DNA from: an uncultured bacterium
GTDB taxonomy: Bacteria; Vulcanimicrobiota; JAJTBE01; CAZSLZ01
Assembly: GCA_964607865.1 (NCBI GenBank)
Contig: CAZSLZ010000008.1
Span: 1 to 41,422, forward strand
Length of the DNA stretch: 41,422 nucleotides
Reading direction: 5' to 3'
Part shown: piece after piece, positions 1-41,422 of the stretch
How positions within the stretch are numbered: the first letter of the stretch is position 1
Layout: every line of letters starts with the position of its first letter
Made by a program: the position numbers and the translations under genes
Notes under the pieces: model-generated
Database searches by the model: none
What the model saw: the letters and a program-made list of their open reading frames with translations, nothing else
Told to the model about the DNA's origin: nothing

Positions 1-264
1 CACTCCGCTGCCGCCAATGGCAGCGTGGAAACCCTCCTGTATTTGCTGGATAAGGGTTTTGAAGTTGATGTAAAAAGCAGGGATGGCGTAACGCCTTTGC
101 ATAAAGCTGCGGAGCTGGGCCAGTTGGAAACGGCAGAAATTCTGATCGAGAAAGGCGCCCAGGTAAGCGCAAAAACCGATGCGGGTAAGACTCCCCTGGA
201 CTTTGCCAGAGAGGGAAACCATACCTCTATGGTGAAATTTCTGGAAGAAAAAATGAAGAAATAG
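1..264 (+). CDS. Ankyrin-repeat protein, C-terminal fragment; the gene starts upstream of the window
   Basis: Frame 1 is open from nucleotide 1. The translation HSAAANGSVETLLYLLDKGFEVDVKSRDGVTPLHKAAELGQLETAEILIEKGAQVSAKTDAGKTPLDFA has the typical ANK repeat consensus (TPLHxAAxxGhxexvxxLLxxGA). The stop is TAG at 262-264. Confidence 0.7.
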   Translation, partial: HSAAANGSVETLLYLLDKGFEVDVKSRDGVTPLHKAAELGQLETAEILIEKGAQVSAKTDAGKTPLDFAREGNHTSMVKFLEEKMKK

Positions 265-280
265 GAATTATGAACAGGCG

Positions 281-313
281 AAAGGGGCTGTCCCAAAAGG
301 ATAGCCCCTTTAT
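281..313 (+). terminator. Intrinsic-terminator-like hairpin aaaggggctgtcccaaaaggatagcccctttat followed by a T-rich tail. It belongs to the conserved GGGACAGC hairpin family.
   Basis: The GC stem ggggct/agcccc with a U-rich 3' flank lies 17 nt after the ankyrin stop. The same core sequence recurs at 15063, 23141, 28340 and 34637. Confidence 0.5.
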
Positions 314-337
314 GTTTTCCCGTAAATAACCAAATTT

Positions 338-520
338 TGTCATGCGTGGTTTCGAAGAAACCGCGGCAATCTCAATTTAGATCTTGTTTGTTACCAACCC
401 ATTTACCTGAGGGGTACAGAGATCACTACGCATCCTGCGGATGCCCGTGATGACGAATCATGTGTAGATTTCGTTTTTTTCCTTGAACAATTGTTGAAAT
501 TTTCTGGTAATCAGTAAAAT
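338..520 (+). repeat. Mosaic structured intergenic repeat, copy 1 (modules A, B and D)
   Basis: Module B, acagagatcactacgcatcctgcggatgcccgtgatgacgaa, is near-identical to 41235-41277 and 28266-28312, and to 6967-7010 on the minus strand. Upstream module A (gaaaccgcggcaatctcaatttagatc...ccaacccatttacc) matches the 6903-6960 region in reverse complement. The about 60-nt 3' tail, tgtgtagatttcgtttttt...caacaattgttgaaattttctggtaatcagta, matches 41283-41337. Confidence 0.65.
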
Positions 521-621
521 ATTGAGGTTGTATCATCCAGTAAATAAAAACAAAAAAGAAACCGTCATATCAATATTTTTCGAATGACGGTTTCTTTTAG
601 TTTTATTAAGATATATGGGTA

Positions 622-1413
622 TTATCCATTCAGGACCATTATAGCTTTGGGGTTTGTAACTCTCAAAGCCAGGCTTTCCGAGATGGTGAATTCCACCTGA
701 TCTTCGGCAGGGCCGGTGAAGCCTATGAACATATCCTGACCCAGCACTATGGAAACATACTGTTCGCCAGAAGCCAACAATACACCGCCTTTTTTAAGTA
801 CGGGGGCTTTGTAAATTCCATCGGTTACGATGGTTTTGAGATGTTCCATTTCGGTACCATGCCCCCGGGGATAACGCCGATACAACTGATTGTATCTTTC
901 CGGTGATAATGCCATGGTATAGGGGCCATGGAATCCGGCCTCATCGAGTTTGGTAACAGCATTTATTATATCGTTGGCAGCTGCTCCCACATCTTCCCAT
1001 TTCATAAGGGACACCTTATTGGCTCCCTTGATATTCAGCAGTCCGGAAGCATTCTTTTTGCCATTGAATATTATATCATCTTCACTCCGGGCGCACCAGA
1101 TTGCAGCTTCACTTACGGAGCTGGTATCCAGGGGGACGCCTTCGTGTTCGAATGCTGCCAGGTCTCTCTTATTGAGGGTAAAGTTGCGGTTAATGTATAG
1201 AACCGGAAGTACGGAAGACATGGAAATACCTTCTTCAATCTCTTCATCTTTAAGAGGAACCACTTTCAAGCCCAGTCCGTAAGGGCCCTTGACTTTCAGC
1301 AGTTTTCTGCCCACCATCTGGCTTTTTGCCGATTCTATCATAACGTTATCAATAAGATGCCAGGCTTTATTATCAAAAAAGGCATCATCACGTGTCAAAT
1401 ATTTATTTGCCAT
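622..1413 (-). CDS. Encapsulin nanocompartment shell protein (family 1, linocin M18-like)
   Basis: The translation MANKYLTRDDAFFDNKAWHLIDNVM...GRKLLKVKGPYGLGLKVVPL...ALRVTNPKAIMVLNG aligns along its whole length with T. maritima-type encapsulin (GRKFVDVEGPYGWEY...TFQVVNPEALILLKF). I chose the start at ATG 1413, which has a GGAGG RBS 8 nt upstream. The 298-aa ORF in the supplied track carries a spurious N-terminal extension that overlaps the upstream gene. Confidence 0.85.
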   Translation of the reverse strand: MANKYLTRDDAFFDNKAWHLIDNVMIESAKSQMVGRKLLKVKGPYGLGLKVVPLKDEEIEEGISMSSVLPVLYINRNFTLNKRDLAAFEHEGVPLDTSSVSEAAIWCARSEDDIIFNGKKNASGLLNIKGANKVSLMKWEDVGAAANDIINAVTKLDEAGFHGPYTMALSPERYNQLYRRYPRGHGTEMEHLKTIVTDGIYKAPVLKKGGVLLASGEQYVSIVLGQDMFIGFTGPAEDQVEFTISESLALRVTNPKAIMVLNG

Positions 1414-1415
1414 TA

Positions 1416-1766
1416 TTATTCCTCCTTCAAAGAACCGATTGAACTCTCTGATTCTATCCTGGAGGCGTTCAGTTCTTCCATCATTTCGTTTACTTCTTCT
1501 ATTCCGTTGTTCAGCCACTTATCTTCATCGCCGGTCAGGACTTGAAGCAACCTCTGGAACTCGCCCACGTGCTCTCTTTCTTCATTGGCAACATCGATGA
1601 GGACTTTTTTTGCCAGGGGGTGATCGGTGGCGTCGGCGTGGGCCATATAAAGATGAATAGCTTCCTCCTCTGCAGCCACGTTCAACCTGATTGCTCTTAC
1701 GAGCTCTTCTTTAGTCAGTTTTCTTTCCGGAACTTTGCCAGAAAATGGGTTTACAAATTCAGGCAT
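1416..1766 (-). CDS. Ferritin-like/rubrerythrin-like encapsulin cargo protein (EncFtn-type) with a C-terminal targeting peptide
   Basis: The 116-aa protein has ferritin-like motifs (EEEAIHLY...EEREHVGEF, i.e. paired E..H and ExxH). Its C-terminus SESSIGSLKEE resembles the encapsulin cargo-loading peptide consensus (..SIGSLK..). It sits immediately upstream of the shell gene, with a 2-nt gap between the stop and the shell start. An AAGGAGG RBS precedes it. Confidence 0.75.
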   Translation of the reverse strand: MPEFVNPFSGKVPERKLTKEELVRAIRLNVAAEEEAIHLYMAHADATDHPLAKKVLIDVANEEREHVGEFQRLLQVLTGDEDKWLNNGIEEVNEMMEELNASRIESESSIGSLKEE

Positions 1767-1853
1767 AGTTTCCTCCTTTCATAGTTCAGCTTCGTTCTTT
1801 GTATTGCCTGTTTTTCCAGAAACGGAAGCTTTGATTATTTTCTTAATTTAAAA

Positions 1854-1881
1854 CAATAATAACCTTTAAAGGTTATTATTG
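1854..1881 (-). terminator. Perfect 11-bp inverted repeat caataataacc-tttaaa-ggttattattg, followed on the minus strand by a T-rich stretch
   Basis: The palindrome is visible directly in the sequence. It lies 8 nt after the end of the 94-aa coiled-coil gene and separates that gene from the encapsulin operon. Confidence 0.4.
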
Positions 1882-1888
1882 ATATATC

Positions 1889-2173
1889 TTATTTGGTTTT
1901 TGCATGGGTTTCTTCTTCGATATGGTTCAAAGCGTCTTTATATGCAATTTTCAAATCATCAATAGCTATATTCAGGCCTCTCTTCATATCGTCGGCAGCC
2001 TTGCCGCTCTGTTCTTTCAGTTTGTCAGCCTTAATCTGGGTTTCTTCAAATTTGTTTTTCAGTTCTTTTAGTTGTTGCTGTAACTCAACTTTGGCATCCC
2101 GGGAAAGGGATTCACCTTTCCGAGTCAATTCGTCAAGTTTTCTGCCAAAATCCTTGAGTTTCTGTTCCATCAT
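1889..2173 (-). CDS. Small coiled-coil protein, paralog 1 of 3
   Basis: The 94-aa protein is heptad-rich (KLDELTRK...QQQLKELKNKFEETQIKADKLKEQ). Its C-terminal motif SGKAADDMKRGLNIAIDDLKIAYKDAL is shared with the next two genes. An AGGGGG RBS lies upstream. Confidence 0.5.
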   Translation of the reverse strand: MMEQKLKDFGRKLDELTRKGESLSRDAKVELQQQLKELKNKFEETQIKADKLKEQSGKAADDMKRGLNIAIDDLKIAYKDALNHIEEETHAKTK

Positions 2174-2176
2174 AAT

Positions 2177-2491
2177 TCATGCCCCCTTGTTAGCGAAAGA
2201 TTTTTGAACAGCTTCATCTTCCTGCTCCCGCGCTTTTATAACATCATTCAGCGCCGAGGTATAGGAAAGTTTCAGTTTTTCAATAGCTGATGTAGCCTGA
2301 GGTTTCAAGGTATCCCACTTTTTACCGGTTACATTTTTCATTTCCTGGATCCGTTTCTCAGCTTCTACATATTTGTTATGAATATCTTCGAGTTTCTCTC
2401 TGAATTTCTGGTTATCCATGTCGTATTTTTCGCTTTCTGCGATAAGTTTGTCTATTTTTTCCCGATAATCACGCAATATTTCTTCTAACAT
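2177..2491 (-). CDS. Small coiled-coil protein, paralog 2 of 3
   Basis: It carries the motif TGKKWDTLKPQATSAIEKLKLSYTSAL. I chose the start at ATG 2491 (MLEEIL...) because an AGGTGG SD lies 8 nt upstream. The ORF in the track begins 12 nt earlier, at a GTG. Confidence 0.5.
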   Translation of the reverse strand: MLEEILRDYREKIDKLIAESEKYDMDNQKFREKLEDIHNKYVEAEKRIQEMKNVTGKKWDTLKPQATSAIEKLKLSYTSALNDVIKAREQEDEAVQKSFANKGA

Positions 2492-2507
2492 TTTTTTCAC
2501 CACCTGT

Positions 2508-3095
2508 TTATTCTGTTTTGGTTTCTGATTCAGTGGTTGTTTCTTTTTCTTCCGCAGGTTTATCAGCGTGTTTTTCTTTCATAGTTTCCTTGTCGCCGGA
2601 AACTTCTTTATCCATTGTCTGATATTCTTTATCTAGTTCTTCCATTGATTTCTGGACGTTCATTTTTGCCTTTTCCCAGGCTTCGCCAGTGGATTCCTGC
2701 ATCTTTTCAAGATTGTTGCCAATCTCTTTCTGCTGTTCTTTTAGAGCATCCAACTGAGGCTGAATTTCCTTCTGGGTTTCTTCGGAAGTTTCAGCTAACT
2801 GTTTTTCCATTTTGTTAATATTTTCACCCATCTTATCCAGTTCTTTATTGGCGGCTTCATAATATTCTTCGCTTTGTGCTTCAGTATAAGCTGCCAATGC
2901 AACCAGCGCTTCGCTTGTCTGTTCCTTTACCTCTTCAGCAGTTGGGGGTTCGGTTTCTGCAGGTGGTTCCATGGGTGTTTCCTCAACAACAGGGCTTTCT
3001 GCAGGGGTTTCGGGTTTCTGTTTCTGGGCGCAGGATGCAAAAATCATCAGGGCAAAAACTAAAACCAATGCAATTATAATTTTGTGTTTTTTCAT
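2508..3095 (-). CDS. Coiled-coil lipoprotein, paralog 3 of 3
   Basis: The lipoprotein signal peptide is MKKHKIIIALVLVFALMIFASC. The acidic coiled-coil region carries the motif TGEAWEKAKMNVQKSMEELDKEYQ. An AAAGGAG RBS lies upstream. Confidence 0.55.
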   Translation of the reverse strand: MKKHKIIIALVLVFALMIFASCAQKQKPETPAESPVVEETPMEPPAETEPPTAEEVKEQTSEALVALAAYTEAQSEEYYEAANKELDKMGENINKMEKQLAETSEETQKEIQPQLDALKEQQKEIGNNLEKMQESTGEAWEKAKMNVQKSMEELDKEYQTMDKEVSGDKETMKEKHADKPAEEKETTTESETKTE

Positions 3096-3130
3096 TTTAT
3101 TGTTCTCCTTTCTAAAATGACATATAAATA

Positions 3131-3796
3131 TTATTTTTTTACTAATAAATCATTATTAACCAATACAACACCAGGGGTAAACATTGTAATTTCTTCAGCG
3201 ATGTTTTTCTGGTATTTTTTCAAAACTGTGCCACTCAGGGTAACTTCACCGTTATCAACAGTAATTTGAATATTTGATGTATCAATATCCCTGGCTCTGT
3301 TCAAGGAACCGGATATTTTTTGGGCTATGGTTCTGTCTTGTAATTCTCTGCTGGGAACCACGGTAAGATTGTTCTGAATGCTGTTTACACCGTAAATACC
3401 CGAAATTTTCTTCTCAATTTCAGGCACTTTCCAATAAGAATCCACAACCCCTTTTAACTGAACATTACCGCCTTCAACTGAAACTTCCAAATACCGTTCA
3501 TCGAACCGGGTATCCCACGAAAGTGAATTTTCTATATGTTTTCTTATTTTCTCATCTTCAGGAATTTTCCTACCATGTTGGTAATTTATCTTCAGTTTAT
3601 TATTAATCACCATATTGCTGTCGGCAGATTTAATAATTTCAAGCACGGTTCTGAAATCATTGAAGCTGGGGACTTCTCCCTCAAGGGTAATGCTCCCCTC
3701 CTGAATTTTCATTCGAATATCTTTTTCATCTATCCGGGGGTCTTTTTTGAGTTCTTCATAAATATTTGTTTTAAGATTTTCATCCATTACAATCAT
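3131..3796 (-). CDS. BON-domain (OsmY-like) protein with three BON repeats
   Basis: Triplicated segments have the BON signature (IxVxVxxGxVTLxGxV...). Examples are ITLEGEVPSFNDFRTVLEII, VQLKGVVDSYWKVPEIEK and VTLSGTVLKKYQKNIAEEI. Confidence 0.7.
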   Translation of the reverse strand: MIVMDENLKTNIYEELKKDPRIDEKDIRMKIQEGSITLEGEVPSFNDFRTVLEIIKSADSNMVINNKLKINYQHGRKIPEDEKIRKHIENSLSWDTRFDERYLEVSVEGGNVQLKGVVDSYWKVPEIEKKISGIYGVNSIQNNLTVVPSRELQDRTIAQKISGSLNRARDIDTSNIQITVDNGEVTLSGTVLKKYQKNIAEEITMFTPGVVLVNNDLLVKK

Positions 3797-3799
3797 GCT

Positions 3800-4288
3800 T
3801 TACACTTCCAATTCATTTTTGGCTTTCAGGGGTTCCTGTATGGTAAGAACCGGGCGGGTAGCCAGTCGAATTACCTTTTCTGCCACCGAACCGAATATGA
3901 ATCTTCCCCATCCGCTGTGGCCATGGGTTGCAATTATGATAAGATCGACATCAGCTTCATCGGCCTTTTCCACTATTTCCTTGGCGGTATCACCCTGAAC
4001 CACCACGGCGATTGTCTTGTTTTTATTGGTTACATACTTTTTTCTGACTTCATCTAGCTTTTTTTTCGCCATTTTTTTTAATTCCAGCTGATAGGAAGGC
4101 ACATCAAAGGGTGTGGGTACGGGGGCTGCCGGAGAATAAGTGGCAGGAGCAATAGGAACCACATCGGTCACGTTAAGCAGAATTAACTGGGCATCAAAAT
4201 GCACCGCCAATTCATCGGCAGCTTTGAGAGCTTCCAAAGAAGGTTCACTGAAATCGATGGGGCATAATATTTTCTTAAAAGGAACCAT
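3800..4288 (-). CDS. Universal stress protein (UspA family)
   Basis: The sequence KKILCPIDFSEPSLEALKAADELA...LIIIATHGHSGWGRFIFGSVAEKVIRLATRPVLTIQ is a canonical Usp fold, with the ATP-binding G-x2-G-x9-G(S/T) region. A GAGGT RBS lies upstream. Confidence 0.8.
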   Translation of the reverse strand: MVPFKKILCPIDFSEPSLEALKAADELAVHFDAQLILLNVTDVVPIAPATYSPAAPVPTPFDVPSYQLELKKMAKKKLDEVRKKYVTNKNKTIAVVVQGDTAKEIVEKADEADVDLIIIATHGHSGWGRFIFGSVAEKVIRLATRPVLTIQEPLKAKNELEV

Positions 4289-4308
4289 TTTCTACCTCAA
4301 ATTTAAAA

Positions 4309-4998
4309 TTAAACACTGGCTTTCACGTATTGGGGAGCTTCGATTTTCAACTCGTTGTGAACGAAAGTAACACCCTTGGTAAGCAATGCAACCTGAAAAG
4401 CCTGCTGGGCAAGGTTTTTTGAAGGTAAAATGCCAGACAGTGTTACAACTCCGTTTTCCACTTCCACATCGACCAGATCGGAATCATCGCCGATGTTTCT
4501 TGCCAGGGCTGAAGTAATGTCATTGGCAATGGCCTGGTCTATTATGTCATGGGTGGGGACCACTGCCAGGTTGTTGGTAATGCCCACTATACCTTCAATT
4601 CCTGAGGCCAGGTCTTCTATTCTTAAAACTTTCCAATACTCATCCTGGGTACCTTCAAATGTAACCCAGCCATCCTTAACCGATATCTTGACGCTCACAG
4701 AATCAATATAGGTATCCCATTCCAATATCTGCTTTATATTATTCTTCAACTCACTGTCAGTGGGAAGATTGGTTTTACCCTCGTGGGTAACCTCCAGGTT
4801 GTTTATTACCATTTCCACTCCTGAAACATCCCAGGCATCCTGAAAGGCAGAGGTGCGGGCCAGATAATTATCGACTGTCCCGTTCAATGTGACTACAAAA
4901 TCTTTTACCTTTACGTCAATATTGGTGGAATCCACCCGGTTATCCCAGAATAATTGTTCTACAATATCTTTTTTTACTCTTTCGTCGGTTATTGCCAT
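4309..4998 (-). CDS. BON-domain protein with three BON repeats
   Basis: BON repeats are VVTLNGTVDNYLARTSAF, VTFEGTQDEYWKVLRIEDLA and VVTLSGILPSKNLAQQAFQV. The start is taken at ATG 4998 (MAITDER), which has an AAGGAG 10 nt upstream. The track ORF starts 30 nt earlier and has no SD. Confidence 0.65.
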   Translation of the reverse strand: MAITDERVKKDIVEQLFWDNRVDSTNIDVKVKDFVVTLNGTVDNYLARTSAFQDAWDVSGVEMVINNLEVTHEGKTNLPTDSELKNNIKQILEWDTYIDSVSVKISVKDGWVTFEGTQDEYWKVLRIEDLASGIEGIVGITNNLAVVPTHDIIDQAIANDITSALARNIGDDSDLVDVEVENGVVTLSGILPSKNLAQQAFQVALLTKGVTFVHNELKIEAPQYVKASV

Positions 4999-5279
4999 CC
5001 AACTCACTCCTTGCAAAATAGAATTCAATATTTACAACAGCATGAAAAAATAAAAGTTTCTTTTATGATTTTACTGAATTTTCAGAACCCGGGATGTTAG
5101 TTGGTTTGTTGAGATTATTTGATGATGATGTACAGAGATGCAATTTTAGAAAAACTTTTTCCAGCTTTTAAAGAACATAAAAGTAAGCCAGTTAAAGAAG
5201 CAAAAGACAGCATTGTTGCCTTAATTTAGAAGGATATAAGCTGAAGAAAAAAATATATATTAATATGAGGGAGTATGAT

Positions 5280-6839
5280 ATGTCCCAATTGCACAGGGCC
5301 GTTCTGGATGAAGATATTGAAGAGCTGGTTCACATTCTGGATAAGAATTCCAATGTTAACCTCTTTAATGTTAATAAATTAACTCCCCTTCACCTGGCTG
5401 TTTACCGGGATAATTTAGAGGCCACCAGAATTCTGCTGGCAAAAAACGCAAATTGCAATCTTTCTGATATAGATGGATTTACCCCCCTGGCAAGGGCTGT
5501 GGAGAAAGGTCATTCGGAAACAATCAAGATGGTTTACCAGAACCGTGATGATCTGAATTTCGGAGATAAAAACAACAGAACTTTATTACATATAGCGGTG
5601 GAAAAAAACCATGCTGAAATCGCCAGGCTGCTCTCCGAGCTGATGGGAGAATTAGATATTCCCGATGGCCAGGGAATAACCCCTCTGCAGAGGGCAATAA
5701 TGAACAGCCAGGCAGAACCAGGATGGTTCCTGGTCCCCGGATGCCAATTATCTTCAGCCGACACCTGGGGCAAGATACAGGGGGGCAAGGTGCCTGTTAT
5801 CGCCTATATAGTATGGGCTCTGGCGGAATCCGGTTATACCGGGCCTTCCCTCAACAAGGGAATTGGCTATATCAAAAAAAATATCGGCCAGTTTGAAGAC
5901 CCCTACGTTCTGGCTCTGGTTACCAACGCTCTGGCAACCATGGAACCTGAAAACCAGTTAACAAGAGAATTATTGGAAAAACTGAAGTCCAAGGCTGAAT
6001 TTACCAAAGACTCGGCATACTGGACACCTGGAGTGGCGACTGCAACTTATAGCACGGGCAGCAGCGCCAATATGGAAACCACTGCCATGGCAGCTTTGGC
6101 ATTCATGAAAGTAGAGGGTTATGAAGAGCTGGCAAACAAAGCTGTGAGTTATTTAGTTCAGAGCAAGGATTCCTTTGGGACCTGGTATTCAACCAAGAGT
6201 ACGGTTCTGGCGATGAAAGCTCTGTTAACTGCCCAGGAAAAAGCTGGTAAAAGTGTGGATGCCAGGGTAGAAATCATGGTTAACGGCGAAGCCAGCGAAA
6301 CATTCCAGATTGATTCAGAAAATTATGAACTTTTCCGCCAGGCTGATTTCAGCCATATAACCAGGCAGGGTTCCAATACTGTTGAAGGCAAGGGCGCCTG
6401 TTTCTACCAGGTAACCGCCCGGCATTATATACCCTGGAAACTGGCGAAACAGAATAAACATCTGGCAATTGAGGTAAAATACGACAGGACCCAGTTAAAA
6501 ACTGATGATCTCCTGACTTCTACTGTGACTGTAAAAAACAATACAAAAGCAGCCATGAAAATGGTAATGGTGGACCTGGGAATTCCTCCGGGATTTACCG
6601 TAATGACCCCTGACCAGGGTGAGTATGTGGGCGGAAAATTCCAGAAATACAATATGACTTCAAGGCAAATGATAATTTATGTTGATACCCTGAAAGCCGG
6701 CGAGGATTTAAAATTCAAGTACCGGCTGAAAGCCAGGTACCCCTTGCGGGCTAAGACTCCGGAAAGCAAAGCTTACCAGTATTACAACCCTGGCGTGGAA
6801 GACAAAGCCCAGCCAGTGACCCTGGATGTGAAGGAATAA
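5280..6839 (+). CDS. Fusion of N-terminal ankyrin repeats to an alpha-2-macroglobulin-like C-terminal half (TED + MG8 + receptor-binding-like domains); no signal peptide and no CxEQ thioester
   Basis: The N-terminus carries three or four ANK repeats (TPLHLAVYRDNLEATRILLAKNA, TPLARAVEKGHSETI, TLLHIAVEKNHAEIARLL). The central region matches the A2M/C3d thioester-domain toroid: YIVWALAESG, METTAMAALAFMKV and FGTWYSTKSTVLAMKALLTAQEKA (compare C3 [21 protein letters not shown]). The C-terminal end is GKGACFYQVTARHYIP...GFTVMTPDQGEYVGGKFQKYNMTSRQMIIYV, like A2M MG8/RBD. The thioester position reads VPGCQLSS, not GCGEQ. The start is ATG 5280, with a GAGGGAG 5 nt upstream. Confidence 0.65.
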   Translation: MSQLHRAVLDEDIEELVHILDKNSNVNLFNVNKLTPLHLAVYRDNLEATRILLAKNANCNLSDIDGFTPLARAVEKGHSETIKMVYQNRDDLNFGDKNNRTLLHIAVEKNHAEIARLLSELMGELDIPDGQGITPLQRAIMNSQAEPGWFLVPGCQLSSADTWGKIQGGKVPVIAYIVWALAESGYTGPSLNKGIGYIKKNIGQFEDPYVLALVTNALATMEPENQLTRELLEKLKSKAEFTKDSAYWTPGVATATYSTGSSANMETTAMAALAFMKVEGYEELANKAVSYLVQSKDSFGTWYSTKSTVLAMKALLTAQEKAGKSVDARVEIMVNGEASETFQIDSENYELFRQADFSHITRQGSNTVEGKGACFYQVTARHYIPWKLAKQNKHLAIEVKYDRTQLKTDDLLTSTVTVKNNTKAAMKMVMVDLGIPPGFTVMTPDQGEYVGGKFQKYNMTSRQMIIYVDTLKAGEDLKFKYRLKARYPLRAKTPESKAYQYYNPGVEDKAQPVTLDVKE

Positions 6840-6862
6840 ACCGGAAATTAATTTGAAACAGA

Positions 6863-6897
6863 AGAACTGATTAGCTCCAATCAGTTCTCTTTTTTAT
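6863..6897 (+). terminator. Rho-independent terminator gaactgatt-agctcc-aatcagttc followed by TCTTTTTTAT
   Basis: A 9-bp perfect stem with a T-run lies 24 nt after the stop of the Ank-A2M gene. Confidence 0.7.
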
Positions 6898-6902
6898 ATA
6901 AC

Positions 6903-7030
6903 TTTGGTAAATGGGTTGGAAACCAACCCGATCCAAATTAAGATTGCCGCGGTTTCTGCCGTTTGCCTTCGTCATCACGAGCATCCGTAAGGATGCGTGG
7001 TGATCTCTGTATCGCTCAGGTAAATGGTTT
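6903..7030 (-). repeat. Mosaic structured intergenic repeat, copy 2 (minus-strand orientation, with the modules rearranged to B then A)
   Basis: The reverse complement reads ccatttacctgagcgatacagagatcaccacgcatccttacggatgctcgtgatgacgaaggcaaacggcagaaaccgcggcaatcttaatttggatcgggttggtttccaacccatttacc. It matches modules A and B of copy 1, but with module A placed 3' of B. A ccatttacc string occurs at both ends. Confidence 0.6.
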
Positions 7031-7116
7031 TTAACCAATCTGCTGCAAACTAAAACTGTTATAATCAGTTGTTAAAAAATGGTTTAAAACTGTTTACAAC
7101 GAATTTATAGACTAAG

Positions 7117-8391
7117 ATGAAGATAACAGAAAAAATAGGGGAACCTTTTAAAAAGCTTTTTGCAATGCCCTGGCTGGCAAAAATGGTTTTGTTCTTATCT
7201 ATTATGGGGCCGGGGCTTATCACGGCCAATGTAGATAACGATGCCAACGGCATCGCCACCTATTCGGTGGCGGGGGCAAGTTTTGGCTATTCTATGATAT
7301 GGGTTCTATTCGTGGTGGTTTTTTTTCAGGGCCTGGTTCAGGAAATGACTGCCCGGCTGGGATGCATTACCGGCAAGGGCTTGTCGGACCTGATCAGAGA
7401 AAACTTCGGGGTAAAGGTTACTGTTTACCTCATGTTTATCCTTTTTCTGGCAAATTTTGCCAACGTTATAGGCAATTTTGCAGGTATCGCCGCCGGTGCT
7501 GAATTGTTTAATATTCCCCGTTTTGTGTCAATTCCACTGGGGGCTTTGTTTGTATGGTTCCTTGTGGTAAAAGGATCCTATGAACGAACTGAAAAAATTT
7601 TTCTGTGGGCATGCCTTATCTACCTCACCTACATCGCATCGGGCCTTATGGCGAAACCCGACTGGGGAAAAATCGCAGATTCCACTATTCATCCCCAGGT
7701 AAGTTTTGACAGAAACTACATCTATATGGTAATCGCCATAGTGGGAAGCACCATCGCCCCCTGGATGCAATTTTTTCAGCAGTCCGCCATTAGAGATAAA
7801 CAGGTGGATGAAAAGAATTATGTTTATGTAAGATGGGATACATATATCGGTACCATCGCCATGGCTATAGTCAGTTTTTTTATTATAGTAGCCTGCGCCG
7901 CCACCCTCCACGTTCAGGGAATCAAGATTGAAAGCGCCGAACAGGCCGCTCTGGCGCTTGCCCCACTGGCAGGCAAATATGCCAGTATCCTCTTCGGGGT
8001 GGGGCTTCTTAACGCAGCAATTTTTTCCACAGCTATCATTCCCATTTCCACCTCCTACGCCATCTGCGAATCATTTGGCTGGGAATCAGGAATGGGAAAA
8101 AGCTTCAAGGAAGCTCCGGTTTTTCTGGGTATCTATACCTTCATGATTGTGGCAGGCTCTTTTATTCTTATGATACCGGGAATACCCCTTATTCCCATTA
8201 TGGTTCTTTCCCAGGCGTTAAATGGAATTCTGCTGCCATTCATTCTTATTATTATTATGAAACTGATTAACGATAAAAGGCTGATGGGCAAATGGACCAA
8301 CTCGCTGGTTTTTAATATTCTTGCCTGGATCACCACTATCGTTATTTCTATTCTTTCCGTCATCCTCATTGTTATGACTTTTCAGGCATAA
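7117..8391 (+). CDS. Nramp-family divalent cation transporter, probably of the NRMT (Mg2+-selective) type
   Basis: There are eleven or twelve TMs. The TM1 motif GPGLITANVDNDANGIATYSVAGASFGY aligns with E. coli MntH [28 protein letters not shown], except that DPGN is replaced by DANG. The TM6 sequence AIVGSTIAPW replaces the GATVMPH motif, so the conserved Met is an Ala. Confidence 0.75.
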   Translation: MKITEKIGEPFKKLFAMPWLAKMVLFLSIMGPGLITANVDNDANGIATYSVAGASFGYSMIWVLFVVVFFQGLVQEMTARLGCITGKGLSDLIRENFGVKVTVYLMFILFLANFANVIGNFAGIAAGAELFNIPRFVSIPLGALFVWFLVVKGSYERTEKIFLWACLIYLTYIASGLMAKPDWGKIADSTIHPQVSFDRNYIYMVIAIVGSTIAPWMQFFQQSAIRDKQVDEKNYVYVRWDTYIGTIAMAIVSFFIIVACAATLHVQGIKIESAEQAALALAPLAGKYASILFGVGLLNAAIFSTAIIPISTSYAICESFGWESGMGKSFKEAPVFLGIYTFMIVAGSFILMIPGIPLIPIMVLSQALNGILLPFILIIIMKLINDKRLMGKWTNSLVFNILAWITTIVISILSVILIVMTFQA

Positions 8392-8494
8392 CCTGTAGAA
8401 TATTTATCTTTATAAACTGTTAATGTTCAAAATTTAAAATGAACAAAGGTTATGATTCATTAAGTGGCAAATAAATTATTGAGGTATTGATATT

Positions 8495-9406
8495 ATGAAA
8501 ACGTCTCCGTTGAACCTGATAAAAGTTTCGGTGATTCAAAGCAGAATAAAGGGTTATGATAAAGAGCACAACATAAACCGGCACCTGAAATTGATTCACA
8601 GAGCGGTAAAAGAATACTATTCGGACTTTGTATTATTGCCCAACTATGCTTTTCAGGATGAAATAGAAAAATTGCCGGGCAAAACCACCGCAAAACTGGA
8701 GAAAATTGCCCGGGAGCTGGAAATTCATATTATCGGGGGGATGAAAGAGATTGATGAGCGGGATAAAGTCTTCAATTCGGCATTTGTTATTACACCGGCG
8801 GGCAAAACCCAGCTGCTGCAGCGAAAAATTCATATTCCATATGCCGAGAAGAAAATTATAAAAGCTGCCCTGGAAATTAAAGCTTACGAAACCCCCCTTG
8901 CAAAAACAGGGTGTGTCATTGGAAACGATATTTTTTATCCCGAGGTTGCCCGCTGCCTGGCTCTGGTGGATGTAGAAATAATTTTCTTCCCTTCTTTCAT
9001 GGTGGGCAACAACGGCATCACAGCTATGGAATCCCTGGCACGGGCACGGGCAATAGAAAACCAGGTTTTTGTTGTCAATGCCAACGGAATACCTTATGAA
9101 ACAGCCAGAGTAAACCCCGATATTGAAGTGGGAAAAAGCGGAATTTATTCACCGTTCTTAAATAAGGTTGATATGATAAGAGGCAGTACCGGCGAGGAAA
9201 TAATAAATTATTCCCTGGATTTAAATGAGTTGAGAAAAATAAAGAAAAATATCAAAATGACCTCCCTGGATCATCATCAACTTGCCCATGAAAAGGAATT
9301 CAACATGCTGGCCACCCGCCGCCCCGAGGTATATTCTTACATTACGCGCCCCTATAAGAAAACACGGAAAAAAATCTATAACCTGGAAGGCCTGCTCAAA
9401 CCCTGA
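8495..9406 (+). CDS. Carbon-nitrogen hydrolase (nitrilase superfamily) homolog, apparently lacking the catalytic Glu and Cys
   Basis: The overall fold matches the family (KVSVIQ..., RKIHIPYAEKK with the catalytic Lys, GCVIGNDIFYPE, ENQVFVVNAN). The PE(L/A) Glu position reads LLPNYAF, and the ICYD/ICWE nucleophile position reads VIGND. Confidence 0.6.
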   Translation: MKTSPLNLIKVSVIQSRIKGYDKEHNINRHLKLIHRAVKEYYSDFVLLPNYAFQDEIEKLPGKTTAKLEKIARELEIHIIGGMKEIDERDKVFNSAFVITPAGKTQLLQRKIHIPYAEKKIIKAALEIKAYETPLAKTGCVIGNDIFYPEVARCLALVDVEIIFFPSFMVGNNGITAMESLARARAIENQVFVVNANGIPYETARVNPDIEVGKSGIYSPFLNKVDMIRGSTGEEIINYSLDLNELRKIKKNIKMTSLDHHQLAHEKEFNMLATRRPEVYSYITRPYKKTRKKIYNLEGLLKP

Positions 9407-9553
9407 AAATTGATTGCCAATAATTTAATTCTGGTTTGAATAATTAATATCCATAAAATATTTGCCAGCTCATAATAAACCCGGAAGGTTTTTGGGTTAT
9501 TATAAAGAAAACAATATATTACAATAAATTAATTTAAATAAGGGGGAACAGTT

Positions 9554-9997
9554 ATGGGTTTGTCATGTCCGATTGCATACGAAAAAATTGATGAAAATGT
9601 GGCAAGAATGAATGGAGTTCTGGCCTTCATAGTTGCCATTTTATTCATTTTTACAGGTTTGAAATGGCTGGCTTTTTTTCTGTTGGCGGATTTTGGGCTG
9701 AGAGCTTTCAAACAGGGCAAATTAAGCCCGTTGTGCTTTTTCAGTAAAACCATAATGAAACTGGCAAATAAGGAACCTTCACCAACAAATGCCGGGCCCA
9801 AATATTTTGCAGCCAGAATCGGCTTTGCTTTTTCCCTCATCATTTCAATCCTGGTGGTATTAAATTATCTGGGATACCAAAACTTCTTGTTCCCTGCATT
9901 AATTCTGGCTGGAATGCTGAGTTTCTTCGCCTTTCTTGAAGGTTTTTTCGGCTTTTGTGTTGCCTGTAAAATTTATCCTCTGGTTGTAAAACAATAA
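9554..9997 (+). CDS. Small integral membrane protein (DUF4395-like)
   Basis: The 147-aa protein starts MGLSCPIAYEKIDENVARMNGVLAFIVAILF and has four predicted TM helices. A strong AAGGGGGA RBS lies upstream. Confidence 0.5.
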   Translation: MGLSCPIAYEKIDENVARMNGVLAFIVAILFIFTGLKWLAFFLLADFGLRAFKQGKLSPLCFFSKTIMKLANKEPSPTNAGPKYFAARIGFAFSLIISILVVLNYLGYQNFLFPALILAGMLSFFAFLEGFFGFCVACKIYPLVVKQ

Positions 9998-10092
9998 GTC
10001 TTTATTGTCTGTTTTCAACTCATGTTGATTCTATGTTTACCCCTGGTAAATGTTGATAAAAAATTATTTATAAATACTTTCATTTTGATTAT

Positions 10093-10121
10093 TTGACATT
10101 TTCATAACAGGTTGGTATAAT
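10093..10121 (+). promoter_or_regulatory. Consensus sigma70 promoter: TTGACA, a 17-nt spacer, then TATAAT
   Basis: The -35 hexamer TTGACA at 10093-10098 is followed by a 17-nt spacer (ttttcataacaggttgg) and the -10 hexamer TATAAT at 10116-10121. This places the transcription start about 45 nt upstream of the pilin-like ATG. Confidence 0.6.
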
Positions 10122-10174
10122 ATAATAAAAAAATACTTTCTTCTGAATTACCGGATGAACAGAAGGAAAGAATA

Positions 10175-10651
10175 ATGATAAAAAAAGGTTTTACCCTTAT
10201 AGAATTGATGATTGTTATTGCAATCATTTCAATTCTTGCTTCAATTATCATACCCAATATTACCCAGGCAAGGCAAAGAGCCCAGCTTACCGCCTGCATA
10301 GAAAACATGAAAACCATGCAGGTGGCTATGAATATGTTTCTTGCCGACACTCCTTCCCAACCTCACGGGACACAAAATCACGCTTATATGGATAACAATT
10401 ATTCCCCTTTTTATCCCAATTATCTTTCTCAAATGCCTGTATGCCCTGCAAGCCCCTATGGCTACAACATGTGCCTGGCATTTGATGATAATAGCGAGGG
10501 AAATGTCTGCATCCATATTTACCATGACAATGGATGTGATCATCATCGCGACATCATGCTGAAAATTACCAATGGCAGCTGTGATTCGGGCCCTCATTAC
10601 CTTAATTGTTACGGAAACGAGGGCTGGTGCCCCGATGAATTGGGAATGTAA
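10175..10651 (+). CDS. Type IV pilin / pseudopilin-like protein with a prepilin N-terminus and a Cys/His-rich C-terminal domain
   Basis: The N-terminus MIKKGFTLIELMIVIAIISILASIIIPN has the class III leader (G|FTLIE with Glu at +5). The C-terminus has nine Cys and several His (CPASPYGYNMC...CIHIYHDNGCDHHRD...CDSGPHYLNCYGNEGWCPDE). An AAGGAAAG RBS lies upstream. Confidence 0.7.
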   Translation: MIKKGFTLIELMIVIAIISILASIIIPNITQARQRAQLTACIENMKTMQVAMNMFLADTPSQPHGTQNHAYMDNNYSPFYPNYLSQMPVCPASPYGYNMCLAFDDNSEGNVCIHIYHDNGCDHHRDIMLKITNGSCDSGPHYLNCYGNEGWCPDELGM

Positions 10652-10654
10652 GGT

Positions 10655-11011
10655 TTAACCAAAGGCTTTGGCTATATGGTTAACCGTAAATGTACCCAGG
10701 GTTCCAGCTATGCTGGCAATTACCAGTGGCGCACCCAACCCGGTTAAAGCCCCTCCGATTATTTCCGGTGTAAACTCAGCATCAGCCAGGGAATCGGCAA
10801 GAGTTTTCTCCCGTAGATCCTGATTTCGGTCGGCGCCAAAATTCTGCATTAATATTCTGGTCTTCTTTGCCCGATCAAGATGGGTATCAGGAGAACGGGA
10901 AATATTCACATAATCGTTTGTATCGATTTGGTGAGTATTATCTTTCTTTAATTTGCCGGGGTTCGTTGAAGAAAAGTTTCCGGTAAAATTCCCTATTTTA
11001 CCCGTTTCCAT
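10655..11011 (-). CDS. Hypothetical protein with a Gly-rich hydrophobic C-terminus
   Basis: The 118-aa ORF lies 18 nt downstream of the preceding minus-strand gene and has an AAGGGGA RBS. Its C-terminus reads IIGGALTGLGAPLVIASIAGTLGTF. I recognise no family. Confidence 0.35.
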   Translation of the reverse strand: METGKIGNFTGNFSSTNPGKLKKDNTHQIDTNDYVNISRSPDTHLDRAKKTRILMQNFGADRNQDLREKTLADSLADAEFTPEIIGGALTGLGAPLVIASIAGTLGTFTVNHIAKAFG

Positions 11012-11029
11012 AAATAAGTCCCCTTGAAA

Positions 11030-11689
11030 TTACTGGGTCTTGCCGAAAGACACATTCCATTTTCCACTGGCCTTGATTTGAACTATATAGGTTCCTTCAG
11101 CAGGAATATTAACAGTTGTGCTGTCGGTAAAATGGCCCACCGAATTTGCCAGCTCAGCCACTCTTCTTCCCCTGCTGTCAATCAGATAAGCAGAGAAGTT
11201 TCTTCCACCCTTATGGCCCACAGTAAAAAGGTATTTTCCCTCTTCCAGTTTGAAGGTGGGGGTAGCATCCATAGTGTTGGTTTCGCCGGAAAATTCATTT
11301 TCACCCTCTTTGGCGGCTATGGTAGAAAAAACACTGGCCACCCATTCGCCGTCAGCTTCGGTAGCTTCCATATATCTTTTTACTTTGATATTCTCTTCTT
11401 CGGCATCAGCGGGTTTATTTACGGCAACCACTTTTCTGCCTTTGAAGGGGCCCACGCCAGATGCCAAAACATCAGTAACAACGCCAGCTTCATTTTTGAC
11501 AACGAAATTAAACTTGCTGAAACCCTTGTTGTTGATTTCAAAAAGATAAAGCCCCGGGGGCAAACGAAACACCTTGGTTCTGGATTTTCCTGACATTTTG
11601 AAGGGGTTGGCAAAAACTGAAACGGTTAAAACCGCTATAAGCAGCCCTATGATAATCAAGGTTTTAAAATGAGTTGTTTTTCTCATCAC
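11030..11689 (-). CDS. Secreted hypothetical protein with two internal repeats
   Basis: The signal peptide is MMRKTTHFKTLIIIGLLIAVLTVSVFA. Two related segments are present (LPPGLYLFEINNKGFSKFNFVV... and LEEGKYLFTVGHKGGRNFSAYLI...). Confidence 0.5.
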   Translation of the reverse strand: MMRKTTHFKTLIIIGLLIAVLTVSVFANPFKMSGKSRTKVFRLPPGLYLFEINNKGFSKFNFVVKNEAGVVTDVLASGVGPFKGRKVVAVNKPADAEEENIKVKRYMEATEADGEWVASVFSTIAAKEGENEFSGETNTMDATPTFKLEEGKYLFTVGHKGGRNFSAYLIDSRGRRVAELANSVGHFTDSTTVNIPAEGTYIVQIKASGKWNVSFGKTQ

Positions 11690-11935
11690 TTCTACATCCT
11701 CCTGGTTCTTTTTTTATACAGTATATTTCTTGGTTTTATACATTTTTCCCTTGTAAGAACTTCTGTATTTATTTTACCTCTCATATAAGCAATAATTCAA
11801 TGACCTATTGTTAATAAAATGTTAATTTAATCATTGTTAATTCATATATTGTGAAGGATATATCAATCTAACCATGGAATAAAATCAGGGGTCAGTTTAC
11901 TGGCTTTTTTTGTAAAAAAACTTAAGAGTAGGGCT

Positions 11936-12673
11936 ATGAAAGAAAACCCTGAAAAAGGAAGAATTTTTGGGCTGAATATCCACCGGGTAACTCTGGATGA
12001 AACCATGGAGTTGATAGATAACATGGTAAAACAGGGCGGGGCCCATCTGGTGGTAACCCTGGGAGTGGAAATGATAATGAGGGCACAAAACGACCCGGAA
12101 TTTGCCAATATCGTAAATGAAGCTTCCCTGGTGGTTCCCGATTCGGTGGGAGTACTATGGAGCTGTAAAAAAGGCGGGTTTGCCCTGAAAGAAAGAGTGC
12201 CCGGCGTGGACATCCTTTATTCTTCCGCCCGAAACCGGGAAAAGTACCCCTGGAAAGTCTTCTTCCTGGGGGCAAAACCTGGAACAGCTGAAAGAGCCAA
12301 AGAAAAAATAGAAAAGGAATTTCCGGGTTATCAAGTGGTGGGAACCCATCATGGCTATTTCAGGGAAGACAGGGAAGTCATTGACATAATCCGGGATGCC
12401 AACCCCGATATCTTATTTATTGCCTTGGGTTCGCCTTTTCAGGAAAAATGGTTTATGAAAAACCGCCACCAGTTGGGCGATATAGTTGCCCTGGGAGTGG
12501 GGGGCAGCCTGGATGTGGTATCAGGCGAGGCCCGTAGAGCTCCTGTTTTTTTCCAGAAAATGGGGCTGGAATGGTTCTACAGGCTGGTTACACAACCGGC
12601 GCGTTTTAAAAGAATGCTGGTACTGCCAGCTTTTGCAATCAAGGTTTTAATTGAAGGGACTGACAATAAATGA
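11936..12673 (+). CDS. WecB/TagA/CpsF-family glycosyltransferase (N-acetylmannosaminyl / ManNAcA transferase type)
   Basis: The translation IFGLNIHRVTLDETMELI...VVTLGVEMIM...FLGAKPGTAERAKEKIEKEFPG...ILFIALGSPFQEKW...GVGGSLDVVSGEARRAP...WFYRL is a full-length match to the WecG/TagA family. Confidence 0.8.
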   Translation: MKENPEKGRIFGLNIHRVTLDETMELIDNMVKQGGAHLVVTLGVEMIMRAQNDPEFANIVNEASLVVPDSVGVLWSCKKGGFALKERVPGVDILYSSARNREKYPWKVFFLGAKPGTAERAKEKIEKEFPGYQVVGTHHGYFREDREVIDIIRDANPDILFIALGSPFQEKWFMKNRHQLGDIVALGVGGSLDVVSGEARRAPVFFQKMGLEWFYRLVTQPARFKRMLVLPAFAIKVLIEGTDNK

Positions 12674-13758
12674 AAGCAATGATTCTGGCAGCCGGCGGCG
12701 GCACCCGGTTGTATCCACTTACTTTTTCTCTGCCCAAACCCATGGCTCCGGTGATGAACCGTCCGGTTATGGAACATATCATCGAACACCTGAAACAACA
12801 CAATTTTAATGAAATCATGGTTAATTTGCATAATTTTCCCCATTCCATAGAAAACTATTTTAAAAATGGCAAGGATTTCGGGGTCAGAATGAAATATTCC
12901 CATGAAACCGAATTGCTGGGAACTGCCGGAGGGGTAAAAAAGGTAGAACGGTTTTTTGACGACACTTTTCTGGTTACCGGTGGCGATGACCTCCATGATA
13001 TTGACCTCACAGCACTGGTAAATTTTCATAAGGAAAAAAATGCCCTTGCCACTATCGGGCTTTCCCCGGTAGAACAAGTCCAGCATTACGGTGTGGTTGT
13101 AACCGATAACGAAGGTAAAATCCTTGAATTTCAGGAAAAACCCGACCCAGAAGAAGCAAAAAGTAAATGGGTAAACAATGGCCTGTATATCTTCGAACCC
13201 CAGGTTCTGGAGATGATCCCCCCAAATACTTTTTACGATTTCGGGTCCGAGTTGTTCCCCCTGCTGAAAGAACAGGGCGCTCCCTTCTATGGCTTCAAAA
13301 CCCATGACTACTGGAAAGACATAGGTAACCTGGTGGAATATCGAAAAGCACATTTTGACTGCCTTAAAAATAAAGTTTGTGTCAATTTCCCCGGCGAGGA
13401 AATCCGGCCGGATATCTGGGTGGAAGAAGATGTGGACCTGCCTGAAGATATCGAAATTAAACCTCCGGTTCTAATCGGAAAACAATGCAAATTCGGCAAA
13501 AATGTAAAACTGCACGGCCCACTGGTCATGGGTAAATATAATGTCATTGATGACAATACAAAAGTTATAAGATCTATTATGTGGGATTTCAACCATATCA
13601 GGAAAAACTCAAGAATTGTCGATTGCCTTATTGGCGACGAATGTATGCTGGATGGCGGGTCCGACTACGAAGAAACGGTGCTGGGCAGTGAAATGAAATA
13701 TGTTTTTAATGACTATTTCAGGCATAAAAGAATGGTGGTAAGCTGTAAAAACAGCTGA
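12670..13758 (+). CDS. Sugar-phosphate nucleotidyltransferase (GDP-mannose/dTDP-glucose pyrophosphorylase-like) with a C-terminal left-handed beta-helix
   Basis: The N-terminus has the NTP-transferase signature MKAMILAAGGGTRLYPLT...PKPM. The C-terminal hexapeptide-repeat region is KVCVNFPGEEIRPDIWVEEDVDL...IGKQCKFGKNVKLHGPLVMGKYNVIDD. Its start overlaps the preceding stop in ATGA, which suggests translational coupling. Confidence 0.75.
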   Translation: MKAMILAAGGGTRLYPLTFSLPKPMAPVMNRPVMEHIIEHLKQHNFNEIMVNLHNFPHSIENYFKNGKDFGVRMKYSHETELLGTAGGVKKVERFFDDTFLVTGGDDLHDIDLTALVNFHKEKNALATIGLSPVEQVQHYGVVVTDNEGKILEFQEKPDPEEAKSKWVNNGLYIFEPQVLEMIPPNTFYDFGSELFPLLKEQGAPFYGFKTHDYWKDIGNLVEYRKAHFDCLKNKVCVNFPGEEIRPDIWVEEDVDLPEDIEIKPPVLIGKQCKFGKNVKLHGPLVMGKYNVIDDNTKVIRSIMWDFNHIRKNSRIVDCLIGDECMLDGGSDYEETVLGSEMKYVFNDYFRHKRMVVSCKNS

Positions 13759-13770
13759 ACTCGTTCAACT

Positions 13771-14628
13771 TCAGTCTTTCCAGTAGAATATTTTCAGGCG
13801 AATCCGGTTATCCTGGGATTTTTCAGCCATAATCAGAGTTTTTTTGCTCGCTTTTTCCAGATAAAGGCTCAGGGTATCTTCTCCGCCGGCGCCGGACCCG
13901 GGCACGTACCAGCCCTGGTCTTTCATTTTCCGTTCATAGTAATCAATAACCGATTCCAGGCTTACATTTCCCAGGGTATTAGTGCTATAAAAAAAGTTCA
14001 TAGGCAGTTTTTCATATTTATCCTGAATCACCATGGATGGGGACATCTTGTAACCCGGATAAATGGGAATATCTTCATAAAGAGTTTCGGGTTTTTTTTC
14101 CAGTTTTTCCTTTCCCGGCGGCAAAAAACTGTTTTTCCCGGTATCGGGCCCTGTATTTGGGGTATCTGCCTTTTCCGGGGCAGGGAAGAGTTTCCGGGGG
14201 TTGTAATTCTCCAGCTTTTCTACTGTGAATCCGTCTATCCACCACAAATTATTGCTTTTGGCCAGGGTGGATTTAATCTTATATACCCCTTCTTCTTCCT
14301 TATTGTCAAAATTATCAACCGATTTTATTACAGCCTGAACCACAGCCCGGTTATCCTTTTTTTCAACAAGCTCGTTTTCCAGCAATTCCAGGCTTACATT
14401 GCTGGCCCATACCCTTTTATACCAGTCTTCATAAGCTGTCTTCCTATTGGCTCTTTCAGTCCTTAAACTATAAGCATCCCTGAACTTTTTTCCGCTGATG
14501 CAGCTATAATAATAAGCCAGGCATTTTACCGGGTCAGTCTGCTCCAGGGTTTTTCCCGCCATTACAATGGTTGGTGAAATTACTATCAATATAGAACATG
14601 AAATTATAAATAAAAAATTCTTTTTCAT
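13771..14628 (-). CDS. Secreted hypothetical protein
   Basis: The signal peptide is MKKNFLFIISCSILIVISPTIVMA. The start is chosen at the third Met of MMMKK (14628) because a GGGGA lies 7 nt upstream. The track ORF begins 24 nt earlier. Confidence 0.45.
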   Translation of the reverse strand: MKKNFLFIISCSILIVISPTIVMAGKTLEQTDPVKCLAYYYSCISGKKFRDAYSLRTERANRKTAYEDWYKRVWASNVSLELLENELVEKKDNRAVVQAVIKSVDNFDNKEEEGVYKIKSTLAKSNNLWWIDGFTVEKLENYNPRKLFPAPEKADTPNTGPDTGKNSFLPPGKEKLEKKPETLYEDIPIYPGYKMSPSMVIQDKYEKLPMNFFYSTNTLGNVSLESVIDYYERKMKDQGWYVPGSGAGGEDTLSLYLEKASKKTLIMAEKSQDNRIRLKIFYWKD

Positions 14629-14768
14629 CATCATTCCCCATTTCTTTTCCATGTAACAGTTTAAATCTCTAATCGGTTTTTCCTACTGAATTATGTTACT
14701 CAAAAAATAAAGGCAATTTTCAGGAAAAAAAACGAAAAAGATAAATATAATTTTTGGGGAGGATGTTT

Positions 14769-15005
14769 ATGAAAAAGTCAGTGGGTGTTTATTTTCTTTC
14801 ATTAATAACTATTCTTATATTATGCCAGGGTTTTCTGCCGGTTTTAGCAAGCCCCAGGAAACCCGATTATTGCTTTGCTCAAAAATATTCAGCAGGGGAA
14901 GTTTACGAAAACCCCGACAAGGCAAAAGAATTTCTAACAGTAGTTTCGCATTATGAAAAAAAATATTTTTTTCATAATGCGAAACTACTGCCCGATCTAA
15001 ACTGA
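14769..15005 (+). CDS. Possible small secreted protein whose C-terminus is encoded by a long palindrome
   Basis: A GGGGAGG RBS precedes ATG 14769. The signal peptide is MKKSVGVYFLSLITILILCQGFLPVLASP. The last roughly 18 codons are supplied by the 14938-14992 inverted repeat, so coding status is uncertain. Confidence 0.3.
   Translation: MKKSVGVYFLSLITILILCQGFLPVLASPRKPDYCFAQKYSAGEVYENPDKAKEFLTVVSHYEKKYFFHNAKLLPDLN
14938..14992. repeat. Near-perfect 26-bp inverted repeat (cagtagtttcgcattatgaaaaaaaa / ttttttttcataatgcgaaactactg)
   Basis: Visible directly in the sequence. It produces mirror-image ORFs on both strands (VVSHYEKKYFFHNAKLL on the plus strand and AVVSHYEKNIFFHNAKLL on the minus strand). 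It lies between the convergent small ORF and gcvPB. Confidence 0.7.
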
Positions 15006-15062
15006 GATTGCCACGCCTCTTTGAGGCTCTCAATGGCAAATTTGAGATTCTTTTAGAAAATC

Positions 15063-15094
15063 TAAAAGGAGCCATCCTTTTGGGACAGCTCCAT
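15063..15094. terminator. Conserved GGGACAGC hairpin (aaaaggagccatccttttgggacagctccatt), a probable bidirectional terminator
   Basis: It lies 22 nt downstream of the gcvPB stop on the minus strand. The same core sequence occurs at 281, 23141, 28340 and 34637. Confidence 0.5.
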
Positions 15095-15115
15095 TATTAT
15101 TTTAAAACCTTTTTT

Positions 15116-16582
15116 TTATTCTTTCTCCCATTTAAGAACTGGTTTGCGGGCTGCTGTTACTTCGTCTATGCGGCGAACCGGTGTTGAATGGGGAGCGTCA
15201 TTTACGAAGCCTGAATCTTTTTCAATTTCCTCATCGATCTTGAGCATTGCATCGATAAATTCATCCAGGGTTTCTCTGGATTCGGTTTCTGTAGGTTCAA
15301 TCATAAGAGCTTCCTCCACAATAAGGGGAAAATATGTAGTTGGTGCATAGAAACCGTAATCCAGCAGCCGTTTTCCAATATCCTTGGTGGTTGAGCCTTT
15401 TTCTTTCTGCCATATTCCTGATAATACAAATTCGTGAAGGCAGGTGCGATCATACTTCAGGAAAAATTTCTCTTTTAATTTCTCCTTCAAATAGTTTGCA
15501 TTTAAAACCGCAGTGCGGTCGGATTCCTTTATTCCGTCGGCGCCCAGGCCTGTCATGTAAGCCAGGGCCTTTACAATCACATTGAAATTGCCATAGAAAG
15601 CCCTTACCCTGCCGATGGTTTTTTCCGGTTTAAAAAAGGAAAATGTTTTTTCATTCTTTTCAACTCGGGGGCCGGGCAGAAAGGGAAGGAGTTTTTCCAC
15701 AACCCCCACCGGCCCTGAACCGGGGCCGCCGCCGCCATGAGGGGCAGAAAAGGTCTTATGAAGATTGATATGCATTATATCAAAACCCAGTTCTGCGGGC
15801 CTGCAAATTCCCATTATGGCATTGAGGTTGGCGCCGTCCATATACAGCAAGGCGCCGGCTTCATGAACCAGGCGTGATATTTCCAGCATATTCTCGTCGA
15901 AAAGCCCCAGGGTGTTGGGCATGGTAAGCATAACGCAAGCTACGGTGTTATCGAGTTTTTCCTTGAGATGAGCCAGATCCACATTACCCCGTGAATCGGA
16001 TTTTATCTCTTCCACTTCAAAACCGCCCAATACGGCGCTGGCAGGGTTGGTACCATGCGCTGAATCGGGAATCAGTATTTTTTTTCTGGAAATGCCAGCT
16101 TCGCCTATATCATCAAAATAGGCTTTCACCAGCAGAATCCCTGTTAATTCCCCATGAGCGCCGGCAGCGGGCTGGAGGGTGAAGCCCGACATACCTGTGA
16201 TTCTGCTTAAATAATAATCTGTATAATAGAGTACTTCCAGGGCGCCCTGAACCAGGTTTTCATCAGCATAGGGATGTATTTCAGTAAAACCACGGAATCG
16301 GCTGACCCGTTCATTTACCTTGGGGTTATATTTCATGGTGCAGGAACCCAGGGGATAGAAATGGGTATCTACTCCGTAATTTTTTCTGGAAAGGTGGGTG
16401 TAATGGCGAACCAGATCCAGTTCGCCCACCATGGGAAGTTCCACTTCCTCATCAGCGAGAAATTCGCCGGGAATAAGTTGGGCTGCATCCCTGCCGGGCA
16501 CCTCGCAGATTCCGCCGCGTTCATTCAAAGAATAGGGGGGCCTGCCCTCCTTGCTTATTTCAAAAATCAACTTATCATACAT
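15116..16582 (-). CDS. gcvPB: Glycine dehydrogenase (decarboxylating) subunit 2
   Basis: The 488-aa protein has the PLP-dependent GDC P-protein C-terminal half (MYDKLIFE...HLSRKNYGVD...CTMKYNP...INLHKTFSAPHGGGGPGSGP). It overlaps gcvPA by 8 nt. Confidence 0.9.
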   Translation of the reverse strand: MYDKLIFEISKEGRPPYSLNERGGICEVPGRDAAQLIPGEFLADEEVELPMVGELDLVRHYTHLSRKNYGVDTHFYPLGSCTMKYNPKVNERVSRFRGFTEIHPYADENLVQGALEVLYYTDYYLSRITGMSGFTLQPAAGAHGELTGILLVKAYFDDIGEAGISRKKILIPDSAHGTNPASAVLGGFEVEEIKSDSRGNVDLAHLKEKLDNTVACVMLTMPNTLGLFDENMLEISRLVHEAGALLYMDGANLNAIMGICRPAELGFDIMHINLHKTFSAPHGGGGPGSGPVGVVEKLLPFLPGPRVEKNEKTFSFFKPEKTIGRVRAFYGNFNVIVKALAYMTGLGADGIKESDRTAVLNANYLKEKLKEKFFLKYDRTCLHEFVLSGIWQKEKGSTTKDIGKRLLDYGFYAPTTYFPLIVEEALMIEPTETESRETLDEFIDAMLKIDEEIEKDSGFVNDAPHSTPVRRIDEVTAARKPVLKWEKE

Positions 16583-17948
16583 GGGTTTTCACATCCTGTC
16601 TTATACAGTCTTTCAGGCAGGTTGACAAATCATCCATCTGCTTTCTGGTGTTCATCTCGGTAACACAGAAGGTTATGGCATTTTTCCATTCGGGTTTCCA
16701 TTTTCCGGTTATAAAACCGCCTATAGTTCCCCGGCTGGCCAGAAATGTGTTTATCACTTCAGGTTTCATCCTGGTTTTTACAGTAAATTCATTAAAGAAA
16801 GGCTTATCGTACATCATATCAAAGCCCTCAATTCCCACAATTCTGTTTTTTAAATAATGAGCCTTTTCCAGGTTCAGTTTTGCCAGATCCCGGAACCCTT
16901 TTTTGCCCATGCAAGCCAGGTATATGGTTGCAGCGAGGGCGCAAAGTGCCTGGTTGGTGCAGATATTTGAAGAAGCTTTCTCTCTGCGGATATGCTGTTC
17001 CCGTGCCTGGAGGGTCAGGCAGAAAGCTCTTCTGCCCTTTTCATCTATAGTCTGTCCTACAAGGCGGCCGGGAATTTTTCGCAGAAACTTATCTGTGGTG
17101 GCCATGAAACCCAGATGGGGGCCCCCAAAAGACGGGGGAAGGCCGAAGCTGGCGCCTTCTCCCACCACGATATCAGCTCCGCAGGCTCCCGGAGTTTTCA
17201 AAATACCCAGAGAAACCGGCTCTGTAACCACAGTAATTAACAGGCTTTTTTTATTAAGTTGTTTCAGTTTTGTGCCGATTTGAGCAAGATTTTCCAGAAA
17301 ACCCAGGCAATTGGGGTTTTGAACAATCAGGCCGGCGGTATCTTTGGTTACATACTTGTCCAGAATTGAAGTATCCAGGTTACCTTCGATAAGGGGGATT
17401 TCCTGAAGAACTACTCCATCCATATGCTTGAAATAGGTTTTTATTACCTCTACATATTCAGGGTGAAGCCCCTGGCTGTATAAAACCTGATTTTTCCTCG
17501 TGGCCATCGTTGCCAGGGTAATTGCTTCTGCCACAGCGGTAGAACCATCATAAAGGGAAGCGTTGGATACTTCCATACCGGTGAGGTTGGCAATCATGGT
17601 CTGGTATTCGAAAATAGACTGTAGAATACCCTGGCTGGCTTCAGCCTGATAGGGGGTATAAGAGGTATAGAATTCGGATCTGGAAATAATGGAATCAATT
17701 ACTGAAGGAGTAAAATGCCAGTATATGCCTGCTCCCAGGAAACTGGACCTGTCGTAGAAAGCCCGGTTTTTTCCTGACATTTGCTTCATACGGTTCACCA
17801 GTTCCAGTTCACTTATGGAATCTGGCAGATCCAGTTTATCAATTTTCTTTTCTTTGGGAATATCAGAAAAAAGAGCATCTATGGATTCAACTCCAATAGC
17901 GCTCAGCATTTTTTCAATATCCCCTGGGGTATGGGGGATATATTTCAA
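16575..17948 (-). CDS. gcvPA: Glycine dehydrogenase (decarboxylating) subunit 1
   Basis: The 457-aa protein starts MKYIPHTPGDIEKML...SFLGAGIYWHF...YTPYQAEASQG. It uses a TTG start with a GGGAGG RBS 9 nt upstream. Confidence 0.9.
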   Translation of the reverse strand: MKYIPHTPGDIEKMLSAIGVESIDALFSDIPKEKKIDKLDLPDSISELELVNRMKQMSGKNRAFYDRSSFLGAGIYWHFTPSVIDSIISRSEFYTSYTPYQAEASQGILQSIFEYQTMIANLTGMEVSNASLYDGSTAVAEAITLATMATRKNQVLYSQGLHPEYVEVIKTYFKHMDGVVLQEIPLIEGNLDTSILDKYVTKDTAGLIVQNPNCLGFLENLAQIGTKLKQLNKKSLLITVVTEPVSLGILKTPGACGADIVVGEGASFGLPPSFGGPHLGFMATTDKFLRKIPGRLVGQTIDEKGRRAFCLTLQAREQHIRREKASSNICTNQALCALAATIYLACMGKKGFRDLAKLNLEKAHYLKNRIVGIEGFDMMYDKPFFNEFTVKTRMKPEVINTFLASRGTIGGFITGKWKPEWKNAITFCVTEMNTRKQMDDLSTCLKDCIRQDVKTHV

Positions 17949-18373
17949 ATTGGTTCGCCTCCCTGTTCTTTTATGAATTCCCTGTATCCGGCCGCAGACA
18001 TCAGGGAATCGAGTTCAGATTTATCGCTTACTTTAATCTTATACATCCATCCCTTGCCATAAGGATCTTCGTTTACATATTCGGGATGAAAGTCGTCGTT
18101 GTCTTCGCCGTCAATTTCCTGAAGCAGGTATTTGTTAAGTTCGGCGACTGAACCAGTAACTGGGGCATATAAATCAGAAACGGTTTTCACCGATTCCACC
18201 ACACCGAAACTTTCGCCTTTCTCAAGTTCGTCTTCTAACTCGGGCAATTCCACAAAAACTATATCGCCTAACTGCTCCACAGCATGGTGGCTTATCCCTA
18301 CTGTGCCCACGTCACCATCCATTTTTACCCATTCATGTTCTTCTGTAAAAAATAAATTTTGAGGTATATCCAT
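17945..18373 (-). CDS. gcvH: Glycine cleavage system H protein
   Basis: The translation is MDIPQNLFFTEEHEWVKMDGDVGTVGISHHAVEQLGDIVFVELPE...VESVKTVSDLYAPVTG, with the lipoyl-lysine context SVKT. I chose the start at ATG 18373, which has an AAGGAGG 7 nt upstream. The track ORF begins at the preceding TTG. Confidence 0.85.
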   Translation of the reverse strand: MDIPQNLFFTEEHEWVKMDGDVGTVGISHHAVEQLGDIVFVELPELEDELEKGESFGVVESVKTVSDLYAPVTGSVAELNKYLLQEIDGEDNDDFHPEYVNEDPYGKGWMYKIKVSDKSELDSLMSAAGYREFIKEQGGEPI

Positions 18374-18548
18374 CAAGACGCCTCCTTATTATGGTTTGAG
18401 AAAAACTTCACTAACTGCAATAAAATACCTGTTTTTTTGCCAAATTTTTAATGGACCTTTCCGTTCACAAAGCCTGTGGTTTTTTGCTGAATTGTTTATT
18501 TGAAATTTTATTGTTTTTGTTATATTATATTCTGGGAGAGTTGTTATA

Positions 18549-19238
18549 ATGTTGGGAATAACTGTTGATAATACTGCCCTGGTGATTTTTTCCGGTGTTT
18601 TTGTTATACTGCTGTTGTATTTATATGAGTACCGGGGCAAGGTGAAAAAAGTAGAAAAACATTTCCGGCAACTGGGATTTAAAAAAATAAATCCCGGGAA
18701 TTCATTTTATTTAAAAATCAAGGAAGAATTTACCGATAAGGAAACCAGAGAAGAATTTGTATTAAAGAAGGCCGATAACAGAGAAAAAATCTATCTTATT
18801 TTTTCCAACGATACTGAAGTTATTGGTAGTTCCTATATGAAAATATACTGGGTATTTGACAATGATACTCCAATAAAACTGCATATATTTAAGAAAAAAC
18901 TGTTATTACAGCTGGAAGAAACCAGGAGTGAAATCGAGAATCCTGTTAAGAATTTTAATAAGAAAATAAAGATAAAGCTTCCCGAAGACGATGTTAAAAG
19001 ATATCGTTTACCCATAAACTTACAGGAATTTCTTCTATCCACGGTGTATCAATATCCTTTCAATACTGATACCCTGCGGGCGCGAATTGGAATATACATG
19101 CGGGGTATTTCTATTACCGGCCCTAAAATAGGAGATTTGCAGAAGATAAAAGAAACCATGGAAACAGCGGGTAAACTGAAAGTGGTTCTTGAAGAAAATA
19201 TGAAAAATGACATAAAGATTCTGGTAACCCGCCGTTAA
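18549..19238 (+). CDS. Hypothetical protein with an N-terminal TM anchor
   Basis: The 229-aa protein has one N-terminal TM helix (ALVIFSGVFVILLLYLY) and a Lys-rich soluble domain. A GGGAGAG RBS lies upstream. I recognise no family. Confidence 0.45.
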   Translation: MLGITVDNTALVIFSGVFVILLLYLYEYRGKVKKVEKHFRQLGFKKINPGNSFYLKIKEEFTDKETREEFVLKKADNREKIYLIFSNDTEVIGSSYMKIYWVFDNDTPIKLHIFKKKLLLQLEETRSEIENPVKNFNKKIKIKLPEDDVKRYRLPINLQEFLLSTVYQYPFNTDTLRARIGIYMRGISITGPKIGDLQKIKETMETAGKLKVVLEENMKNDIKILVTRR

Positions 19239-19268
19239 TTATCAGGGTTTTTACCATTTTGGCTTTTT

Positions 19269-20402
19269 ATGATTGTAAATAAACTTGAGTTAAATAATTT
19301 TAGAAATTTGAAACCTGCCAGCCTGGAGTTTTCACCGGGCTTTAACCTTATCATAGGAAAAAACGCCCAAGGCAAATCGAGTTTCCTGGAAGCTCTCTAT
19401 TCTTTGAGCCTGGGCAGATCTTACAGGACCAATAAAGAGGAGAATATAATAAATTTTGACAGCAGTTTTGCCAGGGTGGCGGGCAGTTTTGCTGTGGGTG
19501 GTCTGGCTTTTTCCCTGGAGATCCAATGGGAAAAACCTGAATCGACCAGGCTGAATAAGACAATTAAATTGAATTCCAACCCGGTTACCCGGCTTTCCGA
19601 CTTCATAGCCCGGTCGCCTATGGTACTGTTTCTGGCTGAAGATCTTGAAATAATAAGGGGAGCGCCTGAAAACCGCCGAAAACTGCTGGACCTAATCTGC
19701 AGCAGGCTGAAACCTGTATATGCCTCTACATTAAGGGAATACAATAAAATTCTGGATCTTAGAAACCGCTGGTTGAAATTGCCCGAAAGAAACAGGGACA
19801 AATATATGGGTGAAATTTACTCGGAAAAACTGATTTCTCTGGGTGCCGAGATTCTGTGTCATCGTTTTCAGGCTCTGGAATCGCTGAGAAAAATTATGAC
19901 TCAAATTTTTATTGATTTATTCAAACAGGATATGCCCAAACTGGGATATCGTTCATCGGTAAAGGAGTTTAAAAACCGGGAGCCCGAATCACTGAAGGAA
20001 GCTTTCAGCGATGCACTGCAAAGGCTGGAGCAAAGCGAAAATAAAGTGGGTTATACCTTGGCAGGCCCTCATCGCGATGATATAGTATTTAAGAAAGACG
20101 GCAAAAGAATCAGAAATTTCGGTTCCCTGGGAGAGATTCGCGGGGTGTCGGTGGTTCTGAAACTGGCGGAAGCTGAGATTATCAGCCAGCAAATGGATAT
20201 CGAACCGGTAATTTTGATTGATGACAGCCTCAGGGAACTGGATCCTTCCAGGGTAGATCTTTTTATTAATTTTATTAAGGCCAAAAAACAAATTTTTTTT
20301 GCAGCCACCGAAATTCCAGAATTCTTCAAGAATCATGGTTCCAGAACCAGGCTTTTTAACGTAAGCGAGGGGGTTATTTCAAATGCAACCCATGTCTATT
20401 AA
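19269..20402 (+). CDS. recF: DNA replication and repair protein RecF
   Basis: The N-terminus MIVNKLELNNFRNLKPASLEFSPGFNLIIGKNAQGKSSFLEALYSL has the RecF start and Walker A. The C-terminal ABC signature and D-loop region is GPHRDDIVF...ILIDD. Confidence 0.85.
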   Translation: MIVNKLELNNFRNLKPASLEFSPGFNLIIGKNAQGKSSFLEALYSLSLGRSYRTNKEENIINFDSSFARVAGSFAVGGLAFSLEIQWEKPESTRLNKTIKLNSNPVTRLSDFIARSPMVLFLAEDLEIIRGAPENRRKLLDLICSRLKPVYASTLREYNKILDLRNRWLKLPERNRDKYMGEIYSEKLISLGAEILCHRFQALESLRKIMTQIFIDLFKQDMPKLGYRSSVKEFKNREPESLKEAFSDALQRLEQSENKVGYTLAGPHRDDIVFKKDGKRIRNFGSLGEIRGVSVVLKLAEAEIISQQMDIEPVILIDDSLRELDPSRVDLFINFIKAKKQIFFAATEIPEFFKNHGSRTRLFNVSEGVISNATHVY

Positions 20403-21267
20403 AAGTGTTTTGAAGCGGACAATGAAGAAGCTTGACCTTTATGAAATTTATAAAAACAATCGTTCCATCACATTCTGGCCCCGAATATGTGGAAAACAAT
20501 TGAACCAGGTCACACAGGCTTTAAAATTGAGAGGCAAGATTCTTTTTGTGGGTGTGAAAGATCATATCTGGGCAACGGAGTTGAGCGGTTTCAAATATCA
20601 GTTTTTAAAAAAGTTTAATAAGTTGCTTGGTACGGGGATAGTAGAAGATATAAGGTTTCAGGTAAACCCTTCGCTTTTCAGAAAGACAGAAGAAAATGAA
20701 CCCGTTGTCTATGAGTTCCAGGAGATTGAATTATCAGCCAGAGATGAAGAAGAAATTGAAAATGAAATTTGCCTGATAGAAGATGAAAAAACCCGGCAAA
20801 TGATGAGAAAATTTCTTGAGGGTAAAAAGAAATATGAAAAATGGCTGAAAAAAAGGGGGGGTAAACCTTGTCCCAACTGCGGGGCAATGATAGAAAAAGA
20901 TGAACCTTTGTGCCCTCCCTGTATCATTGATAGACAAGGCCAGGACAGCCAGAAACTTGTTGAGATATTAAACCAGACCCCCTGGCTTGATTTCAGAGAA
21001 TCAAAGAAACAATTGAGTACTCTGGATTTCCATCTATATTGCATGGTAAGAGACAGCCTGGTGGAAGGCCTGAAGAATGAGGTCTATGATGCTCTGAAAA
21101 ACATTAAAGCCCGGGAAAACAACATAGATACGGCCGATTTGAAAACCCGTATTATCACTTTTGCCATGATGAAATCCGGGATGCCCCCCGCCAGAATGAC
21201 TGATGACAACCTGAAAAAAATCCTGCCTTTCTCTTTCTACAAATATTATCAGGAAGAAACTTATTAA
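20383..21267 (+). CDS. DUF721 (DciA-like) protein with a C-terminal CxxC...CPPC zinc-ribbon extension
   Basis: It overlaps recF by 20 nt. The N-terminal DUF721 pattern is LKRTMKKLDLYEIY...WPRICGKQLNQVTQALKLRGKILFVGVKDHIWATELSGFKYQFLKKFN. The C-terminus has CPNCGAMIEKDEPLCPPC. A GAGGGGG RBS lies upstream. Confidence 0.6.
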   Translation: MQPMSIKSVLKRTMKKLDLYEIYKNNRSITFWPRICGKQLNQVTQALKLRGKILFVGVKDHIWATELSGFKYQFLKKFNKLLGTGIVEDIRFQVNPSLFRKTEENEPVVYEFQEIELSARDEEEIENEICLIEDEKTRQMMRKFLEGKKKYEKWLKKRGGKPCPNCGAMIEKDEPLCPPCIIDRQGQDSQKLVEILNQTPWLDFRESKKQLSTLDFHLYCMVRDSLVEGLKNEVYDALKNIKARENNIDTADLKTRIITFAMMKSGMPPARMTDDNLKKILPFSFYKYYQEETY

Positions 21268-21393
21268 TACGTTTCAATTAATAATTGAAAGAGAAGGAAT
21301 GAACCGTTCTTTACAAGAAAAGTAGTCTATTAATTTCCCTGTTGATTGAATAATTGATTCACTATTAATCAAACCACCACAAGGAGGAGCACT

Positions 21394-22881
21394 GTGCAAC
21401 ATTTAATGGAAGTCTTTCTGAGTATTTGTGTTTTAAGCATTTTTATACTGATAGGTAAAACGTTGAGGGTTAAAGTAAAACTTTTTCAATTCCTTTTTCT
21501 GCCATCTTCCATTATTGCCGGGTTTATAGCTCTGCTTATCGGGCCGGAAATACTGGGCCGGTTTTCCAACATAGTAATCTTTCCCGATTATATGCTGGGC
21601 TATTGGCGTGAGTTGCCCGGAATTCTTATCAACGTGGTTTTTGCGTCTCTATTTCTTGGGGTTACCATTCCCAACCCCAAAAAAGTATGGAAAATTGCGG
21701 GCCCCCAACTGTGCTACGGTTCAGTAGTTGGCCTGGGCCAATATTTTTTCTCCCTCCTGGTAACCTTGTTAATTCTCATACCACTTTTTGATGTCCCTGC
21801 CATTTTCTCCTGTATCGTGGAGATAGGATTTTCCGGCGGCCACGGCACAGCTGCAGGTATGAGAAACGTTTTCAGAGAACTGGGTTTCGAGGCCGGCGGA
21901 GCTCTTGGGCAGATGTCGGCAACAGTGGGTATAATTGTTGCCGTAGTTATAGGTATCGCATTAATCAATGTGGCAATCCGAAAAAACTACTGCGCTTTTC
22001 TTAATGAGAAAGAAGGAATTCCAACTTATAAAAAGGTGGGTTTGATTCCCAAACCCAAACGATACTCCATTGCCACCGCCACTGTGGCAAGCGAGGCTAT
22101 TGAACCCATGACTTTCCATTTCGCCATTATCTCGGTTTCAATTCTGCTGGGTTGGGCAATTCTCTATAAAATACTGCCCTGGCTGTTGAGTTTCTTACCC
22201 CCCAGTTTCAATACAATTACCAAAATTTTTAAGTATATGCCTCTCTTCCCCTTCGCAATGATTGGCGGGATACTGGTGCAGTTGACTTCTATGAAGTTCA
22301 ATATTGATAATTATTATGATAAGGATACTTTCGACCGTTTGCTTGGCCTGGCGTTGGATATCCTGGTTATTTCCGCCATCGCATCTATCAGGCTGGACCT
22401 GATTCTCGACAATATATGGCCTTTCCTGATTATAATGCTTTCAGGCATTATCTGGGTGGTGCTGGCAACTGTCGTTATCGCTCCCCGGATGTTCCCGGAA
22501 TTCTGGTTTGAAAGAAGCATTACTGAGTTTGGTATGCAGACCGGTGTTACCGCCATAGGCCTTATGCTGCTCAGAATCGTGGACCCTCTTTACAAAACCG
22601 GTACAGCCTCAGCTTTCGGTTTTAAACAATTACTTTATCAACCTTTTCTTGGAGGAGGTTTCCTCACCGTGCTTGCCCCGATTATTATCTCCCAGGTTCT
22701 GGGGGCATGGCCCACGGTATTTGTTACATTGGGGCTTATGTTAGTTTTTATAGCCATCTCCTGGTTCAATGGCTGGGTTGATCTCAACCCGAAATTCACT
22801 TTCCAGGAACAGCAGGAATTGGGAATTGGCGAAGAATTGGGGCTGGACTTTGAAGAATCTGCAATTGGCGATGTAACCTGA
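21394..22881 (+). CDS. Putative sodium:solute symporter (GltS / ESS-family-like)
   Basis: The protein has 10-12 predicted TMs. The N-terminus, with FLPSSIIAGFIALLIGPEILG, resembles GltS (IPEPVVGGLLAALL). It uses a GTG start with an AAGGAGG 6 nt upstream. Confidence 0.5.
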   Translation: MQHLMEVFLSICVLSIFILIGKTLRVKVKLFQFLFLPSSIIAGFIALLIGPEILGRFSNIVIFPDYMLGYWRELPGILINVVFASLFLGVTIPNPKKVWKIAGPQLCYGSVVGLGQYFFSLLVTLLILIPLFDVPAIFSCIVEIGFSGGHGTAAGMRNVFRELGFEAGGALGQMSATVGIIVAVVIGIALINVAIRKNYCAFLNEKEGIPTYKKVGLIPKPKRYSIATATVASEAIEPMTFHFAIISVSILLGWAILYKILPWLLSFLPPSFNTITKIFKYMPLFPFAMIGGILVQLTSMKFNIDNYYDKDTFDRLLGLALDILVISAIASIRLDLILDNIWPFLIIMLSGIIWVVLATVVIAPRMFPEFWFERSITEFGMQTGVTAIGLMLLRIVDPLYKTGTASAFGFKQLLYQPFLGGGFLTVLAPIIISQVLGAWPTVFVTLGLMLVFIAISWFNGWVDLNPKFTFQEQQELGIGEELGLDFEESAIGDVT

Positions 22882-22901
22882 TAAATTTCAAAGAACAAAA
22901 A

Positions 22902-22931
22902 AGCGGCTCGAATCATCGGGCCGTTTTTTTT
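22902..22931 (+). terminator. Rho-independent terminator agcggctcg-aatcat-cgggccg followed by TTTTTTTT
   Basis: A GC stem with an 8-T run lies 21 nt after the symporter stop. Confidence 0.6.
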
Positions 22932-23140
22932 AAGCATTATCTAAAAGTTCAAAATAGTAACAATCAATATTTATTTGCGTTCTTTTTAGGCTGTCACACC
23001 CTTCCAGGGCTCGCCAGGACGAACTTTCAATCCGTGAGAAGAATAGAATGGCTGAAGAAAAAACTATGCTGTGAACAGCCTGTTCCTGTTTTCCAAACCG
23101 GGCTGCCAACCATGAATGTTGGATTTTTATAAAACAATTT

Positions 23141-23176
23141 AAAGAGGCCATCCTTGTGGGACAGCCCCTTAATTTT
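23141..23176. terminator. Conserved GGGACAGC hairpin (aaagaggccatccttgtgggacagccccttaatttt)
   Basis: It lies 10 nt downstream of the htrA stop on the minus strand and belongs to the same family as 281, 15063, 28340 and 34637. Confidence 0.5.
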
Positions 23177-23185
23177 AAAATGGCG

Positions 23186-24385
23186 TTAGCCACTTAATTC
23201 TGAAGGCATTTCTTCAATTTTCAGTTGAAAATCTCTTCTGCTGTCTTTTCTCCATACCTTGATATTAACGGTATCGCCGATATCATAGCTTCGAATTATC
23301 TCCTGCAATTCCTTTGAAGAATTCACTTTCTTGCCATCGATTTCAAGGATTACATCACCGCGAGCCAGGCCGGCTTTCTGTGCAGGTGAATTTTTTACTG
23401 TTCTGTAAATTAAAACTCCTGCTACTTCGGGCATATTTAAATAGTTGGCTTTGGCTTCATCCATTTCCATCATCTGTATTCCAATGAAGGGTCGCACTAC
23501 TTTTCCATTGCCTATGAGCTGATCTTTAATCTTTTTCACCTGATTGATGGGAATGGCAAATCCGATTCCCTGGCCGGTTCGGTGAACTGCGGTGTTAACG
23601 CCTATTATCTCACCTTTCAGGTTAGCCAGGGGCCCGCCTGAGTTTCCAGGGTTGATTGCAGCGTCGGTCTGTAACAGGTTGGGATATTCTCTTCCCATAT
23701 CGGATAAATCTCTTCTCCGGGCCGATAAAACACCCACTGTAACTGTGTGTTCATATCCGTAGGGGTTACCCACTGCAACAACCCATTCTCCTATCTGGGC
23801 CCGGTCAGAATCACCCAGTTTGGCTGCAGGCAGGTTTTCCGCTTCAATCTTAATAATTGCAATGTCGGTTAATCTATCTGACCCGATTACTTTGGCCCGG
23901 TATAATTTTTCCTTGTCGCCATTAGCCTCATCGCCAATTTTTACTGTGATTTGATCAGCGCCCTCAATAACATGCTGGTTGGTAAGAATCAAGCCATCTT
24001 CGGATATAATGATTCCTGACCCACTTCCCTGCCTTCGCTTGGGAACGCCATAGGGGTTAAAGAAATCCCTGAATTCCCTGGGGACACCCGGCGGAAGTTC
24101 GGATTCGGAACCGAATACCGATTTGGTGGTTATGAATACCACCGAGGGAGAAAGGATTTTCACAGCATCCACTACTTTATTGGTGCCCACAATGTCGGGT
24201 TTTGACTGTGCCACCTTCATCCTTATTTCTTCACTTTCTTCGCCAGCAGTGGGGTTTTCAGCAGTTTCGTTCACAATCTTCTTTAATGAACTGGCTTCGC
24301 TGATATAAAAATAATAAGTAAAAACACTTCCTGAAATTACACCCAGGATAATCAGTACAATAAATATTAAAGCCTTATTCTTCAT
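23186..24385 (-). CDS. HtrA/DegP-family periplasmic serine protease with a PDZ domain
   Basis: It has an N-terminal TM/signal segment, the trypsin-like catalytic motifs (TNQHVIEGAD, DIAIIKIE, INPGNSGGPL) and a C-terminal PDZ domain (GVLIYRTVKNSPAQKAGLARGDVILEIDG). A TAAGGAGG RBS lies upstream. Confidence 0.85.
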   Translation of the reverse strand: MKNKALIFIVLIILGVISGSVFTYYFYISEASSLKKIVNETAENPTAGEESEEIRMKVAQSKPDIVGTNKVVDAVKILSPSVVFITTKSVFGSESELPPGVPREFRDFFNPYGVPKRRQGSGSGIIISEDGLILTNQHVIEGADQITVKIGDEANGDKEKLYRAKVIGSDRLTDIAIIKIEAENLPAAKLGDSDRAQIGEWVVAVGNPYGYEHTVTVGVLSARRRDLSDMGREYPNLLQTDAAINPGNSGGPLANLKGEIIGVNTAVHRTGQGIGFAIPINQVKKIKDQLIGNGKVVRPFIGIQMMEMDEAKANYLNMPEVAGVLIYRTVKNSPAQKAGLARGDVILEIDGKKVNSSKELQEIIRSYDIGDTVNIKVWRKDSRRDFQLKIEEMPSELSG

Positions 24386-24412
24386 TATCTTCCTCCTTAT
24401 ATGAACAGAGTT

Positions 24413-24787
24413 TTACTGGGCTGACATTTCCATATCGGGTTCGGTAACATATACTATTTCTCCGTCTTTCCATAACTTTTCAAGGTTATAGAACTCACGC
24501 AGGTTTTCCAGAAAAACATGTACCACAACAGAACCGTAATCCAATAGAATCCACCCACCATCGTCCTTGCCCTGATATTTTCTTTCATTCATTCCTTCGT
24601 CTTTCAAGGCTTGGGCAATGTGTTCAGCTATTGCCTTGTTATGGGTTCGTGATGACCCGGTAACAATTACGAAATAGTCGCATATTATAGTTTTCTCATC
24701 CATTTTTATCAGGGTTACATCCTGGCCCTTCTTTTCTAAAGCATATTCCACAATTTTTTCTGCCAGTTTTCTTGAATCTGATTCCAT
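24413..24787 (-). CDS. rsfS: Ribosomal silencing factor RsfS (Iojap family)
   Basis: The 124-aa protein contains IVEYALEKKGQDVTLIKMDEKTIICDYFVIVTGSSRTHNKAIAEHI...GWILLDYGSVVVHVF. An AGGAGG RBS lies upstream. Confidence 0.8.
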   Translation of the reverse strand: MESDSRKLAEKIVEYALEKKGQDVTLIKMDEKTIICDYFVIVTGSSRTHNKAIAEHIAQALKDEGMNERKYQGKDDGGWILLDYGSVVVHVFLENLREFYNLEKLWKDGEIVYVTEPDMEMSAQ

Positions 24788-24910
24788 TAATCTACCTCCT
24801 GGTATTTGGCTTTATTTAACATATATTTATATTCATTGGTTTCCATATTAATAATAAAAAAATTTAGTTGGCCACACTAAATAAAATTATAGTCATTTTA
24901 TAAGAATTGT

Positions 24911-25528
24911 CTATATATATAGATGTTTTTTCTTGATAAAAGTTTCAACCTCAGCGGGTACCATATATTTTATTGTCCGGCCTTCCCTGATTCTTTTTCT
25001 TATCATGGTTGAAGAAATGGCAATACCCGGAATTTTTAGTACCCTTATTTTATCCTCCCGGGTAAGATTTAATTCCTTTTTCTTATTTTCCAGATCGTTT
25101 TCGTTCAACCCGGGCCGGGTGGCGGCAATAAAGTTTTCAAGTAATCCCAGAAGTTGATCCAGCCTGGACCAATTTGCGTTCAGCAGTGAGTCAACCCCGG
25201 TTATAAAAGAAATCTCGGCGTCTTTATAAAGTTTTTTCAATTCCTTTATGGTTTCCAGGGTGTAAGACAAGCCCGGCCGATCCAGCTCGATGCGGGAAGC
25301 AAAGAAATGAGGGTTATTGGAAATTGCCAGGTAAGTCATTATGTAACGCAACTCGGGATCTAAAATATATGTCCTGTAATCTGCCCCCTGCTTATGGGGA
25401 GGCTTGCTGTTGGGAATGAACAATATCTTATCAAGGCCAAAGCGCTCCCAGGCCTCCTGGGCAACAATCAAGTGGCCTATATGAACAGGGTTAAAAGTCC
25501 CTCCCATTATACCTATTTTCTGTTTCAA
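24911..25528 (-). CDS. nadD: Nicotinate-nucleotide adenylyltransferase
   Basis: The sequence IGIMGGTFNPVHIGHLIVAQEA...FIPNSKPPHK has the (H/T)xGH nucleotidyltransferase motif. It uses a TTG start with an AAGGAGGTGA 6 nt upstream. Confidence 0.85.
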   Translation of the reverse strand: MKQKIGIMGGTFNPVHIGHLIVAQEAWERFGLDKILFIPNSKPPHKQGADYRTYILDPELRYIMTYLAISNNPHFFASRIELDRPGLSYTLETIKELKKLYKDAEISFITGVDSLLNANWSRLDQLLGLLENFIAATRPGLNENDLENKKKELNLTREDKIRVLKIPGIAISSTMIRKRIREGRTIKYMVPAEVETFIKKKHLYI

Positions 25529-25539
25529 AATTCACCTCC

Positions 25540-26793
25540 TTAAGTGGAAGACCACTCCAGAGATTTATTAAACAACTCGGGATGGTGGCTCTCATAAATT
25601 TTAGAACCGGGTATTTCCAGTTCATCGCCGAATTCTTTAACAATCAGCTTGCCGCTTTTATCAAAAACATAGACACCCTCTTCTTTTCCTACAGAAACAT
25701 AACGCTCATAAATTTGTTCGTTTTCGTCGGCATAGGTTTCCAATTTCAAGAATGATAATTGATCTAACCCCACAGCTATTGAAGACTCAAAACGATGAGC
25801 CAGATAAGACAGTGTATCGGGATCCCTGGTTTTTATGCGATCCAGGCAGTGGGGAAAAAGAGTTAGCTTGGTAATCAAACCAAAACCATGGTCGAAAAAT
25901 TCAAAATCCCGGTGAACCTCGGGGTGTTCCAGATCTACCCAGCCATATAGGATTATCTTGTCCGATAATACATCGGAACCCGCAGATACGGTAAAAAAGT
26001 TGGTCCCATCAGCCAGGGCCTTTCTGAAGGTATCTTTCAGTTTATAAAAATTCAGCCGGTTCATTAATACAGCTACGTTCCCCCCGAAAATAAATATGGA
26101 ATTGGCGGAAAGTATGCGTTTTTCCAGTATTTCTTTTTGTGTCTTGTAGGTGGGGTTTTCCATAACTTTTGATTTGGTAAAGAAATAGTTGTCAATCTCC
26201 CGGCTGACCAGCGCCATTTCGTTATCCATATCTCTGATATGCTTCAATGTATATTGAATATCCCGGCAGTAGTAATGAAAGCGATGCTGTTTTACATTCT
26301 TGTCAACCAGGGTTCTGGTTTCTTCTTTAACGTCATAAGCCATAATTTCGGCAAAGGAAGTGCCGGGAAATTCTTTTCTTATCTGCCGGACCTGGCTTTT
26401 TAAAAGGCCTACCAGGCTGTGGTTTTTCTTTCGATAAAACTCTTTAACTGCAATAATGTTTTCCTGTTTTTCATGATAAAATTTATAAAGCCTGGGTTCC
26501 TTCTTCTTGAATTCGTTAAACATATGATATATGGAAAGATTTTGTATGTTCACATCATATCCATCTTTGTAGAGCGATTTTATCCCAATATCCCTGATGG
26601 CTTCTTTTACATGCTCTTCCCTGTGTTCATCCCGCCTCCAGGCGGCGGTAATTAGCAGAACCTTCTTATCTTCTCTTACTTTTGGGTCCTTATGAATTGA
26701 AGAAAGCAGTTTTTCTTTAAACTTATATATATAATCAACTTCAAACTCGATATTTCCGTTTAATATTATGGAACCTTTCATTGATAAAATCAC
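25540..26793 (-). CDS. Peptidase S51 (cyanophycinase / dipeptidase E-like) family protein with an N-terminal extension of about 200 aa
   Basis: The C-terminal half fits the S51 pattern: SIFIFGGNVAVLMNRLNFYKLKDTFRKALADGTNFFTVSAGSDVLSDK (compare IyvgGGNTFhLl...GgvYiGsSAGa) and GFGLITKLTLFPHCLDR (compare GLGLlp..vdqHf). Confidence 0.5.
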   Translation of the reverse strand: MILSMKGSIILNGNIEFEVDYIYKFKEKLLSSIHKDPKVREDKKVLLITAAWRRDEHREEHVKEAIRDIGIKSLYKDGYDVNIQNLSIYHMFNEFKKKEPRLYKFYHEKQENIIAVKEFYRKKNHSLVGLLKSQVRQIRKEFPGTSFAEIMAYDVKEETRTLVDKNVKQHRFHYYCRDIQYTLKHIRDMDNEMALVSREIDNYFFTKSKVMENPTYKTQKEILEKRILSANSIFIFGGNVAVLMNRLNFYKLKDTFRKALADGTNFFTVSAGSDVLSDKIILYGWVDLEHPEVHRDFEFFDHGFGLITKLTLFPHCLDRIKTRDPDTLSYLAHRFESSIAVGLDQLSFLKLETYADENEQIYERYVSVGKEEGVYVFDKSGKLIVKEFGDELEIPGSKIYESHHPELFNKSLEWSST

Positions 26794-26948
26794 CTGCTAT
26801 ATCTGTTATTTAATAATTTTATTATTTCAAGCCATTTTTTTTCAATATAATTACGTTGTCTCCCTGCTATTTCAAATAAATAAAAAAACTGCAGCTTTGC
26901 CCTTGATTTTTAATAACATTGCAGTGAATTAATACTAAATAATTCAAG

Positions 26949-27458
26949 GTGAAAAAAATGAAGAATAAATCTGTTATTTTCCTGTTAATTTTGTATTACC
27001 TGTTGATTTCTGCAGGCTGTTCCTCCAGAACCACACAGAACAACCTCAACATTAAGGTGATTAATACCGAACAAACCGAGAGTATGCCTATTACAGTTAC
27101 CATAAAAGTAGATAACGAAATTGTGGCAAAAAACCAGAAGATTGAACCCGGAGCAAATTTTCAAATTACCAGAAAACTTCCATTGGGTTTTCATAAGATT
27201 TATATTGAAGAAGAAGCGACCCGGGCCAGCGTATCATCACCGGTGACAACCCACCAGGAGTTCTGGTATGAAGCCGGTTTTCACAGAAAGGGCAAAGGCA
27301 TAGGATATTTTGAAACCAAAATGATGGATAAACTCTACAAGGAAGAAATAGAAAATAATGATAATAAGGAAGCTGACTGGAAAAACAACGAAGAGTTTGA
27401 AAATCGCCTCGACAAACAACTTGATAATCTGAACACTGAAAATAAAAAGAAGAAATAA
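26949..27458 (+). CDS. Hypothetical lipoprotein
   Basis: The lipobox is LLISAGCSS. The C-terminal tail is Asn/Glu/Lys-rich and low-complexity. Confidence 0.5.
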   Translation: MKKMKNKSVIFLLILYYLLISAGCSSRTTQNNLNIKVINTEQTESMPITVTIKVDNEIVAKNQKIEPGANFQITRKLPLGFHKIYIEEEATRASVSSPVTTHQEFWYEAGFHRKGKGIGYFETKMMDKLYKEEIENNDNKEADWKNNEEFENRLDKQLDNLNTENKKKK

Positions 27459-27517
27459 TTTTTTATTACCTACCATTATGTTATAATGTATTTAATCTCA
27501 TCAAACTATCCAGTGGG

Positions 27518-28060
27518 GTGCCAGTTATGAAAAGAATATTCCAATTTATACCAGTAATTATATTTCTTTTATTTACAGGTTGCCGGGGAAAAGTGGTTGC
27601 GGACATGACTTTCTGGGTAACCGGCGCCGGGAATGCCATAATAACAATGGAAAATTTCAGGGGCGCCAAAGACCGGATAGAAAGCCAACTCACCAGCGAT
27701 GGCTTCAGGGTGAAAGAAGTTTACTATGATGAAAACAACACCATAGTTAAACTCGAATGGAATAATTTCAATAAGGTTCGACAATTCCAGAAAATGACAC
27801 TCAATTCTGATTTTTCGCTGACCCTTGATTGCGGTAATGTTGATGAACTTAGTAGTTTTGACGGGGAAGTCTTTGTTACAGTCCCCGGTAAAATTATCAG
27901 TGAAGAAGGAATAAAACTGGAGCCCAACAGAGTAAAATTCAACTCGGGACAAGTAACCGTAACTTATTGGCCCACTGTTTTCTATTATATTACCCTGGCT
28001 TTTATTCTTGGCCTGGGCGGTTTCGTTTACTGGTTTTTCAAAAAAAGAAACCGGGGTTAA
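27518..28060 (+). CDS. Hypothetical lipoprotein with a C-terminal TM anchor
   Basis: The lipobox is LLFTGCRG. The C-terminal hydrophobic helix is PTVFYYITLAFILGLGGFVYWFF, followed by KKRNRG. Confidence 0.5.
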   Translation: MPVMKRIFQFIPVIIFLLFTGCRGKVVADMTFWVTGAGNAIITMENFRGAKDRIESQLTSDGFRVKEVYYDENNTIVKLEWNNFNKVRQFQKMTLNSDFSLTLDCGNVDELSSFDGEVFVTVPGKIISEEGIKLEPNRVKFNSGQVTVTYWPTVFYYITLAFILGLGGFVYWFFKKRNRG

Positions 28061-28094
28061 GTTGTTACAAAATATTAATCTTCTTAATCTCAAC

Positions 28095-28325
28095 CTGCAG
28101 GGGTTTTCCATACCCACTTACATGGGTGGTACAGATCGCCACGTCGCTAGTCGCGATGACAGTTTTTGAGAGTTGGCTCCCAACCCAGATACCTTGCGTT
28201 CGTGAGCGCCTGGATCTTTTTCATTTTTCATCCAACTGTATTGCGAACAATATGTTCACCAATTCCAAATGGGGAGAGAGCGCCACGCATGCTGGGGATG
28301 CCCGTGATGACGAAATTAGAATTTT
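28095..28325 (+). repeat. Mosaic structured intergenic repeat, copy 3 (a degenerate B' module, a C module and a B module)
   Basis: The region 28266-28312, ggggagagagcgccacgcatgctggggatgcccgtgatgacgaa, is a B-module copy. The region 28235-28270, attgcgaacaatatgttcaccaattccaaatgg, matches 41207-41240. The region 28128-28160, tacagatcgccacgtcgctagtcgcgatgacag, is a degenerate second B-like unit. Confidence 0.6.
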
Positions 28326-28339
28326 TCAACTTGTAAACA

Positions 28340-28369
28340 AAGGGGCTGCCCTTTTGGGACAGCTCCTGT
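28340..28369. terminator. Conserved GGGACAGC hairpin (aaaggggctgcccttttgggacagctcctg)
   Basis: The stem gctgccc/gggacagc lies between the repeat copy and the minus-strand ackA stop at 28424. Confidence 0.5.
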
Positions 28370-28423
28370 AAAATCCTGTTCTGTTTTAATTTGATCTTAT
28401 TTTTGGGGAAGTCAGTATTCAGG

Positions 28424-29635
28424 TTAAGCTGGGGTTTTTGCAACTTCTATTATTTCCCTGGTTTCCCTGGCAATCATCAATTCCTCGTTGGTGGGGATAA
28501 TCCAGACTCTTACTCTGGAATCATCGGTACTGATTTTTCTTTCAGACTTTTTGCCGGCATTGGCTTTCTTGTCAAGTTTTACCCCCATGAATTCCAGGCC
28601 TTCCAGCGACTTTTCCCTGACACCATTGTCATTCTCACCGATTCCGGCAGTAAAGATAATATCAGTTACCCCGCCCATGGCTGCTGCATAGGCGCCGAGG
28701 TACTTTTTAATTCTATAACAATACACATCCAGTGCTAACTGGGCGCGTTTATTGTTTTTTTCCGCTGCTTCCCATAGATCTCTGAAATCATTGGAAATAC
28801 CCGAAATGCCTTTCATTCCACTCTGTTTATTCATAAGTCTGTCCACCTGTTTGGTGTCCATGTTTTCCTTATCCATTATGAAGGTTACCACCGCCGGGTC
28901 CATATCGCCGCAACGGGTCCCCATTACCAGCCCTTCCAGAGGAGTCAGGCCCATGGAAGTATCCACAGATTTACCATCCTTGACAGCAGCTATGCTTGAA
29001 CCGTTTCCCAGGTGGCAGGTGATGATTTTCAAACCTTCGGGCCCCTGATTTAAAATATCCATCAATTTTTTGCTTACATACTTATGTGAGGTGCCATGAA
29101 AACCGTATCGACGAATACGATGCTTCTCATACATTTCATATGGAAGTCCGTATATGAATGCGTGGGGGTCCATGGTCTGATGGAAAGCTGTGTCAAAAAC
29201 ACCTACCTGGGGGACCTGGGGGAGCAGTGACTGGGCAGCAGAGATACCCATGAGGTTTGGTGGGTTATGTAACGGAGCCAGGGGAATGCACTCCTCCATT
29301 TTTTTAATAACCTCTTTGTTAATTTGAACAGTGGTGGCAAAGGTTTCCGCGCCATGAACCACACGGTGGCCCACTCCCTTGATTTCATTTATGTCTTTTA
29401 AAAGATTGTTTTCAGGATCAAGCAGGTCATCTATTACTACCTGGAAGGCCGCTTTATGATCCGGAGCTTTGACTATTCTTTTTTCTTTTTTACCGTTAAA
29501 TTCGTTGGAAAACACAGGCTGAGATTCACCAATTCTTTCTACCAGCCCCTTGGCTACCAGTGAAAGATCATCGAAGTTGAAAAGCTGAAATTTAAGGGAA
29601 GAACTGCCGGTGTTTATAACCAGAATTCTATTCAT
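28424..29635 (-). CDS. ackA: Acetate kinase
   Basis: The sequence MNRILVINTGSSSLKFQLF...GHRVVHGAE...FDTAFHQTM...RRYGFHGTSH...EGLKIITCHLGNGSSI...GIGEN contains all the canonical AckA motifs. Confidence 0.9.
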   Translation of the reverse strand: MNRILVINTGSSSLKFQLFNFDDLSLVAKGLVERIGESQPVFSNEFNGKKEKRIVKAPDHKAAFQVVIDDLLDPENNLLKDINEIKGVGHRVVHGAETFATTVQINKEVIKKMEECIPLAPLHNPPNLMGISAAQSLLPQVPQVGVFDTAFHQTMDPHAFIYGLPYEMYEKHRIRRYGFHGTSHKYVSKKLMDILNQGPEGLKIITCHLGNGSSIAAVKDGKSVDTSMGLTPLEGLVMGTRCGDMDPAVVTFIMDKENMDTKQVDRLMNKQSGMKGISGISNDFRDLWEAAEKNNKRAQLALDVYCYRIKKYLGAYAAAMGGVTDIIFTAGIGENDNGVREKSLEGLEFMGVKLDKKANAGKKSERKISTDDSRVRVWIIPTNEELMIARETREIIEVAKTPA

Positions 29636-29749
29636 GTTAAAACCTTCTTTCTATAAATAAATTAATGTTATAACTGGGGAAAACTAATGAATATTTAGTG
29701 TATTTAATACAAATTCCTGCCCCGAAAAGAAGGGGGAAATGATGTTACT

Positions 29750-30820
29750 TCAGTTTTCCTCTTTTAGTGCAGAAGGGTGAGAAAAATCCAGGTTGACGGA
29801 GGGATTTATTTTTTTTATAGCTTTCAGAGCACCGTTCAGGTTGTCAACGGGAATAACTTGCAGTCTGGTGGCAGTTTTTTTTGCTTCCTTATAATTTTCT
29901 GAAGGAACCAGAAAATAATCCATGTTTTTCGCCTCGGCAGCTTTGATCTTATGTTTTACGCCTTCTATGGGGTAAACATCTCCATCTTCATATATGACTC
30001 CGGTTCCGGCAATCTTTTTGCCTCCGGTCATGTCAACTCCAGAAATCTGCTTGATAATTTCCAGGGCGAACATAAGCCCCGCCGAGGTCCCCTGAATATT
30101 ATCCACGTTGTAATCAATTCTAAAAGGAGATTTGAACCCCTTCAATTTACTTCCTGCGGAAATCCCAATGAGCAATCTTTCTTCGACCAGGGTAAGTTTT
30201 ACATTCTTTTCCAGAATTTTGCCATTCCGGTCAATTTTCAATGTAACGCTGTTTCCGATTCTATATTTGGAAGGGCCAAGAAACAGATCTGAATTATTTT
30301 CTACTTTTCGCCTGTCAATTTCTAAAATTTTATCGCCGACTTCTAATTTATTTCGGGCATCACCCCAGGAAAAGACCTGAGTGACAATTACCGGGCTTTT
30401 TTCAAACTCTATGTTGTAACCCATGGCTCTGAGCGCAGCAATGTGGGCAAAAAGCTGGCTTTCTTCCATTTTGTTCTGTTCATTTTGTTTTCGTTTTTTT
30501 TCACTGATATAGATTTTGATATTGGTGTCGGGTATAGGGGTCAGCTCTGCCTGGGGAAGCAGAAGCCCTTTTAAGAATAAAAATAAATTGGCCCTGTAAT
30601 AACTCACAGTGGCGACGAAAAAGCGATCTCTTAATGATTCCCTGCCGGAATTACTGACATTTACCAAGGTTGAGGCGTCAGTACAATTTGCGGGAGCCTC
30701 ATACATATAAGGTGTTTGTATGGTGAACAAAGGAACGCCGATGATGATAACGGCAAGAATAATTCTTACAACCGAATTTTTTAAGTCGTTGAGCTTTTTT
30801 GGGGAAACAATTTTTGGCAT
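29750..30820 (-). CDS. PDZ-domain Lon-like S16 peptidase (YlbL/SdrC-like)
   Basis: It has an N-terminal TM segment, a PDZ domain (VGDKILEIDRRKVENNSD) and a Lon-protease C-terminal domain containing the Ser-Lys dyad context (GTSAGLMFALEIIKQISGVDMTGGKKIAGTGVIYEDGDVYPIEGVKHKIKAAEAKNMDYFLVP). Confidence 0.7.
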   Translation of the reverse strand: MPKIVSPKKLNDLKNSVVRIILAVIIIGVPLFTIQTPYMYEAPANCTDASTLVNVSNSGRESLRDRFFVATVSYYRANLFLFLKGLLLPQAELTPIPDTNIKIYISEKKRKQNEQNKMEESQLFAHIAALRAMGYNIEFEKSPVIVTQVFSWGDARNKLEVGDKILEIDRRKVENNSDLFLGPSKYRIGNSVTLKIDRNGKILEKNVKLTLVEERLLIGISAGSKLKGFKSPFRIDYNVDNIQGTSAGLMFALEIIKQISGVDMTGGKKIAGTGVIYEDGDVYPIEGVKHKIKAAEAKNMDYFLVPSENYKEAKKTATRLQVIPVDNLNGALKAIKKINPSVNLDFSHPSALKEEN

Positions 30821-30822
30821 AA

Positions 30823-31461
30823 TTAATTATTTTCATGAATCATTTTGGCAAGAATAATACCATCATAGAAGGCGGCCATCAGATAATCGATAAGAACATC
30901 GACTTTTTCTCCTGCCAGATCTACCAGTAATTGAGAGTTCGAAGCGAACAATTCCCGATAGGCTCCTTCAAAGTGTTCAATTATGCCTGTATTTTCATCC
31001 ATTTTTTTTATAAAGTCTAATTCTTTGTTGTTCAGCCTGGTAACATAAACTTTTTTAAATAGTTCCAATATGTCGATTTTGTCTATTTTAGTCAGGTCAA
31101 TGCCGTTATTTACTTTTATGAATGAGCATCCCAGAAGAAAACCATCTAAAAAGTTATTGGAAACCTGCAGGTTCATATAAAGATGCAGAACCAGAAAATT
31201 TTCCTTTTTATAATTAACCTGCTTTATTATTTGATTGAGGCTGTCGTTAATCAAATAATTGGAAATTAATAATAACGAAGAAATAATATTTTTATTGATT
31301 TCTATTTCTCCGTTACTTTTTTTTAGAAATTCATTTATAATTTTCAAAGAAGTGCGGTCGTCGGTTTGTCTGGAACTGAGAAAATGGCCTTTTCGCCGGG
31401 TTATTTCCTCCAGCTCCTCTCTGATTGCCGCTGATAATTTATCGTCTTCCATTATTCTCAT
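30823..31461 (-). CDS. Hypothetical protein, probably translationally coupled to the downstream peptidase
   Basis: The 212-aa protein is helical and contains Asn/Ile-rich segments. Its stop lies 2 nt before the peptidase start. I recognise no family. Confidence 0.4.
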   Translation of the reverse strand: MRIMEDDKLSAAIREELEEITRRKGHFLSSRQTDDRTSLKIINEFLKKSNGEIEINKNIISSLLLISNYLINDSLNQIIKQVNYKKENFLVLHLYMNLQVSNNFLDGFLLGCSFIKVNNGIDLTKIDKIDILELFKKVYVTRLNNKELDFIKKMDENTGIIEHFEGAYRELFASNSQLLVDLAGEKVDVLIDYLMAAFYDGIILAKMIHENN

Positions 31462-31658
31462 CCTTACATGGTATAAAAAAAAGTTATATAAAATCGAAAA
31501 AATTCCTTTATTAAGCAGGAACAGAAGAATTTATATAAAATTTTTTTACTATGTTGGTTATAGTCTTTAATTAACCAACTTTTTATTTGATTCAATAGAG
31601 AATCCTTTTCAACCGTAACACTTGTTAAATTTTTTACAATTAGTAAAGCGAGGGTATT

Positions 31659-32981
31659 ATGAAAAAGAAACGAGTCATTATCATGGGAGCCGCAGGGCGG
31701 GACTTCCACAACTTCAACACCTATTTCAGAGATAGGGAAGAATACGAGGTAGCAGCTTTTACAGCCACCCAGATTCCTGATATTCACGGAAGGCTTTACC
31801 CCCAGGAATTGTCGGGTAAGAACTATCCCAACGGAATCAAGATTTATCCCGAAGAAGATCTTACCAAGTTGATAAAAGAGTTAGACATCGATGATGTTGT
31901 TTTTTCCTACAGCGATGTTCCCCACGAATATGTCATGCATAAAGCCAGCGAAGTAATTGCTGCAGGTGCAAATTTCCGTTTACTCAGCGCCCGGGATACC
32001 CAGTTGAAATCCAAGGTGCCCGTAGTGGCGGTTTGCGCAGTAAGAACCGGTGTGGGTAAAAGCCAGACGACACGAAGAGTTTTGCAGATTATTGAAGAAA
32101 AAGGGTTGAAGCCGGTGGCAATCCGCCATCCCATGCCTTATGGGGACCTGACCAAACAAATTGCCCAGCGGTTTGAAACCCTGGAAGATTTGAAAAACCA
32201 TAACTGCACCATTGAAGAGATTGAAGAATATGAACCTCATATTGCCCACGGCAGGGTGGTATATGCAGGCATCGATTATGAAAAAATTATGCAGCAGGCT
32301 GAAAAGGAAGCTGATGTTATAGTGTGGGACGGCGGAAATAACGATTTGCCCTTCTATATTCCCGATCTGCACATAACTCTGGCTGACCCCCTGAGAGTTG
32401 GGCATGAATCCAAGTATTATCCCGGCGAATCCAATGCCCGGATGGCTGACATTCTGGTCATTAATAAGGTTGATACCGCCAAACCCGAAGACGTTGAAGA
32501 GCTGGAGAAGAATTTGAAAGTTCTCAACCCCGATGCAGTTGTAGTTAGAGCGGAATCTCCTATTTCTCTTACCAATGCAGATGAGGTCAGGGGCAAAAAG
32601 GTTCTGGTTATAGAAGACGGCCCCACCCTTACCCACGGAGATATGGCTTTTGGAGCCGGTGTTCTGGCAGCAAAGAAATTCGGCGCCAAGGAAGTAATTG
32701 ATCCTCGCCCCTACGCTGTGGGATCCATAAAGGATACTTTCGGGAAGTATCCCCATACCGGAGCCCTGCTGCCTGCAATGGGCTATTCAGAAAAACAGCT
32801 GAGTGAATTGAGAAAAACCATAGAGAGAACACCCTGTGAACTGGTCATTCTGGGGACTCCTATAGACCTTCGGAGATACATCCAGATTCCCAAGCCCGTG
32901 GTCAGAGTAACTTATGATTTGAAAGAATTAGGCCCCGAATATCTGGAAAATCATATGAGGCCAGTTTTCGATAAAATATAA
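31659..32981 (+). CDS. P-loop-containing protein (Rossmann-like N-domain followed by a Walker-A domain; DUF1611-like)
   Basis: The N-terminus RVIIMGAAGRDFHNFNTYF is Rossmann-like. The Walker A is VVAVCAVRTGVGKSQTTRRV. The family assignment is tentative. Confidence 0.45.
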   Translation: MKKKRVIIMGAAGRDFHNFNTYFRDREEYEVAAFTATQIPDIHGRLYPQELSGKNYPNGIKIYPEEDLTKLIKELDIDDVVFSYSDVPHEYVMHKASEVIAAGANFRLLSARDTQLKSKVPVVAVCAVRTGVGKSQTTRRVLQIIEEKGLKPVAIRHPMPYGDLTKQIAQRFETLEDLKNHNCTIEEIEEYEPHIAHGRVVYAGIDYEKIMQQAEKEADVIVWDGGNNDLPFYIPDLHITLADPLRVGHESKYYPGESNARMADILVINKVDTAKPEDVEELEKNLKVLNPDAVVVRAESPISLTNADEVRGKKVLVIEDGPTLTHGDMAFGAGVLAAKKFGAKEVIDPRPYAVGSIKDTFGKYPHTGALLPAMGYSEKQLSELRKTIERTPCELVILGTPIDLRRYIQIPKPVVRVTYDLKELGPEYLENHMRPVFDKI

Positions 32982-33003
32982 AACCAGTTCTACTGAAATT
33001 AAA

Positions 33004-33034
33004 AGCTGCCGGTTTTACTGGCAGTTTTTTTTTA
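33004..33034 (+). terminator. Rho-independent terminator agctgccgg-tttta-ctggcagtt followed by TTTTTTTTT
   Basis: The stem and T-run lie 23 nt after the stop of the preceding gene. Confidence 0.65.
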
Positions 33035-33089
33035 TTTTCGCAAAAAATGCAACTAAAACAATATATATTTGTTGAAAGGGGTGATATCA

Positions 33090-33497
33090 ATGAAGAAATA
33101 TAAAGTGTTATTGATTTTATTATTGGCAGTATTTTTGAATATAAGCCAGATTAATGCTCAGATATATACTGATTATGAAGCTAAAAGTTTTCTGAAGAAA
33201 TTAGGTTTTACCAGGTTTTTTGAAAATGCCGGTATGATTTCTTTTGATTCGGGGGTTCTGGAAGCAAACGGGGGCATATATGTGGGAATCCCGGTATATC
33301 TTTATCACATTGCCGGTATCGAAAATGTTTTTGTTGTTGACCGGAGCATTTCTTTTTATGGGAATTCTTCGTCCTTTGTGTTAAAAGCCAATATACTGCA
33401 TTTATCTGCAGCTTATGGTGAAATTAACGGCGAGCCGATGTTAATTGCCGGTAAAAGTTTGAAAGATATTGCCAATGAGTTACTTAAGAATTTATAG
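33090..33497 (+). CDS. Small secreted hypothetical protein
   Basis: The signal peptide is MKKYKVLLILLLAVFLNISQINA. The start is at 33090, with a GGGGTGA 8 nt upstream. The track ORF begins 21 nt earlier. Confidence 0.45.
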   Translation: MKKYKVLLILLLAVFLNISQINAQIYTDYEAKSFLKKLGFTRFFENAGMISFDSGVLEANGGIYVGIPVYLYHIAGIENVFVVDRSISFYGNSSSFVLKANILHLSAAYGEINGEPMLIAGKSLKDIANELLKNL

Positions 33498-33686
33498 GTA
33501 AGAGTTTACAAAAATCAACCCCCAGACAACCCTCTAACCGGAATGAAGAAGCTACAGCTTGAAGAGGCAGTAGAATTTAAAATATTTCATTAATTTAAGT
33601 AATAAGATGTAAATAGCAGGGGATATGAGTAATATATTGAAATTAATGATATTTAGGAATATTAACTTGATTTAAAAGAGGTAAAA

Positions 33687-34622
33687 ATGTCAGGAGAATT
33701 CACAAAAGCACAGAATATGATAAGGTTGTTAATGGTTATTATGAGAAACCCAAAAATCACGCCCACAGAGGTGATGGATTATCTTTCCATTAGTAAAGAC
33801 CAATATTACAGGTATTTCAATGAATTGACCCATTTGCTGCCAATATATTATGACAGGGAAAAGAGAAGTTATGAAATAAATAACCTGGCAGATTTACCCG
33901 ATTTGATTGAAGATTCGAATAAACTTTATTCTCTGCTTCTGGTACTGCATTTGCTGGATGCTACCAAGGTTGAAAACCCCCGTAATTTTCAGCAGTTGAA
34001 GAAAATGATGGGAATAAGCCCGGAGATTGAATCAATATTCAAATATTGTGTGGGGGTTGAAAGGTTTCCTCATCACGAAGAATTTTTAGATAAGTTGGCT
34101 GAGATATATAAGGCTATCTTTTTTAAACGGATAATCACTTTTTCTTATTCCAAACAGAAAGAGGTTATCGAAAAAATTGAATTGGAACCTTACCGGCTGG
34201 TTCATGACCGTGACTGGTATGTGAGAGGATATAACCCTTACAAGAAAGAGAAGAGAACATACAAAATAAGCCGGATGAAAAATGTGGAAATTACTCAAGA
34301 TAGTTTTAATATGCCCGCAGAAGTTGAAGTTTCGGTGATTAATACCCCCTGGGATTTTGAAAACACATGTACTCAAGAGGTGGAGATTCTCTTCGATAGT
34401 TCACTGGAGCAATATTTAAACGAACAGCATTTTCACCCCAGCCAGAAACTGGAAGAGACCAGAGATGGAAATATTTTATTCAAAGTTGTAGTTAAAACAC
34501 CGGAGCATATGATTCCCTGGATTATTTCCCATCGAAAACTGGCAAGAATCATTAAGCCTGAATGGTTAAAAGATAAGTTATTGGAAGAACTGGATAAAAT
34601 CAAGGGTGTATATACAAAATAA
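33687..34622 (+). CDS. WYL-domain transcriptional regulator (HTH-WYL-WCX architecture)
   Basis: The N-terminal wHTH is MIRLLMVIMRNPKITPTEVMDYLSISKDQYYRYFNEL. The WYL domain is KIITFSYSKQKEVIEKIELEPYRLVHDRDWYVRGYNPYKKEKRTYKISRM. A C-terminal WCX-like extension follows. Confidence 0.7.
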   Translation: MSGEFTKAQNMIRLLMVIMRNPKITPTEVMDYLSISKDQYYRYFNELTHLLPIYYDREKRSYEINNLADLPDLIEDSNKLYSLLLVLHLLDATKVENPRNFQQLKKMMGISPEIESIFKYCVGVERFPHHEEFLDKLAEIYKAIFFKRIITFSYSKQKEVIEKIELEPYRLVHDRDWYVRGYNPYKKEKRTYKISRMKNVEITQDSFNMPAEVEVSVINTPWDFENTCTQEVEILFDSSLEQYLNEQHFHPSQKLEETRDGNILFKVVVKTPEHMIPWIISHRKLARIIKPEWLKDKLLEELDKIKGVYTK

Positions 34623-34636
34623 TTCCTTCTATGTAA

Positions 34637-34669
34637 AAGAAGCTGCCCTGAAAGGACAGCCCTTTTTTT
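34637..34669. terminator. Bidirectional terminator hairpin (aagaagctgccctgaaaggacagcccttttttt), a variant of the GGGACAGC family
   Basis: It lies between the convergent WYL gene (ends at 34622) and the HD-GYP gene (ends at 34676). The T-run is on the plus strand and an A-run on the minus strand. Confidence 0.55.
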
Positions 34670-34675
34670 ATCTTC

Positions 34676-35920
34676 CTAATTTTCTTTATATTCTTCGAAA
34701 ACATCCAGTATCCGGTCATAGTTTTCAAAAAATGCCTTGGTAACACCGGGATCAAAATGGGTCCCTGTATCATTGAACAGAATCTTTTCTACTTTCTGCA
34801 GTGGAAACGCAGGTTTGTAACAACGTTTCTGGGTGAGGGCGTCAAACACATCAGCCACAGCTACTATTCTGCCTTCAATGGGAATTTCTTCGCCTTTTTT
34901 CCCCTCAGGGTAACCGGTTCCGTCCCACTTTTCATGATGGGTAAGGGCAACCACCTGAGATTTTTTTATAATTTTGTGTTTGGAGCCCGCCAGTATTTTG
35001 GAGCCGAACACGGTATGTTTTTTCATGGTTTCCCGTTCTTCGTCGGTGAGTTTGCCGGGTTTTAACAGAATTGCATCGGGTACCCCAATTTTTCCTATAT
35101 CGTGCATGGGTGAAGTGAACAGAATTTCTTCAGCTTCCTCGTTGCTGAAACCCAGCCCCTCGGCGATTACTCTGCTGTATAAGCTCATTCTTTTCACGTG
35201 CCAGGCGGTATCTTCGTCCCTGAATTCCGCTGCCACCGATAACCTCTGCATCATTTCAAGGCTGGTGGATTTCAACTCTTCCCTCATTTTGGCCATTTCC
35301 ACAGCTACTGCTGCCTGGCTTGCCAGAGAAAGGGTAAGTTTTTCATATTCCTTTTTAAATGAGACTACTTTTCCCTTGAGATCCAGGGAATTGATTAACT
35401 GAATAACCCCAATGGTTTCGCCGTTGGCGTTTGTCATGGGGACTACCAGCATGGATTTTGCCCGGTAACCCGATTCCCTGTCAAATCTTTTATTGAATTT
35501 ATAGGGTACATTCGGCGGAAGACGATAAACGTCTTTCAGGTTTACCGTATCTCCAGTGGTGGCTACATAGCCGGCGATGTTGTTCATACTTATGGGCATC
35601 AGAAAATTAGGAAGTCTGTCATCTTCGGGAGTTTGATCGTAAATTTTCTGAAGGGTATCATTCTGGCTTACTTCAAATCTCAGGTTGTCACCCTCAACCA
35701 GGTAAAGGGTGCCGGCGTCGGCCCGGGTAAAACGTCGGGCTTCGGTTACAATCTTGGTCAGTAGTTTATCCAGCCGTCTTTCGTTGTTCAGGGCAATACC
35801 TATATTAATAAGTTCATCAAGTTTCTGTTTTTCATCCAGAACCACTTCAGCCACACCGGAATCGGTATCTATTTCCAGCATTTTATCATCTCCTTTTTGG
35901 GTCTCTTTCTTAATTATCAT
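34676..35920 (-). CDS. GAF-domain HD-GYP phosphodiesterase
   Basis: The N-terminal GAF domain is ARRFTRADAGTLYLVEGDNLRFEVSQND. The C-terminal HD-GYP domain contains HVKRMSLYS...SPMHDIGKIGVPD...HHEKWDGTGYPEG, i.e. the HD and GYP motifs. Confidence 0.8.
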   Translation of the reverse strand: MIIKKETQKGDDKMLEIDTDSGVAEVVLDEKQKLDELINIGIALNNERRLDKLLTKIVTEARRFTRADAGTLYLVEGDNLRFEVSQNDTLQKIYDQTPEDDRLPNFLMPISMNNIAGYVATTGDTVNLKDVYRLPPNVPYKFNKRFDRESGYRAKSMLVVPMTNANGETIGVIQLINSLDLKGKVVSFKKEYEKLTLSLASQAAVAVEMAKMREELKSTSLEMMQRLSVAAEFRDEDTAWHVKRMSLYSRVIAEGLGFSNEEAEEILFTSPMHDIGKIGVPDAILLKPGKLTDEERETMKKHTVFGSKILAGSKHKIIKKSQVVALTHHEKWDGTGYPEGKKGEEIPIEGRIVAVADVFDALTQKRCYKPAFPLQKVEKILFNDTGTHFDPGVTKAFFENYDRILDVFEEYKEN

Positions 35921-36030
35921 TATTTCTTTTTTTTCCTTGTAATAAAATTATCTTACTGATAAGAAAATTCAAAAAAAGGATATAATATCTGAAAGTAAAA
36001 TTATATATATCTCTAATGGAGGGAATTAAA

Positions 36031-36867
36031 ATGGAAGTAGAATTCTGGGGGACCCGGGGTTCGGTGCCCGCGCCTGGTGAGAGCACGGTGAAATATGGCG
36101 GTAATACCACCTGCCTGGAGATAAGGCTTGCCAACGGTGCTATTATTATAATAGATGCAGGTACCGGAATACGGAAACTAGGCCATAAGTTAATAAAAAC
36201 TGACAACAAGAAAATTGATATTTTTTTGACTCATCCACACTGGGATCACATTCAGGGGTTTCCTTTCTTTGCTCCCATGTATGATAAAAACAGCATTGTC
36301 CGGGTTCATGGCTGGGCCACCACCAATAGAAAAGTTCAAAACACCATTACATATCAAATGGAAGGAACCTATTTCCCCGTAGATTATTCCCAATTGGCAG
36401 CAGAAATAGATTTTATCGAAATTGATTCCAATATTCTCAACTATGAAGGTGCAACTTTATCTTTTATACGTTGTAACCATCCGGTCATCTGCCACAGCAT
36501 CAAGTTTGAGGAACAAGATAGAACCATGGTATTTATGACCGATAACGAACTGGACGCAGTCAATCCCAATACCACCTGGGAAGAATTTGTCAACTTCTGT
36601 AAGAATGCAAACCTTCTTATTCATGACGCCCAATATACTCCTGTAGAGTTGGACTCCAAAAAAGGCTGGGGCCATTCCTCGTTTATACGGGTTCTGGAAC
36701 TGGCAAACCAGGCAAATGTGGAAAAACTTTGCTTTTTTCATCACGATCCTGACCATTCCGATAAAACAATAGATGACATGGTGGAGTCTGCAAGGAAATA
36801 TATTAAAGAACAGGGCTACAAATTTGTGTTGACTGCGGCAAAAGAAAACCTGGTTGTGGAAGTATAA
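36031..36867 (+). CDS. MBL-fold metallo-hydrolase
   Basis: The N-terminus MEVEFWGTRGSVPAPG and the HxHxDH motif LTHPHWDHIQG are typical of the fold, along with later His/Asp ligands (HDAQY, FFHHDPDH). The start is ATG 36031, with a GGAGGG 8 nt upstream. The track ORF starts at an ATG that lies inside the SD. Confidence 0.7.
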   Translation: MEVEFWGTRGSVPAPGESTVKYGGNTTCLEIRLANGAIIIIDAGTGIRKLGHKLIKTDNKKIDIFLTHPHWDHIQGFPFFAPMYDKNSIVRVHGWATTNRKVQNTITYQMEGTYFPVDYSQLAAEIDFIEIDSNILNYEGATLSFIRCNHPVICHSIKFEEQDRTMVFMTDNELDAVNPNTTWEEFVNFCKNANLLIHDAQYTPVELDSKKGWGHSSFIRVLELANQANVEKLCFFHHDPDHSDKTIDDMVESARKYIKEQGYKFVLTAAKENLVVEV

Positions 36868-36932
36868 ATTAAATTTCTGTTTTTTTTTGTGTGGTTGGCA
36901 AATCAAAGTTTACTCCATTTTTCTGATAAATT

Positions 36933-39437
36933 ATGCGAAAATTTCTATTATCAATATTAATAAAAGATTTTTCCTATTTACATGTTAAAAACTATACAAA
37001 AATCTATTTAAACCTGATAGAGTTTTTTGATCATGTCTTGATTGCCGGTGATGAAGCCAAATTAACCCTTTTAAAACAGGCCGATAAACTGACTCTGGAA
37101 GACATAAATTCTATTGCCGATTTTGGCAGTGATATTGTCCAGACTCATAATAAAAAAGGGAAATTATCATCCAGGACTTTGGTGTTTTTATTTTTCAGGG
37201 ATGGAATAAACCAGGGCAAAATAGACAGTATATTGAGCTTGGAAGTTTTCAGGAAATCCAAGTTTGCGCCGGTAATTGTTGATGAAACCAATAACAGGTT
37301 AATTTATAATAAATGGAAAATTCCCATTGCTTTCCTGGCCGAATTGAACCAAATCCAAAAAAAGATTTCGAGCAGTTCGCCAGAGAAGATCAGGGAAATT
37401 GAAACTGAACCTCTTTCCCTGGAAGAAATAAAAAATATCGGCAAAATCGAGGGTTTTCGAAAAGCCCTTTTCGATTCCAGGCCATATGCCACCTGGGTAT
37501 TATTGTTTATAAATGCAGCTGTCTGGGTATATATGGCTCTCCATAATGGCCCTGACTCCTCTGAAACTTTAATCGATATGGGAGCCAAGGTAGCGCCGCT
37601 GATCTGGCAGGGACAGTTATGGAGGCTCATCACTCCTGCTTTCCTGCATGTGAACCTGCTTCACCTGGCTACCAACTGTGTTGTGATTTTTTTCATTGGC
37701 CCCATTCTGGAAGCTATGCTGGGGCGCTGGAGGTTTGTTTTTGTATATTTAATGGGCGGTCTTTTGGGCAATTTATTAAGTGTCAGGTTTTCACCTTATC
37801 TGTCAGCAGGGGCGTCCTCGTCGGTTTTTGGCCTGCTGGGGGCGCTGCTGATTTATGGTTATAACTATCGGCGATTCATACCCAGAAACTTCTATAAAAT
37901 TATAAGTTTATATATCTTTCCTCTTTTAATATATAATCTGGCAATTGGTTTTTTATACCCCCATCTGGATAATTTTGCCCATATCGGCGGGCTTCTGGGT
38001 GGAATACTTTCCGCCGGCATCCTCAGTGTTGAATATCCCAGAAACCTTAAGAAAAATGTGAAAACCCCTCTGCTTGCCGGCTGGTCGGTGTTAATGCTAA
38101 TATTGGTTTTTCTTGCTTTCAGGCCTTACCCTGAAGCATATAAAATATTTTATTTCATTCGCGGTAATATTGAAAGTAACCGAAGCAATTATGTCCCAGC
38201 TATCTCTTATTACAAACAAAGCCTTCAGCTGGAACCGGATTTTCAAAATGCAAGGGAAAGCCTGGCAAGAACCTATGCAGCTCTGGGTTTGAAGTATTAC
38301 AATAAAGGAAAATACAACCAGGCTTTCATTTATCTGTCTGAAGCTATACAAAACCTTGAAATTAACAGAGAAAACAATAAACTGCTGTTTTTTATCTACG
38401 AAAAACTCGGGCAGTGTTATGATCAGAAGAATATAAACGAAGCTGCCATAAACAGTTTTAAAAAAGCTCTGGTATTTTATCCTTTTGTCAGCCCCGTTTA
38501 TAAAAATCTTTCCCGGCAATACCTTATTCTATCGCGGAAAGCCTTGCTTGACGGATCTTTTTCAAGAGCAATTGAGTTGGGAAATTTATCATTGAAAAAT
38601 GATAACATAAGCTCGGGAATGAATCTGTTGCTTGAAAAGTTTCCGGGCATATTTGATTACAACAGCCTTACTGTCAGGTTTCAGCTGGGTTATCTTTATT
38701 TTCTGGATATGAATTTTAATGAAGCTGTCCGGTTATGGAAGCAGGGCGGTGAGCTGATTTTTGGTAAAATCCAGAGCCGGGAGCGGATAGAAACTTTTAT
38801 TTTTAAGAATCTATGGTATGGCCCCAAAATTATTTATCTGCCAGGGAATTTTGATTATCAGGCGTTGAACAGAGCGATTTCAGGCCATAAGATCCTGGTA
38901 AAGTCCGGAGATTATGAAAAAGCACAGAAATATTTTAAACAGGCCCTGGAAATATCTCCTGAATTTACACCGGCACTGGTGAGCCTGGCAAAAATTCAGT
39001 TATATCTTAATAATTTTGAAGAAGCAGAAAAGCTATTGAGCAGGGCGGATGAAATTGATTCTGAAAATTGGGAAATTAATACTGTATCAGCCATGGTGGA
39101 GTTGGAAAAAGGCAACTACAATGAGGCTTTTCAACTTGTGAACGCCAGCCTGGAAAAAAAGCCTGATTATCCCATGGGGTTGGCAACGAAAGCTGAAATA
39201 TTCAAGCAGCAGGGGGATGAGAAGGAAGCTATGCGATATTTTGAAAAGGCTCTGGATAATTATCCCCAACAGGCTGTATGGCAGGCAAAATTGGCTTTTG
39301 AATATAAAAAAGCTGGCGATTTCAAAAACTTTTTTAATGCTGCCAATTCCGCCCTGACTTATGCGGAAAACCAGGGGAGGCTTCAACTGGAATTATTAAT
39401 CCGCAGCTTACTTGCCCGTACCGGGGAAGAGATTTAA
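36933..39437 (+). CDS. Rhomboid-family intramembrane serine protease with an N-terminal cytoplasmic domain of about 190 aa and a C-terminal TPR-repeat array of about 400 aa
   Basis: The rhomboid core is WRLITPAFLHVNLLHLATNCVVIFFIGPILE...GASSSVFGLLGALL (Ser in a GxSx motif) ...FAHIGGLLGG (His), with a seventh TM (LLAGWSVLMLILVFLAF). After that come multiple TPR-like repeats (YYKQSLQLEPDFQNARESLARTYAALG, AQKYFKQALEISPEFTPALVSLAKIQLYLNNFEEAEKLLSRADEID, AMRYFEKALDNYPQQA). Confidence 0.7.
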   Translation: MRKFLLSILIKDFSYLHVKNYTKIYLNLIEFFDHVLIAGDEAKLTLLKQADKLTLEDINSIADFGSDIVQTHNKKGKLSSRTLVFLFFRDGINQGKIDSILSLEVFRKSKFAPVIVDETNNRLIYNKWKIPIAFLAELNQIQKKISSSSPEKIREIETEPLSLEEIKNIGKIEGFRKALFDSRPYATWVLLFINAAVWVYMALHNGPDSSETLIDMGAKVAPLIWQGQLWRLITPAFLHVNLLHLATNCVVIFFIGPILEAMLGRWRFVFVYLMGGLLGNLLSVRFSPYLSAGASSSVFGLLGALLIYGYNYRRFIPRNFYKIISLYIFPLLIYNLAIGFLYPHLDNFAHIGGLLGGILSAGILSVEYPRNLKKNVKTPLLAGWSVLMLILVFLAFRPYPEAYKIFYFIRGNIESNRSNYVPAISYYKQSLQLEPDFQNARESLARTYAALGLKYYNKGKYNQAFIYLSEAIQNLEINRENNKLLFFIYEKLGQCYDQKNINEAAINSFKKALVFYPFVSPVYKNLSRQYLILSRKALLDGSFSRAIELGNLSLKNDNISSGMNLLLEKFPGIFDYNSLTVRFQLGYLYFLDMNFNEAVRLWKQGGELIFGKIQSRERIETFIFKNLWYGPKIIYLPGNFDYQALNRAISGHKILVKSGDYEKAQKYFKQALEISPEFTPALVSLAKIQLYLNNFEEAEKLLSRADEIDSENWEINTVSAMVELEKGNYNEAFQLVNASLEKKPDYPMGLATKAEIFKQQGDEKEAMRYFEKALDNYPQQAVWQAKLAFEYKKAGDFKNFFNAANSALTYAENQGRLQLELLIRSLLARTGEEI

Positions 39438-39457
39438 CTGTATTTACAGTTGTTATA

Positions 39458-39793
39458 TTAAACCCAGATTGCCAGAAAAGCCATGAGGGCGAGTCCCAGG
39501 GTGGCCAGTGTAAATTTGGCCCATTTATCGGCGGGGTCTATGAATTCCCGATGAAAGCTCTCCAATAATGCCACATACAGAAAGGTGCCTGCCGCCAGGG
39601 TATCAAAAAGTTGATGACCAGTGTCTGGGTATTGCCTGACAGAAGGCTTACCAGGGTTGCACCCAGCAGGATTCCCATGGGGGTCATTAATGAAAAGAAA
39701 ATGATGGTATTGAAAATCCTTTTTTTTATCAATTCCTGCCCTGAACAGGTTGACTCCCAGAGCGAAAGCCGCTGCCCCCTTATGAACAATCAA
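39458..39793 (-). pseudogene. Frameshifted 3' remnant of a ZIP-family (ZupT-like) metal transporter gene
   Basis: Two overlapping minus-strand frames each carry ZIP C-terminal signatures: NTIIFFSLMTPMGILLGATLVSLL (39538-39789 frame) and LFDTLAAGTFLYVALLESF...LGLALMAFLAIWV (39458-39793 frame). No N-terminal half, start or RBS is present. Confidence 0.5.
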
Positions 39794-39972
39794 AGCAACA
39801 AATTTTCTTGTTGAATTGAATAATTATTTAGCTATTGTATATTTTTTCTTTTGTAAAAACCATGAATTCAGGGAATTGAAATTATTAGAAACTGATATAG
39901 CTTTTTATCAAGAAGGGAAAAGATGATTAAAGCATAAATAGAAAATATTGAATATTACTGAAAGGAGTTAAT

Positions 39973-41100
39973 ATGAAAAAGAAAATTATTTTAGTTTTAT
40001 TGTTAACCTTATTTATTCTCGGCCCCGCCATGGTTTCAGCCCAGGAAAAGGAATGCCCGGCACCCAGGGATATTATGATCCTGGATGAGGAACATTTTCA
40101 GGAAAAGATTCTTGCCCCGGAAAATTTCACCGGTGTAAGATTCAGTGGTGATTCTAAAAAGCTTTTCGTAATGCAGCATGGCTTTGGAAGGCCCAACCTT
40201 CTGATTGTCTATGATCTGGCAAAAAAGGAACTGGAAGGAATTCATCCTCTGGATGTTTCTCAGGTATCGGCGTTTGTTCCCAGTTTTGACGGTTCAAAAG
40301 TATTTCTGGTATTGGATCATGGCAGAATGGCAGTTGAATATAATTTGAAACAACTGGAAACTGTGGTTGTATATGAAAAGAAAAAAGACGGCTTCCGTTT
40401 TGAAAGGCCGATTTTTGTGAGTTCAGATAAAGCAGGCCTGGTTTGGACCCGGGGTTATTTTTTGAAGGATGATAAAAATCAGGGAGATTTTTTAGTTTCT
40501 TTTGAAACTGGAACAAATGAAGAAGCCACCATAAAAAAACAGGTAGATTTATGGAAGTTGATAGATAATACCAAGTATAAAAATGACAAAAACGCCAAAA
40601 TCGTATCTTTGTTCCCCAGCCCCTTTGCAGCTGCAGTTGCTTATGTTATTCAGAATAAGATTGATTCGGGTACTGTGTATCTTTCAAAGCCCAGGCTGGA
40701 TAAATACACCCAGCTCGAAGACGGCAAAGTATTTACTTCATTGTCCCTTTCCAATGATGGGAAGAAACTTGTTTATGGAATCATGACGACTGAAGACAAG
40801 CGGGAGCTGGTAGTTTACGATTTCAGTGAAAACAGGAGAAGAGTTATTGCCAGGGGTTCTTATATACAGCCTTTCATGGCGCCCCAGGGCGATCTGCTGA
40901 TGGTATCTCAGTTGAATGCCAGAAAATCTTCCCAGAAGATTTTTTATGGCACAGAAGAAGACAAATGGGAATTAAAACCCATGAAGATAAACGGGTGGCA
41001 GAATGATGCTGAGGACAGGGTTGCCATATATCAACTGGCTCCCGATGGCAGAACCTTTTTTATCTGGTCAAAAGATAGTATCATAGTGGGAAAATTTTAA
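39973..41100 (+). CDS. Secreted hypothetical protein, possibly a TolB-like beta-propeller
   Basis: The signal peptide is MKKKIILVLLLTLFILGPAMVSA. Repeated segments match the propeller-blade pattern DGxKxhh..........D (SFDGSKVFLVLD, SNDGKKLVYGIMT, APDGRTFFIWSKD). An AAAGGAG RBS lies upstream. Confidence 0.5.
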   Translation: MKKKIILVLLLTLFILGPAMVSAQEKECPAPRDIMILDEEHFQEKILAPENFTGVRFSGDSKKLFVMQHGFGRPNLLIVYDLAKKELEGIHPLDVSQVSAFVPSFDGSKVFLVLDHGRMAVEYNLKQLETVVVYEKKKDGFRFERPIFVSSDKAGLVWTRGYFLKDDKNQGDFLVSFETGTNEEATIKKQVDLWKLIDNTKYKNDKNAKIVSLFPSPFAAAVAYVIQNKIDSGTVYLSKPRLDKYTQLEDGKVFTSLSLSNDGKKLVYGIMTTEDKRELVVYDFSENRRRVIARGSYIQPFMAPQGDLLMVSQLNARKSSQKIFYGTEEDKWELKPMKINGWQNDAEDRVAIYQLAPDGRTFFIWSKDSIIVGKF

Positions 41101-41121
41101 ATCTTTTTAATATGAAATATT

Positions 41122-41152
41122 AAAACCACCTTTATTAAGGGTGGTTTTTTAA
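41122..41152 (+). terminator. Rho-independent terminator aaccacc-tttattaag-ggtggtt followed by TTTTAAT
   Basis: A 7-bp stem and a T-run lie 22 nt after the stop. Confidence 0.6.
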
Positions 41153-41164
41153 TGTATTCTGTTT

Positions 41165-41340
41165 CTCAGAAGTCCGTCACATTTCCATAGTCCGTTATGT
41201 TGTCATTGCCAACAATATGTTCCCCCATTCCAAATGAGGAGAGATCGCCACGCATCCTGTGGATGCTCGTGATGACGAATTCTGTGTAGATTTCGTTTTT
41301 TCTTTCAACAATCGTTGAAGTTTTCTGGAAATCAGTATAT
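41165..41340 (+). repeat. Mosaic structured intergenic repeat, copy 4 (modules C, B and D)
   Basis: The region 41235-41277, ggagagatcgccacgcatcctgtggatgctcgtgatgacgaa, is module B. The region 41283-41337 matches the 3' tail of copy 1 (461-515). The region 41207-41240 matches the C module of copy 3. Confidence 0.65.
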
Positions 41341-41422
41341 AAAAATTTTTCAAAATCAAGTTTTTACAAGAATTTGTTAAGAAGATTTAACAGTAATTAT
41401 TAAGAATTCATAACAAAAAAAT

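Follow-up and report, generated by a model that had tools for sequence, protein, structure and literature searches.

CGTC-tagged hairpin repeats in REPIN-like inverted pairs between the genes of a Vulcanimicrobiota bacterium: probable members of the REP/SRM class

Hairpin repeats between the genes of the window

The window, by which we mean the whole 41,422-nt stretch of DNA analysed here, comes from the metagenome-assembled genome (MAG) of an uncultured Vulcanimicrobiota bacterium and carries a family of hairpin repeats. It is an entire contig, and its acetate kinase is 100% identical to a protein of a Vulcanimicrobiota MAG. The genes that flank these repeats are ordinary chromosomal ones, encoding ankyrin-repeat proteins, an encapsulin, Nramp, GcvP subunit 2 and acetate kinase. 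A first-pass annotation, made from the letters alone, had described a four-copy repeat with a hairpin core, and this repeat is real. A pattern search with the core consensus matched 421-457, 28278-28314 and 41243-41279 with zero to two mismatches, as compared to none in 100 shuffled sequences, and the fourth copy of the core lies on the minus strand, at 6968-7012. The coordinates first given were off by a few bases.

We then described the unit by a covariance model (R1) and scanned the window with the filters off. Four strong hairpin units of about 41 nt are present, at 417-457(-), 6968-7009(+), 28274-28314(-) and 41239-41279(-), where the sign gives the strand that carries the CGTC tag introduced below. 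R1 also detected three weaker units, at 336-375(+), 15002-15040(-) and 28130-28163(-). The count of four copies therefore holds for the strong units but misses these three, the first of which lies within the segment that had been called module A. The density is seven units in 41 kb. Every unit of the window is intergenic, located 3' of genes or where the two neighbouring genes are convergent or co-directional, as had been observed, and we agree that a riboswitch is unlikely. The reported lack of a transposase in the window was borne out, and a tblastn search of its 41,422 nt revealed no ssn-like nuclease gene of the kind described below.

The sole other assembly of this region, GCA_046542775.1, is 99.95% identical across 12.5 kb; copy 3 is present there too, and no insertion polymorphism was seen between the two. 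In about 55 kb of relatives, at about 70% acetate-kinase identity, no R1 unit scored above 20 bits, nor above 14 bits; synteny downstream of acetate kinase is lost in these relatives, which leaves no orthologous site to compare. The units are many in the lineage of the window and almost absent from its relatives, a distribution compatible with mobility in trans.

Composition of the copies

In copy 1, a spacer of 41 nt separates a forward partner hairpin from a reverse unit with an ATCAC-type outer helix; together they form an element of about 120 bp with its tags pointing outward. The partner hairpin (336-375, plus strand; R1 15.6 bits, E=0.0095) is degenerate and corresponds to module A. It folds with 9 bp and is composed of a TGTC tag, CAT-GCG, the stem TGGTTTC/GAAACCG and CG-GCAAT-C. 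The spacer (376-416), tcaatttagatc...ccaacccatttacctgaggggtaca, takes part in the inverted repeats I1 and I3, and its 3' portion is found again before the units at 6968-7009 and 28130-28163. Unit 1 (417-457, minus strand; R1 45.6 bits, E=4e-12), which is also a pattern match, reads TTCGTC-ATCAC-GGG-CATCC-GCA-GGATG-CGTA-GTGAT-CTCTG on its CGTC strand. A tail (458-516, plus strand) containing the palindrome aacaattgtt lies on the tag side of this unit, which is also its predicted cleavage side.

In copy 2, the unit (6968-7009, plus strand; R1 52.7 bits, E=3e-14) reads TTCGTC-ATCAC-GAG-CATCC-GTAA-GGATG-CGTG-GTGAT-CTCTG. A partial module A, made up of the 3' half of the partner hairpin and the spacer (6906-6957, minus strand; repeat I1, 88% complementary to 356-407), stands after the unit, not before it, and a copy of the spacer end, aaccatttacctgagcgata (7010-7030, minus strand; repeat I3, 396-436 versus 6990-7030, 90%), adjoins the unit. 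The arrangement of copy 2 resembles either a circular permutation or two truncated neighbours.

Copies 3 and 4 carry the segment that had been called module C, which we delimited by reading the sequence and by the direct repeat D3. The module of dimer 3 (28240-28268, plus strand) reads ATTGC-GA-ACA-ATA-TGT-TCAC-CAAT-TC and is followed by unit 3 (28274-28314, minus strand; R1 38.8 bits), which is strong but decaying. The module of dimer 4 (41205-41233, plus strand) reads TGTC-ATTGC-CAACAATATGTT... and is followed by unit 4 (41239-41279, minus strand; R1 48.6 bits, E=5e-13), with the sequence TTCGTC-ATCAC-GAG-CATCC-ACA-GGATG-CGTG-GCGAT-CTCTC, and by the second copy of the tail (41280-41337, plus strand). 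Two further units complete the set. A solo, decayed unit with an ATTG./GCAAT-type outer helix lies at 15002-15040 (minus strand; R1 24.9 bits, E=1.2e-5) and reads TTTGCC-ATTGA-GAG-CCTC-AAA-GAGG-CGTG-GCAAT-CTCAG. A short unit that lacks the inner helix, TGTC-ATCGC-GA..GTG-GCGAT-C, lies at 28130-28163 (minus strand; R1 20.3 bits, E=3e-4), with a copy of the spacer end in front of it.

The sharing of modules among the copies is as first described and forms a mosaic: module A is common to copies 1 and 2 (356-407 versus 6906-6957, 88%), module C with the core to copies 3 and 4 (28240-28314 versus 41205-41279, 89%), and the 59-nt tail to copies 1 and 4, which are 90% identical across 62 nt. The tail at 458-516 has two copies in the whole window and no copy or match beyond these. 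The modules are not unrelated flanks, however, as had been supposed, but degenerate partner hairpins in inverted orientation. Module A was recognized by R1 as a weak unit; module C, where R1 finds no match, is probably a decayed partner hairpin of the ATTGC type, judging by its sequence.

The nested helices proposed for the core, GCATCC/GGATGC inside ATCAC/GTGAT, fold as described, except that copy 3 is mismatched in both, with two mismatches in the outer helix and one in the inner. The loops of the strong copies vary, as reported (TGC, TTAC, TGG and TGT), and the hairpins of the window units are stable on either strand when folded. A GATC shared by all copies had also been claimed. It is present in the other strong copies, but copy 3 carries GAGC in its place. 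On the sequence evidence the GATC is incidental, consisting of the helix end GTGAT and the conserved C that follows; the more frequent relatives of the ATTGC type lack it.

Design of the unit and covariation of its helices

Most matches of the genome scan described below have a second conserved hairpin upstream, CGTC-ATTGC-GAG...CGTG-GCAAT-CC. Given that this hairpin shares the design of the reverse complement of the core, the natural reading of the unit is on the strand opposite to that of the first-pass annotation. On this CGTC strand, the unit is TTCGTC-ATCAC-GAG-(variable stem-loop)-CGTG-GTGAT-C. In general terms, it is composed of GTC, a 5-bp outer helix (h1), GAG, a variable inner stem-loop (h2), CGTG, the returning strand h1' and a C. 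A census of 131 distinct units gave the consensus GTC-h1-GAG-h2-CGTG-h1'-CCAG/CTC. The tag is TTCGTC in 4/4 strong units of the window and TGTC at 336-375 and 28130-28163, and has decayed to TGCC at 15002-15040. The window tails, CTCTG or CTCTC, keep the conserved C; most relatives have CCAG or CTC.

Across all 162 units, the outer helix is of the ATCAC type in 74, ATTGC in 55, ATTCT in 6 and ATGGC in 4. Each of these paralogue types is compensated on the other strand of the helix (ATCAC/GTGAT, ATTGC/GCAAT, ATTCT/AGAAT and ATGGC/GCCAT). In an alignment of 70 units (A1), the columns G4, T5, C6 and C36, the C after the palindrome, are invariant, and the AT...AT (pairs 7-37 and 8-36) is kept in 69-70/70 aligned units, those of the window included. 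Paired cells in A1 amount to 88.6%, as compared to 68.4% in shuffles (0/500) and 18-62% in slid controls, and the covariation score is 0.451 versus 0.156; since the regular expression demanded a perfect outer helix, the independent statistics are those of the inner helix only, where double changes occur at 6/6 pairs. Support for the outer helix, read from the aligned sequences, is the existence of the compensated paralogue types. The non-pairs seen most often in the inner helix are G.A/A.G in tandem (60 cells); these are stable on the CGTC strand only, an indirect hint that this strand may be the one recognized as ssDNA. G.T and A.C cells are nearly equal in number (12 and 7).

Neighbouring units are convergent in 43/68 pairs, with spacers of 4-50 nt, which is also the orientation of copy 1, and these pairs are mostly heterodimers. 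Pairing of both dimer halves into one long-range hairpin was considered and rejected, as the outer helices compensate inside each unit and not across units. We also rejected a ribozyme reading (GUGAUGA as a CUGAUGA-like motif) and K-turn or C/D-box readings: the GTGAT is base-paired and covarying, and no Rfam model matches.

Distribution in other genomes

We scanned one genome per species with the pattern GATCNCNACG-N13-19-CGTGATGACGAA, which matched at least 109 loci. About one-third of the matches listed are coding false positives in high-GC genomes, such as Paraburkholderia. The remaining matches are low-GC and intergenic, and comprise more than 60 loci from many phyla; among the matches listed are Rickettsiales, Holosporales, Gammaproteobacteria, Patescibacteria, Aminicenantes, Kordia, Melainabacteria, Firmicutes and others. 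Many genomes contain several matches, and the stem-loop between the conserved flanks varies from copy to copy. Near-identical units of 35 nt are found in phyla that are far apart. A metagenome scan with the core specific to the window gave 0 matches, and a scan of viral contigs gave 3, all of them coding false positives of high GC content.

No Rfam family matched the window at the gathering score, and eight related loci gave tRNAs only. A search of 280-620 at relaxed thresholds returned only chance matches to the neighbouring terminator.

Association with ssn-like GIY-YIG nuclease genes

In two loci, L065 and L108, a gene for a GIY-YIG protein of about 95 aa is bracketed by one forward and one reverse unit, with arrays of half-sites upstream. 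PF01541 is the sole match of these proteins, apart from a weak match to the UPF0213 structure 1zg2. A metagenome scan with the two proteins yielded 569 relatives, and we analysed the best 80 of the 569 loci (316 kb). In these best 80 loci, R1 gave 286 matches at E<=0.01, and a strict regular expression found 316 units, as compared to 9.5 in shuffles, with a peak within 250 nt of the gene. When units were counted within 150 nt of the gene in the 64 of these 80 loci that have at least 250 nt on both sides, a forward unit stood upstream in 33, a reverse unit downstream in 42, and both in 26. The link of this hairpin design to ssn-like genes thus holds in other genomes.

Around the best 80 genes, the outer helix is mostly ATTGC (203 units), followed by ATTCC, ATCGC and others, and units resembling the published NTS, such as TGTCATTCCCGCGCAAGCGGGAATCCAG, are also found among these loci. 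None of these 80 metagenome loci has ATCAC-type units beside ssn; such units were found only in L065 and in two further loci, L214 and L215. In L214 and L215, complete dimers of the form ATTGC(+)-31 nt-ATCAC(-) stand on both sides of an ssn gene that is 69% identical to that of L065. Clustering of all ORFs around 44 loci against each other yielded no common gene family except the GIY-YIG family, which was present at 3 loci, and no shared transposase family.

Where identical Ssn proteins lie between the same neighbours (L200-L209), the length of the unit array differs from 129 to 562 nt. This variation shows turnover of the units, without indicating the mechanism. Like the near-identity of units in distant phyla, the varying number of units beside identical ssn genes is compatible with mobility in trans.

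Comparison with known repeats

CGTC-tagged REPs have an unpaired CGTC tag (variants TGTC and CCTC), AT at stem positions 1-2, a short unpaired tail that is mostly CCA, stems of 8-9 bp and loops of 4-5 nt, and fall into families CGTC-1 to -4 (PMC3733652). They are mostly opposite-orientation dimers, often heterodimers, with spacers of 20-100 bp, they lie between convergent or co-directional genes, and their copy number varies strongly among relatives (PMC3733652). They include dRS3 of Neisseria and RPE-4 and RPE-6 of Rickettsia and are recorded from five phyla, Vulcanimicrobiota not among them; no dedicated enzyme or transposase was found for them by Di Nocera 2013 (PMC3733652). The window units resemble them in the unpaired CGTC or TGTC tag, the AT at the start of the stem, the heterodimers of opposite orientation, the convergent or co-directional intergenic sites and the large differences in copy number among relatives. 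On the other hand, the stem of the window units consists of 5 bp, a GAG/CGTG irregularity and 5-6 bp, closed by a loop of 3-4 nt. Their tail, CTCTG or CTCTC, begins with the conserved C and departs from CCAG/CCA in what follows. By the text descriptions of the four CGTC families, the window units fall outside all of them.

The Neisseria repeat NTS, CGTCATTCCCGCGMAVGCGGGAATCYRG, is the oriented version of dRS3, and its relatives are known as Ssn-related motifs, or SRM (Chenal 2025, PMC11893778). SRM flank, often on both sides, the gene for a single-domain GIY-YIG nuclease (cd10448) of about 94 aa, SsnA, in a layout, NTS-ssnA-NTS, that has been likened to an insertion sequence (PMC11893778). SsnA binds the motif as ssDNA only, and not as duplex, as RNA or as the reverse strand; its cut falls 5' of the tag, at a distance of a few nucleotides, and depends critically on the 3 nt that precede the palindrome, whereas binding depends on the C that follows it (PMC11893778). 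In Neisseria, SsnA restricts transformation, and the mobility of such elements via Ssn was raised by Chenal et al. as a hypothesis only (PMC11893778). The present family shares with SRM/NTS an oriented hairpin with CGTC 5' of the palindrome, the AT stem start, the conserved C that directly follows the palindrome, a tail resembling C-Y-R-G in most relatives, hundreds of intergenic copies in some genomes, and a GIY-YIG gene of about 94 aa flanked on both sides. It differs in the interrupted stem with a second, freely covarying helix, in a unit of 38-45 nt as compared to 28 nt, in the ATTGC + ATCAC heterodimers formed by window-type units, and in its host, a Vulcanimicrobiota MAG. The published SRM pattern, HGTCWYN(0-2)YYVSBRHN(0-5)WNVSBRGN(0-2)RNCYNB, matched 0/7 window segments and 0/91 long units. 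Within the ssn-centred loci it matched 17/316 units, of the ATTCCC type only.

Two other systems offer partial parallels. REPIN/RAYT systems likewise combine two inverted hairpins and a spacer in a non-autonomous element, and have an enzyme gene flanked by the same repeats; their tag is GTAG, as opposed to CGTC, and their enzyme is a Y1/HUH transposase that acts through covalent intermediates, as opposed to a hydrolytic GIY-YIG nuclease. In IS200/IS605 and in PATE/MITE elements, an imperfect hairpin is recognized as ssDNA and cleavage occurs at a short distance from its foot, as with SsnA; unlike the halves of the window dimers, the ends of IS200/IS605 lie on the same strand, and autonomous copies carry TnpA/TnpB.

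Identity of the elements and alternative readings

All four strong units carry TTCGTC, an outer helix that begins with AT, and a C after the palindrome, in agreement with the described CGTC-tagged REPs (PMC3733652) and with the positions critical for SsnA (PMC11893778). On these grounds, together with the wide distribution of the unit, the covariation, the association with ssn-like genes, which extends to ATTGC/ATCAC dimers of the window's own type, the NTS-like units in the ssn-centred loci, the strand-specific G.A mismatches, and the orientation and intergenic position of the pairs, we assign the elements of the window to the CGTC-tagged REP/SRM class of DNA repeats, arranged in REPIN-like inverted pairs without a nuclease gene between them. 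Counting against this reading are the lack of an ssn-like gene in the 41 kb searched, the failure of the published SRM pattern to match the units, their longer and more interrupted stems, the CTCTG tail, the absence of ATCAC-type units beside ssn in the 80 metagenome loci, and the decay of the partner hairpins and of copy 3, in view of which the elements may be fossils. We put the probability of this reading at about 0.82. Of the options in the first-pass annotation, a REP-like or miniature mobile element was thus right in kind. The hairpin as a protein-binding site was right in spirit, with the difference that binding is proposed by analogy with SsnA and would concern DNA, not RNA. The kind of element is already known, and the units, which bear the marks of the described CGTC-tagged REPs and SRM family, represent neither a new RNA class nor a new element type. 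Of the outcomes that the first-pass annotation had named as refuting its own claim, a match to a known REP/MITE family is the one observed.

The alternative that survives best accepts the SRM class but takes the copies to be inactive fossils, remnants of a past expansion that are left without a nuclease and serve as neutral DNA or as substrates of recombination. The degenerate partner hairpins A and C, the mismatches of copy 3 in both helices, the decay of the units at 15002 and 28130 and the lack of an ssn gene within the window all fit such remnants, and the mosaic sharing of modules suggests recombination over clean transposition. However, in three units the signature is complete and the helices are perfect or nearly so, at 45-53 bits, the 90% identity of copies 1 and 4 over 62 nt suggests a recent duplication, and seven units in 41 kb are set against none above 20 bits in about 55 kb of relatives. 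We regard the fossil reading as unlikely.

We give a still smaller chance to the view that the hairpins act as RNA, being transcribed at the 3' ends of genes as small RNAs, terminators, or mRNA-stabilizing or processing sites. Many REPs have been argued to be transcribed (Di Nocera et al., PMC3733652), and the position of all window units, 3' of genes or between convergent genes, the stability of the hairpins on either strand, and a weak stem with a T-run after units 1 and 4 speak for such a role. Nevertheless, neither gathering nor relaxed thresholds gave an Rfam match, a terminator scan found none at the tail, and copy 1 lies beyond a terminator-like hairpin of the upstream gene. Relative to the upstream gene, the CGTC strand has no constant orientation, running against the gene in copies 1, 3 and 4 and with it in copy 2, and G.T cells in the inner helix are barely above A.C cells. 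The same unit brackets a nuclease gene elsewhere, and SsnA of that family does not bind RNA (PMC11893778). The small-RNA option of the first-pass annotation accordingly finds little room.

Hairpin ends are also typical of HUH/Y1 single-strand transposons; but to read the elements as the REP/REPIN of a RAYT (Y1 transposase) system or as an IS200/IS605-derived MITE with subterminal hairpins is hardly credible, since, for all the REPIN-like architecture of two inverted hairpins with a short spacer and the hairpin ends themselves, the tag is CGTC and not GTAG, no transposase family is shared around the 44 loci, the GIY-YIG nuclease is the sole gene found bracketed by the units, and IS200/IS605 ends are not inverted.

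Proposed mechanism and implications

If the elements belong to the CGTC-REP/SRM class, the characterized systems of Neisseria, N. elongata, N. wadsworthii and Wolbachia suggest by analogy that this genome may encode a cognate Ssn that cuts at these units. The hairpin would extrude when the DNA becomes single-stranded, during replication, repair or transformation, and a single-domain GIY-YIG nuclease of the Ssn family, of about 94 aa, would bind this hairpin and introduce a nick 5' of the tag, at a distance of a few nucleotides. Given that the two tags of a dimer lie on opposite strands and face outward, the element of about 120 bp would be bracketed by the predicted nicks; around copy 1 they would fall at about 330-336 (plus strand) and 458-463 (minus strand). 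Such nicks could underlie either the spread of the dimers or a modulation of recombination.

It is possible, and we propose it only tentatively, that the ATTGC/ATCAC dimers without a gene are mobile but non-autonomous elements, which a nuclease of the Ssn family moves in trans. With outward tags leading to opposite-strand nicks at both ends of the dimer, the system would be REPIN/RAYT-like, but built on a hydrolytic GIY-YIG nuclease. If true, this would be a parasitic or domesticated system with a route of transposition or homing not yet demonstrated in bacteria.

Taken alone, the assignment is an annotation result, which files an intergenic repeat of a poorly known phylum under CGTC-REP/SRM. 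What is new are the long, heterodimeric CGTC-REP/SRM units with an interrupted stem, and their occurrence in a phylum not listed before (Vulcanimicrobiota/Eremiobacterota). The heterodimers with outward tags, which in L214 and L215 flank ssn as complete dimers on either side, provide a testable model for excision or copying. The commonest design beside this set of ssn relatives, with ATTGC/ATCAC outer helices, a GAG/CG(T/A)(G/A) irregularity and a variable inner helix, is missed by the SRM pattern, implying that the published SRM census figures are probably underestimates.

Turnover of CGTC units at ssn loci and a unit shared by distant taxa

The hairpin repeats carrying an unpaired CGTC tag (CGTC units) can change in number over short evolutionary distances. 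At the loci L200-L209, which come from different samples, an identical Ssn protein (P0023) is encoded between the same two neighbours, gatB and a pilin-like gene, and the downstream intergenic array of units ranges from 129 to 562 nt. This variation in array length beside an identical nuclease and the same neighbouring genes indicates that units are gained and lost at the strain level. An ssn-like gene lacking its 5' end was also observed (L029, 1-420), with the end of another ORF directly upstream; it keeps a downstream reverse unit, in which the helix adjacent to the tag (the outer helix) is ATCAT/ATGAT.

The sequence of a unit can also be shared by distant taxa. The 35-nt unit GATCACCACGTCGCTTCGCTCCTCGTGATGACGAA is identical in L006, L031, L065 and L087, with MAGs from the Eubacteriales and Alphaproteobacteria among the carriers, and it recurs with a single change in L040, from a Chloroflexota MAG. 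Identity across such genomes implies that the sequence is under very strong constraint or has spread horizontally.

Half-site arrays and the tail of units 1 and 4

Eight loci (L002, L019, L045, L049, L065, L067, L104 and L108) bear arrays of half-sites next to full units, at the tag end. On the CGTC strand these half-sites consist of only the tag, the outer helix and the 5' arm; one example, gctcctcgtgatgacga, recurs every ~25 nt. The nuclease SsnA is able to cut when the halves of its motif are on two separate oligonucleotides (Chenal et al., PMC11893778).

In the window, the tag side of the strong units 1 and 4 is followed by a 59-nt tail (458-516 and 41280-41337), which includes a T-run as well as the palindrome aacaattgtt/caacaatcgttg. 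Within the window the tail is present only at these two positions, and no match to it was found elsewhere; 28315-28338 is possibly a shortened remnant. Its position is that of the half-site arrays in other genomes, and also that of the predicted cut site of the nuclease.

Arrangement and surroundings of the units in the window

Copy 2 (6906-7030) is ordered as spacer end, unit, 11 nt, the 3' half of the partner hairpin, and spacer. This is the order of copy 1 circularly permuted, or else that of two truncated elements lying side by side.

The ends of convergent genes carry hairpins of a second family (AAAGGGGCTGTCCC..GGGACAGCCCCTTT), at 281-312, 15065-15096, 23141-23172, 28339-28370 and 34636-34667. 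These hairpins are probably bidirectional terminators common to convergent genes, and a scan scored 281-311 as terminator-like. In three of the five cases the distance to the tag side of a CGTC unit is 23-24 nt (units at 336, 15040 and 28314), which may hint at a favoured location of the units. The decayed unit (15002-15040) has, just upstream, an inverted repeat whose 25-bp arms match perfectly and are 3 nt apart (14938-14990; CAGTAGTTTCGCATTATGAAAAAAA tat TTTTTTTCATAATGCGAAACTACTG).

The window (41,422 nt) is a whole contig, and elements 1 and 4 sit 335 nt and 85 nt from its ends. Assemblies of this genome are probably broken by these repeats; an independent short-read contig (SRR11308339; L194) stops ~9 nt short of copy 4.

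Follow-up and report, generated by a model that had tools for sequence, protein, structure and literature searches.

Encapsulated ferritin-like proteins have been described from several bacteria and from an archaeon, and metal-dependent D5 decamers of EncFtn are known from R. rubrum, H. ochraceum, P. furiosus, and M. xanthus (PMC11202242, PMC5012862). The EncFtn monomer consists of two long helices and a C-terminal helix, and the four-helix bundle and di-iron site arise only at the dimer interface within the decamer (PMC5012862). In R. rubrum EncFtn the ferroxidase residues are E32, E62, H65, and Y39, mutation of which impairs ferroxidase activity (PMC11202242). The protein oxidizes iron and cannot store it, and storage needs the shell (PMC5012862, PMC8346489). 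In the FLP-TP class, a disordered C-terminal linker of ~10-40 aa is followed by a conserved targeting peptide (PMC11202242), and the peptide of M. xanthus EncC has been seen bound to the shell protein EncA by cryo-EM (PMC10402063). The EncFtn systems of R. rubrum, H. ochraceum, and T. maritima (T=1, ~24 nm) are encoded by two genes with the cargo upstream; that of M. xanthus (EncA/EncB/EncC, T=3 when loaded) has several cargos, some of them encoded elsewhere; and in P. furiosus (PfV, T=3) the shell protein carries the ferritin-like domain as an N-terminal fusion.

Here, we analyzed a window of 41,422 nucleotides (the whole stretch of DNA under study) from a Vulcanimicrobiota MAG, in which the gene pair at positions 622-1766 is, with high probability, a two-gene family 1 (classical) encapsulin operon with a cargo of the Flp/EncFtn type (Table 1). 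This central claim of the original prediction is backed by curated HMMs, matches to solved structures, predicted folds, conservation of residues and of the peptide, and pairing of the two genes across phyla. Both ORFs lie where they had been placed, on the minus strand with the cargo 5' of the shell, and the 2-nt gap between them can be read directly from the cargo stop (TAA, 1418-1416) and the shell ATG (1413-1411). The two-gene arrangement with the cargo upstream resembles that of the R. rubrum/H. ochraceum/T. maritima group, as does the length of the shell (263 aa, compared with 264-266 aa), and the cargo shares with that group a two-helix fold with a ferroxidase center, here predicted, at the dimer interface. 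The relationship is nevertheless distant, in that a search with the cargo profile retrieves EncFtn of H. ochraceum and R. rubrum at E 0.03-0.19 only. M. xanthus provides the best solved matches for both shell and cargo, although identity is modest (~30% and ~44%, respectively), and only one cargo gene adjoins the shell here. Unlike in P. furiosus, the ferritin-like protein is encoded by a separate gene and carries a C-terminal peptide. The closest relatives overall are uncharacterized pairs from Chloroflexota (Anaerolineae, Dehalococcoidia) and Methanoregula, whose shells are 55%-63% and cargos 58%-81% identical to those in the window, with the same protein lengths, the same gene order, and a TIGSLK tail.

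Table 1. Features of the encapsulin locus, with positions in the analyzed window
Feature	Positions	Strand	Details
Intrinsic-terminator-like hairpin with U-run	547..604	minus	begins 18 nt past the shell stop codon
Shell gene	622..1413	minus	263 aa from ATG at 1413 to stop at 622; HK97-fold family 1 encapsulin
Cargo gene	1416..1766	minus	116 aa, ATG start, C-terminus ...SESSIGSLKEE; encapsulated ferritin-like protein, FLP-TP class, EncB/EncC branch
C-terminal targeting (cargo-loading) peptide SSIGSLKEE	1419..1445	minus	T[IV]GSL[KR] conservation in homologues
Shine-Dalgarno AAGGAGG for shell	1421..1427	minus	within last cargo codons (K-E-E), 7 nt before shell ATG
Short acidic linker, cargo residues 97-107	1446..1478	minus	between core and targeting peptide
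Ferritin-like core of cargo, residues 19-96	1479..1712	minus	predicted ferroxidase residues E33, E63, H66, Y40
Shine-Dalgarno AGGAGG for cargo	1772..1777	minus	5 nt before cargo ATG, read from sequence
12-bp A+T-rich hairpin with UUUU	1854..1881	minus	in 122-nt spacer 5' of cargo; terminator scan and folding

Mechanical ORF calling extends the shell gene to 298 aa (622..1518), starting from a GTG at 1518 and overlapping the cargo gene in another frame. The original prediction was right to regard this ORF as an artefact and to trim it to 1413, but it had attributed the extension to an upstream in-frame ATG, and reading the sequence between 1518 and 1413 revealed no such codon. We place the true start at 1413 because M1, N3, and K4 do not vary among 62 homologues (nearly all of them 258-265 aa long), a GGAGG lies 7 nt upstream, and the corresponding NCBI protein is exactly 263 aa long. 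The Shine-Dalgarno sequence of the shell gene sits inside the final codons of the cargo gene, from which we infer translational coupling. The NCBI entry identical to the 263-aa protein is already correctly named as a family 1 encapsulin shell. The system is of a known, textbook encapsulin type, and with solved structures and measured activities available for several such systems, the locus matters little beyond annotation. Two corrections follow for the latter: The gene call of 298 aa needs to be shortened to 263 aa, and the 116-aa neighbor, which carries just the name “ferritin family protein,” should be re-labeled as an encapsulin cargo.

The assignment of the shell draws on both profile and structural evidence. 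The protein matches Pfam Linocin_M18 (PF04454) over residues 4-249 and profile positions 2-253 of 253 (E 4.8e-73, 246 bits against a cutoff of 24.3), and the NCBIfam equivalog encap_f1 (NF041155) at 237.1 bits against a cutoff of 100. The latter match covers the whole profile (positions 1-261 of 261), in agreement with the end-to-end similarity to encapsulin that had been predicted. Thirty-seven PDB encapsulin sequences match the shell, the best being EncA (E 2.6e-38). An AF2 model (pLDDT 88.2, pTM 0.84), with an N-terminal helix at residues 15-30 and a β-hairpin at 52-69, aligns with solved encapsulin shells in a Foldseek search of the PDB at TM-scores of 0.77-0.88, and each of the top 50 matches is either a family 1 encapsulin shell or an engineered derivative of one. 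HMM profiles and predicted structure thus both match encapsulin in a check of the HK97 fold with its A-domain, P-domain, E-loop, and N-terminal helix. That fold is shared with phage capsids, which accounts for weak Pfam matches of the shell to Major_capside (27.5 bits, cutoff 26.8) and, under its cutoff, to Phage_capsid (21 bits). Those matches would be the grounds for reading the gene as the remnant of an HK97-type major capsid gene from a decayed prophage, an explanation to which we give practically no credence, given the match to an encapsulin-specific equivalog model at 237 bits and the presence of the N-terminal helix and of a dedicated cargo with a targeting peptide. Further, Pfam scans of 44 ORFs across the window (41 kb) turned up no genes for portal, terminase, protease, or tail proteins, and the prophage reading was rejected for want of phage structural or packaging genes there. 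By analogy with characterized encapsulins, the shell protein would self-assemble into a closed icosahedral particle that encloses the cargo.

The cargo belongs to the encapsulated ferritin-like class, as had been proposed, but the label “EncFtn-type” needs qualification. The protein matches NCBIfam EncB_fam (NF058679) over the entire profile (positions 1-117 of 117) at 120.8 bits against a cutoff of 90, and falls under the cutoffs of both Pfam EncFtn-like (19 vs. 27 bits) and TIGR04535 (81.3 vs. 125 bits). We therefore assign it to the EncB/EncC/P. furiosus branch and not to the R. rubrum type. Sequence matches in the PDB agree with this placement (EncC 7s8t, E 2.4e-16; P. furiosus EncFtn 5n5e, E 9e-14), and by profile the EncC match reaches E 9e-20. 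The likeness to M. xanthus EncC extends along the chain, from the N-terminal NPF..P.RK..T through the E/Y/EEREH ferroxidase motifs to the tail (TVGSLR in EncC, SIGSLK here). The AF2 model of the cargo (pLDDT 89.1, and 92-99 over the core) has helices at residues 19-46, 50-78, and 81-111. Its top 50 Foldseek PDB matches are all EncFtn structures, with TMt of 0.80-0.91 to EncC, EncB, and P. furiosus EncFtn; the EncFtn domain of the last is the best structural match (5n5e, TMt 0.82, 40% identity). The original prediction had taken a four-helix-bundle ferroxidase site in the small protein as the structural check, which was mis-specified for a monomer: The modeled chain forms a hairpin of two helices followed by a C-terminal one, and the bundle requires a dimer.

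Residues expected to bind metal are strictly conserved. E33, E35, H38, Y40, E62, E63, H66, and E69 are invariant in 60 cargo homologues, and these include both of the ExxH pairs noticed at first (E35-A-I-H38 and E63-R-E-H66). Using a one-residue offset together with alignments to EncC and P. furiosus EncFtn, we find that E33, E63, H66, and Y40 probably correspond to E32, E62, H65, and Y39 of R. rubrum EncFtn. By analogy with the characterized proteins, the cargo may assemble into D5 decamers and have ferroxidase activity without storage of its own.

The C-terminal SESSIGSLKEE had been recognized as a cargo-loading peptide, and comparison with homologues bears this out. T[IV]GSL[KR] followed by zero to three residues closes about 105 of the 120 best cargo homologues, G111 is invariant, and the columns of T109 and S112 reach 90% conservation or more. 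In a profile alignment, SIGSLK pairs with TVGSLR of the EncC peptide. The preceding linker, by contrast, varies in composition and ranges from 0 to 30 residues among homologues; here it is ~11 residues, much shorter than in the M. xanthus cargo, and pLDDT over residues 101-116 is low (50-66). A variable, low-pLDDT linker followed by T[IV]GSL[KR] fits the description of the FLP-TP class. The docking details of the peptide may differ from those in M. xanthus, since D38 of EncA, a peptide-contact residue, aligns with K40 of the shell (a pairing hand-counted from the shell-EncA alignment, in the numbering of PMC10402063).

The tail also bears on whether the ferritin-like protein could instead be a free cytosolic protein of rubrerythrin/ferritin type that merely adjoins the shell gene, with a coincidental C-terminus. 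Such a protein might have been suspected from its sole above-threshold Pfam match (Rubrerythrin, 26.3 bits), from its NCBI name, and from the roughly 15 of the 120 best homologues that lack the tail and correspond to the “s-FLP” class (PMC11202242). However, the tail is kept in the other ~105 even though the linker before it varies freely, and the identical type of tail closes unrelated, longer cargos that adjoin other shells (loci L007, L010, and L012). The cargo gene stays attached to the shell gene in phyla of both Bacteria and Archaea, and EncB_fam, which is matched above its cutoff, is a family of encapsulin cargos. We thus consider a free cytosolic protein very improbable, and an encapsulated cargo remains our reading. 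It appears to be the only one in the window: A scan of the C-termini of every ORF found this type of targeting peptide in the 116-aa protein alone. In relatives, a Ferritin_2 gene directly downstream of the shell likewise lacks the targeting-peptide tail.

The size of the shell was predicted as ~24 nm, that is, T=1, and here the evidence is mixed. By sequence, the best solved matches are T=3 or T=4 shells (M. xanthus EncA, E 2.6e-38; D. quercicolus, 7e-38; Q. thermotolerans, 4.5e-35), whereas T=1 shells match less well (T. maritima, 1e-23; H. ochraceum, 1.5e-19; mycobacterial shells, ~1e-14). The nearest solved relatives of the cargo, EncC and P. furiosus EncFtn, both come from T=3 systems, and the short shell part of P. 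furiosus, with which the C-terminal half of the shell aligns, still builds a T=3 particle (PMC8346489). The same system could, on this evidence, form a larger shell of T=3 (~32 nm, 180-mer) or T=4, a possibility that deserves weight but from which we lean away. Compared with EncA, Q. thermotolerans, and B. methanolicus, the aligned span of the shell lacks 17-18 residues, whereas the deficit against T=1 shells (T. maritima, H. ochraceum, M. tuberculosis) is just 4, and in the alignment the residues missing relative to the large shells fall in the E-loop region. Similarly, the model superimposes on T=1-state protomers (7kq5, 7odw, 8v4n, 9b9i, 7s21) with rmsd of 2.9-3.6 Å and on most full-length T=3/T=4 protomers with 4.1-6.2 Å, the exceptions being 9fy6_C/D and 8rvj; Foldseek TM-scores, all 0.77-0.88, do not separate the two groups. 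Length and rmsd lean weakly towards T=1, and the predicted diameter, a guess when made, is weakly indicated. EncA itself forms both T=1 and T=3 shells (PMC10402063), so sequence alone does not fix T. Should this shell form T=1 particles, it would represent a naturally “E-loop-trimmed” relative of the large ones, from which the determinants of shell size might be learned.

If the pair functions as its described relatives do, the 263-aa HK97-fold protein would build an icosahedral shell by self-assembly, during which SIGSLK of the cargo would dock on the inner face of the shell, in the pocket that the N-terminal helix and P-domain create, so that the cargo is enclosed. The cargo would dimerize around a di-iron ferroxidase center to which each chain contributes E33, E63, and H66, with Y40 nearby, and the dimers would build ring-shaped decamers. 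Pores in the shell would admit Fe2+, which would then be oxidized, and the Fe3+ mineral would be retained within the shell. The proposal starts from what the analysis shows, namely, the families and folds of both proteins, the conservation of catalytic residues and peptide, the gene order, and the tight spacing with a Shine-Dalgarno sequence in the cargo gene; assembly, loading, ferroxidase activity, mineral storage, and shell size are extrapolated from analogous systems. The likely role is iron detoxification or storage within a stress response, and the stress is probably oxidative.

The loci of relatives provide some physiological context for this role. A cargo gene followed by a shell gene is also the arrangement in Methanoregula, Dehalococcoidia, Armatimonadia, and Firmicutes. 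The cargo precedes the shell by 12-50 nt in Methanoregula (four loci), Dehalococcoidaceae, Armatimonadia, Thermotalea, and Thermohalobacter, and the nearest metagenomic relative has an identical 2-nt gap. Homologues that are ~60% identical sit in oxidative-stress islands of anaerobes together with Fur/PerR-like regulators and genes for rubredoxin, an NADH:rubredoxin-oxidoreductase-like flavoprotein, rubrerythrin, ferritin, desulfoferrodoxin, flavodiiron protein, glutaredoxin, and OsmC. Such islands, which are large in several of the Chloroflexota/Methanoregula pairs, set iron and oxygen stress in context for uncultured Vulcanimicrobiota, Chloroflexota, and Methanoregula. They raise the question of whether the compartment is mainly a defense against oxidative stress in an oxygen-sensitive organism and not an iron reserve, removing Fenton-active Fe2+ and consuming O2 or H2O2 at the ferroxidase site. 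We rate this as nearly an even proposition. It draws on the ROS-defense islands, which are headed by a regulator of the Fur/PerR family, and on the position of our pair after a co-directional BON/Usp/sll1863 stress cluster, and the literature allows a dual role in stress defense and iron storage (PMC8346489). The two roles are not mutually exclusive, however; no Fur/PerR gene or box was identified beside the locus, the stress neighbors are not conserved around related encapsulins; and a hairpin parts them from the pair.

The neighborhood itself matches the BON/Usp/coiled-coil stress cluster of the original prediction: Two BON proteins and a Usp protein were confirmed, and the “coiled-coil” genes at 1889-3095 are three tandem stress proteins of the sll1863 family, all co-directional with the encapsulin pair, which comes after them. 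These neighbors point to general or osmotic stress and less specifically to iron. A tblastn search of 15 related encapsulin loci for sll1863-family, BON, Usp, ankyrin/TED, and Nramp proteins returned nothing but one weak Usp match (L004), and the sll1863/BON/Usp cluster is absent from the islands of the Chloroflexota/Methanoregula pairs; because the stress genes are not kept beside related encapsulins, the association appears local and not a feature of the system. It is conceivable, though in our judgment unlikely, that the 263-aa shells of Methanoregula, Chloroflexota, and this Vulcanimicrobiota MAG form an unstudied clade that is closest by sequence to the T=3/T=4 shells but has an E-loop region ~17 residues shorter, and that the pair in the window was recruited to a regulon for general or osmotic stress (sll1863/BON/Usp) and not to a PerR-type oxidative-stress island like those of its relatives.

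Candidate transcription signals flank the pair on both sides. The hairpin in the spacer 5' of the cargo probably terminates transcription of the sll1863-family gene that precedes it, which would make the encapsulin pair a separate transcription unit. A sigma-70 promoter scan recognized no site in that 122-nt spacer, and the sites it found elsewhere lie inside coding sequence and are no commoner than in shuffled sequence. The hairpin downstream of the shell folds at -24.5 kcal/mol (z-score -7.6), and none of 200 shuffled sequences folds as well. A consensus terminator scan missed it, presumably because the scan requires a contiguous stem and a loop of 3-8 nt; by eye, it has perfect 12-bp arms and a loop of ~15 nt.

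A metal and oxidative-stress theme had been suggested for the window as a whole, and this does not hold up well, given an Nramp protein with a signature of largely Mg2+ type, a ZIP fragment 38 kb away, and stress genes that are not conserved. The Nramp-family gene at 7117-8391 had been called an NRMT-type transporter; it has a near-complete Mg2+-type NRMT signature, with Ser in place of Thr, and not the transition-metal signature. For the predicted ZIP remnant, two continuations were considered and rejected: a frameshifted one in an overlapping 83-aa ORF, which has no Pfam match, and one toward the next gene, where the one minus-strand frame that was read contains three stops. The remnant itself is present as predicted, a 111-aa C-terminal ZIP fragment at 39458-39793.

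Together, the cargo gene and the shell gene are a textbook case of a family 1 encapsulin operon of the Flp/EncFtn type (Flp and EncFtn denoting encapsulated ferritin-like proteins), and the original prediction of such an operon was correct as a whole, apart from minor slips. The operon is not novel; in public databases the shell already bears the name family 1 encapsulin. Pfam Linocin_M18 matches the shell across the entire profile (E 4.8e-73), the protein reaches 237 bits (cutoff 100) with the NCBIfam equivalog "family 1 encapsulin nanocompartment shell protein", and 37 distinct PDB encapsulin sequences match it, led by M. xanthus EncA (2.6e-38; T. maritima encapsulin, 1e-23). The AlphaFold2 shell model, built with 62 homologues (pLDDT 88.2, pTM 0.84), has an N-terminal helix and a beta-hairpin (52-69) at the E-loop position, and every one of its best 50 Foldseek matches in the PDB is a family 1 encapsulin shell or was engineered from one (TM 0.77-0.88). 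The profile matches above cutoff and the predicted fold thus identify the protein as an encapsulin, a claim that had been made to depend on a match to the HK97-fold profile.

Coordinates of the encapsulin genes and of other features in the window
Feature	Position	Strand	Details
Cargo ORF	1416..1766	minus	116 aa; C-terminus ...SESSIGSLKEE; stop at 1418-1416
Shell ORF	622..1413	minus	263 codons; ATG at 1413-1411; end at 622
Three sll1863-family stress response paralogues	1889-3095	minus	94, 108, 195 aa; tandem
BON-Usp-BON genes	3131-5028	minus	co-directional with the sll1863-family genes
Nramp-family transporter	7117-8391	plus	Pfam 334 bits
ZIP fragment	39458-39793	minus	111 aa; TTG start
Ankyrin-repeat/TED protein	5265-6839	plus	524 aa
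Further ankyrin-repeat ORF	25-264	plus	near window start
RecF-like ATPase and DciA-domain protein	19269-21267	plus	overlapping
WYL-WCX regulator	33687-34622	plus	

Both genes were found where they had been predicted, with 2 bases between the cargo stop and the shell ATG. In the mechanical ORF list the shell frame reaches 1518 and measures 298 aa, which had been blamed on an upstream in-frame ATG; the proposed trimming to 1413 stands, but the start codon at 1518 is GTG, and the shell frame holds no in-frame ATG between 1518 and 1413. We place the start at 1413 because M1, N3 and K4 are invariant in the shell homologues (n=62; nearly all 258-265 aa), because AAGGAGG lies 7 nt 5' of this ATG, within the final cargo codons, and because the NCBI entry (P0001) is the identical 263-aa sequence. 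The cargo ATG is preceded at 5 nt by AGGAGG, the 122-nt spacer 5' of the cargo gene holds a 12-bp hairpin followed by UUUU, and RNA folding gives a strong hairpin with a U-run 3' of the shell stop (-24.5 kcal/mol, z -7.6). With a Shine-Dalgarno site before each gene and a hairpin on either side of the pair, the two genes appear to make up a compact, separate transcription unit, with read-through from the upstream genes possible.

Review literature (PMC11202242 among it) ties the T number, the icosahedral size class of a shell, to E-loop conformation. Here the evidence conflicts: the closest shells by sequence among the PDB matches are T=3/T=4 shells, which would suggest a larger compartment, whereas length would suggest T=1, the aligned span being 17-18 residues shorter than in T=3/T=4 shells and only 4 shorter than in T=1 shells. 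The 17-18-residue deficit maps to the E-loop region, and the model lies 2.9-3.6 A rmsd from T=1-state protomers, as against mostly 4-6 A from T=3/T=4 protomers, with exceptions. Judged from sequence and model, a T=1 shell is somewhat the likelier, if putative, assignment.

The cargo scores 120.8 bits against NCBIfam EncB_fam ("encapsulin nanocompartment ferritin-like cargo protein"; cutoff 90), falls below the cutoffs of TIGR04535 (81 bits versus 125) and Pfam EncFtn-like (19 versus 27), barely attains the Pfam Rubrerythrin threshold and matches COQ7 and Mn_catalase weakly. Andreas and Giessen describe this scatter of Pfam labels for a single functional class, the Flp ferroxidase cargos (PMC8346489). 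Among solved structures the cargo is closest to M. xanthus EncC (2.4e-16) and to the EncFtn domain of P. furiosus (9e-14); a 60-sequence cargo profile finds the EncFtn prototypes from R. rubrum and H. ochraceum only at E 0.03-0.19. The AlphaFold2 model (pLDDT 89.1; helices 19-46, 50-78 and 81-111, with a low-confidence tail) shows a pair of long helices with a third helix at the C-terminus, and its best 50 Foldseek matches are all EncFtn structures. E33, E63 and H66, the predicted ferroxidase ligands, and nearby Y40 are invariant in the cargo homologues (n=60) and are the inferred counterparts of E32, E62, H65 and Y39 in R. rubrum EncFtn, residues with roles established by mutagenesis (PMC11202242). 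The EncFtn-type designation is upheld by the EncB_fam score, the modelled fold and these residues. The original prediction was mistaken, however, in treating absence of a four-helix bundle as refutation: a genuine EncFtn monomer would fail, since the bundle and its di-iron ferroxidase centre form only at the dimer interface of an open decamer (He et al., PMC5012862). EncFtn oxidises iron, and storage requires the shell (PMC5012862).

The cargo C-terminus had been read as a conserved cargo-loading peptide, and the homologues agree: in ~105 of the 120 best, T[IV]GSL[KR] plus 0-3 residues forms the C-terminal end, after a linker of acidic, Gly and Ala residues whose length ranges from close to zero up to ~30. 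With the 60-sequence profile the EncC alignment extends to the C-terminal end, pairing TIGSLK with TVGSLR, and the M. xanthus peptide EKRLTVGSLR has been seen bound in the EncA P-domain/N-helix pocket (PMC10402063). Longer, unrelated cargos adjoining other shells (loci L007, L010, L012) carry the same tail; no second ORF with such a tail occurs among the window ORFs. The other ~15 homologues (P0132, P0135, P0140, P0155, P0156 and P0172 among them) are 98-104 aa long, without linker and targeting peptide and with 80-91% core identity, and match the "s-FLP" class of PMC11202242.

The gene pair recurs elsewhere. An EncC-like gene ends 12-50 nt before the shell start in 8 of 15 shell-homologue genome loci (four Methanoregula/Methanomicrobiales, one each Dehalococcoidaceae, Armatimonadia, Thermotalea and Thermohalobacter), and the closest metagenomic relative (shell 63% identical) likewise has a 2-nt gap, its cargo ending TIGSLKEE. 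The closest genome-derived shell relatives (55-58% identity) belong to Methanoregula/Methanomicrobiales archaea and Dehalococcoidia (L001-L003, L006), which points to probable movement of the operon between domains. Two ~60% identical relatives, P0041 and P0006, sit mid-way in large anaerobe oxidative-stress islands. These conserved islands (~12 kb; loci L017-L020) run from a Fur/PerR-like regulator and rubredoxin through an NADH:rubredoxin-oxidoreductase-like flavoprotein, rubrerythrin, ferritin and desulfoferrodoxin to EncFtn-shell, followed by Ferritin_2, flavodiiron protein, glutaredoxin, ferredoxin-thioredoxin reductase, nitroreductase, OsmC and rubrerythrin, and within them the encapsulin appears to be a standard part of an anaerobe oxidative-stress regulon. 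By analogy, this setting supports a putative role in iron detoxification under oxygen or peroxide stress, which would fit the proposal that Flp encapsulins serve both in storage and in stress (PMC8346489).

In the window the pair does adjoin a BON/Usp stress cluster, being preceded by six co-directional genes: three tandem sll1863-family, two BON-domain and one Usp. The sll1863-family genes, 3-4 nt apart, score 58.2, 34.6 and 47.3 bits against NCBIfam NF052504 (cutoff 35, the middle one just short), and the third has a lipoprotein-like N-terminal signal. A tblastn search of 15 genome loci with related encapsulins did not find these neighbours there, one weak Usp match apart, so the association is local.

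The suggested metal theme is weak; its two members are present, but the transporter has a near-complete Mg2+-type signature and the ZIP remnant lies 38 kb from the pair. Calling the Nramp protein NRMT-type was reasonable: helix 1 reads DANG (DxxG pattern) in place of DPGN, and helix 6 reads S-T-I-A-P-W where classical transporters have A/CxxM-P-H, which is the Mg2+-type signature of DxxG, TxxA/T and His to Trp (PMC8806188) with Ser replacing Thr. The MntH subfamily model gives 143 bits, far under its cutoff of 430. The NRMT label speaks against a connection with iron. The ZIP fragment covers only positions 213-323 of a 323-position profile (the last third); the N-terminal two thirds are absent, since an opposite-strand gene begins 180 nt away and leaves no space for them, and the fragment is either the remnant of a truncated gene or a product of misassembly.

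Elsewhere the window holds a WYL-WCX regulator without obvious partner, a RecF-like ATPase followed by a DciA-domain protein, and, besides a small ankyrin-repeat ORF, a protein of unusual architecture that joins N-terminal ankyrin repeats to alpha-2-macroglobulin TED and receptor-binding/MG10-like domains.

Follow-up and report, generated by a model that had tools for sequence, protein, structure and literature searches.

A young chimera of an ankyrin-repeat gene and an alpha-2-macroglobulin gene in a Vulcanimicrobiota genome

In a contig that NCBI labels as part of a Vulcanimicrobiota MAG, one open reading frame (ORF) joins the 5' part of an ankyrin-repeat (Ank) gene to the 3' part of a gene for a bacterial alpha-2-macroglobulin (A2M). 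The gene is best explained as a young chimera produced by a rearrangement accident, with the A2M tail carried along as a passenger or remnant; the probability of this reading is put at roughly two in three. The kind of object is a known one, a rearrangement-born chimeric ORF or gene remnant. This example is a clean and datable case, since the DNA still shows both parent types, the point where they were joined, the stretch left out of frame and the indel that compensates for it. The window referred to below is the whole stretch that was analysed, the 41.4-kb contig (41,422 nucleotides).

The open reading frame and its product

The ORF call on the contig gives a frame without interruption at 5265..6839 (+), with a maximal length of 524 residues from the ATG at 5265. 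The likely start is the ATG at 5280, which yields a protein of 519 residues. This start is supported by the spacing of a Shine-Dalgarno-like GAGGGAG and by the NCBI protein for the same gene (P0001, named 'ankyrin repeat domain-containing protein'), which begins at the same codon. Residue numbers refer to the 524-residue ORF unless marked otherwise; subtraction of 5 gives the number in the 519-residue protein. The features of the locus are collected in Table 1.

Table 1. Features of the chimeric gene, in window coordinates.
Feature	Position	Strand	Basis
Shine-Dalgarno-like GAGGGAG	5267..5273	+	6 nt before ATG 5280; read from the sequence
Chimeric ORF, 519 aa plus stop	5280..6839	+	ORF call and P0001; identical gene in L001
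Ankyrin-derived segment	5280..5705	+	Pfam Ank models, DARPin and ankyrin PDB matches, motif spacing
Junction scar, TED DNA in the wrong frame	5706..5759	+	Three-frame translation; alignment of the DNA with L005 and L022
Thioester domain (TED) of the A2M, C-terminal ~57%	5760..6245	+	Pfam TED_complement, 60% identity to P0128, pLDDT
Beta-strand segment, C-terminal half of CUB by position	6246..6455	+	Colinear with A2ML1/A2M; model 1 has strands E333-E388
Complete receptor-binding / MG8 (bacterial MG10) domain	6456..6836	+	Pfam A2M_recep, bMG10; pLDDT 88-98
Terminator-like hairpin, 10-bp stem then T-run	6863..6897	+	24 nt after the stop; consensus scan only

Neither a signal peptide nor a transmembrane segment is present in the chimeric protein (maximum 19-residue Kyte-Doolittle hydropathy 1.2). 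Its N-terminus is acidic, and stops close the reading frame just upstream of the ORF. On these features the product is predicted to be cytoplasmic, which upholds what a sequence-only reading of this DNA had said of a missing signal peptide and a cytoplasmic-looking protein. Promoter-like matches upstream of the ORF are no commoner than in shuffled sequence, and no Rfam family matches the window at the gathering score.

The ankyrin half

The N-terminal part of the protein is an ankyrin-repeat array. Pfam Ank_2 matches with E 6e-24 and is joined by Ank_4, Ank_5, Ank and Ank_3 over residues ~9-150, all above their gathering scores. TPLH-type motifs recur with a period of 33 residues, at 3, 35, 68, 101 and 134 in the numbering of the 519-residue protein. 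An earlier count of three or four repeats fell slightly short: the Pfam matches and the motif spacing give four complete 33-residue repeats and a fifth that ends after helix 1 at the breakpoint (…GITPLQRAIMN).

The database search found no parental Ank gene, and the closest relative of the Ank half is merely 39% identical. A second Ank gene in the window, already spotted in the first reading, is indeed present and ends at position 264. An Ank domain also occurs in a kinase at one of the loci used for comparison (L007). The Ank part of the chimera shares only a generic similarity of ~31% with these two.

The A2M-derived half

The C-terminal part of the protein comes from an A2M. Pfam TED_complement (PF07678, E 2.8e-21) matches residues 141-320, with only profile positions 119-309 of 312 aligned. 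A2M_recep (PF07677, E 6e-9) follows at residues 432-510, and bMG10 (PF17973) gives a sub-threshold match of E 1e-4. In a search of PDB sequences, the C-terminal 390 residues are colinear with the very C-terminal ends of A2ML1, of A2M from frog and human, and of TEP1. Foldseek with the AlphaFold model gave an A2M, C3, C5, CD109 or TEP structure for every one of the best 50 PDB matches. The domain content originally proposed, Ank repeats followed by a C-terminal A2M part with no thioester, agrees with these matches. A prenyltransferase or terpene-cyclase toroid (PF13243, PF13249, PF00432) was considered for the central domain and rejected, with no Pfam match at E ≤ 1 and top structural matches that all belong to the A2M/C3 family; the assignment to the A2M type of toroid stands.

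Two AlphaFold runs were carried out. The Ank half is poor in both owing to mis-registered rows in the MSA, and the junction has pLDDT below 50 in both models. Confidence is high for residues ~170-524, where the remaining TED is modelled as seven long helices of the alpha/alpha toroid (pLDDT about 90-98). No confident arrangement of the domains relative to each other is predicted (pTM 0.49 with the cleaner MSA).

The extent of the loss can be measured with the best A2M relative, P0128, as a ruler. The thioester Cys of P0128 is residue 1076 and in-frame homology to the chimera starts at residue 1190, i.e., 1,189 residues (77%) are missing. Of the TED, ~163 of ~286 residues (57%) are retained in frame and the first ~43% is gone. 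The region of the CxEQ thioester is deleted with it, as the in-frame homology begins 114 residues past the Cys. The known order of domains in A2Ms suggests that, of the CUB domain, the C-terminal half is kept and the N-terminal half, which precedes the TED in the parent, is lost. The statement that the gene carries a TED toroid was therefore right as to the A2M type of the domain and wrong as to its completeness, and the loss of half the CUB domain had escaped it. The MG8/receptor-binding-like C-terminus that had been read from the sequence is present and complete, with high pLDDT.

Other A2M domains are absent. MG2, MG3, A2M_BRD and A2M give no Pfam match to the chimeric protein at E ≤ 1, and tblastn with full-length relatives found no further A2M or MG remnants in the window. 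Because export, MG cage, bait region and thioester are all missing, the protein as predicted cannot be a protease trap, a conclusion that had been reached before and that holds. At strongly conserved family positions the A2M part keeps 66 of 76 residues (87%), compared with a family median of 92% (about the 22nd percentile), and the 10 replacements are conservative without exception.

Full-length relatives

An HMMER scan of 1.84 billion cluster representatives gave two disjoint classes among the matches listed. The first consists of giant Ank proteins, which align only to residues 1-165. The second consists of full-length A2Ms of ~1,500-1,900 residues, whose C-termini align only to residues ~130-519, in one stretch. 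The best of these A2Ms, P0128, has 1,553 residues, and its residues 1190-1552 are 60% identical to the in-frame A2M part. It carries a lipoprotein signal with a lipobox ('…LFLVVSNGC'; MKTIKTLLILMVVSCLLFLVVSNGC), the Pfam domains MG2, MG3, A2M_BRD, A2M, TED and A2M_recep, and the thioester motif MPYGCFEQ. By the classification of PMC5764988, P0128 belongs to the type I bacterial A2Ms. No Ank gene neighbours P0128 at its locus, so a deletion between two adjacent genes gets no support from there.

Among word-indexed matches the closest relative of the A2M part is P0002, with 54% identity. An ordinary TED continues upstream on its 1.3-kb contig, so that P0002 is not a fusion. A stand-alone family made of TED and A2M_recep, to which entries of ~400-480 residues might belong, was considered and rejected. 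Such entries are pieces of full-length A2M genes, split off by contig ends, by frameshifts or by an in-frame TGA, and where the contig is long, ORFs with MG domains come before them.

The junction and its frameshift scar

The nucleotide homology to A2M genes begins at ~5707, with ~85% identity over the next stretch in alignments to two reference genes (L005 and L022). In frame +1, the 51 nt at 5707-5757 encode a conserved TED motif, ARQNQDGSWSPDANYLQ, whose counterpart in P0002 is ARQQGQDGSWSPDANYLHQ. Read from 5698 to 5757, this frame gives two stops followed by TARQNQDGSWSPDANYLQ, near-identical to LARQQGQDGSWSPDANYLHQ of P0002 and ASQQNQDGSWTPDKNYCH of P0128. In the frame of the ORF the DNA gives residues S148-A165, SQAEPGWFLVPGCQLSSA, i.e., 18 codons of A2M DNA out of frame. 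Against both reference genes, which are independent of each other, the window lacks a single base at ~5757-5759. Past this 1-nt deletion the A2M frame is the frame of the ORF, and reads TWGKIQGGKVPVIAYIVWALAESGY… The breakpoint itself shows no repeat.

The PGCQLSS that had been taken for the thioester position belongs to this scar. It is TED DNA read out of frame, from the QxxDGSW hairpin that lies 95-114 residues downstream of the thioester. The real thioester site, ~114 residues further upstream in the parent, was not replaced by PGCQLSS; it was deleted. It had also been considered that a frameshift upstream might hide a longer A2M gene with a signal peptide. This was correct insofar as a frameshift does lie at the junction and the ancestor was a lipobox-bearing A2M, but the upstream part has been deleted and not merely shifted out of frame.

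The breaks fall inside structural units. Ankyrin repeat 5 is cut after helix 1, the TED is cut after ~43% of its length, and the CUB domain is halved. If the deleted base were restored, the Ank ORF would stop after 205 residues, at the end of a junk tail of 60 residues.

The age of the disruption can be judged from the scar. It is 85% identical to L005 (33 of 39 nt), whereas the in-frame DNA just downstream is 72% identical. Over the 13 comparable codons, the ratio of synonymous to non-synonymous differences from L005 is 5 : 1 when they are scored in the ancestral frame and 1 : 4 when they are scored in the present one. The scar was thus under purifying selection in the other frame nearly throughout its history, and the disruption is recent. 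With so recent a change of frame, the intactness of the ORF, whose 360 downstream codons are still open, and the conservation of its residues lose force as evidence of selection.

Occurrence and neighbourhood

The locus is found in a second assembly, GCA_046542775.1, where a 3.9-kb contig (JBKHAS010000298.1, listed in Table 1 as L001) covers positions 3650-7575 of the window. Two SNPs separate the sequences (at 3697 and 4435), both outside the chimeric gene; fusion and deletion are identical. This bears on whether the gene is an artefact, with the join due to a chimeric contig or the 1-nt deletion due to a sequencing error. In the latter case the locus would hold an Ank gene of ~205 residues and, after it, an A2M pseudogene fragment that is truncated at its 5' end and lacks a promoter. 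The evidence does come from MAG assemblies only, and one restored base is enough to end the Ank ORF. However, the two assemblies were deposited separately and share the junction as well as the deletion, no repeat at the breakpoint could have misled an assembler, and long ORFs without breaks fill the rest of the window, which speaks against an indel-prone assembly. An artefact is therefore improbable, and even then the A2M part would be a truncated remnant adjoining an Ank gene.

No other fusion of Ank and A2M was found among candidates from 5.8 billion proteins, nor among the best 150 matches when 1.84 billion representatives were scanned exhaustively. GTDB species genomes, searched with the whole chimeric protein, gave no relatives. 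Surveyed in this way, the architecture is, by sequence, unique and without precedent, and a second lineage with the fusion was not found.

The neighbouring genes are unrelated to the chimera. Upstream and divergently transcribed are encapsulin, BON, Usp and BON genes, and downstream are genes for Nramp and a CN-hydrolase. At the two loci with the closest Nramp (L006 and L007; 74-76% Nramp identity), unrelated genes lie upstream of the Nramp gene.

Bacterial Ank proteins can suggest a role as a secreted effector. In a Dot/Icm-like version of this idea, the protein would be exported into a eukaryotic host by a non-Sec route, and its receptor-binding domain (RBD) would engage a host receptor. The RBD of animal A2M binds LRP1, which might serve as a parallel, and NCBIfam models of Ank effectors from Legionella and Coxiella match the protein weakly, over the Ank repeats only. 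These matches reach 45-52 bits against equivalog cut-offs of 600 and are best read as generic Ank similarity. No secretion-system genes occur among the neighbours scanned, and the evidence of scar and truncation counts equally against an effector. Such a role is very improbable.

Probable origin of the chimera

A rearrangement, most simply a deletion, would have brought the 5' ~425 nt of an Ank gene together with the final ~1.13 kb of a thioester-containing A2M gene of the lipoprotein type. Some 1,190 parental codons are gone. They encoded the signal peptide with its lipobox, the bait region and every MG domain, as well as the N-terminal half of CUB, GCxEQ and the first ~43% of the TED. The Ank part would have supplied its own ribosome-binding site and no export signal, and the A2M part its own terminator. 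In the resulting gene, 18 TED codons are read out of frame before the 1-nt deletion puts the A2M frame in register with that of the Ank part; from there the frame stays open to the end of the TED and on across the C-terminal CUB half and the RBD.

Two orders of events can be envisaged. On a neutral path, a frameshift would first kill the A2M gene, and a later deletion would happen to join the Ank frame to the frame downstream of the shift. A long ORF arises only from joins near the frameshift, which explains why such a join got noticed. In the other order the join would come first and the frame-restoring deletion second, and this would hint at selection for read-through.

Selection is the core of the proposal that the gene is a functional neo-fusion. 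Here the Ank repeats would target a cytoplasmic partner, and the half-TED, half-CUB and RBD would now serve as a scaffold for binding or as a chaperone-like module. The main argument is the second order of events. A long ORF has been maintained, with a frame-restoring 1-nt deletion directly after the join. The conserved residues of the A2M family are also mostly kept, with conservative changes, and a complete RBD/MG8 and seven TED helices are modelled with confidence. A Shine-Dalgarno sequence and a terminator are present, and the gene occurs in two assemblies. Against this, the architecture is a singleton, absent from the top matches of both large protein searches. The join cuts through domains, so that the toroid is left open and the beta-sandwich is reduced to half, and the link to the repeats consists of 18 residues that are out of frame. 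By the scar pattern the event is so recent that neither the intact ORF nor the conserved residues carry weight, and no interface between Ank and TED is predicted, the Ank half being poorly modelled. A functional neo-fusion is on balance unlikely. The sequence-only reading had gone further, to a purposeful re-use of an intact toroid as scaffold or chaperone; this is not supported, given a TED reduced to about half, a halved CUB domain, a junction in the wrong frame and no second lineage with the fusion found.

A related and slightly more doubtful idea is that of an expressed newborn gene. The Ank repeats would dock on a cytoplasmic target, MG8/RBD and the half-toroid would offer a second binding surface, and the 1-nt deletion would be the selected step. 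If this were true, no earlier case of A2M-superfamily domains working inside a bacterial cell would be on record, and this one would have been met just as it arose.

The accidental origin favoured here has points against it. The frame-restoring deletion lies only 51 nt past the join and could be read as compensatory and selected. Of the conserved positions 87% are kept, the Shine-Dalgarno sequence and terminator-like hairpin are intact, and the gene is identical in two sampled populations. These points fit 'recent and neutral' and 'selected' alike, and none distinguishes between them. The sequence data show that the gene is a chimera with a scar at its junction, how much of the parent was lost, and that the event is recent, the architecture unique and the gene present in two assemblies. 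We infer beyond this that selection has given the A2M-derived tail no function of its own, the tail being a passenger or remnant, and that the chimeric protein is at most an ankyrin-type binding module with a partly unfoldable tail. The chimera reveals no new A2M mechanism. It does call for caution, since an eye-catching 'new domain architecture' in a MAG may be no more than debris of a rearrangement.

Candidate selenocysteine A2Ms

A by-product of the search for relatives concerns many A2M genes that lie outside the window and belong to the same A2M subfamily as the chimera's remnant. 'Short' A2M homologues begin just past the thioester site because the Cys codon there is TGA. About 32 of 76 A2M homologues start no more than 20 residues after the thioester site, and 28 have an intact GCFEQ. 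TGA stands at the position of the thioester Cys ('…LRMPFG*FEQSTSVTYP…', the asterisk marking TGA) in all four long-contig loci first checked. In TGA-type loci an invariant hairpin, ACGTC-GGT-GACGT, begins 12 nt after the TGA. The stem is usually 2 bp longer than this, and one compensatory variant was seen. The Cys-type P0128, used as a control, has no such hairpin. A 17-nt stem-loop with a GGU loop, ~10-11 nt after UGA, matches the geometry of the minimal SECIS of E. coli fdhF.

A strict metagenome-wide pattern scan returned 69 stretches, 67 of them with exactly the A2M context and open frames on both sides. Rfam gave no SECIS-family or convincing match on the TGA loci, with two chance-level matches elsewhere in them. 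Macroglobulins and thioesters are absent from a 2026 review of the prokaryotic selenoproteome and from the deep-Sep paper and its supplements, and a full-text literature search likewise gave nothing relevant. The proteins with TGA and a SECIS-like hairpin are candidate selenocysteine A2Ms, apparently undescribed. Some of the TGA-type genes encode an N-terminal zf-HC2 anti-sigma domain and are located after an ECF sigma gene.

If selenocysteine is inserted, a selenoester would take the place of the thioester. This would be unreported chemistry for the superfamily as well as an unreported selenoprotein family, and for the field the by-product matters more than the chimera itself.

Comparison with known systems

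Type I bacterial A2Ms are thioester-containing periplasmic lipoproteins. The last ~360 residues of the chimera are homologous to, and colinear with, the C-terminus of proteins of this type, e.g., ECAM (YfhM) of E. coli and SaA2M of Salmonella. In contrast to them, the chimera is missing 77% of such a protein (the signal peptide with its lipobox, the bait region, the MG domains, CxEQ and the first ~43% of the TED), bears Ank repeats and is predicted to reside in the cytoplasm.

Type II bacterial A2Ms, such as YfaS and the Pseudomonas protein MagD, have no thioester (PMC5764988). The chimera resembles them in lacking a reactive thioester. However, type II proteins are full-length, exported, multi-MG cages with a complete TED-like domain, and the chimera is none of these; its thioester was lost by deletion of the region and not by substitution.

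With bacterial ankyrin-repeat proteins the chimera shares four canonical 33-residue TPLH-type repeats, which make it by sequence a bona fide member. Another Ank gene lies in the same window, and a related MAG has the Ank domain of the L007 kinase. The chimera differs in a fifth repeat that is broken by foreign DNA, and in that no close Ank parent was found.

The closest likeness in kind is to chimeric genes and fusion pseudogenes. Unrelated parents, a break inside structural units, an out-of-frame junction, restriction to one lineage and recent origin are all shared with these. The difference is that this ORF is fully open and has expression signals, and it could be a proto-gene.

Candidate Selenocysteine A2Ms

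Many homologous alpha-2-macroglobulin (A2M) genes, among them 67 of the 69 stretches from a metagenome-wide strict pattern scan (L023-L091), have TGA, in frame, at the very codon of the thioester cysteine (G-*-F-E-Q). In these TGA-type genes the reading frames are open on both sides of the TGA, and an invariant hairpin (ACGTC-GGT-GACGT) begins 12 nt 3' of it; the Cys-type relatives (GCFEQ) are without the hairpin. Together, these sequence features make the TGA-type proteins candidate selenocysteine ('selenoester') A2Ms, of which no mention was found in the recent selenoproteome literature searched. Gene callers cut the TGA-type genes into two ORFs of ~1,200-1,550 aa and ~470 aa.

On two long contigs (L002 and L004), full-length A2M genes apparently lie in 3-4 consecutive ORFs, in the order MG2/MG3, A2M and TED+RBD (thioester and receptor-binding domains). 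These are either true pseudogenes or the result of indel errors in long-read assembly. Broken A2M genes swell databases with 'short TED-RBD proteins'.

Other Genes and Elements

The second ankyrin-repeat gene in the window shows only generic similarity to the ankyrin half of the chimera (the Ank-A2M fusion ORF), and was therefore rejected as its parent. A 607-aa Ser/Thr protein kinase from a related MAG (L007), with zinc-ribbon-like Cys motifs at its N-terminus, has an ankyrin domain with 31% identity to the same half. Taken with the two ankyrin genes in the window, this suggests that in these MAGs an ankyrin domain is nothing out of the ordinary.

The window also encodes an encapsulin shell protein; the adjacent 195-aa ORF has no Pfam match. 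Within the 277-nt leader 5' of the Nramp gene sits a GC-rich inverted repeat, which matches no Rfam family at the gathering threshold; possibly the repeat is an uncharacterised element that regulates this metal transporter.

Positions of the features discussed
Locus	Positions	Strand	Feature
L003	7866-7868		TGA at thioester Cys
L019	5980-5982		TGA at thioester Cys
L020	5980-5982		TGA at thioester Cys
L021	5962-5964		TGA at thioester Cys
L003	3462-7868		zf-HC2 + A2M-like gene
L021	1085-5964		zf-HC2 + A2M-like gene
L002	4595-9221		Apparently broken A2M gene
L004	4159-9233		Apparently broken A2M gene
L007	517-2340	-	Kinase with ankyrin domain
Window	1-264	+	Second ankyrin-repeat gene, 3' end (…GVTPLHKAAELGQLETAEILIEKGAQV…KMKK*)
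Window	622-1518	-	Encapsulin (Linocin_M18, E 7e-73)
Window	2508-3095		195-aa ORF
Window	6940-7015	+	Inverted repeat (…catcacgagcatccgtaaggatgcgtggtgat…)

Possible Anti-Sigma A2M-Like Proteins

In at least two loci (L003 and L021), an A2M-like protein starts with a zf-HC2 anti-sigma domain, and its gene directly follows one for an ECF sigma-70 factor. The arrangement suggests an anti-sigma factor whose extracytoplasmic part is an A2M cage, which possibly senses proteases.

Follow-up and report, generated by a model that had tools for sequence, protein, structure and literature searches.

A candidate mosaic family of intergenic hairpin repeats on a 41-kb contig from an uncultured bacterium

In Neisseria, NIME arrays are made of repeat units 50-150 bp long that have 20-bp inverted repeats, known as dRS3, at their boundaries, and in Streptococcus pneumoniae the BOX elements are built as boxA-boxB(n)-boxC, with a fixed module order and terminal modules that pair together. 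The REP and BIME sequences of enterobacteria and pseudomonads are short imperfect intergenic palindromes, often found just past gene 3' ends, which are clustered, combined with a few other short motifs into mosaic arrays and lineage-specific in sequence (PMC2817692, PMC3333891, PMC3116915). For MITEs, terminal inverted repeats and target-site duplications are defining (PMC3184786). The window considered here, a stretch of 41,422 bp that constitutes one whole contig of a metagenome-assembled genome (MAG), holds intergenic repeats at five loci (c1 to c5, the first two also being called copies 1 and 2) that resemble REP/BIME, the NIMEs and BOX in kind, belong to none of them and form a sequence family that is itself new.

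Like REP/BIME, the repeats of the window include short imperfect palindromes (the modules B and h1), are confined to spacers and are mosaic and lineage-specific. However, the conserved GTAG/GTGG head of REP is absent; the B hairpin is preceded by ACAGAG in the sense orientation or TTCGTC in the antisense orientation, and in the B alignments it is solely within the 3' arm that the antisense strand has GTRG. The alternating orientation of BIMEs is also absent, as both B-type units of c3 lie on the same strand as direct copies, and BIME linker motifs are shorter than the non-palindromic modules of the window (A-core, D and C). REP sequences occur tens to hundreds of times per genome and typically flank a RAYT (Y1 transposase) gene; the 41 kb of the window have five repeat loci, and no RAYT gene was seen in them. 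As in the NIMEs, modules are shuffled between copies of one palindromic boundary motif, here GGGTTGG-N3-CCAACCC followed by the 9-mer CCATTTACC in c1 to c3, but the boundary sequence is unrelated, only some junctions carry it (not D-B or B-C), and matches resembling dRS3 (ATTCCC-N8-GGGAAT) occur in the window at chance frequency, none of them at repeat loci. To our knowledge, no recombinase or phage integration is associated with the boundary motif of the window's family. The BOX elements likewise are small modular intergenic repeats with variable module number and combination and stable hairpins, but their order is fixed, whereas order and partners vary here, and the sequences are unrelated. 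MITEs are comparable in being small, non-coding, multi-copy and intergenic, but the terminal inverted repeats and target-site duplication are missing from the window's repeats.

The module map was obtained from profile searches and an all-vs-all comparison of the window's spacers; all five loci lie on the single 41-kb contig, and module boundaries and definitions are drawn from two to five copies each. The modules of the family (T, h0, A-core, h1 with CCATTTACC, B, C and D) are short, most of them form hairpins, and they are combined differently from one intergenic site to the next. Besides the five loci there is one solo hairpin, the architecture differs at every locus, and the five loci make up about 18% of the window's spacer DNA (roughly 5.1 kb). 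On the plus strand, c1 (281-516) reads T-h0-A-core-h1 (degenerate)-9-mer-B-C, with the T hairpin at 281-311, a spacer, the h0 hairpin at 345-365, A at 356-407 (A-core 365-383, degenerate h1 385-400, 9-mer 399-407), B at 408-457 and C at 458-516, the last with a weak hairpin and T7 at 453-480 and the palindrome GAACAATTGTTGAA at 485-498; A and B abut without a gap, in the A-B order that a first-pass annotation of this DNA had reported for copy 1. On the minus strand, c2 (6906-7054) comprises A', the 9-mer, B, a linker, the 3' half of h0, A-core, h1 and again the 9-mer. The plus-strand locus c3 (28100-28366) reads h1-B'-h1-X-D-B, followed by a T hairpin: an h1-like motif plus 9-mer variant (28100-28121), a divergent B' (28123-28159), a second h1-like motif plus variant (28170-28193), the stretch X of about 45 nt, D (28240-28274), B (28275-28314) and, on the minus strand, the T hairpin that is the ackA terminator (28339-28366). 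At c4 (41205-41337, plus strand), D (41205-41239), B (41240-41279) and C (41280-41337) follow one another, and at c5 (14938-15092, minus strand) T (15065-15092), a spacer, an h0-like hairpin with an outer stem (15008-15039) and A-core (14994-15012) are followed by a palindrome in place of h1 and B (14938-14990). That palindrome, directly after A-core, is perfect, with 25-bp arms (CAGTAGTTTCGCATTATGAAAAAAA and TTTTTTTCATAATGCGAAACTACTG) and a 3-nt loop. The solo T hairpin (23119-23170, minus strand) carries a 22-nt extension, is homologous to 282-333 and lies downstream of an HtrA-like gene.

Different pairs of loci have different subsets of modules in common, at similar identity (88-93%). Thus, c1 and c2 have A and B in common (88-90%), c1 and c4 have B and C (88% over 99 nt), c3 and c4 have D and B (89% over 75 nt), and c1 and c5 are alike in T, spacer, h0 and A-core and then diverge. 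With five copies, B is the common core; its left neighbour is A or D and its right neighbour is C, the linker plus A, or other sequence, while A-core is followed by h1 or by the 25-bp palindrome. The suggestion of the first-pass annotation that modules recombine independently is borne out by these changing partners. In a profile search of the window, the boundary motif of h1 plus 9-mer occurs five times and is the usual left neighbour of B, in c1, c2 and, as variants that are each off CCATTTACC at 2/9 positions, in c3; the D-B-C and D-B copies are without it. It is normal for units of the family to be clustered, as the c3 spacer, with its two modules of B type and two of h1 type, shows.

Two observations concern the outlying modules. 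Both D and C hold an AACAAT..GTT palindrome, GAACAATATGTTC and CAACAATATGTTC in D (28245-28257 and 41210-41222) and GAACAATTGTTGAA and CAACAATCGTTGAA in C (485-498 and 41306-41319), so that D-B-C has similar palindromes on its two sides, separated by about 95 nt; they could be protein-binding sites, and patterns of this type are not enriched elsewhere in the window. The T hairpin has four near-identical copies (AAAGGGGCTGTCCC-AAAA-GGRYAGCCCCTTT), at 281-311 on the plus strand and at 15065-15092, 23141-23168 and 28339-28366 on the minus strand, each just past a stop codon and oriented as a terminator, of the ankyrin gene, gcvPB, the htrA-like gene and ackA, respectively; three of the four adjoin A/B-type modules. 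As a putative family of terminators of the same sequence, the T hairpins recall uptake-sequence pairs or mobile terminators.

Copy 2 is the locus from which the analysis started. Read on the minus strand, 7030..6903 is aaaCCATTTACC / tgagcgatacagagatcaccacgcatccttacggatgctcgtgatgacgaa / ggcaaacggc / agaaaccgcggcaatcttaatttggatcgggttggtttccaacCCATTTACC / aaa, in which B is tgagcgatacagagatcaccacgcatccttacggatgctcgtgatgacgaa (7018..6968, 51 nt), the linker is ggcaaacggc (6967..6958, 10 nt) and A is agaaaccgcggcaatcttaatttggatcgggttggtttccaacCCATTTACC (6957..6906, 52 nt). The B hairpin (6968..7018) is imperfect, of the form ATCAC..GCATCC-loop-GGATGC..GTGAT, and is recovered by nhmmer with E=5e-14; in folds, the module B hairpin is flanked by conserved single-stranded ends, ACAGAG and GACGAA. 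Module A consists of the 3' arm of h0 (6949-6957), A-core (GGCAATCTTAATTTGGATC, 6930-6948), a perfect h1 (GGGTTGG-TTT-CCAACCC, 6913-6929) and the right-hand CCATTTACC (6906-6914). Copies 1 and 2 match far better than by chance: blastn and nhmmer put the identity of A at 88% over 52 nt (E about 1e-16) and that of B with the 9-mer at 90% over 60 nt (E about 1e-14).

Much of what the first-pass annotation said of copy 2 can be read directly from the DNA: the minus strand from 7027 to 6906 runs CCATTTACC-B-GGCAAACGGC-A, where the end of A is again CCATTTACC, the 9-mer is exact at both ends (6906-6914 and 7019-7027), and the h1 hairpin is perfect in copy 2 and degenerate in copy 1, where 385-400 has two mismatches to the pattern GGTTGGNNNCCAACCC. 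Other points needed amendment. The loop of the hairpin, given as AAA, is so on the plus strand, the minus strand reading TTT. The 'gacgaa' that had been counted with the spacer closes B at its 3' end instead and is conserved in four of the five copies of B, all but the divergent B' (28123-28159), which ends differently, so that the real linker is the 10-nt ggcaaacggc. Finally, the 'swapped' order of modules is right insofar as B precedes A, but it is incomplete, as what appears to be a decayed tail of A (7028-7054) also lies 5' of B.

This last point bears on the nature of the 9-mer, whose two occurrences had been proposed to be a target-site duplication or a recombination junction. Exact CCATTTACC occurs three times in the 41,422 bp, at 399-407 on the plus strand and at 6906-6914 and 7019-7027 on the minus strand, all within copies 1 and 2, vs a chance expectation for both strands of about 0.3. 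Because it forms the internal A/B junction of copy 1, the 9-mer is element sequence and not a duplicated target; the left one of copy 2 (7019..7027) is the junction motif ahead of B, as in copy 1. Moreover, the 27 nt that directly abut the left 9-mer on its 5' side (7054..7028) match the A tail of copy 2 in register, with 18/28 identities in an anchored global alignment, a score that is reached by 2/5000 shuffles and by 0/5000 random windows of the contig; the match to the A tail of copy 1 is weaker (169/5000). This segment, A' (tttagtttgcagcagattggttaaaaa), would derive, with decay, from the 3' portion of a module A, and since the similarity to the A tail continues for 27 nt beyond the left 9-mer, copy 2 reads as A'(decayed)-B-linker-A. 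As judged from these alignments, copy 2 therefore looks like two neighbouring family units, each bearing the A-tail motif. The 9-mer 'bracket' belongs to the repeat itself and is not an insertion footprint. No flanking duplications were found at c1, c3, c4 or c5, and none recurs across the five B copies and three A-core copies available, an outcome that the first-pass annotation had itself named as counting against a duplication; a repeat search gave no pair of terminal inverted repeats at any copy, the ends of copy 2 being direct and not inverted. The target-site duplication thus fell, on the internal position of the 9-mer in c1, the 27-nt extension and the plain flanks of the other copies. 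The reading that copy 2 contains a recombination junction is supported: as A begins in the middle of h0, which is complete in c1 and c5, the B/linker/A joint is a breakpoint.

The favoured explanation, to which a probability of about 0.6 is assigned, takes the five loci as members of one family of mosaic intergenic hairpin repeats, restricted to this lineage; copy 2 is then a cluster of two units, not a unit transposon whose halves are swapped, and the direct repeat is the motif shared by the A tail and the B junction. Under this explanation, B would be preceded by an older A tail, now decayed, with the 9-mer at its end, and a second A, truncated at its 5' end and otherwise intact, would follow B and the 10-nt linker; the 9-mer occurs twice because two A tails are present. 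The arrangements may have arisen by recombination between dispersed copies at short common motifs or by template switching at hairpins, with local duplication and decay also contributing and no dedicated transposase acting on defined ends. The repeats may persist because hairpin DNA or RNA past terminators is tolerated or mildly useful, possibly in 3'-end protection or termination as described for REP/BIME.

What the hairpins do as RNA is at the heart of the first rival, which has the repeats as RNA structures under selection, either paralogous 3'-UTR elements or small RNAs in which the B hairpin is followed by the C hairpin and a U-run, the mosaic then reflecting the shuffling of functional RNA domains. 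As an account of the family it is unlikely, although as a reason for persistence it is compatible with the mosaic-repeat explanation. The B hairpin is kept in five of five copies, and a pair of its outer stem survives in the sense orientation, as A-U in two copies, G-U in two and G-C in one, where the antisense strand would have A-C in two copies. Similarly, the h0 stem keeps its pairing between c1 and c5 through two double (compensatory) changes, the outer stem going from U-G to C-G, and C ends with a weak hairpin and then T6-T7 in c1 and c4. Four of the five loci share the direction of the gene immediately before them. The stem changes and the end of C are hints of selection on the hairpins and of sense-strand transcription, but they are anecdotes at two to five sequences, too few for statistics. 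Against the idea, folds in the sense orientation are unremarkable (z-scores of about -1 to -2 for single sequences), copy 2 folds better on the opposite strand (z = -5.2) and is antisense to both of its neighbour genes, no promoter-like site was found, and Rfam 15 gave no match over the whole window; permissive Rfam searches of c1 to c4 returned sub-threshold chance matches only, c5 having been covered by the whole-window search. The C/D-box-like GUGAUGA of B was also considered as the mark of an RNA family and discarded, the only match being one to sR17 with E=0.81, as were k-turn and hammerhead readings of GUGAUGA...GAA, for which, by eye, the flanking nucleotides do not fit.

Less probable is site-specific recombination by an enzyme whose gene lies elsewhere and which would recognise the h1 palindrome with CCATTTACC and make its crossover there. 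A circle of B-linker-A-core would have entered the 9-mer of an earlier, solo A tail and left the core duplicated on both sides, much as cassettes or phages integrate or as at the dRS3 sites in NIMEs of Neisseria. The identity changes abruptly at the left 9-mer: it is about 64% in A', whereas the 9-mer itself matches at 9/9 and B at 90%, a pattern that fits recombination at the 9-mer at least as well as simple decay. Both 9-mers of copy 2 are exact, and a perfect palindrome with 7-bp arms stands directly beside the right-hand core. The linker between B and A holds an inverted, diverged copy of the 9-mer (plus-strand CCGTTTGCC, 6959-6967, 7/9 positions, from a search with CCRTTTRCC), which plain duplication and decay does not predict; B of copy 2 is thus itself bounded by CCATTTACC and a 7/9 inverted copy of it. 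In folds of the plus strand, CCGTTTGCC can pair with either flanking GGUAAAUGG, with two G-U pairs; the long hairpin so closed encloses B (-51.6 kcal/mol, z = -5.2) or A. In c3, too, modules are bounded by h1 and 9-mer-like motifs. It is the identity step, the B/linker/A breakpoint and the inverted 9-mer in the linker that keep a recombination core of h1 plus 9-mer alive. Copy 2 is, however, a single instance, the c3 variants of the 9-mer are imperfect, the D-B-C and D-B copies do without such a core, the window encodes no recombinase, and the resemblance of the linker and the beginning of A to h1 with the 9-mer in inverted form is marginal, about 2% of shuffles doing as well.

In its boldest form, which must be regarded as a long shot, this idea would make GGGTTGG-N3-CCAACCC plus CCATTTACC the crossover site of an unrecognised recombination system that moves non-coding cassettes of 50-90 nt, among them B and A-core, between intergenic sites. 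Were that so, copy 2 would be an integration product caught with its core duplicated on both sides, and a NIME/dRS3-like or attC-like system would exist in an uncultured lineage. Least credible of all is a transposon-type insertion, whereby a MITE-like B-A element duplicated a 9-bp target, CCATTTACC: the exact 9-nt direct repeat at both ends of 6906-7027 invites it, but the same 9-mer lies between A and B inside c1, the homology of the bracket goes 27 nt past the left 9-mer, the whole unit is without terminal inverted repeats, the other copies are without flanking duplications, and no transposase is encoded nearby.

For the same species there is another assembly (GCA_046542775.1, labelled Vulcanimicrobiota), in which c1, c2 and c5 are present with their repeats unchanged; over about 15 kb it differs from the window by only three SNPs. 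The possibility that copy 2 is a mis-assembly was dropped, because this assembly carries it unchanged, an independent contig spanning 3650-7575 with two mismatches, both outside the repeat. No empty site for copy 2 was found in this assembly, the only one from the same species. Two short-read Logan contigs of the species end at the B edge in c3 (28313) and 8 nt before D in c4 (41196). A k-mer repeat would predict ends about 30 nt inside the repeat, unlike those seen, and c1 was assembled through; these ends could be due to identical copies at other sites, to junctions that are polymorphic in the population or to a drop in coverage over the hairpins.

In six relatives whose Nramp is 71-82% identical, glnA or other genes lie upstream of Nramp, unlike in the window, and nhmmer profiles of A, B, h1, C and D (T and h0 not being profiled) found nothing significant in 94.5 kb of their DNA. 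The 12-mer GGTTTCCAACCC is common to the window and to one relative, L037, where it lies upstream of Nramp (9771-9782), but with E about 2 it is not significant. That relative (77% Nramp identity, 372-kb contig) has modular intergenic repeats of its own, at 5446-5678 and 19633-20351, which occur in either orientation and comprise 100 nt duplicated in tandem (20117-20316); in sequence they bear no relation to the window's family, and mosaic repeat families thus seem usual in the lineage. In the closest relative, L035, the contig opens (1-60) with long poly-G and poly-C runs that look like a sequencing or assembly artefact. Searches further afield yielded no additional copies. The 32 matches to the B core GGATGCYCGTGATGACGAA in a genome collection were set aside, as all were single chance matches in coding DNA of unrelated, mostly GC-rich genomes. 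A metagenome scan with a strict B pattern and a loose junction-plus-B pattern (the loose one matching three copies in the window) gave none, as did a scan of a viral collection with patterns for B, junction plus B, A-core and the T hairpin. A distant blastn comparison of copy 2 with plasmids and phages gave no match, a search for other copies through a spurious ORF (a 63-aa open frame over A-B-C of c1) gave no candidate, and an attempt to extend past the window's left end via the ankyrin C-terminus likewise found no match.

All the repeat loci are intergenic, each beside a terminator hairpin. Copy 2 lies upstream of the gene for a manganese transporter (Nramp), between the intrinsic terminator of an ankyrin/A2M-like gene (5265-6839) and the putative Nramp promoter. 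The terminator (6863..6888, plus strand) abuts copy 2 and is outside the repeat family. The putative promoter has an extended -10, TGTTATAAT, at 7057-7065, the Nramp start being at 7117, and A' overlaps its -35 region on the other strand. Further occurrences of TGTTATAAT, at 18542 and 27479, lie a short way ahead of genes, and in front of Nramp the extended -10 is followed by an inverted repeat, GTTGTTAAA...TTTACAAC (7068-7076 and 7093-7100), which could be the operator of a metal regulator.

For annotation, the five spacers should be marked as a repeat family and not as genes. By codon scores, ORFs that cross repeats are non-coding: those at 6871-7038 (minus strand) and 27967-28371 (plus strand) are repeat artefacts, and so, probably, is the 78-aa ORF at 14768-15004 (plus strand) over the c5 palindrome, which is called in another assembly and scores -0.31 bits/codon. 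The biological value of the repeats is modest, in that a modular intergenic repeat family of novel sequence, from an uncultured bacterium, is added to the REP/BIME/NIME class; the family is ordinary in kind and opens no long-standing question, and from a complete genome it could be learned whether the shuffling of modules is guided by short palindromes at their junctions.

The repeats are carried on an ordinary chromosomal contig, with an encapsulin operon, BON/Usp genes, the ankyrin/A2M-like gene, Nramp, glycine cleavage genes, recF, dciA, htrA, rsfS, nadD and ackA; among the ORFs scanned in the 41-kb window there was no transposase, integrase-family protein or Y1_Tnp/Y1 nuclease, and hence no intI of the kind that adjoins attC and its paired core sites in integrons. 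Within 622-1766 on the minus strand, the gene ahead of that for encapsulin (Linocin_M18) is small and gives a weak rubrerythrin-like match, the two likely forming a cargo-shell pair, and two BON-domain genes and a Usp gene are found nearby. Finally, 11030-11689 (minus strand) encodes a protein with a T9SS type A sorting domain (Por_Secre_tail); this domain is typical of the FCB group and is unexpected under the NCBI label 'Vulcanimicrobiota' on the sister MAG, and GC content is only about 41%.
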